A stretch of 63,621 nt of DNA, the filler included, from Lenisia limosa (taxonomy: Eukaryota; Protista; Breviatea): assembly GCA_001655205.1 (NCBI GenBank). It is 10 parts of 10 records of this genome, joined end to end, with 100 filler letters (N's around TTAATTAATTAA, not from the genome) between each part and the next. Parts side by side here need not be neighbours in the genome. Positions count along the whole stretch, not along the records: positions 33,614 to 35,594 come from LPNZ01008228.1; 9 more parts are not named here. One strand, given 5' to 3'. The notes beneath the pieces are model-generated. The model had not been told where the DNA came from. It saw only the letters and a program-made list of their open reading frames with translations, and ran no database searches. Position numbers and translations under genes: made by a program. How positions within the stretch are numbered: the first letter of the stretch is position 1; each line of letters begins with the position of its first letter. Below are positions 1 to 63,621 of this stretch, piece after piece.

Positions 1-583
1 GGGGGGGGTCTTTCTGTAACCCTTTGAGGAAGAATCTTTTTTTACTGTTTTAATAATAATTAACTACTGTGCCTTGCAGCTTTTTTTATAGTGGAGCGAA
101 CTGGGGGGAGGGGGGGTACTGTTTTGTAGTAAACATATCAGAGACTGGCCATTATTTTCTTGCCACAGATAGTTCTGTTGTGTAAAGATTTGTTTTTCGC
201 AAGTTTCATTATTTTTGCACAATATGAGATGGCATAATGAGCATATTTCGAGATTGAATTTTCTGGGCTGCATACATTCATTGTAGTTGTTGTTGGATAG
301 TATACTCACTTATCTCTCTGCCTCTTTCAAGAATGCGGTTTACAATTCGTGCTGTTGTCCTAGCTTCACCCTCCATAGTTTCAACACTCCCCAACGCAAA
401 AGCATAAGACCCATCCCTTCAAGACTCGAACATGAAGCTGCCACGAAGTAATTTGGTTAAAAGTACATTATAGCTTACAATGAAATATACAATTGAAATA
501 TGATGAAACTAAGCGGACACAACTAAAAAAAACTACGATACACTAATATTATACAATACCGACACCTAGTTGATTTGGATACC

Positions 584-2874
584 TTACTGCTCAACTTCAA
601 CGGAGTAAGTTTTCTGCTTCTCCTTTTCCTGATTACTTTGCTCAATCATGAGATAGTGAACCGCCAGTTGCTGGTAGGCATCAGGGTTGACGGACTTGAG
701 CATTGGCCAGATGTTGATGTCAGGCGCCTGGGGATGTCGTTCTAACGTCTTGACCTCAGGAGCGGTGTAGTCCGCCAGACAGGGAAGGCGATGGGACGAC
801 AACGGGCTTATGGGCTCTATGCTGTCACTTGCGCGGGAGACGGTGCATTCGTTGGTGTCGACAGATCGGAGGTAACTGAGGGTCAGCTCAGGGCTAGTTG
901 ATCGACGATCACGTGGCGTTGGTGAGTCCTCGGGACTCATGGGCTCCATAACTGTAAGGTGGATAAATACCGATGTTGGCTTTCATAAGGTCATCAAAAA
1001 TCTCGAAAATATCATCGATAGCTGAAAAACTACAATTGCCTGTATTGGAACTAATATCATATGTTTAAGAAATCGGCTTACGTTCGTCAACTGGGTTCCT
1101 TCTGGGGTTTGCCAAGGCAGCAGTGAAATATAGCACATCGATTTTGGACCTGATTTTGCAGAAGGAGAGTTGTAGCTGAATTTGAATGAGAGAAATTGGA
1201 AAATGTGTTACTTGTGAAATAAAATTCTCATTGGTCCCTGGTACCAGTAATGGCAAGTTGACATTACACCAGCTCACCAAAGAAGCGCAAAGTAGCTCTT
1301 CGAGCCCATCGCCGACAACATAGACATTGGTAGGTTTCACATTTGGATGTCGTTTCAGGATACTTAGGATACAGGACAGTTTACCTGCAAAGTTATGATA
1401 GGAATGTCACAAAAAACTTTACCTCTTGGTGCAAGTCGAGAAGAAAAAATGTTTCCAGGCGAAATGCCATCAATTCCGTAACACTTGAGCTTGACAAGAG
1501 TTGGAAGCAGCATACCAGCCGAGACGACATAAACTTCAGCATTTGGTCTGAAAAGGTAAACCCAATACAATGAATGGTGTCTACTCACTCAGATTTGAAA
1601 TCATTGACTAATATCAATATCTTTTTTGGGACTGTCAAATGCTGTCATTTCAATTACTATTCCCAGACATCAGAATAAATACTCCATATTGGAACAACTT
1701 TGATTGTAAAGCGTCATCATTATAACCAACAGTAGATAATAGTCCTAGTATTACCATATTACGGGCATATTAAGAGGTTAAGTGGTAAAGTTCAAGAATC
1801 GTATTGCGGACAGGGCGTCATTTAACGGTGTGTAAAGCCTTGACGCAAATTCAAAACGTATCTATTGCTTCACCAACCTATTGAGGGCCTCTTGAACCAT
1901 TCTCCTTCCAGCAGTTATGAATCCTCCTGTGATCTCGTTTGTTGTTGAAACGCATTTACTCAACCCTGCCCTGCAAAAATGAAACCGAGTACGAACAGTG
2001 TACCAAAAAAACCCATCAGATTTCATTTCAAGCTTTTATGGTGAGTTGTTTGAATTTTTTTAGATTGACATGCAAAAGACAAGTATCCAACCAAATAGAG
2101 GGAGTATACTAAATTTGAGCGAATCCTCAAGCTTACAAAATTTCACTGGAAAAGATGTCGCTGAACTGGCTGTTGTAGGCAATAAGTGCGTTGGCATACA
2201 GGTCAGAGAGAAACTTGCCGTGGTCAACTGAGTGTGTGTATATCTCTTGGACAACCTCAGGCCAGTCTGTACAGCAGGTGCTCGTTTTATCTTCAAGGTT
2301 AGAATGTCTACTATCCTGTTCTTAGCCGTTCCATTCCCTTACCGTATCGAAGAATATCATCAAAGTGCAATTTGTCATAAAGTAAGAAATTGAGTAATAC
2401 AGCCATTTCTTCTCCAAGTTCTACATCATTAGATTCAGAAAGAAGCAACATGAGAAGCAGTGTTTCAAAACAAAAAAAACTAACGTGCAGCAAGATTGGC
2501 GGAAAGGTTGTTCATCTTCTGAAATTCTCCTATGAAAATAAACTCAAGTAGCGGCAAGAAGGAAGCCCTACCATTGAGGAGAGTCCCATAAACAATCAAA
2601 GTTTCATCTACGTCAAAAATGAAGATATCGTCCGCAGCTTTAACACTATAGTTCCTAATTTCTTCCATTGTGGAGGAGAAATTATTCAATAAATCCCACA
2701 GTTATGAGCAATTCCCATAGCCTCAACGTTCACATTTACAGGTCTTAACCCTTGCTGAGATAAAGCATACTACGAATTCTATCCTAATGGTGCCTTGAGT
2801 GGGTGAGCAGCTTCGGGTAGGCGACAAGAAATCCCGATTATTTTTTGCCCAAAGACACGTAACATTATTGCCAT
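584..2874 (-). CDS. EYA: Eyes absent (EYA)-family HAD protein-tyrosine phosphatase, multi-exon, with C-terminal Ser/Pro-rich extension; start codon approximate
   Basis: Spliced exons give IFIFDVDETLIVYGTLLNG (EYA motif I, cf. VFVWDLDETIIIFHSLLTG), LGEEMAVLLNFLLYDKLHFDD, VSAGMLLPTLVKLKCYGIDGISPGNIFSS (cf. VTTTQLIPALAKVLLYGL..FPIENIYSA) and NVYVVGDGLEE (motif IV). The last exon is the 584-949 ORF. Confidence 0.9.
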
Positions 2875-3146
2875 GAGGTATTTAAAATTTTTTTGAATTA
2901 TTTTTTTGTTCGATTTGACCTTACTGTTGTCAAGTATATTCCTAAATTTGCCAATATTTATGTTATTATTGTTATTTGAAGTGAAAATAACTTCTCAAGT
3001 CACATACTGTTTCACAACTACTTCAGTCTAGAAGAAGCCTTGCTTTGTATTGGCACATTAAACAAAATAGTGGTGTAGTTTCTTCTAAACACTGTCTGTG
3101 CTTTATCCAAGGTTATGCTCTCTCGGTAGAGAGTTCTGATTCCATA

Positions 3147-4128
3147 ATGGGTGCTGCTCCATCATGCCTTATTGAAAATGAGGCACCACTTTGGCAAGGT
3201 GGAGACGATGTTCTCTCAGATCCTTCAGGAGCTTTTTTTACTCGTTTGCTGTCACCATTTTGTTAACATTATGTTTAGAAAACTCGATAAAGGATGTCGT
3301 ATCGATCTGTGAAACGATTCCTGACCCTTCATTGGTTTGATAATGCGTTAACTGACAGTTTTAAGGGCTTGAATGTGCTGCATATAGACGAACCAGACAA
3401 TGCAGCGGGCAACATTCGCCAACATTTCAGAAGAGCGCTTTTATTTATTAATTCAGCTCGTACCCAAGGGCGACCTGTCTTCATTCATTGGTATGTGGGG
3501 TTGATTGTAGCGAATCAGGGAATGCAAGGGGCGCGAGGGCCGTCCCTGAGGTTGAGGCTATAATGCAGCATTGATTGCCTTTAGCGCGGCTGGACTCTCA
3601 AGGTCGTCAACGGTTTCGGTAGCATACCTCATGGCCCACTTGGGACACTCACTGGAGGAGGCGTTGTCTTTTGTCGGAAAGCGAAGGGAGAATGCGTCGC
3701 CAAATATTGGATTCTTTGCCCAATTAGAGTCATTTCAGCGGCACGATCTGAAGGTTTGGAGTCGTATCGGATGAGAATGGCACTATATGGCTTTGCCATG
3801 TTAAAAGTGCCTTATTCCTGTGTGCTTCTGACCATATTAGGCTATTCAAAGTGAAATGGAGTCTCCTGAGCAGAAGCAGTTGGCAGCAGCTGACAAGCTA
3901 TACATCTCGAAGCTTCCGAAAGAGCCCGTCAGCATTGTCGAAACACCAGTGCTGCCCACATTCACTATCCCCAGTCATATTCTGCAACGACAAAAAATGA
4001 ATCCACCACCCCCAAGCACCAGCTCTCCTCCGTCGTCAGGTTTGCTTGAGGGCACAGTTGGGAATAAATCAAGGGGCGCTGTTTTGGGGTCACACTTTTG
4101 TTTGCGAGATTTTTTTTTAGATATATGA
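3147..4128 (+). CDS. Atypical dual-specificity protein phosphatase (DUSP22/DUSP15-like) with Pro/Ser-rich tail; 3' end approximate
   Basis: Starts MGAAPSC. Introns 3244-3278, 3335-3365, 3492-3584 and 3754-3840 give ...NIRQHFRRALLFINSARTQGRPVFIHCAAGLSRSSTVSVAYLM...ASPNIGFFAQL, i.e. the HCxxGxSRS active-site loop plus AYLM and PNxGF motifs. Confidence 0.9.
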
Positions 4129-4989
4129 TATAGTATCTGATATCTGTGCGGTTTTGAAACTGGGTTCTGCAGCATCGCATCCCATCACGTACTATGAAAA
4201 AACAAAGCCCAAAATCAACTCTGTTGGGAGGAAATTTATAAGGCCTGGGCTTTGTTTGTTTTGTTGNNNNNNNNNNNNACGTCTCGGGCTTGTTTTTGTG
4301 TTTTTGTCATCTGACTTTTGCCTTGTTTTAGCGTTGGTTGATCGTGTTATTGCTTGTTTTTTTTTATTTTGTTTGTTTGGAGTTTCAGATTATTCGGTGA
4401 GTGATTTGTACCTTTACGCCAATATTCTACATCGAGATTTCCTCGTTTTACTCCCCCCCNNNNNNNNNNNNNNNNNNNNNNNNNNNNNNNNNNNNNNNNN
4501 NNNNTTCTAAACATTTTGTTCTTCCAACCAGCCTTAACGTATAAGTGATGGGATGCAGTGCTTTGGCCTGGCGTTGTGTTGTGTGGGTGTTTTTTTTTGT
4601 TTGGTTTCAACCCTGTGTTTTTTAAGGTTTAGCTGACAGTTAATTTTTGGATTTTTTTTAGAAATTTTCGATTTTTACCCCTCTTCAGCGAAACCGTCCC
4701 CCTCTCCATCACCACAGCTTCCACCATCTCCATCATCATCAGCAAAATAAGTTTCCATGTGTTTTAGTTCTATCGTCCACAGTTTCAGTTGTTATTATCC
4801 CAGTGTGGGGATTTTTGATACAGTATTTCTCTTGTACACAAAACTACATATAATATATTACTAAACTAAACAACATATCATAAAAGGTCCCTACACAACT
4901 ATAACTAAAATCCCACAGACTATAAGACAATATTAACGAAAAAAAAGAGAGAAAAAAAATAACAGCAGAAGCAAAATTGACAAAAGTTA

Positions 4990-7900
4990 TCTGAACGAGG
5001 ACAAAAACGACGGGGGAGGAGGAGGGGGAGGAGCCGCATAATGCCGTCTGGATGGCGATTGTGACAGACGCTGAGCATGGGCCAAGATAGGCGATGAGAA
5101 TGTCAGTGGTGGTGGCGGAGTATAAGGCGAGAAACTTGGCGATGGTGAGGACCAGTATGGGGCTAAATCGTTAGGTTGGAAAATGAAAGAATGGGATCAT
5201 TTGTGACAACTGAATCTTAAGTTCCTTCCTCATCCCTTTCCATGATGTGACAATATCCTGATTAGGGAACAGGATTGGAAGAGATTTATGATTCGACCCA
5301 ATACTAATATGGAGCTATTTGATACCGTAATTGCATCATACATAGGGCTTCACTTCGGTTCAAAAAAAGACTGAATTTTTCGATAAATCTTTGAAAACTA
5401 TCAATATTTCCCTGGGGTTTTTCGAACTGAAGTGAAGCCCTAATCATACATACCCCAACCAACGACTTGCATGTCTTGGAATACTGGATGTGAGTTCGAT
5501 ATGGGCAATTGGCATGGGGGGCGGAAGGCGGCTTGGTGGAGGGGATGCGTGGGNNNNNNNNNNNNNNNNNNNNNNNNNNNNNNNNNNNNNNNNNNNNNNN
5601 NNNNNNNNNNNNNNNNNNNNNNNNNNNNNNNNNNNCATGGGGGGTGCAGACCTGTAAACAGTCACACTCTCATCTTTCGAATCAAAAATGCACTATAATA
5701 GGAGCTAAAAAAAACTGATTTAGTTGTCGATGTTGCCAGACGATTTAAGAAATTCAGTCTTTTTCGGCCAAAGTGAAGTCAAGTCATGTAAAAGACCAAC
5801 CTTAAGGAGTCAAGAGGGGACGCTACCGGTGGATAGTGGTACATGTGGGGGTAATATGGGTACGCCACTTGAGGCAATGTCTCGAGACTTCCATTGCAGT
5901 TGGCACATAGTGATTTCGACTTCGGTTCCGGAGGTGATTGGGGCGACTGGGAATGGAATTTTGACCTTGAAGCGATTAAGAGAGAACGTACACAATGAAC
6001 CACAATACAAAACACCCACCCTTTTCTGCGTCTTTGGTGTCGTTGGCGTGAAGGACTGACATCGCTACAACATTTAAGGTAGAAATGGGAAACAAAAAAG
6101 AGTCTGCCCGAGGCCGTTCATACCATCATGTTTAGAAGAGACAACCCATACTTACTGTGACTCTCTCAAATGGCGCTCTTCAAGGCTAAAAATGTGAAAT
6201 CAATCCCCGAGAAGCCTCACAAACCTTGATCTCGAAAGATTCTCAGTGCCAAGTGATGAGGACGTCAGCTCAAATGCCCGACTTGAGATCAGGCCGCTTC
6301 TGCTCGACCGCGCGGACTCCCTGACTGGCTTTGACGACTTTAATTCATTGCTACTTGGCTAAAAAGTTAGTTCATCCACAGTAGGTTTGACTTACTGTTT
6401 TCTGCTGTCTCTTGGCTGACAGTCCATCAACTAAGAGTTCTCCTACATTGTCATATTTGGAAATAGCTATGATACCTACCATTTTTGGTGACTTCAACTT
6501 GAACATCAAGCCCAGATCCTCCGTTGATTTGGGACTAAAGGGATTATTTGATGGGATAACGTGATGAAGAACAAGGGGTCCAAAAAAAAAGAACTTGTGG
6601 TAAAGAGAAGCCAATAGCACCAAACCTGCGCATAAGATTTGAAATCATTTAGTCGAAGTGGCGGAATCGACTACAATATCAAGGGAGAAAAATGGACTTT
6701 TGGCCTTTGTAAGGGTCCAAAAAAGATTGTTTTCAATAAAAATTCCCATAAAATTCGAGGTTTTCTCAGTAGTTGGAAGCAACAGATTCATTCTTCACCC
6801 CGCAAACTTCAGGTGACGAAAATGCAGCTGGGGTCTGGGTAGCAACATCACAGACATTGACAGAAAATTCTTCTTCAGAATCTGAGGGCACTTTGCTACA
6901 ACTGGTCAACAAAGTCATGAAGTCTTACTTTGCATCTTGGGATAGTTCTCTGGCAAAAGCCGATATTGCCGACAATTGCCTGGAAGCACTTTCAGATTGC
7001 GTTTGCGACTTGGACATAAGATTCAAAGTAGAGTGGGCTTTTTTCCCAAGAGGCATGGGTCGGGGAATCGGGTTGAAGTTAAAGACAGTTGAAGGGGTGC
7101 CGCGAGCAGAATACAAGGGCGGGATGATAGTGAGCTTTGAGTCACACTTCTTCAAATCCAAGACCATCTTTGCGTCATCATCGTTAAGAACCAGACTTGA
7201 AGCTAATGATGGAGGTGTTGACTTTGCTAAAACGTCAGGTTTCTGAAGCAGTTTTTTGGTAGCAGTGATAGCATTCCCATTGAGTTCGCATATCAATATT
7301 TTGAAAAAAAAAAAAAAAAAAACNNNNNNNNNNNNNNNNNNNNNNNNNNNNNNNNNNNNNNNNNNNNNNNNNNNNNNNNNNNNNNNNNNNNNNNNNNNNN
7401 NNNNNNNNNNNNNNNNNNNNNAAGATGGTTGGTGACTTCGTGAGAGTCCGGATTTTAAGAGAGTCGCTATCAGAAACAGCACGTCGAATGGACTCTCGTT
7501 TCCTCTGGATAACCATCAATAATACAGGTTTAGTCAGAAAAAGACTGGTAAATATCAACTATTTGAGGATTTATCAGATATTCAAAATAATTAGGATCCG
7601 GAGGAAGCCCTCTACTTCAGTCCAAGACTATACCCAAAGTGTCATGCCAAATCTACAAACCTGCTCAGTCTGAACTGGTCTTGGTGTCAATATGATTGAT
7701 GTGAAGTCAGCCAAACTCTCCGAAAGAATCAAATCACAAGCGCTGCTAATGTCACTCTCTTCCCCTGGCTTGGCTTCAGTCAGAGGTTGGGGGAGTTGGA
7801 GAGGTGAATCGAATGACAAGGGTGACCGGTTTTTTGCTGCCCTACAAAAGTGGTCAAAACTGCATGCGATGAGACAGCATTTTAGAGAAGGTCAAGCAAA

Positions 7901-10424
7901 CCTTGGAGTAACTCTGGGGCTTTTGTCTGTGGCTGGGAGGATGGAAGAAAGGGATAGTTCATCAACAAGGTGTTCCTATCGGTATTAGTGATAAACTGAC
8001 TTAATTGGCTACGGTCAATTATGCCTTTTCTATTCCCTTCCTCTCCATCCAAGAAAGTCCTCACCTTGACTTTGTTATGTTCTCCTCGAGCACTAGGTTG
8101 GTGATGAGGTATAAATAACCCAAAACAAATCGAAAATCTATGAACGAAAAATGGAGAAATGCGATGAAAAAGTAGCACCGAAATGAGTTAGTAAAGCGGT
8201 AGGTCTCCAGAGCAATACCTTTTCTTTGACTCAGTCATGGCGTTATGTACAGCGAGTCTGAACGCAGGAGGCGCAGCAGACAGGCTTCTCCTACGGCCCC
8301 GACGAGGCATATCATCAACTCCTTATTGGTTATTCCTGCCTTTCATGTCGGGATGAAAAATATTCGGCTTTATCGAAAAGATCTGTCTTTTTGATGCGGA
8401 AGTTACACAAGCATACTAGAGAGGAAAACGTCTGTGGTGGGAGAGAGAGGTGACGATGGGATCTTTGGTTGGATTTTTGTCCTAGATATGGTGAGTTTTC
8501 CTTGCATGATAAAGCAGCTCCATGTTTACAAATGATAATTTAATATACAAATATGATATTACAGTATCTTATTTGTATTGTACGATATCATATGATATGT
8601 ATCAGGACAAAAAGATTGACCTCTCACAAGAGCTTTACTTTGGTTTGAAAACCAGGGGAAAATATCGATAGTTTTCGAGGATTTATCAAATTCAGTCTTT
8701 TCTCGAACCGAAGTGAAGCCCACCTCTCACTCCTTTGTAATAAAAAGAAGTCTTACAATATCATGTCTTGCATCATTGTTCATCAGATACGAAAGTAGTT
8801 GACACATTGGGAATCCATAGTAACCATTACCCAACCCGCAAACTCATCTTTAACTTCTGGCGAGGTCGGCACAGACTCCATTTTACGTTCCGAAAGCTGA
8901 CGGGCCGATTCAATGACTTCAGGGGGGATTTGGCAGAACCGACTCAGGTCGAGAGGAGGTACATGTGGGGTGTCACTGATCTCCTCATCATGGTCAATCA
9001 CGTCCGCGTCTATAGTTGATGAGAACGTGACAGGGTGATGATAGCTAAACACTCCACGTTCTTCTATTCTACCATGGGTAGCCTTTTCGTTCAAATAAAA
9101 AACTAGCAAGTTTCAATACTTTAAGAGGATTAAACAGTCCAACCTCATAGTAAATGCCAATAAGCACCACCAACCCTCGTATAGTGACGTTTCCACGAGA
9201 CTGCTTGACGCATCACCAAGGATAGTACCTGCACGTTCTCGGATTGACTCTTCCAAATCTTTACTCTCCTTGGGATCTTCTGCTTTCTCGTTTTCAGTGA
9301 ACTCGGTGTTCTTTGACTCAGACTGCACCATCTCGGCAACTGGCTCCAGAGCCCCAAAGCTCCCTGAAATGAAGCCAGCCTCCATCTGAACCCGTCAACC
9401 GTGATGGTTGGATAACCAAGAACAAGAGATACTTAAAGCAAAATTCTGTAGAAGAAAGGAGAATACCAAAGAAAATGACAGGAGGTAAAAAAAACTTGAA
9501 TATTTTATAAGGTGTAATATACTATCATAAAGAAATGAAATTTAATGGTTCATCATATCTTGCTTTGGTTCCAAAAAGACTGATTTCTCAATAATCCTTC
9601 GATAGTTAAAATAATCTTTTTTTGAACCAAATAACACAAATGATACATGAAGATACGTTAATATCCCCAGAACATCCCTTCCCACCAAGGTTGGTCTTGA
9701 CTTTGGGGAGGCATTCCTTCCCAACGAGTCGCCACCAAGACGCTCAGACGTTGCCGAAAACGACGAAGGAAGACCAGGCATAACATCGGTGTATTCCGAC
9801 GAAGACGACGGAGGGATGAAGTCAATGGATGATGACGACCCCGAGGCAATGGTTTTGACAGTCTTCAGGATTGGTGAGTCTGGTTCAGTGGAATTCTCCG
9901 AAAACTCGGAAGAGCATTTGACAAGCAGATCAGAGGTTGAAATACTTGGGGGGAATACTGGTGGGGGAACTTCCTTTTGATGAAGAGGTTGGGAAGATGA
10001 GTGGTTTGCAGGACCTAGGAAAGGGCTTGGTTCGGGAACAGCAGGTGCGGGGGACATGCGTGCCTTAGGCTTGTTGGTGGGCAAGAGGGACAATGGCGGT
10101 CGAGGGACTGGGACCGGTTGAAGGGCTGGAGTGGGGGCTGCTCCAGCGAATATCAAGGGTTTTGGGGACTTTGGTTTGTTGGCTTTGAGCTGAGGTGTTA
10201 GGAGGAAATGAAACCTCCTCCTACCTCGAAAGAACCTGCTTGCTTCAGCTCCACAGGAAGTGGCTGCGTTCTAAAGGAGTGAGTTAATTCAGGTTTCAAG
10301 AGAAGAGAAGCAAAATACAACCAAGCAGACTTCATATCATATAAACTTTGTTGGTTCCAATGGTAAAGACCATGCGATATTGTCTGCTGATCTTTAAAGG
10401 CCTGTTCACGACTTGGTGGATTCA
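4990..10424 (-). CDS. Large multi-exon Ser/Pro-rich low-complexity protein, no recognisable domain; ends approximate
   Basis: Chain of open minus-strand exons with GT-AG boundaries (ORFs 10198-10479, 9542-10156, 9113-9385, 8783-9109, 7628-7819, 6925-7260, 5779-6015, 5444-5530). Composition is P/S/E-rich throughout. Confidence 0.6.
5343..5442. mobile_element. MITE (family 1), full length, intronic
   Basis: TIRs TAGGGCTTCACTTCGGTTC...GAACTGAAGTGAAGCCCTA; perfect 8-bp TSD ATCATACA at 5335-5342 and 5443-5450. Confidence 0.95.
8628..8722. mobile_element. MITE (family 1), intronic
   Basis: Degenerate left TIR AAGAGCTTTACTTTGGTTTG, right TIR GAACCGAAGTGAAGCCCA; perfect 8-bp TSD CCTCTCAC at 8620-8627 and 8723-8730. 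Confidence 0.9.
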
Positions 10425-11165
10425 TGTGACGTGGAGAAGGAGTAAGGAGTAGGCAGGAGGAGCTGATACAAACTATCAATCACATCACCACCGTTTATCT
10501 TTATTCTCTTTCACCGTACAAAAAAAACATCATTGGAGATGAAGAGAGAAAGCAAAGCTGTTGAAGTGAAAATAACGACTGGCACCCGGTCCGGAATGTC
10601 GGAATGCCCTACGCCCTGGCTCGGAGTCTTTTTATTCAAAGAAATTTTTGAAAAACGCCATATTTGCGAAAGCCAACATCCTTATTTTTTATTTATCTTC
10701 TTCGCGCATTATTTATTTCAAGTACACATTTCTTTGGTTGGTACTACGATTTTTGTTTTTCTTACTCTCGTTATTCAGCTTTATTGTTGAGTTACCAAAG
10801 CATTATCATCAGCTCTTACATAAGAGGAAGTTTAGAACACTTACGTCATAGGAATCAATCAGGTTGGCCCTCTATTGATGAGCTCTTTCCGTTTTCTTGA
10901 GTTGTGATTTCTAATTTCCTTTATTTATTCATGTATATATTGTTTTTAGGGGACATACCTGAATAACAGGTTCTCTTCTATCAACTTTTTCATTCAACGA
11001 AATCGAATGGCCCTCTCCTTTGAGCTTCTCCTTTTGCTTGGGTTTATAAAAATTGTGTTGTTTTGATTCCACCATTGTTGTTGATTCAATCAACTTTTTT
11101 TTTTATTTACGCTCAGTCTTACCCGTTTTAGTTACCCATTGCCAACAGCTTTCAAACTTCACAAC

Positions 11166-11357
<192 letters not shown>

Positions 11358-11401
11358 NNNNNNNNNNNNNNNNNNNNNNNNNNNNNNNNNNNNNNNNNNN
11401 N

Positions 11402-11413
11402 TTAATTAATTAA
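11402..11413. other. Artificial contig linker TTAATTAATTAA (stops in all six frames) flanked by 44 N each side; also at 20149, 33558, 35639, 38465, 40606, 58564, 60479 and 62094
   Basis: Identical 12-mer centred in nine 100-bp N spacers. Confidence 0.98.
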
Positions 11414-11457
11414 NNNNNNNNNNNNNNNNNNNNNNNNNNNNNNNNNNNNNNNNNNNN

Positions 11458-14400
11458 CCATGGTAAATGACAGTCATAATATTGGTGTAATCTAGACGAG
11501 AATCAGAGCAATCAATCAACTTGGGAAAAGCTGGCAAAATACTTCTTCTCACTTTTCTCCGCAGTTCCTGGGAGGTTTACAAGGAGGTCAGCAGCTGACC
11601 GCACGGTTGGGGCGGACCGGGTCACTCCAGACTGATGAAGAGCCCCCATGATCACCACCATCACTACGCTAAACACCACGAAGAAGGTCTGGTTGGTGAC
11701 AACAGAACAAGTAATTTCCTCTTTCTTTTATATCTGTGTCAGCTTAGGAATTATATTATTATTTCCATCCCTAACAAAGCCTAGAATAATAAATCAACCT
11801 TCACCATTACATTGTTGTTGATCTTGGTATCACCCCTCACCATTACATTGTCGTTGGTCTTGGTATTTTTCACTGAGAATCTCACAAAGAGAAGAGTGAC
11901 TGGTAGACAAAGGGGAAGAAGGAACCTTGCCTCCTACAGTGCAGTCAATCAAGATAGAGAAGGGAACAGACAATCAACCAAGGCTATTTTATGGGAATAT
12001 GATTTGATATGACTCAATAATATAAGAATATATTAACATCTTTGAAATTGAGACAGTCGAGGCAACTTAAATCAACTAGATCGCCTGATAGAGCCAGAAC
12101 TTGTCCATTTTCTGATGAGCATGGCATCTGATGTGAAAAAACGTTATGTATCAAGATTAATCCTATTATTTTGATCTGATAAATCGAATACTGTCAATAT
12201 TAGTTCGGTCTTTTTCGGATCAATGTGACGTTACCCACCTGATGCGGCGCAATAGAGAGGAGTAAAAGCCCGCATCCGATTGTTAATGCAAGAACAGCTG
12301 AGGGGATGGGTCAGGAAAAAGGGATTGATAATAAGTTGCTCCAATATTTCAGGCAAAAATAACTATGTGTCATATTCTTCATTTGTTTGAATTATTTAGT
12401 TTTTTATTTGTCTCATCAGATAACCACTCACCATCAACAATACCAATAGGGGCCGATTTCTCCCGAATAGTTCGCGATCGTTGACACTCTGATACGTAAT
12501 ATACAAAAGTGGCGCTGAGGTGAATACACCCTTTGTTGACTAGTTTGTTTTAGATCCAATATTGCATTGAGAATAATAACACATGTCTTGTATTATTTTA
12601 TAATATGGTAGACGGCTCCAATTATTCACTAAAAGACCTGGTATTCACACTTCTCTAACCTTCATCATAAACAGCCGGCGTATCAACATAATCCGGCGAG
12701 AATTCTAAGCAGTAAGGTACAAACAATACACTTAAATGCACGAGAGACTGGTGGTATATATATTATATTGAATTGATCTTATTGCAAAATAGTATCGTAC
12801 AAAGAGAGATGGTGATTCGGTCGAGAAAACATGACATTTGATATCAAATGGCCATGAAATCAACATACTTGCAACTGTTTCCTTCAGAAGCTTGTAGAAC
12901 GAGTAAAGAAGAGAGGGCCAAAGAGGGCCAAACAGCATCGTCATTCTAGGAGGTGAAAATAAGAATCAATAAACTTTGGTGACTTTTTTACAGGGACACG
13001 AAATGTAGATTTTAAATGCGTGACTTGAATGAAATAAGGTCTACCATACTTAAGGGAAGAACATACGATAGGTAAGCAGCAGGAACACACACAAAAAAAA
13101 AGCCAAATCAACAAGTGAAACTACTTGATTTATTGGATATACTATTCATACATATCTTTTAGGTGATAGGTATTGTAGATCACTAGAAAAATGTACATGT
13201 TTTATTCTCAAATAACATCAATCCTGAGAACTCCATAAACATCGTGTGTGACCTGACCCCTCTCACCCCACGACCGCGTGGAGCCAACGAGGGTGTGTGC
13301 CGTGAAGCGCCAGGTTTTCAGGATTGGCGTTGTAGGCAAGGGAGTTGGCGGGTGTCAATGTGAGCGTACCTGGTGAGTTGATTGGGATATTTGTAAGGAT
13401 ATGGCGATACGGCTGGCTCATTATTAAGATATCACCTCTACAGAACAGAAGTACACAACAACCCACCTTCTAGGTGCATGTTAGACGCGATGAGGGGCTG
13501 AGGGAATCCGAAGTTAATAATGGCTGCGACAGCCGCGGTCATGGCCGATATGGATGATGAGGCAGCCACTAGGGCAGAACTGACAAGGATAAGCATAATG
13601 GGAACCAGTATGACTAATGAGCAGCGGCCAGGTATATCCTTATTTTTCATTGCTAGGCAGCGATATGTCTATGTTTTGTGACAGAGGCATGGAGGGTAAA
13701 ACGGGCTGCGTAGCTCTAATAGTTGTCAAATTGCAGATAACTAAGATAAAAAAAACACGTGTATAGAGGAAGCGTAAAAACAGTGGAAGCCAACTCACCT
13801 GATGTTTTGGACTGTTCCATCAAATACAAACTGAACACTTTCGAAATAGAGAGAATCGATCACCGTGAAAGCCTAAACAGTCAAATGCAGGACTTCGTAT
13901 GATACTCGAAACAATACAGATAATGACTAGGCGGTTTGGTATAAAAATGACAGCAGACAGCCCACAGGAACCAATGTCTGTCAAATTGAAACTACCCTCT
14001 CTAATACGTTTTGTTTTCGTGTAGTCTGGGAGGGGGGGGGGGCACAATGCNNNNNNNNNNNNNNNNNNNNNNNNNNNNNNNNNNNNNAAACAAAGCAGCC
14101 ACACAGTGCATTAAATACACCCGGAAAACCTGGGGAAGTTATCACGCAACGCCCAAATGAAAGAAAACGGGATGTTATCAACATTAATAAAATGTTGGGT
14201 TTCTAATTTAGAACACCAATTGCGTTTGGATCCTGATATGAAAGCCTTACCATATTTGCGATGGTGTTTTGAAAGCCAAAAGACACCAAGGGGGGCGAAG
14301 AAGAAGAGGAAAGTAAAACGCGTCCATAGGCCGGCAGCAACCAGTGCACCAATAATCCAGGGGTGTGTGATCGTCTTCTGCGACAATAAGACGGGGTCCC

Positions 14401-16345
14401 AATTCCACGACATTAAACCTGTTGTATGCAACTATATTCATTTTGTTTTGAAGAAAGTATAATGTCCCAGTGCTCAAAAATGAAAGGGTTAAATATGAGT
14501 AATAATAGGAGCAGAAAAAAGTTATCACAAGCATCACATCGCCATCAGCCGAATACCAACATTTCTCCTTCCAAGGATACAGAAGATGGCCACACAGAGT
14601 ATGATAGACTCGAGGGTGTTGGAGAATGGTCGGGTGTGCATAACAAGCCTGATAAGGGTAAACCAATCTAAAAATCAAACCAACGACAACCCCCTGAAGC
14701 ATAACTATGAGGGACTATGTTTAATCAATTGATAAATGTCAGACTTGAAGTAAGATACTCCATTTCAGACATTTTAATGTCATATAGTATTGCACGGTGC
14801 CTTGATAAATACGAAAGGACTTGTTTTCCACTCACATTGGCCAAGTCGATCCAAGAATGGTTGTTGACGTGATGGCAGGGATTCTCAGCTTGTACGATAG
14901 TCGCGCCATTGTCATGTCTGTAAAGGTTAACAACTGCTTCACTAGGGATTCCCATCGAAAAAGATTGAGGAACTGATACATATCGTATACAGTGACCGCA
15001 GAGCTCTGACGCTGTTTACTAAAGATAAATATCAATATTCGTGTCAGGACTTCTCTCGGTCAGTGTATGTATAAATTGAGTTAATCTAACGAAACGCCTC
15101 ATCAACACCCCAACACACCGACAAGGAGACTGAGAAGAAACATTGTGAAGCGAGGGGCCATTACCAAGACATTCGTTTGAAGAAATGCTAAATGAATGAA
15201 TGTTTAATGTAATATCTAGCTGGTTTGGTATCTCTTTATCACAAGGAAGGTGGTTGAATTAGTTTTAACTCGCTTACAAGGGAAGCAGTCGCCAAAAATT
15301 TTGAGGAAAAGAAACGAAAGACCAGAGGTGACAAACCTAAACAGTAACTGGGTGTTCTTGCACTTGGAAATGATGTTAAAAATATAGAAATCCATTCTCA
15401 ATAAAAAAGCAAGTAAAAATGAGGTTTATATTAAGGATATATATGTATCTCACAACAATTACTGATCTATCAGCCATGATAACATTTGTTGACATTCATT
15501 CGACATTATAATGAAGCTAGTTACAAAAGCACAATGGTAGGCCCAGAACATTATGCTGATGGTGGTGATGAATGTATTAACTAAAATAAGCCCGACAACG
15601 TTTACAGGGAGCAATTTTTGCATATCCTCTAATGTCTCAGATACCACTCTCCCTCCTACGGAGGCAAGATTGACCGGCACGGGTTGACACTCGAACTGAA
15701 CTCCCAGGGTATCAGCGTCTTCCATCCGAATATTGCTGACGCCATGACCTTGAGTGTCAATTGCAGGGTCAATATTTCATGCAGAAAAAAAAATTCCACA
15801 AAATAATGTTTGAATTGTTTAATACTCATCAAATGTATTCCTGTGAAAACAGAAAGGATTACAAAAAGTACGGGTAACAAACAAATGCCTTCGGAAAACA
15901 AAATCATCAAAGTAAGAGTTCAATAATTGAATCTGACTTATTTCGAGATTGCAAAAAGAAACTAAAAACAATATGTGACCAATCCAAGATGTCCCAATTA
16001 CCTCCGGGGATTGAAAATGCTCATCAGGATGGACATATCCTGGCAGAACCTTAACTGTGAATAAGGAATACATGCAGATGACCCTCTCGCAACTCTCAAC
16101 TTCAAAGGTGTATATTTAAGTATTTATCAATTCCAGCCTTGGCCTACCGTAAGATACAACCGAAGGAATATGATGCTACACCAAGCGATCCAGGGGAGAG
16201 AAGCACGAGGCTTCAGAAGGTGAAAAAAGCCTGGAACCCCATCATTAGTGTTTTCTTGAATAAGAAGGTCATTGAAAAGGGAAAATGGGGAGCGCAGAAG
16301 GCTTCCCATGCTTTATGAAATCACCTGAGTGTCTTCTGCAGACAT
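11458..16345 (-). CDS. PIGZ: GPI mannosyltransferase 4 (PIG-Z/Smp3, Alg9-like family), multi-exon, 3' end truncated by contig end
   Basis: Exons encode GYVHPDEHFQSPEVIG, WEFSSSVNPCRSILPP, GALVAAGLWTRFTFL, TPANSLAYNANPENLALHGTHPRWLH, LLSIAPHQ|EARFLLPL and MGALHQSGV, all matching PIGZ/Smp3 signature blocks in the expected order. Confidence 0.92.
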
Positions 16346-16627
16346 GAGCTTGTAAAAATCGTATTTTAAGAGGAGAATAATATCAAATAAATTGACAGAT
16401 TTAAAGGAAACTTGAAAAACAAGAGTTTTTGGGCATGAAAGGCAATAGTAATCAAAGTAATCATTTAAGATAGCACCAATTTTTTTCGGTGCCATTATCT
16501 AATAATCTGTAATTTCACCTGTAATAGTTTCTGTATACATTATTTCTAACGTTGATATTGTGGTATATGCACATTTAAGTTTTACAGTAACCTGGTTTCA
16601 CGCTTTACCTGCGTAGCTATTGCTAAA

Positions 16628-18718
16628 ATGGAAAAACGGAGCATAAATCCATTCTTTAAGCCTATGGCGACATCAAAAGAGGCCAAACTAGAGGCCAACT
16701 CAAATCCTTCAATTTCCAGCTCAAAAGGTAGGACCCTTCTAAGTGCTAACAGCCGTTCATTTCACTATTGCATCCAATTTAACTCTTTTTAGTGCAAGAA
16801 AACGCCTCAACAAAAGACCCCGCCAAAACCTCTCAAAAGTCATGCCCCACCAATGCCTGTAATGACGAAGGCAAAGAAGTGGTCAAAGAGAAAGTCGCAG
16901 TGGAGCCAAAGAAGGATAAAATAGCACCGAAGGATCCAAAAGCAGATTCCATCGTGAAGGTCAGAGCGGACCCTCCGAAGTTATCAAGCAAGGGGTCGGC
17001 CCCAGTGAGTCTGCTGGAGCAGATGCGAATGAAGAAGAAGGCCGCGAATGATGAAAAGCAGAGTATGATGGAACACATTGCATTAGCGATTGATTAACGT
17101 TAAATGGCCTTTGATACTTTTCCCGTGGTAGTATCATTATTTTTTCATCTATAGGACTCGATTTTGTTCAAGTAAAAGGTTGTATCCTTCCTTTTTGGTT
17201 TTATCTTTGTGGACCTTCCTTTCTATCCCGGCTATTGAGTTTATTACATCAGTTATTTCACACCGTGTTTATTCCCCTCAGGACTGTTAGCAGAAGCTGC
17301 AGAAGAGGACGAGAAATGCAGAAAAGCGAAAGAGCAGGAGAGTACGCGGGGTGTGGATGAAGATGCTATTGACATTTAATAAAGTATCATTGGGGGAAAG
17401 TATTATAACAAAATCTTGTGACCAGACGCTTTTTTCACCACTTTAGAAGAAGAAAAACGCCTTGCCCAGGAGGCAGAAAAAGTCCTCAAGGAGCAAGAAA
17501 AGCAGAAGAAACTTGAAGAGAAGAAGAAGAAGGCTGAAGAGAAGAAAATGCTCTTGGAGCAAAAGAAGCTTGAAAAGGCAAAAGAGAAGATTGAGAAAGA
17601 AAAAGAGACGGCGAAGGAGTTAAAGAAGATGGCAAGCAAGGAAAAGAAAGAGACTGTAAAAAGAGATGCAATGAAAGAGGCAAAGACTAAGACCGCCAGA
17701 AAGGACGATGTTATGACAATAAGAGACGAGGAGACGTTGATAAGAACACCAGATTTCCCGTTACCAGTTATCCAAGTTAGTGAGGAGTTTAAAAATTAAA
17801 ATAGATAGTGATATCTGATTTTAGCGTAGAGTACATAATAGATAAGAAGATATGTACATATCTATTAATTATGTTGTTTGGGATAACAGGGTAACTTTTC
17901 AGTGCGAGGCAATTTCAACTGGCTTTGAAGATGTCACTAATGAATATATCGAATCTGAAGAGGAGTTTGTAGAATCTGAAGAGGAGGAGAGCTCCGAGTC
18001 TGATGATGATGTGGTGATGCGAAAGAGGAAAAAGAAAAAGAGTGGCAGTACTCCTAAAAGGGTTAGTAGTTTAATACAAATGAGTTGTGAAATTCTCTCT
18101 TTTTTGGCCAGAAACCAACTTTTTATTTTACTTTTTCTTCAAATTATATAAATATTACATGTTTCATATTTGTTAGCTTCAATACTTTTTCTTTTGTCTT
18201 AGTATCATTGTTTTTGACAAGAATTTACTGGTTAGGCTACCTTCAGCATCTTCAAAAGGAAAGAAACCGAAGAAGAGAGACAAGGTTAGAATCAGAATTT
18301 CTGTATTTTAATGCTGCATAAGAGTGATTTAGTTTTCATGGATTGTATAGTACTACTATTTGCATATGATATTATCAAATGTCATATAACGTGACGGATT
18401 GTATTGCATTAGATTGTACCACAATGCTAAACTTAAGATTTTTGACATATAATTTAGCGAAGTTAGCTGAACAAAGAGAGGCTCAAATGGCCCAGAAAAT
18501 TGTCAACGATCTCAAGAATCTGGAAGCAACAGCAGCTATGAACAAAGATAAGGTAATCCAACGCATCTTTGTCTTTTTATATCTTCTGTGTGTTGTTTTT
18601 TTTTTGTTTTGAAGAATTGACTGGAGGGACTTTTCTAAAGGTGCAAATACAAGAGTTTTGTGTTAACATTGCAGGTCATGAACCCATTCTTCTCAAAAGA
18701 CTTCCAGCAGAGTCGTGA
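16628..18718 (+). CDS. Lys/Glu-rich coiled-coil protein with acidic tract and basic NLS-like runs, unassigned
   Basis: MEKRSINPFFKP start, spliced exons including ORFs 16792-17097, about 17440-17775 (EEKKKKAEEKK...) and 17852-18060 (ESEEEESSESDDD..RKRKKKK). Confidence 0.6.
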
Positions 18719-20035
18719 GATCTCTTCAATGTCAACGTTGGAGGGGATTGTGTACTTCATTCGATTAACACGGAGCAACATAATAGCGTTCTTGCTATCT
18801 GAAATATCTATCACGGAATAAGACCTTCAAACTTGCCAATACTGAAGTCGCAGTGAAGACGTGTCGAACCTGTACACAATACAAAGCCGACCATTGTCAG
18901 AGTTCCCGTGCCCCCTCTTCCCCACCATTGCCCACACCAGGACCGAACGCAGCAACGCCCCCTTAAGTTGGCCTGTTTATTGATAGCCCCTTAGGAGAGA
19001 AAAATTACAGCATGTAGTATCGTTTTTGGGTAATAATCTGAACTTATTTTTCTCCTCTCCAATAAAACGACCTCTTCTCAATTCTTCTCACACTGTAGCC
19101 CCCCTCAGCACCCCCGGGCGATTTGTACAGAACGCGCAAGGGACTCTGCATAAACTTGTTGAGAGCTTCAAAATGCCATCACATAGCGTGGGTTACAGGT
19201 TTAAACAACATGTAGCTTCTGGGCACTCGTAATTGCCAAAAAAGACCCATCATATGATATTGGAGCATCCTAACATGTACTTCTTTAAACCAATCCTATC
19301 GAGAATAATGCCAGGACCTCGCTCCCTGTTGATTACTGACCTTGACAGAGCCCAATGCCTGCTGCAACACAGCCTCGCCTCCCTTCTCAGTACGCCCCCT
19401 TTTAATGTCGCATCTTAGGATACATGGGTTATTATATGTATCATATTATACTGTGACACATTTAACACATTCGAAAGCTGTCTACACATCGTCATATTAC
19501 TTGGGGATACAAAACAATTTCTCATGATTACAAAGGAAAATTGGCCAATACCCCATCAAATCGCCAGTGAATATAACGGCACTCACATCCCAGACCGATA
19601 GCGATGTTCCAACCCCAGAAGTGTGCTGTTTCCAAGCTCTCCAACATTCCCGATGGTCCTGACTGTGTTTTGCCGAAATTGACCAAGAAGAAGCTCCGTA
19701 GTACCCCGTCAAAAGCAGCACCTGTACTCTTCCCCTATTATCAGTGGGTGGGATTCACATCTTTATGGTTTTGTTCAACCCCCCCCCCCTTNNNNNNNNN
19801 NNNNNNNNNNNNNNNNNNNNNNNNNNNNNNNNNNNNNNNNNNNNNNNNNNNNNNNNNNNNNNNNNNNNNNNNNNNNNNNNNTGCAAAGGATATGCAGTAT
19901 TTGCGTAATGGGTTAAATCTGATTCCCCACGTCTGCGGCCACCCAATCTTCACCAACCCCTCCAAGGGCTCCCTCCAAAGTGGGAGTTTGCTTTTTCCTG
20001 TATTGAGCTCCTCAATTTCTCGATCTACCCTTGAT
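18635..20035 (-). CDS. Unidentified multi-exon gene fragment (5' end beyond contig end)
   Basis: Open exon-like segments with GT/AG ends: EIEELNTGKSKLPLWREPLEGLVKIGW; GAAFDGVLRSFFLVNFGK...AHFWGWNIAIGLG; KNAIMLLRVNRMKYTIPSNVDIEEISRLCWKSF. No family recognised. Confidence 0.4.
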
Positions 20036-20043
20036 CATATATG

Positions 20044-20074
<31 letters not shown>

Positions 20075-20889
20075 TATATCATAGAGATATACATCAATAT
20101 TTATNNNNNNNNNNNNNNNNNNNNNNNNNNNNNNNNNNNNNNNNNNNNTTAATTAATTAANNNNNNNNNNNNNNNNNNNNNNNNNNNNNNNNNNNNNNNN
20201 NNNNGTTCTATAGGCTCCGGCTGTGGAAAATTGAGAATTGTGATTGGTTAATTGAGAAGGAAATGTGGCTGGGGTGATTGTGAAAGTAATTTGGATGATT
20301 TAACTGAGATGGAAAATATAATTGAACTAAGCAAGAAATTTAGATTGGTTAACAGCGAAGGGTATTGTTATTTACCAGTGATTTTTCAAATGCAACTAGG
20401 ATTAGAAAGATCGAGCAGTTACTGTTCAACAAATGGCAAATTTGGATGGTTAAATCAAAAGGGAAATTTAGATCTGCCCCCCCCCCCCCNNNNNNNNNNN
20501 NNNNNNNNNNNNNNNNNNNNNNNNNNNNNNNNNNNNNNNNNNNNNNNNNNNNNNNNNNNNNNNNNNNNNNNNNNNNNNNNNNNNNNNNNNNNNNNNNNNN
20601 NNNNNNNGGCTCTGGCTTCACCACTTTCTGTGATTATTAGTGAAACTCCGCAAGGAAAGCTTTAAACTCTTAATCATAACCAAAAAGAGTGCTGAATATA
20701 ATCTGGAACAAACTGATCGAATGTCCATTTACACTTCTGGTACACAAAACCCCCGATATATCTGATCTGTTAATAATAATCGAGACATTCAATCTTTATT
20801 CATAGAATGAGTCCTACTTTATGCATAGGTTTTACAAAAGCAACGCTATCAATAAGTCCCCTCATACGTCTTGATGTTTGGTGGAGCTT

Positions 20890-23800
20890 TTAACGGTTGA
20901 AAGGGCTTGATGTGTCTGATATGCGAGGATTTTCTGCTTGTGAAGATCGTAGACGTTCTGAATCGAGGACTGTTGGGTCCTGTTCTGAAGCTGGATTGAC
21001 ACGGGTCCGTACGAGGGGATCTGCTGCTGAGGGCCAGTTAAGGGTTGGCCAGGTTGATTCAGAACCGCTTGCTTCTAAATGATTACATTTAATATGTGCA
21101 GAAGGGGGAAATAAGAAGTATCTGGTCAAACAAATCTGTTAACATCATCATGCGTAAGAAATGATAGATAATACTAGGTCTTTTTTAATTCATTCAAGTG
21201 AATATTATTGAGCTCATATTTTCCTGACAAACCTGCTGCAAATGCTGGAAAGGAGGCATGCGAGAAGACGGCTGGAGTCCCCACTGCTGCTGAAGGCTCT
21301 TCTGCTCTGCCAGCTGCTGCTTGAACGCCGACTGGACTTGTGGAGGGGGTTGCTGTTGCTGTTGGTGGGATTGGAGTACGTTTGCCTGGGTAACTACAGG
21401 GCGATTTTGAAGGACGGTTGATTGGAGGGCTGGTTTTTGGCTCAACAGCTGGATTTGGGGGACAGCAGAGAGTGGTTGTTGTGATGGGGTTTGCTGTGTT
21501 GCGAGTTGCGATAGTATCTTCGGAGGAGGTTGCTGATATCTCTGATTTGGTACCAAGGATGACTGTAAAGGGTAAGGAAAACTGTAGGAATTGTGGTATT
21601 ATTGTTTCAAGGTATTATATTGAAAATGCATATGAAAAACAGTGACCGGGACAAGTCTTGCCCTATTGTCCTTGGGAAATCACGTAGCAAATCGGTTATG
21701 ACTTATCCCGATCATTGTATATGATATCTATAGAATGTGGTCGTATAAATACGTATTTTGCCAATCATCCGGCAAAACGTGCCTCCCCACACAATGTACA
21801 CATAAGAAGAAAAACAAAATACAGGAAAGTCGAACAACAAATGAAAGAATGCAAAAGCGCTCATAATTTTTAAATTCCCTATTTATTACATCTCTCAACG
21901 AGATAGCATCCTTAAATATTTGCCATGTGTAAAGATCCCTCCATTCCTTATTATATGCTATACATATCCCTCTATTCAAATAATAGAACACACCTGCTGG
22001 GTCATGTTTGGTGGAGTGATGGTGGGCAATATGCTGGGGACTGCTGGGACCTGGGAAGGTACTGTGTACATGGATTGTGTGCTGACTGCGTGGTAAGTGA
22101 GATGGAAAACAAAATAAAACCTCAGGGGTAAGGATATGTTAACATATCATCCCCTACACGCCTGGTACTATTCAAACCGCCCACCAGCCGGCTGCTGTTT
22201 CTGCTGTGAAGTCGTCCGAGGGGAGGCAACTTGGGGATTACGCTGGGCTGGATTCATTGCAGGGAGCTGAGGGACCTGTAAGGAGAGGTGGTGAATTTAC
22301 TATTAAAACGAGAGAAATTTGGATAAAGAATCAAGGAACAATGATGAACCAAATACTCTTTCAAAAGTAGGATTTAACAAATATGTATGCACATCGCTAT
22401 GCTCCTCATTTGACAACCAAATGAGTTTAAAACAACAAAACAAACATAGCCTAGGTCTGCAACGTTTTACCATCTTAAATTTATCAGGGAGGGGGAGATA
22501 AATTGATAAATGTATGAAACAAAAAAAAAAGGACAAAGTAAAATAGGATGGGGGAGGGGGGGGGGGGNNNNNNNNNNNNNNNNNNNNNNNNNNNNNNNNN
22601 NNNNNNNNNNNNNNNNNNNNNNNNNNNNNNNNNNNNNNNTACAAACGTGAGAATATCAAAAGAACATCAATAAACCGGCATTGTACGAAAAAATAACGTG
22701 ACTGTACGTAAGAATGTATTCGCCGCCACAACGGGTATCCGGTGATTGACAGTCTTATAGGGTAACTTTTCGTGTGTATATGATGTGAAATAAAAAAAAA
22801 GTGGTCTACATCATCTGATAAGAGATTTAGAATTGCAGTAGCAATAGAAGAATTCACACAATGGAAAAAACCTTATTATTAAATCAGCCTTCAGTAAAAG
22901 TATCTGGACAAAAAACTTAGACTTTTATGGGTGTTAAAAATAAACAAAAATGAATAAATCAAATCGCATGACAATATTAATATGAAAGGGATAATACGAA
23001 ATAGAAGGAGAGATCTCTCTTCTAGCTTGATTTACCAGAGGGAAACAGTCAGTTCCATTCTGACATTTAATTAAAGCGACATTAACTCACATTGGTACTC
23101 TGGAGAGGGGCATCAGCGCTCAGAACAGGCACTTGAGAAGGCTTTGAAGTGGACTGCGACGTGGTGTTGCTTTCCATCTTAAATCCGATAATAAACACAA
23201 GGTAAATTAAATTATATAACCATTCTGCTTTAGTATAGGCAAGAGAGGCTTTCCAAACAGGCTTTCCTATATTGTAGTTTCTGGTCTTTTGTATCCCCGG
23301 ATTTATTTGCTATTTATTCCAAATTCCCTTCCTCCTTCCCTCTCCCTTCTCCTCTGAAATGCATATCAAGAGGTCTAGAGAAGTTGTACACTAATGACCT
23401 CCTCATCTACAATTAAACCTTGTGGGATGATTGTTTTGTAAAACAGATCGTGCATAACAAGATCGTGCATAACAAGTGCAACGATGCCGTTCATTCCTCT
23501 TCGTTCGGGCGATGTTGTAAGGGTTACAGTTGCGGGAAATGTTCTGTTGGTGGAGCTTTTTGTCTTCCGTTCCCCTCGCTTTAAGCCCAAGGTCAAGCTG
23601 GAGTGGAAAGGTATAGTGGACTTTCCCCTTAAGTTATTTTTGGAATATATTTGTCAACATGAGTATGTGTATAAGTAGAACTATTGTGTTATTAGTTCAT
23701 CGTACAGGGTCGTCCCAATTCCTTTGCCTTTTAGCACTCAGGGAAGTGAGTCATGCGGTTAATGCTAGGTATGTGTCAAATCTTTACAGCAGTCCCCTTT

Positions 23801-26800
23801 GTGAATATCGTTATTGTTTTATTGTTTTTAATACAATATTGATTTGTATTTCATTAATAACAGTTCATGTGTAATTTAAAGACCCGTATTTTATTCATCA
23901 TTCTTACTGTCCCAGCCCTACCCCTGCTATTTTGGTCCGAGACGCTGATTCATTGTACCTGCTCACCGTCAGTTTCAAGACCAAAACAATTGTTGTTGAA
24001 AGGCCTCCCCAGGTAGCTATGGATATAATTCAAATGGCACATAGCATGTTTCTAATTATATTGACTGTAATCTTCTTTCCTTTATTTCTTTACAGCATCA
24101 TGACAAAATGTACATACATATGTTTCCAATTGTCACCTCTTCATCGTTGTTTTAACTTATCATGGTTTTTATTGTTCTATTTGTAGATTACCGAAGGATG
24201 TCTCATGGAAGCCCCAGGAACCGTAAATGGAAGTTTGCCAGGGGTATATGCGACATACATTGACCGCTATGTTCTGACACGGATATTTAGCTTGACATTC
24301 AATCAATTATGTCAAAACGAATCGCAGGTTCTGTAGATTTCTATCTGGGCTCACACAATTTTGTTTTTTTTTGGTAATTATTAATCTCCATGAATGTTTC
24401 TCAACATTGCCTATGGAAAGCCATCCTAGAAAAACACAACAAAGGTACCTTAGAATATCACACCAAAAGTACTTCTGCCACTTCACCAGTACTTCTCACC
24501 ATATACTCACATCGACATTGTAAAATTGTTGATACTGAGATTGAAATGATGTTTCTGGTGAGTTTCCAGTCACATCTCATAATACAGGTCACGTGGCTCT
24601 CTTAGACGGTCCTACTTTGGTGTTCCATCGAGAATCGTGCACAGTTGAAGCTTTCACGTTGATTTCTTCTGGGTACGTGGTTTGTTGCTGGTTATTGGTA
24701 AGGCTTCACTTCGGTCCGAACACAGACTGAATTTCGCAAAATCTCCTCGATAGATGCCAGAATTCGGAACCTTTTATTTGTATTTAATATTATGTACATA
24801 TCATATATGATATACTATACAGTATTAGCTTTTTGCTGTATGTATGCACAAATAGTTTTAATCGATTTTCTATTTAATTAATCATTAATTTAGAACCTGG
24901 GACAAGTCGTCCCCGAAAATCCACGGGTCCCAAGAACCTGAATCCCTCCGAGTCCTTTTTTCAGGCCTGGTCCCCCCTGTGTTACGAACGGGACCCGGTT
25001 CTGGCTTCTCAACGATTCTCTGCGGCCCGGGTTCGATTGTAGTCGTTGGACAGGATGTCGTTTTGCCTCTGTATGCGTCTTGGGTGTTTTGAAAAAGAGT
25101 GAATTTCTTGTTAATTCTCGAAATTTTTTGATAGTCTACCGGTCTTTTACGGACCAAAGCGAAACTCATTTTTGCGGATTGTATCTGCTTTGATTCCCAT
25201 TTCTACTCAATGTGTCTGGTATTGTTTTCAAAACCCCACTTGCTCCCTTTAACAATCAAGAAACACGGAGGAGTCATTGGCCATGACTCCTACATTAGAG
25301 GGCTGGGTGTTCGCAGATTGTCGTGGGGTTTCATTCGAATTCGGCAATGATGTTGGTGGTTATGATGCTTAGGATATTTAAAATCTTAGTAATTCAAAAA
25401 ATCAGATTTAAGACAAAAAATAGTCTTTTAAAACTGAATGGAAGTTATTATTTTAACAAATTGTTATTTACATGTCTAAACATACGTACAATATAGTTGT
25501 ACACATCATTTGTATCTTAAATGATGGTCATATTTCACACCTTAGCGTCTGCGCTTCAATTTCGCAAACAAACTGATTGCTTCAAATGTGTAAGTCGGGG
25601 GGGGGGGGGTAAAACTGAAGCAATTCTTAATTGCCAACATATTACATAATAACTGAGAATTTTAATGTTCCAACAACTGTACAGAATCAGGGGAATCCAA
25701 AAAACACAATCTGTTGAGATCAAAGGGATCTTTGCGATCGTTAAAGTCTTCAAAATTATTGACTTTCTAAAATAGTTGGCCAGATACATTCGAAATCTGC
25801 ATTTCTCTCTTTTTTTGTATTTCGTTTTAAACCTCACTACCCTCAGCCAGTTTATATCTTCACGAGAGGGGCCTGTGGCTGTTTGCCAAACCGAAAACAA
25901 AGCAGTGATTTTGTCCCTACCTGGCTTAAAGCCTCTTGGAGGTTTGATCAATTCAACTATCCTTTGCGTTTTCGTTTTTTTCTTTTTTCAGTTATTTTCT
26001 AGAGCTTTCTGGATGTGAAATCCTGCCGTTCCCTCCTGGTATGATTCTTGAGAAATACCGCATATTTTCGTATCGAAAGAATTCACGTTTTGATAGTATT
26101 GGGATGGATTGCTGTGTCTATAGAGTTGTAAGGTAAATGATTGGGTGAATTAATGTTATACAATATTCCAATAGATCTTAGCGTGATGGTGTGGATGGCT
26201 TCGGCCAGATACTACATTTTTATTTATTTCTCATCTCTACTTATCCTTTTATCCATTCTGTATAGGTCGTGCTCTTTTAGTCGCTTCCAATTTTCCACGC
26301 GACTCTTCCATTTGGCCAAATGTCAAAGTACTTCNNNNNNNNNNNNNNNNNNNNNNNNNNNNNNNNNNNNNNNNNNNNNNNNNNNNNNNNNNNNNNNNTT
26401 GGTTTGGAGGTGGCGGATTGCTGAAGTAGTTGGGGGAATAGAAAATTACCTTGGGTAATGCGAATAATGGCAGATCGAAAAAAGCATCATATGGTTTGTA
26501 GAATAGTATTCGATAGTATACATGTTGTATTTAACTTCATATTTTTTTTTTCACAAAAGTTGACCTTCTAGAAACTGTCTAACGAAGGGGATACTCTTTC
26601 AACAGAGGTTAGTAGGCTACACGAAAGATTTATCGTTGGAATTTCTGAACGGCCTTTTCTGCCTATTGTCAGGAGCAGAGTGTAATTTTATTATTGGCAT
26701 CCTGTCATTTTTCATCTATTGATTCATTTTTTTTCTTGGCTACAAAAACTATTTACAGTTCTCCTCTCTTAAACTAAAATTATTTCTGATGTTTGTAGCA

Positions 26801-29800
26801 ATGACTTTATTCATCTAGGAATTGGACACACTCTTTTCTTCGGCCCTCCAGGGTGCCCTTCGTTGCCATCAGGCGGATATAGAGAAGGAGAAGCGAACGG
26901 TTTGCGTGGTGACCCCTACGGTCCCTAAAATGACCACATTTCTCATCTCCGATAAATGTCGATATTTTATGAAAGCCCTAGTCGTGATGATCAATTGGAT
27001 TGTTGATACACGTTTTGACATTTTAGAATGATTTCTGTACGGATGTTGCAAACCTTGCTTTGGACACAATGGAATCTACAGCGTAAGTTGGCCAGCGTTC
27101 CCCAATTTTGATTGAAATATTGATTTTTTCTTTGCGCCCCAAATAAATATAGATGTAAAATATTGCCTTATTTATATATTTCTGTCAATAATATACCTTT
27201 ATCCGTNNNNNNNNNNNNNNNNNNNNNNNNNNNNNNNNNNNNNNNNNNNNNNNNNNNNNNNNNNNNNNNNNNNNNNNNNNNNNNNNNNNNNNNNNNNNNN
27301 NNNNNNNNNNNNNNNNNNNNNNNNNNNNNNNNNNNNNNNNNNNNNNNNNNNNNNNNNNNNNNNNNNNNNNNNNNNNNNNNNNNNNNNNNNNNNNNNNNNN
27401 NNNNNNNNNNNNNNNNNNNNNNNNNNNNNNNNNNNNNNNNNNNNNNNNNNNNNNNNNNNNNNAACATGGGCTGATTCGGGTCATAGGGGAGGCACGTGAT
27501 CATGTCGGAAGCGAATCGTTCCGACAGCCGACGGTACGTATCCAGGCGATCTTCAATAGTTCATCCGGTACTGTCATAGAGGTTAGCTGGAGTGGATGGA
27601 TTTGTGTTATTTGGGGATGTTGTGAGGTGATGGTTGCCTGGGATATGATACAGGGGTTTTGATGAAAGGTGCTGGGGTATTTGCTGCGGTTTGTGAAGAG
27701 GACCATGCTCAGTTGAAGGGTTTTAGCAGTTTCAATTTGAAGAGAACAGGATATACTGTTCAAACATTTCAGCCAGCATATTAAAGTCCTTGAAAACGTA
27801 TCACTACTTTCCAATTCATGACAAAAATGCATCATTTTACGAAAGTACAAGTATGTACGAGTATTTTTTTTTCTTTGAGAAAACAGTTTTATCTGAACCG
27901 TGGATTAAAATATGAGGAGACGAGAATTTTCCTTCTCAATCCCAAAAACATTCGAACAGTGTTGGTCCCTATTTACCTCTCAGGTTGTAGTCAGCAACAA
28001 TAATGCATTTCCGATCTGTGTAGAAGTTCTCTCTGCCTCCTCCCCGGAGGGTAGTGTTGCGTGTTCGTTCAATTCAGTGACAGTTAAGGTATTGGGGGGG
28101 GGGGGGTNNNNNNNNNNNNNNNNNNNNNNNNNNNNNNNNNNNNNNNNNNNNNNNNNNNNNNNNNNNNNNNNNNNNNNNNNNNNNNNNNNNNTTTTTTTTT
28201 ATTATTATTGTATTATACATGAATGGAACAGATACAATAATTGATTTGATGAATATGTGGTCTATGGCTTTGTGTTGTTGTTATCAACCCTCGTGTGGTT
28301 AGCCGTTGATTCGGGCTTTTTTTTTTTTGTTTAATTTTCCAATTTTACTCCACTCCCGCAGCCCAATACGACATCATTAGTCTCCGCCACTTTCGCTTCC
28401 CCTCCCCCACACAACATCTCAGTAATGCTGGAACTCAAGACTCCGTATTCAAAGGTACGCAAGAAGTGGCGGAGGGTTGCGGGATAAAGGTGAGAAGAAA
28501 ATGCAACAACGAACAGTTATCTGAAACTCCAAATTAAACAATCAACATGAAAAACAATACAAATATCAGATGACACAAACACACAGAAGAAGGGAGGCGA
28601 TATGTGATGACCATCTTCTTTCGTGTCTACAATATATCACGAGGATCAATCTCACGTCTATCAGTTTCACTAGGAGTATTGTTGGAAATATATATATAAC
28701 AGACTATAATGAATCTGACGTTCTAGATGACAGTGAAGGCCTCATGACATCACAATATACATTCAAAAGAAACGTGCAGAAATGTTACCATATCGCCAGA
28801 GGGCGGTTTACTCTAATACTTGGACCATTGGTTTCTGTAGAATTAGGATGTAAATGTTTGAATTTCGATGAATATGTCATGTCTTCCTTTCGTTCCAAAA
28901 AAATCCATTTCTCAAGAAATATTGAGATTTATTCAGTCTTTTTCAGGACATAGCAAAGTCCTTATACATGTATTATTGAGATAGGAGGTGTTGAGATTCT
29001 GAAGGAATATAATTTTGATGGCATATGATATGATTTATCAACAGCCAATTTATTTCAAAATTTGATAATATTATGTATGCTAGTATATGATATGTGTATC
29101 TAAAGTAATCTTCCCCGGAATCAAACCTTTTTATCACCTGGAAGTGCCAATGACTCTAATTTTGGCTCGTCCTCTTTCACCTCTTCTTTAGTTTCAACCT
29201 ACGCAATTCAAAAGAAAACTTTCAACGTTGTAACAGAGGGCAAATTACAATGAGAATGTGATATTACGAAAAAAGCATGCCTGATGTTAGAAAAAAAGCT
29301 GACCTATTCAACCATATAAATCATATTTCAATTTGTCGTTATTTCATGAAGAGCCCTGGGGTATAATTTGACTATAAGCCCCCTCATCCTCCCCCATTCC
29401 AATAAGCACGGACTAAATCTCCCCATTCCAATGAAGCATCTATGTATATGACTAAATCCTCCCATCCCTGCTAATAGATCACTAATGTGATACACCTTCC
29501 CCCTAACGTCAACTGTTGGGATATCGGCTCTTTCTTTGACTCCAGACCCATCACACACGCCAAGCCCGACTTCCTGAAATGGTAACTACTTCCAATTTCA
29601 TATACTATTTATGGAAGGATATTTCGGATATTGCTGTGGTAACTTCATAAGGATAGTAATATATAACAATGAGAAATAAAAAAAATAAAGTTGTATCTGA
29701 CCGAAACCTTCCACACCATTACGTTTATAAGAGATATTGGATTATAGTATAATATTATTCACGCAATCATTGCCTTACAACTCTGTGCACACAACTTTCT

Positions 29801-30901
29801 GCGTAATTTATTATTGAAAGGGCTATTCATGATTCCCTTGATTGTATTTAAAATAATCTATCTGCTTGCTCTCAACCCCNNNNNNNNNNNNNNNNNNNNN
29901 NNNNNNNNNNNNNNNNNNNNNNNNNNNNNNNNNNNNNNNNNNNNNNNNNNNNNNNNNNNNNNNNNNNNNNNNNNNNNNNNNNNNNNNNNNNNNNNNNNNN
30001 NNNNNNNNNNAGCGCCTTGTTGGCCGCCGCCATTTCAGGTAGGAAGTTCGAGAGCCTTGCAAGCACTACCTCGGTAAAATACAACATCCAGCATCAACAA
30101 TCTGCTTCACTTCGGACACAACATAGATAAATCCTCGATAACTATCTACTTTTTGCTGTGAATAAATTAATATCCGTATTATTGCGGGTGAGTATTGTTG
30201 GAGATATATTCTCTCTGTAGTGTAAGCGATAAAATTTGTAAGAAAAAGAAAAGAACAACAAACAAACAAAGCTCAGGCCAGCTTCCCGGTGGCCAGCTTC
30301 CCGGTTGATCCAAACAAAACTCGTATTGGTATAATCAGAATAGAAACAAGAAATGAAAACGGGTTTATCAGCCAGAAGCTGTCCATACCATCATGCTAAT
30401 CAGAGCTATGACCAAGAAGCCTCATCTCTACATATGAACCCGAAATATAATTTATATTAAGATTCATTTGGCTAGAGAAGTAATCTAACAAGAGGTTGTC
30501 AAAACGTTTTGAATAAACAACATATATGGGGTTTGAATAAATTAATAACAAATAATTTCTAAATACCTTCATGGTTCTATTGGCAAAGGAAAAATGCCAC
30601 TCAACTTACTTGTCGAGATGAGAAATAAACATACGTTCCTCCCTTCAACCCAGATATACAGAGAGGAGAATAGAGTTTTACTCCACCATAATAGAAAAAT
30701 AATAAAAACAAAGTATTTCTTTAACTAATCCCTGGACACGCAGCAAATGATCACTTCCCACATGGTGAAGGGCTATTGACAGGAGGAAGTGGCATGGCCT
30801 CAGCGCTAGTTGTCTGTTCTGGTTCAGCTATACAGGTTATTATAATCATCTAGAAAATATAAACCTTTCTTAGCAGCTTTAGAGGACTTCCTACGAGCCA
30901 T
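20890..30901 (-). CDS. Large multi-exon protein with Q/P-rich C-terminus; tentative Spt20 (SAGA subunit)-like domain near 27470-28500
   Basis: Start MARRKSSKAAKK at 30901. Segments YPATLRHFLRTFEYGVLSSSITEML, NFYTDRKCIIVADYN and IEDRLDTYRRLSERFASDMITCLPYDP resemble successive Spt20 blocks. Q-rich ORF 21194-21556. Could be more than one gene. Confidence 0.4.
24699..24760. mobile_element. MITE family 1, left-end fragment. Other degenerate or partial copies at about 980-1035, 7524-7612, 12180-12236, 25101-25168, 26905-26980, 28878-28959, 30102-30150, 31040-31078, 58940-58982 and 60772-60856
   Basis: TAAGGCTTCACTTCGGTCCGAACACAGACTGAATTTCG. The other loci share a TIR remnant and/or the internal AAAGACTGAATTT..TCGATAAATC..TATCGATA modules. 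Confidence 0.75.
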
Positions 30902-31232
30902 TGTGAGTGTGATTTAGTGACTCTTCCGACGTATCGCTTTTATTTACTTAAAAAGAGTGACACAACTCTGTAATTTAACAAATAAGCCGCAAGAAGAAGG
31001 GAAAGGAAAAACCAGGAGAAAATGATGAGGACTAATACTTGGACCAGTGTTTGCTTTTGAGGACTGAAGTGAAACCTAGCGGTCTCTTCAGTTAGCCACT
31101 CCCTACATTTGACTTAATTTAAGAGCTGTTTAATTAGATGAGATGTAGTTGTTTGTCGGTGTCTTATATTTTATTTCTCTGTTTTTCTAGACAGCTGAAC
31201 ACCCCCACATCTCTACTACACATCTGAACACG

Positions 31233-33513
31233 ATGGAAGATAACCCAGAGTGCAGATTCTGCCAGGGGTAGGTTCATTAAGATGTTCCCTATTCTGTCTT
31301 CTTTCTACTGATTTTTCAGTTCTTATTGAACGAACGATTATCTTTTATGCTTGAGGAATTTTATTTAATCTAATTATTTATAAAATATGTGTTTCGGAAT
31401 TAAACACTAATTCGTTTCTGGCACAGTTTCATTGATCTGACAACCATAAGATATGAGAAATACAGCAGTTTATACAACTCTTATTCTATGTTTTGTTTTT
31501 ATTATTATTATTATTATTTTATTATTTTTTTTTATTAAGTTCTCTTCATTATATTGACCAAAATGCACTATATACTTGTACAAAACAAAAAAAAATGAAT
31601 CGCTTTATTAAAACTAGGTTTTGTTTTTGTGTTGTTTTCCCCCTCACCACCTAGGCCAGGAACTGAGGATGAGCCTCTCCAATATCCTTGCAAATGTGCC
31701 GGTACTATGAGGTCAGCAGGGGGACGGAGATGGGTTGATTGAAATGTATATGATATATATATCGATATAATTGATATTAACTATATCAATATGCCTTTTC
31801 AATATATCATGTTATTTTTTTTTTTTTTTTTTTTNNNNNNNNNNNNNNNNNNNNNNNNNNNNNNNNNNNNNNNNNNNNNNNNNNNNNNNNNNNNNNNNNN
31901 NNNNNNNNNNNNNNNNNNNNNTGCCTGAAGAACTGGGTGGATCACACCAAAAAGGAGTCATGTGATATTTGCAAACACGTTTATATCTTCAAAGAAGGTT
32001 GCCATGGGTCAAATGGCATAGCACGTAATCTTATCATAATTAGCAAGCACTCCTTTACAAGTTCCAAAGACGTCTTTAAAATTGTTTTTTTTTGACCAAG
32101 ATGATGTTTTAATCATAATTATTTGCGAAACAAGTCTCACTCTCACATTACATTTATTTCCCCATCATAGTATTTATTTCCCAATCACAACTAGGACTCT
32201 GTGTATTTATTTTTTTGGGGGGAAATTAATACAAAGTTTGACTAGAATGGAATTATTATTTATAATCCAGAATTTATTTCCCAATTACTTGGTCGCGATT
32301 ACAGTTATAACTGTATAGAGCCAACAGACGCTCCAAAATGGTTATCAACAGATGTGATTATGAAGCATCTTTCCATTCGCGTCAGAACGCTGCTCCAGAA
32401 GCTAACTACCGCAATGGTAAGTTATTTATAGAGAGTTAATCTGACCGAAGCTATTCACACCTTCACTTATAAGAGTTTAACTAACAACTGGATCTCGTGA
32501 TAATCTCCTGAGATTTACTGCGGTTATCTCTACCAAAAAGATAGCCTAGTATACAAGATCGGTAATGTTGATAGCGTTTGTATATTCCTCAAATAGTACA
32601 TTGAAGAAATTAACAAATATTCCATAGTGTGGACGGCATATCATATCTATACATATGTATCATATTTATTTTTACCCTTTAGATTGTTGTATCATTCGCC
32701 ATTTTCGCGTCGCTTATGACGGCCGTGTTTGTCCCTTTCACATGGTTCGTCCCAGACTTCATCATTGCTACTGGTGAATACGTGTATGTGTGGGAAAGGT
32801 CAAAACCATTTAAAAAATTGGTTTCAAGTACTATTCTTTCAAGAGACCAACAACAGAAATGACTAGTATGTTGATTTTCTTTTTATTGTCCACAACATGT
32901 GCTCAAATTGTAAGACAGTACAGCTACTATGTTGAATTGGAATATAATACATATGCGCTCCTCCCCTGAACGCTTTTTGTCCTCGGTGTTCATGAATCGC
33001 TTCTGAATAATATATTCCAGGGGAGGGCCGATTGTTCCGTTTCTGTTCGTGACTTTTTGCTGGACATCAGGCCCGTTTGTCATGTTCTTCATCCTTGTCA
33101 TCCTCAAAAACATCAATGTCAATCATCACACCCATGAGTCTTGGCCGGTGAGGGGAGTGCGGGATTAAATGAAAGCGTTGAATGTGTAATAATGAGGGCT
33201 TGCCTATGACCCAATAAGACTGGTAATGTCGATATTTAGAAATATTTTGGGATAGTAGGAAAGCCCTTTCAATATAATGAAGGCAGATTTCTATACTAAC
33301 CCGTCAGCACAAAATTCCACGAATCCACACATCTGTTGACTTGTCACGTGCCATTATGGAGCGAATGGATCACTGGTGGGAAATATTCTTATTTGTTTTT
33401 GTAATTGTGTGAGATGACTTATATTACAATGATACAGTATATTTACCCTTTTCTTGCCATTTCATTATCCCTCTTATAATGCAAATAGTGATGAACACAA
33501 AAAAATAATACTT
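31233..33513 (+). CDS. MARCHF6: RING-CH (RINGv) membrane E3 ubiquitin ligase, MARCH6/Doa10-like; 3' truncated
   Basis: MEDNPECRFCQG|PGTEDEPLQYPCKCAGTMR...CLKNWVDHTKKESCDICKHVYIFKE...PTDAPKWLSTDVIMKHL, followed by hydrophobic TM-like exons. Matches the Doa10/MARCH6 N-terminus. Confidence 0.85.
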
Positions 33514-33679
33514 NNNNNNNNNNNNNNNNNNNNNNNNNNNNNNNNNNNNNNNNNNNNTTAATTAATTAANNNNNNNNNNNNNNNNNNNNNNNNNNNNNNN
33601 NNNNNNNNNNNNNATATATTATGATATTATATTGATTTTATGATACACTGAATAATATCTCCTCTAGTTATCCCATTAG

Positions 33680-35510
33680 ATTCTCCGATGGAAGGGAGAG
33701 GAAAGTGAGGCAAAAGGAACTGTTTAGTCTGGTTCACACAATCTGTGAGGCCCACGGCTTTACCCTATTGGGAACAGCAGGGGATGGGTAAGGGGGTACG
33801 GGTGAATTTCAAAGCTGTTCTTATTTATTGTTTAGAGATTCGGGGATTCTTGGGGACCAAGTTGCGGCACTTGAAAAGGTTAAGGATATTGAAGATAAGA
33901 AGAATATTCCAATGACGAGGTTTATCCAATATTGGCCAAAAACCAAGGGTGCCCTCCCAGAGCGGATGAATTTTCAAGTTGGAAATTGTCTGTTTCCATT
34001 CACATTTCATTTAGGACCCATACCACATCCTCTTGAAGGCATTTAATCGACTGATTCGGAGCCCCGAAAACAAAGAACAAACTTGTGTGATGGTTAGTGG
34101 TGATCGTCTAGTATACATTATACATCAGTGTGATTCTTCGATTCATACTAATTATCAAGGTTGGATCCACAAGAGTGGATTACACCACCTTTGAAGCAAT
34201 TTTGGGGCTGGAAGGCTGTAGACTCACCCAAGCCAACCTCCACAACTCATCCAACCAGTATGTTGTGTGTCTTATAACCATTATTCCATTTTCAGAGACT
34301 ACTCTGCAATGCGAAATATGCTGGATTTGTCCACTGTTCAACTTCTACAATCAGTCGACACACCGGAATGTCAGGTAAATTTCTAACTTAGTAACTTAGT
34401 TAATGTACTAATAACCAAGGCTGCCGCCCTTCTCATTGAAGCGTTACGTCTTTTCGGCGCGGGTATGATCGGACTAAACCCCGATGGGTGCAATCTCACT
34501 CCTTGTCACTATACCTCCAAGGAAGAACCAACCTGGGCTGAACGGCTGAGGTATGAAAATAACGACAATTGTATCACTAGTAACTATCATAGCTTCGTAT
34601 GGACTGCCACTATGATATTCCGCTCCTTAGAAAGAAAGCACGTGAATTGGATCAAGTCCGCAGATGGCCTCAAGGAAGCCGCAAGACATAAGGTCAAATA
34701 CCCCTCCGGCAACGGCTTTACCCATACATTCCTCACGCCGTCATTCCTCCAGGTTGGATTCTGAACTTTTGTCTTCTCCTCAGTCTCTTTTTTATTTCTT
34801 TATTAGAGCATCGAAGTCAACGCCGCCAACTACACCGCCTTTCTTGTGTACATGGCAAAGAGCTACCCTGACACTCCTGTACACCTACACAGAATAGGGT
34901 CGCAAGTCTGCTTCTTTTTTTTCTTCTTTTTGAGACACAGAGTTTAAGTTTTTTTTATTATTATCTTCCAGGTACTCGAAGAACTTCATCGGCTTCTGAG
35001 AAGCATTTGTCCCTCTTATTCATCCTGGCTTACGGAGCTGACACCCACCAACTCGGGCTCAGCCTTAAAACAGGTTGTAGTTCTTTCTGCAGTGAATGCC
35101 AACGTATGTATCTTTGGCTTACTTTTTTTTTATTAGTGATTCTCTTTCTCTGCTATTCATATATGTAATAACACTCTATTTTAGGGAGATTTCAAAGATC
35201 CAAGGAAGCGGAACAGAGGAGAAGCTGATACCACTGTGGCTACCCCCATTCAAGAGATGGATGCTGAAACTTGTAGAGTTGCTGTTCAGGCTGCTTTTCC
35301 AATTGCGAGGACCCTTCTAAAAAACGGAGGCGCTGATATCTCTGAGTAGGATTGTGTTTTATTACTTCCACATACACATTCATCTTCTCCAAAGCAGTCA
35401 TTTGATTTTTCCTAGAACCCCCCGCCAAGCTGACCACCCTTATTGCCTCCCAACTGCTGTTATTGAAGAAAAACAGGTATCAAAAGGGCAACTCCTTGAT
35501 GTTGCAAAGG
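33680..35510 (+). mobile_element. Intron-rich DDE transposase gene, P-element/THAP9-like; both ends truncated by contig limits
   Basis: About 11 exons splice in frame with canonical GT-AG to give GTAGDGDSG (catalytic-D block), NFQDPYHILLKAFNRL (DxxH motif), SNQDYSAMRNML, RLSFVWTATMIFRSL, FLTPSFLQSIEVNA, IGSQVLEELHRLLRS (catalytic E at 34978-34980) and FKDPRKR. Confidence 0.75.
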
Positions 35511-36489
35511 GTGATTTTGTTCATATTTGAGCAATTTAGCTACAATAAGTAACTCGCAAGTACATTGCTTTGTTATACAGTATTTCTTAATTTTNNNNNN
35601 NNNNNNNNNNNNNNNNNNNNNNNNNNNNNNNNNNNNNNTTAATTAATTAANNNNNNNNNNNNNNNNNNNNNNNNNNNNNNNNNNNNNNNNNNNNTTCACA
35701 GCGTACCCGTCATACTCGTAAAATGCATTTTGATATTATAACATAATGTTACTATCATATTTCTTTGTAAAATTGGTCTCAAATTTGTTTTTACCATTTG
35801 AAACCTTAATGGTGTAATTAATTGGGTCATACTCGAAAAACAAATGTCTATCGGATTTCACTAATTTTAGTTCGAATATTTTGATTATACCTTCCTTATA
35901 TTCTTATTAGTCTTTAGAGAACAACCAGCTTGGGCTCTTGATGGAGAAAAAGGACTCACACTCACCCCTGTACCTATGCATTGCCTGTGAAGAACTGCGC
36001 CTTTTTGGTGTGGAGGTGTTTTGTATTATTATTATCATTATTTATATATTTATTGGTGATATTTTGGGCTTTTTTGCTTTGTTTTGGAGTGTGTGTTTTG
36101 ATTCTTTTTTTATATATTATTATGTTGCCAGCTTTTTTGTGGGGGGTGGGATTCTTGTATGTGCTTCTATTTTATAGCAATATGTACATATGTGTTTTTT
36201 TTTTTCTATATCAGGCAACATACCAAAAAAACAATCACCAAACTTCTAAGACAAAGAACCTCTAAAACCCAATAGTTATTTCCAGTTTTTTGACTGTGGT
36301 TTAGTTTTTATGAGAGCTGAGATATATATTTAGTAAAATCTAGTTAAACAAATGTATGAAGCATATTTTTCTGGTCAATTCGTTTGAGGGTTGAGGATTG
36401 CCAATACAAAGAAATCTTCTCAATGGATACACTTCTGGTATCGCCCGAGTTGTAGTGAACGGTTTGATTGGGTCGGGGAAGACCGCTAG

Positions 36490-37720
36490 AAAACCTTGAG
36501 CTTTTCCCTCAACTCGTTTCCGATGGTCACTCTAATATGTTAACCATACTCGCAGCAAAACCCATTATTTCCACTTACTCCTTATCACCAATCATGAACG
36601 ACGCTCTGTCCAGCCCGACCCCGATTATGAGGGACCTTGTTGCGGCGCTCTCAATGGGAGCTGTTGGCGACTTGTGATTGGAATCGATGTACGCCCACCT
36701 AGCCTCCCCCTGTTTTCGCTCGGAGTTTTCCGTGTAGGTCTTCTCCGGGGGGCCGATCAACTGAACTGTTTTGGCCATTGAACTCATAAAGGTCCACTTC
36801 GGTTTTAGTGGGGGATCAGTCTTCCGTCTGTTTTGTGACAGGTGCTGATGGATTTGGCACGTATTGCGGCGAAGAAGCTCGGTCAAATGAGAATGCCAAA
36901 TGACTTATCCCGCACGGAAGACACCTAAGATCTCCGTCCCTTTCAAGCAGGAAGCCAACTACGTGCGCGCGCAGGTTTTATCCCATCTAAAAAAAATTAC
37001 TATCATCAAAATATCGTAAAAAGGAAGTCGTAACAAGGATGCCTTGGTCTCGAATTGGTCGAGTTTTTCTCAAAATGGCGCTTAAGAATGGTAGATATGG
37101 TTCCTCCTGTCGTAGACAGAGGTAAGCTCTTGGGTACCAACAAACAAATGGCGTTAGTACCTCATACAGCGATTTCTCGGTAATTTATGGTATTCCATTT
37201 CAACATTCATTGTACAATAGAGCACTTTAACTCACACACACATATAATAATAACAACCAATAAGAGGCGTTACTCTTTGCCCCAAGGCTTTGAGAATCTG
37301 AACAAGTTCTGAGGTAAATAAGAACATTATCAAAGAATAATACAAAGCAACATGCGCCTCTCAACTTATATACATACTATACTTTAAAAAAATGAAGCTA
37401 TTTAATAGTTACACTTCATTTTTCAAGCCCTCAACTAACGCCTGCTGAATCTGATTACAAACATAGGTGAAATACTCCAGTCAGAAATCAGTGAGCTTGA
37501 ACACAGCAGTATTGAAGAAAATTCTTCCAAAATCGCAATTCCAAGAGCTGAAATTAACTGATGGTACTTAGTTCGCCTCAAAAACAGCTTTCGCTTGTTG
37601 CCATTCAAATAATACTATTGTTTGATTTTTATTGTTATGTCAATTGCATCTTTCATTTGCTTCTCCTCATCTTTCAAACTTAATTCTGAGCCTTTTTTTA
37701 ATATAAATTTTGTTCACCTT
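36490..37720 (-). CDS. Unidentified multi-exon gene
   Basis: ORF 36575-36886 plus spliced terminal exon (...FMIGDKEVTIGNELREKLKVF*) and upstream exon-like pieces. No family recognised. Confidence 0.4.
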
Positions 37721-37769
37721 TACCCTTCTCTCTCACACTACTTCACTTGAACCGATTGATGAGATACTT

Positions 37770-37855
37770 CAGAAGCGACTGGCCTGGGTTTTGTTTGTTT
37801 TGTATTTTTAAAAACCTCGTGTGTTTCTTGCAACAAAGATGATTATTGTTTTATA
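37770..37855 (+). repeat. Dispersed repeat family 2 copy
   Basis: AGAAGCGACTGGCCTGGGTTTTGTTTG...ACCTCGTGTGTT..CAACAAAGATGATT aligns with the 62399-62470 copy. Confidence 0.75.
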
Positions 37856-38275
37856 CATGTAGCTATATAATTCCCATTTTGATCCTCTTCTCTCGCATAC
37901 TATATATAGATATGCATGCACATATCGATGTACAGTGGCCGCAATATGTCTTGGCATAATTAACGCAAGATAAAACTCAGTACCCGTATCAGTTCTTATC
38001 GTGGTCGCTCCTAAACTGCCTCCATTTGCGATGGGTCTACTATCTCAATGTCCACAAGTTCATGATACACCAATATGTGATTCGCTGCTAACCTCCCAAC
38101 CCCCCCTGCAAACCTCATCCCACCCTCCTCGTAATAACACCCTCAAGGAGTTTATGAGAAAGTCACAGCCTACCTTCGAACAATGCCTGGTAACACGCAT
38201 GACCTTCTTGTCTCGGTCCTGGAACGACTTGGTGAGGGGGAAGGCTTTTGATAAGATTTGTTGTGTTGTTGAAGC

Positions 38276-38373
38276 TAGGGCTTCACTTCGGTTCGAAACA
38301 GGACTGAATTTCTCGATAAATCCTCGAAAACTGTCGACATTTTTCGTCTGTTTCGAACAGAAGTGAAGCCTTA
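38276..38373. mobile_element. MITE (family 1), full length, no matching TSD
   Basis: TAGGGCTTCACTTCGGTTCG...CGAACAGAAGTGAAGCCTTA; the flanks GTTGAAGC and GGGAGGGT do not match. Confidence 0.9.
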
Positions 38374-38520
38374 GGGAGGGTCATGATGGAAATCTCCCTC
38401 GTTTTACCCCCCCCCCCCCCNNNNNNNNNNNNNNNNNNNNNNNNNNNNNNNNNNNNNNNNNNNNTTAATTAATTAANNNNNNNNNNNNNNNNNNNNNNNN
38501 NNNNNNNNNNNNNNNNNNNN

Positions 38521-40345
38521 GCTTCAACCAAGGCCATGAAGGACCTCATGGAGAAGCTGGCGGCTGAGACCGCCGCGGCTGATAAGGTATGGAGGATCAA
38601 AGAGAAAAGCGGCAGAAAATCATAGATGAGAAGTTTATAAATGGATAATTGCTGATAAAGTGACTGGGGTAATACGCACGGGGTAAGGGGGTAAGATAAC
38701 TTTGTATATAACTCTCTTATGTTTTCTTTTTTTGTTGTTTTTCATAATTTTCCCATTTTTACCCCCCCCCCCCAANNNNNNNNNNNNNNNNNNNNNNNNN
38801 NNNNNNNNNNNNNNNNNNNNNNNNNNNNNNNNNNNNNNNNNNNNNNNNNNNNNNNNNNNNNNNNNNNACTTCCCCTGAGGAAGTGGTAGAGGCCGCCAAG
38901 GCCGTCACGCAGGCCACTAGCAACCTTGTGATCAGTAGGGCGGCTTCTTCTTCTTCTTCTTCTTCTTCTTCTTCCACCCTTATCCTCGTCTTCTTCCTTC
39001 GCATTTTTTTCAATCCCATCATTAATGACATTGATACATTCTCTCACTATTTTCCAGGTACTAAACTGGGGCAAAACAAGGTGGCCGCTACAACCGCCAT
39101 TACTGCTGACTCCGTTGTGGACCTCATTCGTCTCTGCAATCAATGCTCAGAGAGTGTGGAAGACGAGGATGTCAGGGATAGGTTGGCTGGGATTAGCTGC
39201 AAAGGGTTCTATGTGGGGCTTCACTTCGGTTCGACAAAGTCCAGTCTTTTTTCGAACCGATGTGAAGCCCTAGTTCTACTTCATTAACGATGTGATCTAA
39301 TTAATGATATGATGATCTTATTAGTTATATGAGATTGGCTTTCTTGGTGATATAATGATCGTTATAATGATATGTTACTATTGCTACCGGCTTATTGACC
39401 TTTTTAGCATGCTTCGTGCTGCGGCTTTGGTTAGTCACTCAATGAAGGACCTCATCAACACTATCAGGTGTGTCAGCCGACAGAGTTTATTTTGGTCTTT
39501 TTTTTTATTTTTGTAATAAATTGCTCAATTTTACCTATTACCCTCCCCGCTAACCTTACACAGGTCCGGTGGCGCGGGTATCAAGTCGGCCGAGATGCAG
39601 GGCAAGATTGCCGACGGTTCTCGAGCGATCACTTCCGCTATCAAGGAGATGATTGAGGCTTCTAAGAATGTCAAGGTAGGGGGTCCTGAATCATATTTTG
39701 CCTTTGGGAGACATTAAGGAATAATGATGATAAATGCAAATTACTTGAGACAACAATATGTTTTTTTATCTCAACAAAACATCAGTCTTGATTAGCTTCC
39801 TCTTTGGGATAACCAACTTTCCTGCGGAGCTTACAATATTAGGGAAAACTTCTGACCGACTTGCCATTTTTGGTTGACCAACTTACCATATTAGGGAGAG
39901 CTCTTCGACTTGGCGGATATGGATCCGAACGCGGTTGCGGAGAGAGAACTTCATGCCGCCGCTCGTGCCATTGAAATGGCTGCCAAGAAGATTGCCGGAC
40001 TGAAGCCCAAGACTAAACAGAAGTCCGAAGCCGAGCTGGTGCGCGCGGGGGGGGGGGNNNNNNNNNNNNNNNNNNNNNNNNNNNNNNNNNNNNNNNNNNN
40101 NNNNNNNNNNNNNNNNNNNNNNNNNNNNNNNCGTGACGCCCATCTATGGGTTCCTTAAAGCGGGTTATTCTTATTTGCTGAGGGAAAAGGGGATGACTTA
40201 TCTCTAATCCCATTCCGCCATTCAGTTTAGCCACTTATTACGCACAGAGAGCCGAAGAAGAGGCCGCGTTGAGGGAGGAAGTTGACAACACCTACGAGGG
40301 CATTATTGTGGACGCTTGTCTTGGCGTTGCTGGAGCTACCGGTGG
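38521..40345 (+). CDS. TLN: Talin C-terminal rod (R12-R13 / start of I/LWEQ actin-binding domain), partial
   Basis: EEVVEAAKAVTQATSNLV...AITSAIKEMIEASKNVK...MDPNAVAERELHAAARAIEMAAKKIAGLKPK...YEGIIVDACLGVAGAT (cf. talin DPTVIAENELLGAAAAIEAAAKKLEQLKPR...FEEQILEAAKSIAAAT). Confidence 0.9.
38945..38973. repeat. (TTC)n microsatellite in a talin intron
   Basis: About 10 tandem TTC units. Confidence 0.9.
39214..39272. mobile_element. MITE (family 1), short internally deleted copy in a talin intron
   Basis: TGGGGCTTCACTTCGGTTCG...CGAACCGATGTGAAGCCCTA; flanks GTTCTATG and GTTCTACT (6/8 TSD match). Confidence 0.9.
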
Positions 40346-40699
40346 GGGGCTGGGGAGTTTTTTTTGAACATTTGTAAAAAATCAAGAGAAATAACATACT
40401 AGTATACATTAGAAATCTAGGAAAACAACTACATAGGGATGCCATAACACATTACCATACTTCCGCGCCACTCAAAGATAAATATTTGAGTGACAGATGA
40501 GACCAACATACCAGCCTGATGATGAGAGAGATTTCGATAAGAGAAATAAGAAAAGATAACTNNNNNNNNNNNNNNNNNNNNNNNNNNNNNNNNNNNNNNN
40601 NNNNNTTAATTAATTAANNNNNNNNNNNNNNNNNNNNNNNNNNNNNNNNNNNNNNNNNNNNATAAACCTACCATAAGTGCTTCAGCTATATCAGGGCTC

Positions 40700-41600
40700 T
40701 CCACAAAAATTGAAGAGAGAAGTTTCCGAAAGATTATGTCATTAGAACCTGGAATTCAGCAAGAATCTATCATACACAGGCAGCCACAGCAGCAACAAAG
40801 GAATCTGTACTCAGTGTACCAATCTGACAAAGTGGGAAGTGACCTTGATGGGTCCTTTGTATTGGAGGAGGTAACTGCTCCTATAAAATATTATCAATGC
40901 TAAGATAAACAAATAATATCACAAGATATATTGCTCACCCATCTTGCCTGGCGCTTGCTCATCTCCTCTCGAAAGAAACGGATGGTTTCATCACCACAGC
41001 GTAGCTCACCTCCACGAAAAGTGTAAGGAATGTGGAAATGATTTTCCGATTGTTCAGCCAATCGTAGAAAACAAGGATAAGGGTTCCTTTCTTCAACCAG
41101 CTCATCCTCTAATTCGTATAGATCATCCATTGTTTGTGCAATGCAAGTGATTGCTGAAGAGTCAAGGGAGAACAGAGGTGAATATACAATAACAAAATAG
41201 AGAAAGAAAGGAGGGGGAAGAAGGATTTCCAGGTTATAATGGGGGGCCAGGTATGGAGTCCTATTTGCTGCGGAAAGTAGAAAAAAAGAGATTCCACCGG
41301 GTATAAGAACCAAGAGCTTAGCGGAGGAATTATGCCCGGTTCTGGACCCCCCAAATCCCGAGGCAGTTCGGCTCGGAGCCCCTGGTACAGGGTTGTACTG
41401 ATAGATAAAGTGGCGTGGTGCGCGAGGTGGCGTACCGAGAACTCATGTGTCACTCATGTACTCCAGTCACACTCCTCGTCTTGCTATCTTGTTTTAGAGC
41501 AAATAGCAACGCACAAAAAAGTCCCAAGCAAGGACAGATTGACAGACAAAGCTCAGTTGCTCAGTTCTCTTTGAGTTTGGATTCAGAATTCAGAATCACC
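40700..41600 (-). CDS. Unidentified gene fragment divergent from the sacsin-like gene
   Basis: Protein-like exon AQTMDDLYELEDELVEERNPYPCFLRLAEQSENHFHIPYTFRGGELRCGDETIRFFREEMSKRQARW ending at a GTGAG donor. Other exons uncertain. Confidence 0.35.
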
Positions 41601-41691
41601 TGTATATATTTGTTGGTGTTTTTGCCACCTTCACCAGTCCTTTGTTTGATTACTTGAATTAAATAAAAGTTTAATTGCCGTGAACAGTACA

Positions 41692-44600
41692 ATGACAGTT
41701 GAAAATGAAAGTGCCTTTGAGGTAGGAAAGTGACTATCTCATATGCTCCCATCTGTGATTTGGAACACCAACTGCTTTATGTTTTATTCTAAAGGTGCCA
41801 CAAGGCAAACCAGGTGAAATCGATGCAGTAAGCATGATCAAGCTATCTTTGGAGAAGTATCCGAACTCAGAGCAAATCATTAAGGTCAGCAGGTTTCATT
41901 TTAGGGAATTTACGCTGATTAGTCAGTCTTTATTTTTTGGATATTTTCCACTTGGTCTGATGTGACTTTTGTTTGTTTTGTGATTCATTGCTCTCCCACT
42001 CATCTACTCTTTTGAAGAAGTCTCTTCAACTAATGTAATACCAAAAAGTCTATCATAATTAATTTTCCCATCCGCTTTTCCCAGTTGACAAATCACAGGA
42101 GACTGTACAGAATGCTAGTGACGCAGGTGCAACTGTACATGTTGTCATCTACGAGAAGTATCCAAGATTTAGTCACTTTAAAGAAGATGTAGCTGTGGTT
42201 AGCATTGGATAAAAAGGATGAGTGTTCTTTTTTGAAATGGAACATTGATTCATTGGTTAGAGTTTTGATATTTTTATTAAATACAATTTTCACCAAACAG
42301 CTTCTCTCAGAGTTCAAACTTTCTCTTTACGTTTTTAGAATCTTTCCTCAATTTACATTTACAACAATGCGAAAATGGACTCCTCAGATGTGAAGCGTGT
42401 TGTCAAGCTTGCACAGTATGTGACCCTTGAATATATTGCGCAGCAGAATGGAGTCATAGATACCTATAATATACTATATTACTAATTATATATGATACTA
42501 TTATTATATGAAAACGATACCTTAGCTAAGGCAACATAATCCTAACTAACTGATATGTAAGGAATAATTATGGAACTTTCCTCATTATCGTCTTCCAAAT
42601 ATTTCTTTTTGACAAAAGGTGATTTTTGTGTCTAAAAAAAAGTTACAATTACCATACATTCATCGCCCCAAACAGTAGTTAACCAAAATTAATTACAACA
42701 AGGCACTAAGTATATCATATAATAATATGATATATATTTCTAAATAAACATACTTATTCCGTTCAGTCTTATTTTTGTCTTGTGACGCGATATAGATCTG
42801 AGAAGAAGTTTCAATTACATCTAGTCGGAGAGTATGGTCTTGGGGCCCAGGCGCTCTACCACTTGGTGGGTCTTGGTGTATTGGCATCTGATTGTGAGAG
42901 TATGGCATGAATATTATGATCCATTTGTTGTACATATTTGCTAGTATCACAAGTAGGGAGACCATATTCTGATTCGCTCCGGTAAAGTCTTCAAAGATGT
43001 GGACCCGATTCCATTGAACCCCTACATTGATGGTTATGAAGCCAACCGTGATGATTTGACTTGGTTGGTGGTCAGTAAAATCAAATTTCAAGTATCAGTT
43101 TTGCAATTTGTGATTTGTCTAAACTGTTGCAATTTTGAATTGTATGCCGCATCTGTTCACCACAAAAAGATTTTGAACACATTCTTCTTTTCAGCGCCAA
43201 CAAAGTGCTTTCTGAAATCAATTAAAAACTGAAACGAAGTTCAAAGTCTACTCCCGATATGACCATATTTTAGCCGTCTCTTTGAGACTACAAGTGTCCC
43301 TTGCCTGCGAACTGACAACCTCAATGATAATGAAAAAGCTGCTCTTTTTAGAATCCCTGTCAGAAACGAAAAATCCCAACTCTACAAAAACGACTGCTTG
43401 ACTGATGACAATGTTTGACATCGTGTTATTAACCTGTAGATTTCCAACATTATTTCATCATTTTCTAAGTCCGCTGAAGCATCACTGCTGTTCAGCAGTC
43501 CTCTACAACGGCTCTTAGTCCTCACATTAGAAGAAGGAGCAAGACATGAGGACTACAAAGGGGACTTGTTGTCGTGTGATATCACCAAAGATCTCCCTAA
43601 AGGTGAGTAAGGAAAATATCAAAAACATGGTTCACTGTTGTAGGATGGACTGTCAAAGCGGATGTCTCACTGGAAAGAAACGAAAAATGTACGTATTTTA
43701 TTATACATCCCAAGATTTAATCTTTAGCTGAGAAACGAAATGAGTTGCTTCAATTCCTCTCTAAATATGAGGCCAAAGGAGATAACCTTGAAGAAAGAGC
43801 ACATCTCAATAAAATCCAAATGGCAACAGATCTACAACAAAAATTCATTGAATGTGACTATGAATTGAATGTCCGTTTCTACCAAAATGGTCAATGGTGG
43901 GATGGAATACATACATAGGGGTTTGTTCTTCTTCTTTACTTGATTTCTGTTTACTATTTTCCATTTTAATATTTTTAGGATTGATCGCACCTGGACTGTC
44001 ATCGAATCCCTTGGGCTAAGCAAACAGCACTCTGATGAACTCAAAGAGCTGCTGCTTCAATGTAATGAACAGGGTGGTAAGTCAGCATTCGTCCCTCTTG
44101 TGGGAATTGCGTTTAGAAAGGTGAGTCAAGGTTATTTCTGACACTCCAGGAACTCGATCAAGGCTTTATTTGCGTTGGTCAACCGTGCTCAGTCAACTTT
44201 CCACAGCAGCTCATTGTCAGCTGTAGGGCTAAAATGACAGACGACCGGTTTTTTTTTCAGTTAACCAGGCGCTCATTGAAGTGGGGTTGTGACGAGATGC
44301 ATGGTCCTGATAAACTAACCCAAACCTGGAATGGCTGTATTTTCTCAGAAATGATTCCTCCTGTTTTAGTAAAGCTGATTCAGAAGTTGGCACAGACAAA
44401 CAACGTAAGTTTGAGTTCGTTCACTATTACCTTTTAGATTTCTGAAATTCCTTGGCCTCTCAAGTCTGATAAAAAGGATGTTTATTACGGCCTTCAGTCG
44501 AAAACTGTTAGTTTGCTGCAGCAAAATGGTGCAAACGTGCTACACGCTATTGTTTCAATTCCAGATTCCATGGATACCTACTTTAAGTTCTCTGATCTTC

Positions 44601-47600
44601 CTGAAGCTTCAGTTGCACTCACTCCATTCAAGGATGCAATGTGTCACATCAAGATCGCATCACCGACTGATAGGTGCCCCATACCACCATGCGTACTTCG
44701 CAGTCTTCTCGCATCAGGCGCCAACATCATCCTCGCAGGCCCGGCATTGTCGGCGCTATTGACTTCAGTTGGCGCATCAAAAGATATCTTGTCCAATGCA
44801 AACGTTGTAATTTCGTCTCTCAAAGGATCCAACCTATCGGCTCAAGAAGGATTGGAAGTTATGGAATTTCTCAACGTCTACAATCTTGAATACAGCAAGG
44901 TCTCTGATATTCCCATTGTTTCACTTCTTGACAACAAATGCACTACCATTGCATTTTGTAAATCTGCGAGTATTTATCATATTCAGAGCCATGTGAAAGA
45001 GTCCAGCTGTTTAATGCCTCAATCATCTTTGGCATTATTTGTCAGCGATCTTATTTCGCCAAAACTACTCCAGCACCTTTTGGAAAATGGCATTATTAAA
45101 TCTGTTGCAGTAACCGATGAAAGTGTTATTTCAAAGATTGCCGATGGCATTCAACGCTTGGAACATAATCATTCAAATTCATCACAAATTGACAGGATTT
45201 TATCTGTTTTAAAATCACTTGATGCTTCAGCTTGTGACTCACTCGCACTTCAATTGCAGCATCATCATATTGCCTTCATTTCACTCAATGAGTCATTTTA
45301 CTGCCCATGCCCAAGCTGTCCTTTGTTCAGTTCTTCCGGATACACGGCAGTTGACTCACTTCTCATGAGCTCAACTCGGGTGAAAGTTGTACCTCACAAT
45401 CATCCCTGTCACAAATTTGTTGAACTCAAGTCTGCCACCCCCCAGAATGTTGTCAAATTCTTGAAACCTGGTCATCAAAATGTCCTCACTGGTTCTTGTA
45501 GTGAAGTTTTTGCGTGGGTTAAAGAAGCCGTGCCTCTTACACCAAATATCGCTGAGACGTTGTACTTCTTCCTGAGAAACACCTTCTGGATTACGACTCT
45601 GAGTGGAGACCTGTGTTGCTTTCCATCACATGAAATGCTGCTGAACTCGGTATTTGCCCAATGCATCAGAAATACCCAACTTCCATTATTCCGGTCATAT
45701 GTTGCCTTTGATGTGATCGAACCAGTTCTCTCCGTGTGTCCACAAATCAAAGAACCAACTTTTCAGTGCTCCCTTGCGTTATGTGACAACTTACCACTGT
45801 CTGAGACACTGATCCACAATTTGTTTTCTTGTGCAGTGGCCAATGGATGTCTGTTCGATCAACTTGGTGCTTTGAAAGTATTTGGAGAGGCATGTATCCC
45901 TCTGTCTGAGTTGATCATACCTAGTGCAACCAATGCGGATTTCTTGGCTTTCTCAAATGTCATTGAGTTTGCTCCAGAGCTTTTTGCAAACTCCACCTAT
46001 CGACCAATCTTGAAGGATTACCTTGATGAAAATGATTTTTTTTCTGTTATAAAAGCCAATTCCAACATTTGGGCCTTCACCAAAATCCTCAGATACATTA
46101 AATGGCATGTTTCTGTCTCTGAAAGTTTGTCAACCATTAGGAAACTCTTACCTTCAGGTCTGGTCGTAGAGATGGTCAAGAAAATTGCTGGCCTTTATTC
46201 CTCTTATAGCATTCAGGAGATTGAAGAGTGGATGGAAGTTTGGATTTTTCGTATCGTAACCAACTTTAGGCACTAAATAGCTATATGAAGAACTTGAACA
46301 GTAAGACAATAATTGAACATCTGAATTCAATTCACTGTCCCTGGCTCTTGACATCCAACTCCCCTGCAAAACTGTCCTGTCCTTGCAATGAGTGTGGCGT
46401 ATTCAAATCTACCAGGATCTCAGTGATTGATGAAATTTTCACTTCTTTCAAAGTCACGATTTTCCATGATCCATGTGTTGCTAACCTTCAAGACTTTGAT
46501 TTGCACAAAGCCATTCAGTTCTGTGAGCCATGTCAAATCAAACCGGAATCCGCCCCTATCTTGAGTAAGTTCATTGATGACTCGACCCGCGATTGTAAAA
46601 CGGCAAACAATGCTGAACTAGCGGAGTTCTTCTCAAAACTCGAGATTATTCCGACATTCTCAGGCAAGTATGTGTCACTCACATCAAAACCGTCAATTCT
46701 TCATGAATTCATTTCAGATGAACTGTTATCGAAAATACCAGAAGTACAAGATTATGTTCTTGGTCATGCTGTTGCCAACATCAAGCGTTTGATTCACCCT
46801 GAATTCTTTGAATCTGCCGAAAGTACTCTCAAAATCGTTCAACCATTTCTGAACTCCATCTCGACAGTTGCCCTCACACTTGATGCTGCAATGCCGTTTG
46901 TTGACCACGAAATACTTAAAGGCACTAAATTTCCCACAATGAATGCTCCTGGAGTCTACTTGGCTCCAACCATCGACAATAAGAGGCTTGCCCCTCTGGC
47001 AGGATTTGAATGTGCTGATGATGTATTCTTGGATCGGGAGTGCAGTATTCTCTTGATTCCGCACATTCCAAAGGTACCTCTCAAAAAATCAATTTTTGCT
47101 CATTTAAACGACCATGATATTGCAAATGATCTGCTCGATTACGCTTCTAAGCTCCACGAAGTTTCGTTTTATGCTGGTGAGTAATTGACAAAACTCACCA
47201 TCAGATATGCTTGATGAATTTTTGAGAACTGCAGAACACAACCAGGTTAAATCCTCAAATGTAAGAACTAGATCATGATTACTTACGCCACACATTCACT
47301 TTCACTATTTAGGTTGCCTGTTTTCATCTTAAACAACTCAAAAAGATCTCACACAAACAATTCAAAGCTGTACTGACAAAACTTTTGGCTGATAAAACCC
47401 GGTTGTTTTTGAACAATACCTGGATATGCCCACACGCATCATTTGGAGTGTTCAATGCAACTGGTAAATCTCATATTGATTCCATTTTGGTTCAATTGGG
47501 TATCACGTTATTGCCGCCTTCTGCACCTTACGAGCTCACAGATATTAATTTCAAATATCTCAAGAACTCTTCCATGAAAATCCCCAAGACTCTCAACTTG

Positions 47601-50600
47601 GAAAACTCTCAACTTCAGAGCTTTAGAAAATGGGTCTTGTCGTTCAACTTATCATACACGAAACTGGCATTCCTGACCAACCAACTTCTTGTCAAAGACG
47701 TATTTGGTAAGAATGTACCACTATCTGTGTTTGAATGGAATGAATTCTGTTGCTGTGACGAAACTGTTGCCAAAATGCTCTCTTATCATGGCATTACAGC
47801 GGACACCAAATGGATCCATCTCAAAGAACTCCAAAACTTCAAGTGCAAGGTTACTTTTAACATGGATAGGTTCTTACATTCAATTGAACCTTTGAAAACC
47901 CCTGTTTCTTTCCAGGAGGAGGTGCTTGCATACGCATTGGAACAGAAAATTCCCAAAAAAACAGTCACCCGTCTTCGGATTTGTGGTTCCAATTGCAACA
48001 AGGCCACTTCCTTGCTCTTATTGCCATCTCAGTCAAATAAGGCTTTGTCTGCAATTACGTCTCTCGAGTTTGCAGATCATCTCTTTCTCAGAACACCTTC
48101 TGTCTCCAAACTATTTGTTCAGTGTATTCCTTTTAGTGATATAATGCGAGCTTTTGAGACGGAATCGGTTCCTGTGTTGGAGGAAGTGATTGCCTATGTT
48201 ACCCAGTCTTACACGAGTGTGACTAGTGACTGGAAGTCGGGGTGCATTGACCGGCTAAAGTCAAGACAACTGTTCAGATGTAAACATCTCAATTTCTGCC
48301 AGTATGACACCAAAGTAGGATATTGATTATCAACTTAGTCCTCTCACTCATCTAGGCGTTATTGAGTCTCAGCGAAATGTCCGCCCCAGACTGTGACCAA
48401 TGGATAGTATCATATCCCGTAATGGACCCTCAAGTATGAATTCTCTGTACCAATTGATTCCTTTAGCCTTGTCCAAACCTCTACCGCTGGGTATGTAAGT
48501 GCAAATCCATTTGGAGCTCCCATAAGCGCTCATTTAAAGCAACGATTGAGGTGAGTAAGGGTTAATCTCATCAATTAGGACTGGGTGCGTTGGCTCAAAG
48601 CAAACCCCGAGAACTCCCCATCTGTACGGCGACAGTTCATTGATAACTCACTACTGCTGATAAATTCGATGAATGACACTGATTGGCTTGAAGTCTGCCA
48701 AATGTCAGAAGTTATTTTGGTTGAGTCTAAACTTTACCCCGTAAACGCCGTATATTGGACTGTTCCTGAAGTACTACGAAGCAGCTTTACAGTTTTGCCG
48801 TTTGACTACCACAATGTCGACAGATCACGCTTTTCTGAGAGCCCTTTGTTCCAAGACCTTCAGGCATTGTCAGGGCGAACAATGACAAGCTCACAGAAGA
48901 TTGTAGTGCTTGGCCAAATGATTCAGCTATACCCTGAAGAAACCAAGCAAACTAGGGACTCGATTGTGATTCCCTTAAACAGTTCTGAAACGCAATGTTG
49001 CTTGGCTAGGGAGGCGATTTTCGATGACCGAAGTGAGAAAAACAAGCTGGTAAGTTGTAGTATGGCTTACACTGTAGACAATTGAACCACCAGAGAGTCT
49101 AAAAAATACAATGCTCCATAAAGATGTCACATGTGAAATGGCAGTGTTTCTTGGATGTCAAATGTTCACTGACCGAATTGGAGAAAATGATGATGACGAT
49201 GAAGATGAGGGAATCTCGATTGACCCAGTGGATGCTCTTCGTATCATACTCAAGGTACTTGGAACAAAACTTTTTTTTACCACAACAGGACTATCAAGCT
49301 GTTGATATGTTTGTGGAAAGACTTCAGAATTGCGTGGACTCTGGAGGTGACACATTTAAAGTGAGTCCTTCCATATTTATAATATCTAGATTATACTGGA
49401 CACACAAAGCATTCCTCCCAGTAAAGCAGATGCCACTTTCACTGAAAAAATGGTACACACATTAGGCCCAGTCTTGGCCTTTTATAACTCGTCAATGATC
49501 GGTAAGAGAAAACACCCCTCATGGTGTAGGCGAAAACGACTTCAAACGCCTGCGTCGCATGATGAACAGCCAAAAGGCCCATGACCCTTCTTCGGTACAC
49601 ACTCAATGGCTATATTAATAAGATGAGATTCGATTGTCGTGAGACGTTAGACTAACATCTTAGATTGGAAAATTTGGTATCGGAAGCGGGTCACTCTTCC
49701 ACTGTACAGACACAGTCTTTTTCATTTCTGGCGATTCAATCATGATCCTTGATCCTGCAAATGTTGCTTTGGTTTGGCAGTTATTGTCCGTTCACACTTA
49801 GAAATCGACAAAAGGGGCCAAGTTTGTGAAACTTCAAAGTAATCTAACGCTGCATTTGTTGACCATTTAGAATTCCTCCACTACAGTCCAGCCCATTCTA
49901 AACGATTTTCAGCTTTGGGTGTTAGAAAGGGTTTGCACATTGGATATTTTGCAATTGAAAATGAATTAAAGAAGGACGTGATTCTTTGAATTTGTGTGTT
50001 TATTGACAGGCAAAACGGTGACACTTGTAGATGAAGACTTCAATGGCTCTTTAATAATTGCCCCACTTCTACTTCCTCACCTTCCTTGGAGGCACGTATC
50101 GGAAAACTCTTCCTCTGGACTCCAGCTTGCTGAAAATGTATAAACCATACTATATCGACGATGTTCTTAACATTCTAGGCTCTGAAAGAATTTGAGTCGT
50201 TTGCAATTCAGTCCAACCTTTTGGCTGATGTAAGAGTGCTGTCTGATAACACGTTTTAGTTAAAGCATTTTGAAATTATTGACATTTCGCCCACTGGCAT
50301 TCCTAAATGTCGAATGGAAATCCAAAGAAACGTTATATCCAATTCCAATACAGAACGTATGGTACTTCTTGATTATTCACTCTGTAGTTGACAAATTCCT
50401 CACATCAATGCCAAAGACGATTAAAGAGCTCAATGAAAAGACTGACACGTTTTTTGAATTCCAGTTGCGCTACGATAGTACCAGGTGGGTTAGAAATAGA
50501 GGATGACAAGTAGTGAAATCGAATTGAAAGTAGCCATCAATGGACAAAGCCAAGAAGTTATGAGGTTCCTGCATTGTCAGGTCATGACAAGACAGCGACA

Positions 50601-53600
50601 TTTCGAGGAAAGTCCTGCTGTTGCCTCTTTACATGAAATGTCTCAACACTGCAATGGCTGCAAACCATGTGCCGGTGTGGTGTACCAAATTGCTGGACCA
50701 ACTGTTGGTGCCTTTTGTTCTTGTCATAATGCCTTAGATCCAACCTTATATCCACACGAAAATGATAGTACGGAAGTTGCAATCACCCATTATGACCACT
50801 ACCTTTGACGGTACTGATATCGATACAGTATCATACTAATATCCAGGACCCTTCAATCTTGATCCGGGAAGGACACGAGTGGAGCTGACAGATACGACGA
50901 TAGACTGTAGAGTTAACAACGTAAGACATTGCTACTCTCACCATTCGCAGACTACTATTTTAGGGGTAGTATCTTTGGCTGTTATTATTCTTGTTCAAAA
51001 CCTCCAAGAAAAAGGTAATTGCGTCAAAGAAACCAGTCACAATACAGACACTCAAGTTGACCCCTGGTCGTTTATTCCAACCATCAATGACACATTTTCG
51101 GGTTTGTTAGCACAAGGAATTTTGTCAAATGTTCACCTAGCGGGGCTCTCCTTCTTCAAAGACATCACTAGTTCTTGGTTCTAGTTAACTCAGACAATGT
51201 TTTCAAATATTCGCCTCAAACCAGTGTATTTGTAACATCACATCATTTGGAAGATGCCCGCTTTTGCGAGTTGATAGCAGCCTGCACCACTAAAAGGTTC
51301 ATCCGGGTTCCTTCAAGCCATTGTGGCCTCTTGCGTTCATCAGGCTACACTCTACAGGACTTAGACGCTATATTGGATTCTTGGTTCTCAACGTAAGCGG
51401 TTACAGGAATAGGTGCATCTAATATATAGCTATACCTTAATGTTAGAGCTATTAGTATTCTCGAAATGAAATGAAAACAATCTTTTGATCTTCAAATAGC
51501 TGCTGAATTGATTCTAACACTACTTAGCCACTTTGCATCTCCCACCTGCACTCCAAACGAATCAATGGTTAACCTTATGTCATACGTCACTGTAACGTCA
51601 AAACTAAAGCCTGAGTATTTTGATAAGGTTTGCTAATGTTACACTCAGCCTTTTAGTACTACTTAATCGAATGTGAAACCTCAGAAGCAAACGTCTGGAG
51701 AAGACCCAAGGAACTCCCTTCACGCCAATACATGCAGTTCTTCTTCGAGACTTACGAACAGCTCACTGTGTCTCCAAGAATGTCAACTGTTGTGTCGGTC
51801 TTGGACTCTCTCGAAATGCTCCAGTCATGCCAAATGACGGTAGACTTCCTCAGCAATCGACTCGGCACAATCAGCAGCTTTGTCCAGTCTAGCGGTGACT
51901 ACTATGAGGCAAAACACATTTTCGACACCCTAATAAATTCCTCAACATCAATAGATTGCACCTTATACCCCACAAGTTATGTTCCAGTTATTTCCTTAAA
52001 CGGTGACGTGTCATTTAACAGCGTCAGCAACTGCTTTGTATTTGAGTGTGGCATGCTGGAGAAGACGAAGCTGCTAACTGGCCACTCCGACTTTGGATGC
52101 ATGGTTGATGTTTCAGGGTTGACCGACAAGGCGTATCGTTGGCTTTGGGCCTCTGCACACTTCAATATCATACCACTCGAGAAATGTGTTGCACTCCTGG
52201 ACAAAATGGCAACTCAGATATCGTCCACTCTGGGGCCTGATATTTGGCTCTTATCTCGTTCTGTTGTACAATATGTGTCAACTAATAGAGATGCAGTTAA
52301 TCGCATTCTACAGGTGGGCGTAGATATTGTTATATCATTTTCAGATGCCAAGCTTGAGATCATTGAAATTCATTCCCGTTTCAAAAGGACCAAATCACAA
52401 GGCACTTGTCATGTGCTCAAGAATACTAAGAGAGTCTAGCTTTTGTAAAGAGGTTCGTTGAGTTCAAAATTATGTTTACTCTCTGTAGGTGTTTGCTAGA
52501 CACTACTTTAGTGAAAAGGCATCTGTTGTTCACTTGCATGATAAGCTGATCAGCGAAAACATTGACCCATCAATGGCGTTATCCGACCTTCGGAATATGA
52601 GCATGTTGGGGCAAGTGACACCTCTGCCTTTGGTGAGAGAACTGTTTAGATCAGCTGCTAGACAGTATTCAACGGTGCCCTGCCTGGATTCTGACCTAAA
52701 ATGGCAAACATCAGAAAATGTTCTCTATTACGCAAATAACCTTCTTGATGTGGCAAAAGTTTCATGTGTTCCAGTTGCTCACAGAGAAGTGTACTTGGAT
52801 AGTTTCAAGGAGCAGCACATGAAAGTCATACCAAATCAAATGGTGAAATCGGCCATCTCCAATGCTAAGTCTCTTGAAGAACTTGCAATTGTACTGGATT
52901 ATGCGTTAATTTACTGTCGACATGAAATTAGTGCAATTCATAGCCTAATATCAAAACGCCGACTCTTCAAATGTGACTATTTTGCGTACCAAACTTACAA
53001 GGTCCAATACAATCATTCAGTAATTTTACATTTGGTAATATAACATTTCTAGGAATTATATACACTTGAAGAACTCTGCCATTATGAAACAAATGATTAT
53101 ATGAAAATTTGTTTTCCAGTGATATCTCAAGTTTGAATAAGAATCTTATGTGACGATTTAGCAAATTCCTGCAGTTATCTTCAAGAACTTGCCCAAAAAC
53201 CAAATGAAATCTGCTGCTGCTCTTGACGCAATTCTGGTAATTAATTATCATTTATATATTTTAGGAATGGGGACAATGCTTTAAGGACAAGAGTATTGGC
53301 ATGAAAGATCACAACTATAACGCTCGGGTTGCCTCAATTCTCGAGGACAACATAAGCACCCTTCAGGTGCTCCAGAAATCAAAATGGATTGCTGTGAATG
53401 GTAAACTCCAGCCACTGTCTGCCCTGTTTCTGAAAACAGAGGGAACGTCTTGCTTTCTTTCTTTGCCGCCTGAATTCTCCCCAATGCTCAATTCACATAC
53501 AAAGGCAGGCCCCAGCTTCGATGACATACAGCAACAACTTTGTCATGGGTATTTGAGCCAACAAGACAGTTCTATCTTGCTGCGGCTCATGACCTCCTCC

Positions 53601-56600
53601 GCTGAAAAGCTTCACGTAATCCGGACTTACTCAGATGAGATTTTGGTTCAAACGAAGAGTGGTGAACAAGTTCCACTGATTCAATGCGTCTACGATGACC
53701 GATCCCTAGCAAATCAAAAGGTATGTGAATGTGAAGTCTGAAATCACTTGCAGACCAAAGAAGCTCCAACGGCCGTCCTCGTCATTAAACCGTATTTTGC
53801 TGAATTTGCCCCTCTGTTACGCTGCAAAACCCTTTCGAGCATTCTTGGCGAGGCCCATGTGGACTCCGGCGGTATGTACGTCAACCCGGTCCACGCATTG
53901 CGAAAGGTCTTAGAGGTGAGTTGGTCTCCTTATCACCCTTTGCAGCAATACCAGCCCTTGGACGCATTTATGGAAAGATTGCAAAACTGTGTCGATTCTG
54001 GTGGAACTGAGTTCAAAGTGTGTTCTAATTCCCATTTACTTGTCAGATATCGGTATATAATCCCGTCTTGAATCACCTTATTCAAGATGGTGATGTCATT
54101 TTCAATGGCTTGCAAAAAACTCTGACACAGTCACTTGTCTTTCAAACTAACTCACAGTAAATGAAGTGTAATGGTCACCCTGCTGTAGAGTCTCGCAATG
54201 ACTTCCGTCGCCTCTGTCGAATGATGTACAGTGACAAGGCCATGGACCCGTCTCAGGTGACAAGGGGCGTTTCTTATCAAGTGACATTACTCTTTCTTAA
54301 CATCTTTTAATATTATTAATTAACAACAAAGGTCGGAGAGCACGGAATAGGAAGCGGCTCTATCTTTCATTATGCTGACCTGGTGTACATCATTTCTGGT
54401 TCTTGGATCCAGATTCTTGATCCAGCCAGCACCGCTTTGGTTTGCATTTTTTCTTTGTCCCTTAACATTCCACAGCCGGAAAAAAATCTTGGAGGTTTAA
54501 GAATGAAACTTGAAGGTATGAACAGAGATGTCACTTCACTGAGTAGATTTCATGTTCTACAATCCTGCACACAAAAAATACTGGAGCGCTGAACTACCTT
54601 GCAAAGGTTGCTATACTTTTTATTGTATAATTTTTAGACAACTTTGTCACTGGAACCTTTGTGATTGCTCCGTTAAGAAACGAAACTGTTGGCATTTGTT
54701 TTTTTCTGACCCTTAGGTTGGAAATCATGTACCTATCAATCCACGAAAAGGAATGGAACTTTTGAAAGAGGTATGCAGGAAATCATACAAGAAATGAAGA
54801 AGCAACCCGATTAAACTGTTTAGAATTTACCACAATTTACACGTACGCTCTCAAAATGCCTGCTGTTTCTCACAGGGGTAAGGTTTCAATATTTCTCATG
54901 AAACAGTTTTCGAAACTAGTTGTTCAGTATGACGGAGAAACTACTGAGGTTCAGAGACATGAAGAGTGTATTTCCAGCAAAGAAGGTGTGATTGCTATCA
55001 TCGGTTACATTTTGTAGATCACAAGAGGCTTATAAATCTTCCATCTACTCCAGAGGAAGTAACTCAATTGATGGAGGTTTTGTTGACAAAAGGGAAGCAT
55101 GACGGTATCCCCTCGTAAGTAGAAAGATGTATTAAGATTTTCAGCATTGTCGAACTGACCAAGTTGATCAATCATGAAAAAAGAGGAAGCAATGAATACC
55201 TTTGTATGAGGTCAATCTCATATCCCGTTGTCAGTGACTCAGGGATTCCAACAAATGCTGACATCAAAAAACACCCCAATAGTTGCAAAGTATTTGCTGG
55301 CGCTGCAGTCCAAATAGGATTGAAACAAGTAGGCATGCACAATTTCAAAATGACAAATGTACTTTAGAAGTCTGAATACTTTTACACCAAATTGCTTGTT
55401 CGACATGTCAAAAGCCCCATTCCCGTCGCCTTAGATGGTGGGTCATCTTGTTAGTGAGTAACATTCAGGTCCATTCCGACTTGATGCAAATAGAACGGCC
55501 ATCTTACTGCAACCAGGATACCCCCCGTCTCCGTTCAACAAAGTTAAGAATCATCTTGCCTCTCACAATTTAGTCTGCTCTTCTTGGTTGTGTGCCATTG
55601 TCTATAGTTCAACTTATTCACGCACTCATTAACCGAAAAGGTGAGACTGTTTGCTATTGATTGTGTAGGTGCTGGTGCTGTCGACTCTTGGGGCTATATC
55701 CCTGAGCCAAATAACAAATTGAACCAAGTGTTGGTTGAAGGCATGGTCGCCCAGCTCAGGATCCACAAAACCAAGTTCTTCACAGCAGCGAATGGTAAGG
55801 CTGGAATAATTACCAGTAAATTATGGGGAGGGGCCTGGTGGGGGGGGGGGGAGGCGGAGAAAAAGCGCAAATACATTGTTTTTTGATCACCAGGCGAATC
55901 TCTCGAGGGCCTTCCTGGTTCAGTGTTATTTTGCTGTCATGAACACTTCTCTGCTTCTTCTGTCGCTGAGATCGGGGTGGCATTAGGAGAAACGGGAATT
56001 GACTTGGTTATGGTACCAGCAGCAAGGTGGAATACAATCAAGTTCTTTGGTGAGTTCTTTTTAGGGTTAATTGTCAAGGACTGAAAGAATCCAATTTAAC
56101 CAGTGAACTTCAACTGGTCACCAAGTTCAAAGATTCGGGTGACCTGATGTCAATTCGAAATGTGTTTTATGAAATGATTACTTTACCTAAAATTGAATTG
56201 GAATCGCTTAAGAAGCTTGCCAGAGGAGTATGGATGGGATTAAATATGTAACCTGTCTAGGCTCGTGTTATCCCGTGTGGCAAAAACAGAACTGTTTGGA
56301 GAGTGCCCGAAGAAATTCCAGACGCTTTCACTATAAAGTACTACTTTGAAGAAGAAGGCTTTAGACCTGACCTACCTCGAGTAACACTCAATGGTTTGAA
56401 GCAACTGAAACTTTATTTAAGTGCTACTCATCATATTGACCCGATTTCCTTTGTTCGAGAAAGGTTCTCTGCGTTTGGTGAATACGCTTCAAAAGTTGAT
56501 CACAAGATTGGACAACGGATCCTTTCATCTTTAATGGAGCTTGTAATTGTGAAGAAACTACATCCATCCCAAATGCCTATTCCTAATGTAATGTGCATTC

Positions 56601-58519
56601 CATTGAGGTCAACACCGTTCTGGGCTAAGCCTTCCCAAGTGAACACTTTCTACCCTTTGGTGGAGCAGCGAAAGACTTCCGATGTCAATGGAAACCCAAA
56701 TGAAGGGCTTGTGCTGGATGCCACGAACCTGGAGCCTAACCATGTAAAATGGTTGTTGCAAGCTACTCAGGTCCGGCAACTATCGGCTTCTGAGGCCGTT
56801 AAATTCATAGTTTTGAACGAAAATAAGTTGGACAGAGCTTGGTTGAAGCACATTTCTGTGAGCGTTCTACAAGCTCTATCACTTTTGGATCATCGAGAGG
56901 CTCTACAACACTCAAAAGCACCACCGGAGCTGATTCTTAAGGTAAGATGTCTGAGTACTTATACATATTCTAGGGTTATAAATCTGATTGGTTCAAACAG
57001 GTAAACTGGCTTTTTTGCCAATCTGAAGACAGGTTCGTTTCTCCATTAGAAGTGGTCACGGTTGGTCTGTATATATCATTAAGTTTTTAGAACTCCATTT
57101 TTACAAAAACGATCTTTTCAATATCAAGCCTCAACTTACCTGACATTGAAGTACCAAAAACTGTTCTCAAATTGTTGGGCATTTCGGATGAAACAGAGCC
57201 TGAATTTGCAAGAAAACAATTAGAAGAGATGAAGAAGAGCATTTTGTCTATTCCTATTGAAAAGAATGTTTCTGTTTTAATTGACCATTTGGTGAAGTCT
57301 GCCGCCGCAAATGGACCATCAACTAAGGCGAATCCCATCTACGTCCCTACAACCTCGGGGAAATTTCAACCAGCCCATCGTACGCTCCTTGGTTGTGATT
57401 CAAGACAATCCAAGACCATTCACTTTGGCCATAAGCTATTGGACAGAAATATCCAGAAAAAAGCAGGCAGTCAAACAGTACACCAATACGCCAAATCAAT
57501 TTCGCAGCAAACCGAAGTGCCTTTACCTCAGGTAAGTTCAGTAGTTGCTATCACAGTGTAGGCCACTGCAACTCAAGAAGTTGAAAAAATAGTTGTGAGA
57601 ATTGCAGAATGTAGTGGAAATGAAACTGACATTCAAATACGACCCTCATACGTTTGTCAACTGTCTACTGCCTAACTCTTTAGATTGACAGTAGATTGAA
57701 ATTACCATCAGAGATTCCTAATGGTAGCTTCATTGAACTGCATTATGCAACTAGCGCCGCTCCAAATGACAAGCAACTCGAATTCTGCAAAATACTGTTG
57801 AGCAAAGGATCTCCAATGTGTTTTGTCATATACAACGGAAACATGTTGTCTTATTCACGTTCTATGAACTATATCAATGAAATACGGATTTCAAAAGTAG
57901 GTTTCAAATTACTTTTTTACAATTTTTAGCAACTGTTTGATCTGTATCCGGACGTTCTTCGCCTAAATCCAAATGCTGACATGACTAAGGGATTCACTGT
58001 GTATGTTGTGAACTTAAACATCAACAGTGACAGTCTAAAACATCAATGGATACTTAGCAAGGCGATTGGCTCGATGGTCTTAAAGAGGAAACACAAAGAG
58101 TGGGAAGTCAAAAAGGTTGGCTCTCCAACGCAGACCAAAAGACTGTCATTTGCTTTTGAAGAAACGGACTTGATCATTAGTAAAGGTCATCAAGAACCCA
58201 TCCGTTGTACAGCAGCTAGGTCTCTTCAATCCCATGCGGTCTTACTCTTCAATGCCCTTTTCGAACTTGAAATTATCAACTACCCCCCACCACGACAATA
58301 CAAATATGATAGTAACAAATCAGGTCACAGTTGCTATTTAGTAGACTTTATTTGCGGATACTCATTTTTGAACTGGACCTCAAAGGTTATAGTAAAGTCC
58401 CAAGAAGATACACCAACACAGTTGGCCTCTTCTTTCTTTTTTTTTTGTCTTCTCATGTAAGTGTAGGATGCACAGAGTGATGATGACATGGGAGACTATG
58501 AAGAGTGCTTCACCAATGA
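41692..58519 (+). CDS. Giant sacsin-like protein (estimated >4000 aa) with three SRR/HSP90-like GHKL ATPase repeats and a possible degenerate fourth; C-terminus truncated by contig end
   Basis: N-boxes ETVQNASDAGA (42099), ERLQNCVDSG (49316, 53973); IYIYNNAK and LAFYNSS; G2 boxes VGEYGLGAQALYHL (42824), IGKFGIGSGSLFHCTD (49664), VGEHGIGSGSIFHYAD (54332); ALFRIPVRNEKSQL; QLTRRSLKW..WNGCIF; EAIFDDR/QCVYDDR..LHKDV pre-repeat motifs; long exons 44513-46237, 46270-47176, 47385-48320. Confidence 0.88.
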
Positions 58520-58644
58520 NNNNNNNNNNNNNNNNNNNNNNNNNNNNNNNNNNNNNNNNNNNNTTAATTAATTAANNNNNNNNNNNNNNNNNNNNNNNNN
58601 NNNNNNNNNNNNNNNNNNNGGGGGGGGGGGGGAGACGGTGTATA

Positions 58645-58788
58645 TTGCGCTTCACTTCGGTTCAAAAAAGACCGGTAAATTATCGATAGTTTTCGACTAT
58701 TTAGTCCGAAAAAGACCGTCAAAATATCGATATTTATCGAAGATTTATCAAGAAATTCAGTCTTATTTGGGACCGTAGGGAAGCCCTA
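58645..58788. mobile_element. MITE (family 1), long variant with duplicated internal module and variant right TIR
   Basis: TTGCGCTTCACTTCGGTTC...GGGACCGTAGGGAAGCCCTA; the internal AAAAGACC..ATATCGATA block occurs twice; no TSD match. Confidence 0.8.
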
Positions 58789-58799
58789 ATTATTCTTCT

Positions 58800-60230
58800 C
58801 AAATGTCTTGTCAAGTTCCCAGCCACCTTCTGGAGAACAGCTGTAGATCCAGTTCCACAGTACGCATTGAAGTAGTTATGGGACCTGCCGTAAACCTTCT
58901 TGGTTTCTGAAATGTGAAACAGAAGTGTGTAAATGAGTGATTTTTTTGATATTTTGTTTTTTCGAACCGAAGTGAAGCCCTACCAATGCACTCCCCTCAA
59001 TTGCCCCTCCCCCCAACTTGACACGACAACCAGGTGACTGTGGGTCATTTGCGTTGAATCCACCGCTTCTCCAGCCTTGGGGGGGGGGGGGGGGNNNNNN
59101 NNNNNNNNNNNNNNNNNNNNNNNNNNNNNNNNNNNNNNNNNNNNNNNNNNNNNNNNNNNNNNNNNNNNNNNNNNNNNNNNNNNNNNNNNNNNNNNNNNNN
59201 NNNNNNNNNNNNNNNNNNNNNNNNNNNNNNNNNNNNNNNNNNNNNNNNNNNNNNNAGAAAAAAACAAAGCAAATGTTGAGATATAGAAAAAAGAAATGCG
59301 GGGGAGGGGGGCATTCACATAAAGTATTTCCTCTCCTTGATCTTGATATCTCCCTGCTTTTACATGAAATTATGCCATTATAGCTTTGTCCTTATCAGCA
59401 CAATAAGGTCTCCTCTCCTACCGGTAAAGTCAGGTCCAGGATAGTAGCCTGCAGATCAGTGTCCCCGTCCGTTAGCTGTTTCTCGAGATTGTACCCCCCG
59501 CCGAAAAACTCCCCGTTGTCTGTAAGGAATTAAAAAAAATAAGAAAAAAAAATTAAAAAATAAACAGTTCCACTCAAAAAAAAACGCTCTTATACTTAAT
59601 TATTATTAATATTATTTATTTCCTTATTGAGAGTGATGACTGGAAAAATCAAGTCCTTACACATGTCTATTATCACACAGAAAGAAGTAATATGATGACC
59701 AAAGGGGGAAAAACCGAAGCAACGGTTGTTGAAACATTAACACAAGAATAACCAGATAGTCCCGAAATAATCATATTTCAGTTCATCATAATCAAAAGCA
59801 TGTGGTCATCAAAAAGAAATCAATGCAAAATCAATGCTCATAACGATCCAGACCATCAACCCAGTCATACCAAGAGCGATCATTGTGGAATGTGTGGAAA
59901 CTGTCAGCAAGGTAGCCGTACGGCCTGCTGGCAAAGGGGCCTGTGTTGTGAGAGAGGATTCCCCATATGTTGTTAGGAAAATATCTGTATTGTGGTATTG
60001 TAAGAAGAAAAATCTTGGTTAGAGAAGAAAAGTACCAGATAGGNNNNNNNNNNNNNNNNNNNNNNNNNNNNNNNNNNNNNNNNNNNNNNNNNNNNNNNNN
60101 NNNNNNNNNNNNNNNNNNNNNNNNNNNNNNNNNNNNNNNNNNNNNNNNNNNNNNNNNNNNNNNNNNNNNNNNNNNNNNNNNNNNNNCAACTGTCCATTTG
60201 AGCCTTGTCCCCAGAGATAGACTTCCCCAA
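58800..60230 (-). CDS. RCC1-repeat protein, partial
   Basis: GLGEVYLWGQGSNGQL, DNGEFFGGGYNLEKQL and TKKVYGRSHNYFNAYCGTG match the RCC1 blade consensus (G.vy.wG.N..GqLG). Confidence 0.75.
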
Positions 60231-60595
60231 GACCTAATACAATAAGATAAACCATCTCAAAGATACTACTAAACCATCTCAAAGATATAATAAGCAACTG
60301 ATATAATATTAAACTACTCGATATCATAGCATTATATGGAGTAAATGAGATTGACAGGGCTGAGCGATGACGGGATGTGGAGATGGGGGCTGAGAATGGG
60401 AGAGTAGGAAGAGAGAGGAGCTATGGGATCGAGCNNNNNNNNNNNNNNNNNNNNNNNNNNNNNNNNNNNNNNNNNNNNTTAATTAATTAANNNNNNNNNN
60501 NNNNNNNNNNNNNNNNNNNNNNNNNNNNNNNNNNGTGTGTTTGGGTGTTTGGGGGATACGATTGAGTTGAGGAGAGGGGAAGGGTCGCTGATTTC

Positions 60596-62008
60596 AGATT
60601 ATTGAGCTTTGAAAGCAGTGGCTACTCTAATGTGGAACAGGTTAATGTAATATCCTTGTATGCATCTTAGTCTGACATATGTTGCCGTTACCTCTTTTTT
60701 GACTCACATATCAGCTTGACGAGCGCATTGAAGCCCTCTACAAAATCACCTGTGACGTCAGCATTCTGGTGGGGGGTCGTCTAAGATCAAAAATCCCAAT
60801 AAATATCAATATTTATTGAGGATTTATCGAGATATTCAGCTTTTTGAACTGAGGGCCAGTTTTCAACAATGATTACCAATATCTCTTCTCAATTTTTAAC
60901 AGTATGGATGTCTTCCGCCACATATTTGCTCGATGCTTTTCAATTAGTATACATAATTTTAGCAATATAGCGGAAAGTTCATTTTGTAGTTTGAAGAGGA
61001 GAAGCCAAAAGAACAGCCTTCCGCCCCCAAAAAGAAGGAAGAAAAGGCAGAATTCACAGGTATAATGAAACTGCAGTAACATGCACCACTCTTATTATCT
61101 TTTCTCTTCCGTCCTTCACTTACCCCCCCCCCCCCCCNNNNNNNNNNNNNNNNNNNNNNNNNNNNNNNNNNNNNNNNNNNNNNNNNNNNNNNNNNNNNNN
61201 NNNNNNNNNNNNNNNNNNNNNNNNNNNAGACGACCACCATCACGATGAAGATCATCAAGATCAAGATGAAAAGGAAGAGAAGGGCGATGTTGCAGAGATG
61301 GAAGCTGAGGAAGAGCCGAGTGCTCCAAGTATGCTGGGGGGAGGAGGGGTAGTTTCTGTCTTGCAGGCTCATAAAATAGGAAAATACTCAATGGATTACT
61401 CAAATGGATTTGTAGTCTGAGGTTAGTTAGATTGGATGATTGAATATCTTACCACCAATATCTCTTAGAAGGATAGGGTTAGAAAAGCCTCTTATTATTT
61501 CACGTACTGTCCTATTTGTTTTGCCCCACTCATCCCCATTTCTAAGTCTTAAAGGATAGTCTTTCAAACACGGGTTTTTGGTGTTCTTTGCTGTTGTGTT
61601 TGCGAAATATTCCAAAATGAAATGATTAGGCAGTTGTTGATTTGGGTTTTTTTGATATACATTTCCCACTTACCCCCAAGGTGGCCTGTCTTACATGAAA
61701 ACGAAGCAGTTAACCGGCAATCTGATCAAAATGGCAGGCCGTATCTTTGCAGAGTCTTGCAGAGTTAGTGGAGGGGAAGGGATGGGGCAGGGATATTTCT
61801 TTTGTATTCCCGACAGAGCAAGTCCATTCACCTCGGTATAGAACGTACAAAACAAGTTCCACACCCAGGCCACGCACATTCTCCCTCGAGTATTCACACA
61901 GGCTGGCCTTGACGATGGTGGGGCTTAGATTCATGGGGGGATACACTGGAAATTCGAGTTTAGAGAAGGATCTGGTCAGACGTTCATACGCTTATCACCG
62001 CTCATTAT
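60596..62008 (+). CDS. Unidentified gene fragment with acidic/His-rich linker
   Basis: In-phase exons LLSFESSGYSNVEQ|LDERIEALYKIT, FEEEKPKEQPSAPKKKEEKAEFT, DDHHHDEDHQDQDEKEEKGDVAEMEAEEEPSAP with GT-AG ends. Confidence 0.5.
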
Positions 62009-62379
62009 AATACCCCTATATATATATATACTGGAAAGATGAGGTGCTGNNNNNNNNNNNNNNNNNNNNNNNNNNNNNNNNNNNNNNNNNNNNTTAATTA
62101 ATTAANNNNNNNNNNNNNNNNNNNNNNNNNNNNNNNNNNNNNNNNNNNNGTGGAAGGAGGGGATGCGATTTCGGAATCTGAGGGGGAGGGTTGAGTTGTG
62201 TTAAGTCTGTACCACCACCACAATCACCAGCAATCTTCATTCTTATTGCTCTTGTTTGGTATTGCATTTTTCATTGAAATTTCCTTCGTTTTACCATCCC
62301 GTCAAGTGTTTCTCAATTTTCTGTGTTAATTTTGGGTACTCATTTCATTATTTGTCCATTCTTACCCCTACGCTGGAGT

Positions 62380-62509
62380 AATGGGAATGCGGTGTTGTAG
62401 AAGCGACTGGCCTGAGCTTTATTTGTGTTGTTGTTTTCACCCTCGTGTGTTGTCAGCCAACAGAGTTGATTTTGGGCTTTTTTTGTTTCATAAATTTTAC
62501 CGCCCTCCC
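62380..62509 (+). repeat. Dispersed repeat family 2, most complete copy. Others at about 4548-4681 (+), 4160-4228 (-), 28258-28345 (+), 30255-30305 (-), 39470-39545 (+), 62978-63027 (+) and 63250-63325 (-)
   Basis: Shared ATGGGA(A)TGCGGTG..AGAAGCGACTGGCCTG(A/G)GCTTT..ACCCTCGTGTG..GCCAACAGAGTTGATTTTGGGCTTTTTTTGTTTCATAAATTTTAC(n). Confidence 0.8.
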
Positions 62510-62828
62510 NNNNNNNNNNNNNNNNNNNNNNNNNNNNNNNNNNNNNNNNNNNNNNNNNNNNNNNNNNNNNNNNNNNNNNNNNNNNNNNNNNNNNNNNNNN
62601 NNNNNNNNNNNNNNNNNNNNNNNNNNNNNNNNNNNNNNNNNNNNNNNNNNNNNNNNNNNNNNNNNNNNNNNNNNNNNNNNNNNNNNNNNNNNNNNNNNNN
62701 NNNGGAAAAAATACGTCGATATTTTTTCAATTAATTGCATGGAGCCTTCTAATTTTGTCAATTAATTTCTTCAAATTGAACATTGCGAGTTTTCACTCAA
62801 CAAAGTAAAGACATAATGACCACCCCAG

Positions 62829-63251
62829 GTAAAATGAACTACGAGCAATTTCTGGCTTCAAAGCGGAGAAAGGACGAAAGCTCAATGCTGGCTGAATCTG
62901 AGGATGAATGTGGGTGGAGTAATAGGGGCTGATCATCACTACAGTAATCACCTCTCTCTCAATCACTCATTACACTATTCAGCCAACAGAGTTGATTTGG
63001 GCTCTTTTTTTGTTTCATAACCCCCCCNNNNNNNNNNNNNNNNNNNNNNNNNNNNNNNNNNNNNNNNNNNNNNNNNNNNNNNNNNNNNNNNNNNNNNNNN
63101 NNNNATTGTACCTTTTCGCCAATATCATCGAAACCTCTTTCGTTTTACCCCCCCCCCCCTTGTAGCCAGCTCAGACCCCGGGGACCCAGATAGCGATGAC
63201 GTGATCATCCCTTCACGAGCCGTCTCAAAACCGCCCATGCCGCAGAGCCGC
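62829..63251 (+). CDS. Two exons of an unidentified gene
   Basis: VKMNYEQFLASKRRKDESSMLAESEDE and SSDPGDPDSDDVIIPSRAVSKPPMPQSR, each bounded by AG/GT. Confidence 0.4.
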
Positions 63252-63458
63252 GTGGGGGGGGGGGTAAAATTTGGATAATTTATGAAATAAATACAAACCA
63301 AAATCAACTTTGTCGGCTAGTAACACAAGAAGGTTGACAAAGCCAGGTTAGTCGCTCTCATTTATAGTCAATAATACACAGGGATACTGTCTCAATAACT
63401 TCCAGTAATAATTACATAATCAGACGTAACGAGTCACATACACAATAAAAATTATCAG

Positions 63459-63556
63459 TGGGGTTTCACTTCTGTTCGAAAACAGACTGAATATCTCGAT
63501 ACCCTTGAAATCTATCGATATTTTACCAGTAAATTTGTGACCGACTTGAAGCCCCA
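63459..63556. mobile_element. MITE (family 1), full length
   Basis: TGGGGTTTCACTTCTGTTCG...GACCGACTTGAAGCCCCA; perfect 8-bp TSD ATTATCAG at 63451-63458 and 63557-63564. Confidence 0.92.
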
Positions 63557-63621
63557 ATTATCAGTAGTTCACAATATGGGTTACTATACCGGATAACACC
63601 AATCTAGATATCATAAACTAT

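Follow-up and report, generated by a model that had tools for sequence, protein, structure and literature searches.

An intron-rich, spliced gene from the Lenisia limosa assembly with candidate motifs of a P-like DDE transposase

INTRODUCTION

Is a stretch of protist DNA broken up by many short introns a real gene, does it encode a transposase and, if so, does this gene still sit in a mobile element or does it now serve its host? The question was raised by an original prediction, made from the DNA sequence alone, which read an intact P/THAP9-like DDE transposase with unusually many introns in a window of 63,621 nucleotides (ten parts of ten records of the Lenisia limosa assembly GCA_001655205.1, joined end to end). 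The part concerned, the piece at 33614-35594 (LPNZ01008228.1), is 1981 nt long and alternates between exon-like segments of 48% GC and short, AT-rich spacers of 24-38% GC that are bounded by GT and AG.

P transposase is organized in the order coiled coil, helix-turn-helix (HTH), split RNase H domain with an insertion domain, and C-terminal domain, and the THAP domain has been reported only in animals (PMC7776569). The C/DxxH motif of the catalytic core is common to the five superfamilies P, Kolobok, hAT, MuDR and Dada (PMC9587614). Outside animals, reports of P elements cover Allomyces and Pucciniales (PMC5751038).

MATERIALS AND METHODS

The sequence is present in two public runs, X1 and X2, both from one 2016 study. 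Run X2 is polyA-selected metatranscriptomic RNA-seq; the library type of X1 is unrecorded. Splicing and depth were read from Logan contigs of X1 and X2 placed on the piece 33614-35594. A 65-residue open reading frame (ORF) on the opposite strand is recorded on one public contig, NODE_3703 of ENA ERZ3820729 (4718 nt, coverage 253), which is referred to as L002; its reverse complement, L002rc, is in gene orientation. The gene model upstream of the piece was built by eye.

All database searches were run with single exons or contiguous pieces of 26-115 residues. The phmmer query comprised exons 6 and 7 (111 residues, of which 14 are intron-coded) and was run against 1.84 billion representative proteins.

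RESULTS

Transcripts join eleven exons in one frame

In run X1, 99% of the sampled words of the piece are present, introns too, so that this run is effectively DNA. In run X2 the figure is 39-51%, the share that a spliced transcript leaves. Ten joints, all GT..AG, occur in X2 RNA contigs exactly at the junctions predicted from the frame; a 1231-nt transcript contig at depth 29.9 accounts for eight of them, a 228-nt contig at depth 2.6 for the other two. Thus, the gene is real, transcribed, spliced at no fewer than ten short introns and polyadenylated. The original prediction had named the introns at 33788-33835 and 33978-34014 together with about eight more, and had proposed RNA-seq as a check; the X2 transcripts use these junctions and keep the frame. 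It had also given intron lengths of 37 to about 110 nt, of which the lower bound is exact and the upper is too high, as the longest intron inside the piece measures 81 nt. Along the plus strand, the piece reads as follows.

33614-33667, plus strand: last 54 nt of a probable 359-nt, (TA)n-rich intron (GC 0.17-0.28), with a predicted acceptor CTCTAG/T at 33667/33668
33668-33787, plus strand: exon ending ...GFTLLGTAGDG, with candidate strand beta-4 and second catalytic Asp; 3' junction confirmed by RNA, 5' boundary predicted
33788-33835, plus strand: intron 1, 48 nt, X2 RNA joint
33836-33977, plus strand: exon DSGILGDQ...ERMNFQ, both junctions in one X2 RNA contig (record 9)
33978-34014, plus strand: intron 2, 37 nt, X2 RNA joint
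34015-34092, plus strand: exon starting DPYHILLKAFNRL, with the D(2)H motif; X2 junctions and translation
34093-34159, plus strand: intron 3, 67 nt, X2 RNA joint
34160-34257, plus strand: exon, presumed insertion domain; X2 RNA contig (record 10), depth 29.9
34258-34295, plus strand: intron 4, 38 nt, X2 RNA joint
34296-34374, plus strand: exon, presumed insertion domain, with (N)QDYSAM; X2 RNA joints and translation
34375-34419, plus strand: intron 5, 45 nt, X2 RNA joint
34420-34550, plus strand: exon, presumed insertion domain, with LNPDGCNLTPCH; X2 RNA joints and translation
34551-34592, plus strand: intron 6, 42 nt, X2 RNA joint
34593-34752, plus strand: exon, presumed insertion domain, ending FLTPSFLQ; X2 RNA joints and translation
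34753-34806, plus strand: intron 7, 54 nt, X2 RNA joint
34807-34905, plus strand: exon SIEVNA...HRIGSQ; X2 RNA joints and translation
34906-34971, plus strand: intron 8, 66 nt, X2 RNA joint
34972-35103, plus strand: exon starting VLEELHRLLRS, with the candidate catalytic Glu on helix alpha-4; X2 RNA joints and translation
35104-35184, plus strand: intron 9, 81 nt, X2 RNA joint
35185-35345, plus strand: exon, C-terminal region; RNA joint 35345/35416, with the TAG at 35347 unused
35346-35415, plus strand: intron 10, 70 nt, X2 RNA joint 35345/35416
35416-35476, plus strand: exon whose frame continues past the end; the X2 RNA contig runs beyond 35476
35477-35594, plus strand: first 118 nt of intron 11, donor CAG/GTATCA, X2 loose end at 35476; cut by the contig end

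Joined, the 11 exons give 420 codons with zero stops from 33668 to 35476 (431 codons if open reading into the upstream intron is counted), which bears out the predicted single frame of more than 400 residues. With the splice pattern fixed by RNA, the chance that 420 random codons stay open is (61/64)^420, or about 2e-9. An apparent stop codon, TAG at 35347-35349, is removed with intron 10, and the frame runs on. The X2 transcript leaves the piece at the donor 35476/35477, with the acceptor beyond the piece, and its letters past 35476, which are absent from the piece, read in frame as NHRECLQQLA. As the piece cuts the gene on either side, the description of the gene as intact is not borne out.

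The spliced frame contains GDGDS, QDPYHILLKAFNRL, NQDYSAM, FLTPSFLQSIEVNA and SQVLEELHRLLRS in that order, all in the places first assigned to them, and RNA junctions now document the anticipated splitting of motifs by introns (GDG/D, Q/DPYH and SQ/VLE). Intron 6 is in frame and stop-free over its 42 nt (34551-34592), and its retention would add 14 residues, YENNDNCITSNYHS. In several introns of the gene, a branch site resembling CTAAT/CTAAC precedes the AG by no more than about 10 nt.

A longer protein model from the surrounding contig

L002rc matches the piece at 100% identity over its full length, ends at the same base (35594) and provides 2737 nt of additional upstream sequence. On the other side, a Logan contig of X1 extends 1529 nt beyond 35594. 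Rfam and tRNA scans of the 4718-nt contig were empty. The piece forms the middle of a protein-coding nuclear gene, which belongs to a microbial eukaryote, plausibly a protist.

From the DNA reading of L002rc, we infer five more exons upstream, separated by GT..AG introns of 31, 34, 59, 38 and 359 nt. With these exons the frame would stay open for 617-625 codons with zero stops, and the product would comprise at least about 620 residues, its upstream part being predicted and its C-terminus lying beyond the contig. An automatic gene-model search of the upstream region over-split the sequence into tiny exons and was discarded. The putative 359-nt intron corresponds to L002rc 2433-2791, and its donor AG/GTCAGA at L002rc 2432/2433 keeps the frame. 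It consists of (TA)n-like repeats and palindromes with a GC content of 0.17-0.28, and the other introns of the gene measure 31-81 nt. Two of the predicted introns, L002rc 1852-1882 (31 nt) and 1977-2010 (34 nt), are shorter than the shortest intron confirmed by RNA (37 nt); if real, they would mean that the organism splices very short introns. In the by-eye model, the following features stand out.

Model 1-22: three-heptad leucine zipper, a/d positions L,V,L,I,L,L, in a predicted exon
Model about 94: ...ASLYARVRHALPWILPSESTLRD...
Model 148: KDEIV, candidate first catalytic Asp
Model 243: ...GFTLLGTAGDGDS
Model 293: DPYHILLKAFNRL, D(2)H motif
Model 506: SQVLEELHRLLRS

By inspection, the candidate features follow one another in the order zipper, D, D, D(2)H, 217-residue insert and E, with spacings of 95-97 residues from first to second Asp (D1-D2), 47-49 from second Asp to D(2)H and 217 from the D of DPYH to the E of SQVLEE. 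In model numbering, the candidate catalytic residues are D149, D244/246 and E510. The three-heptad zipper, on a predicted exon, gave weak bZIP and leucine-zipper matches in Pfam; the putative HTH that would complete the region upstream of the core is read from motifs, and the LPS..TLRD stretch (...AS.YARVR....LPSESTLRD...) would be encoded in the predicted upstream exons as well. Motifs of the form LPS.rTLrD and DE[MI] occur in P-like proteins at corresponding places, an agreement to be taken as a lead.

The model has a Cys/His cluster, CNLTPCH (C-x4-C-H), 108-114 residues past D(2)H, and additional Cys at +23, +45 and +83; around the cluster no clear four-ligand zinc finger is visible, and a distant Cys might contribute. 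The THAP C2CH finger (C-x2-4-C-x30-60-C-x2-H) is absent from every single frame of the 2.7 kb upstream, a scan that a finger split by an intron would escape.

Upstream of the coiled-coil exon, L002rc 1-1650 holds further coding-like segments, which belong either to the N-terminus of the same gene or to a neighbour gene. Among them are an open frame that starts with an ATG at L002rc 171, the basic sequence KTKNRVPVRKTSHK and low-complexity sequence rich in Pro and Ser; the segments are without homologues and without family.

Searches with single exons and contiguous pieces

Nine exons and eight open pieces from upstream were compared with Pfam; up to E = 10 no relevant family appeared, and neither Tnp_P_element nor the THAP9-like RNase H, GBD and C-terminal models gave a match. 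The hAT dimerisation domain (PF05699) was not detected in the exons scanned, the C-terminal exons lying outside the contig. In a PDB sequence search with five pieces, P transposase was never listed among chance matches such as antibodies, NGF and Cse1. The phmmer search with exons 6 and 7 gave no true relative among the 1.84 billion representatives. Its sole match, a repeat protein (P0001), is spurious, as the alignment falls on the intron-coded YENNDNCITSNYHS. Spurious as well is the sole metagenome-locus match (L001), a bacterial DMT/EamA-type membrane protein that has LRLFGAGMIG in common. Two pieces compared with the ESM Atlas scored at most 0.69 and gave no family, three called ORFs of the contig returned self-matches only in a homologous-protein search, and viral contigs gave no match. 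Among 15 billion proteins, every ORF called on the contig is a singleton, and neither an orthologue nor any other relative was found in the collections searched. AlphaFold, applied to a contiguous insert piece of 111 residues, returned a pLDDT of 41.5, which is unusable for a fold search. These negatives are weak, since profile searches have little power for queries as short as these exons (26-63 residues).

Comparison with known transposases

The catalytic signature is D230, D303, D339(2)H and E531 in Drosophila P transposase and D304, D374, D414 and E613 in human THAP9, with D1-D2, D2-D(2)H and D(2)H-E spacings of 73, 36 and 192 residues and of 70, 40 and 199 residues, respectively (PMC8230255). 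The candidate protein would share with both the order of a putative coiled coil, a putative helical DNA-binding region and a split core (D, D, D(2)H, insert, E), as well as a motif of the type D(2)H rather than C(2)H. Its insert of 217 residues compares with 192 in P transposase and 199 in THAP9, and its DPYH follows GDGDS after 47-49 residues, compared with 36 and 40, a motif type that is not P-specific; moreover, loosely spaced D, D(2)H and E are not an uncommon product of chance. Differences from P/THAP9 are D1-D2 and D2-D(2)H spacings that are 10-25 residues longer, the absence of a detectable THAP zinc finger and the lack of a significant sequence match with single exons. Furthermore, the Drosophila P element has 3 introns, whereas at least 16 are counted here with the predicted upstream ones.

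The hAT transposases (Hermes, Ac, Tol2) are alike in that a large insertion domain, placed after their C(2)H, splits the RNase H core. In hAT, C(2)H stands close to the second Asp and a hAT dimerisation domain forms the C-terminus. Here, the motif is D(2)H and lies 47-49 residues after the second Asp. Kolobok resembles the candidate in its occurrence in protists, in a core without a Pfam model and in the Cys/His cluster that follows the motif here. In most Kolobok transposases, C/DxxH is followed by a zinc finger (PMC9587614), a defined finger in contrast to the C-x4-C-H with a possible distant Cys of the present model; the position of CNLTPCH 108-114 residues past D(2)H is compatible with Kolobok. 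Kolobok, KDZ and several others have no Pfam model (PMC5751038), and the Pfam blank therefore fits all of these too.

Depth and breaks in the read assembly

The X1 assembly is fragmented at 34670-34765, a segment that lies in exon 7 and the start of intron 7. The main paths have a depth of 258-304 there, SNP-type variants have depths of 2, 7, 12 and 18, and the long downstream contig has 219. This pattern reflects either several copies or alleles or a mixture of strains.

A second break was seen at 34906. An X1 contig matches the piece rightwards from this position, the first base of intron 8; to the left of this base the contig has 255 or more letters that do not match (...GGACAAATACGGTT/GTCTGC...), so that the break falls exactly on an exon/intron boundary. 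The contig may represent another gene or copy with the same start of the T-rich intron 8. Its unlike letters were not found elsewhere in the 4718-nt contig, nor were the loose-end sequences of the read layout, and a copy with an internal deletion was not seen.

At L002 4635-4683, about 90-130 nt upstream of the first long-ORF ATG, lies a tandem array of AGATCTCTGAC, preceded by a palindrome, GGGGATTTTGAAGATCCCC; in 200 shuffles, four matches were never reached (0/200). The array could represent subterminal transposase-binding repeats, a promoter element or the cause of the assembly break.

DISCUSSION

Based on the order and spacing of the motifs, we consider it slightly better than an even bet (about 0.55) that the product of the gene is a P-like DDE transposase or derived from one, within the C/DxxH group, where it would be closest to the P-element/THAP9 superfamily. 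The P/THAP9-like reading of the original prediction fits in motif order and spacing, while no profile, pairwise or fold comparison lends it support; a family assignment would draw on these two properties, with statistical support from none of the searches. Were the upstream exons, family, fold, catalytic residues and any activity as we infer them, the protein would dimerise through its leucine-zipper coiled coil and would carry a helical DNA-binding region right after it. In the split RNase H core, two Mg2+ ions would be held by the candidate Asp of KDEIV, the Asp of GDGDS and the Glu of SQVLEE, and the 217 residues between DPYH and this Glu would form the insertion domain. An enzyme of this kind would act at the ends of its element, where it would cut and join DNA.

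Does the gene still sit in a mobile element? We put the chances of this at about even, and regard domestication of the gene as possible but clearly less probable than that. P elements end in 31-bp TIRs and are flanked by an 8-bp TSD; the TSD of Kolobok is TTAA. One version of the mobile case is a young element of which many near-identical copies have collapsed into one contig. Several observations would agree with it, namely the contig coverage of 253x, an X1 main-path depth of 219-304 compared with 2-18 for single-nucleotide variant contigs, the fall of this depth from about 304 to 219 at about 34766, the additional X1 contig that joins at 34906 with a different upstream sequence, and the 4.5 tandem copies of the 11-bp unit at the 5' end of the contig. 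However, minor strains in the metagenome would give the same depth picture, a second contig with one of the six ORFs at 90% identity or above was not found, and the 11-bp unit has no inverted copy within the contig. We hold the young element to be a tentative explanation, on balance rather doubtful.

A domesticated, single-copy host gene derived from a transposase is, in our estimate, unlikely. It would account for the one assembled copy, for transcripts that are spliced and polyadenylated, with a frame kept open through at least 16 introns (the upstream ones predicted), and for the retention of the candidate catalytic residues. Against it stand the heterogeneous depth in X1 and the failure to find an orthologue anywhere, owing to which neither synteny nor purifying selection can be demonstrated. 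Moreover, many introns can occur as well in the transposase genes of elements resident in intron-rich protists. A more specific form of the idea, a deeply divergent, THAP-less P-type lineage that is now a host gene with a host-like density of at least 16 introns, several of them within catalytic motifs, and with a preserved DDE triad, and thereby an independent protist counterpart of vertebrate THAP9, appears distinctly improbable.

Could the resemblance to transposases be a coincidence altogether? An orphan host gene with no relation to transposases would explain why all database searches with single pieces were negative and why the ORFs of the contig are all singletons among 15 billion proteins, and the motifs are indeed short and made of common residues. 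Yet six features appear in the order of P transposase (zipper, LPS..TL, DE[IM], a hydrophobic strand with DG, D(2)H..K..N and SQ.LE..R), the distances between them resemble those published for P/THAP9, and negatives obtained with exons of only 26-63 residues weigh little. We consider this explanation unlikely, too.

Finally, that the gene encodes a DDE transposase from one of the other C/DxxH superfamilies (Kolobok, hAT, MuDR or Dada) is quite improbable, for although the C/DxxH motif is not unique to P and the CNLTPCH cluster lies downstream of D(2)H, where most Kolobok carry their zinc finger, the D-type motif, its distance of 47-49 residues from the second Asp and the insert of about 200 residues are all three closest to P, and the exons scanned, with the C-terminus beyond the contig, contain no hAT dimerisation domain.

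In summary, the present value of the locus is that of a real eukaryotic gene which prokaryote-style gene calling and single-exon searches alike have missed. P elements outside animals are already on record, and what is added here would, even if confirmed, be a new, very divergent member. If the P-type reading is true, the gene would bring an expressed, intron-rich and very divergent member to a transposase superfamily with few records outside animals. Its interest is modest unless domestication is demonstrated; if the gene is also domesticated, it would represent an independent case of a P transposase recruited by its host.
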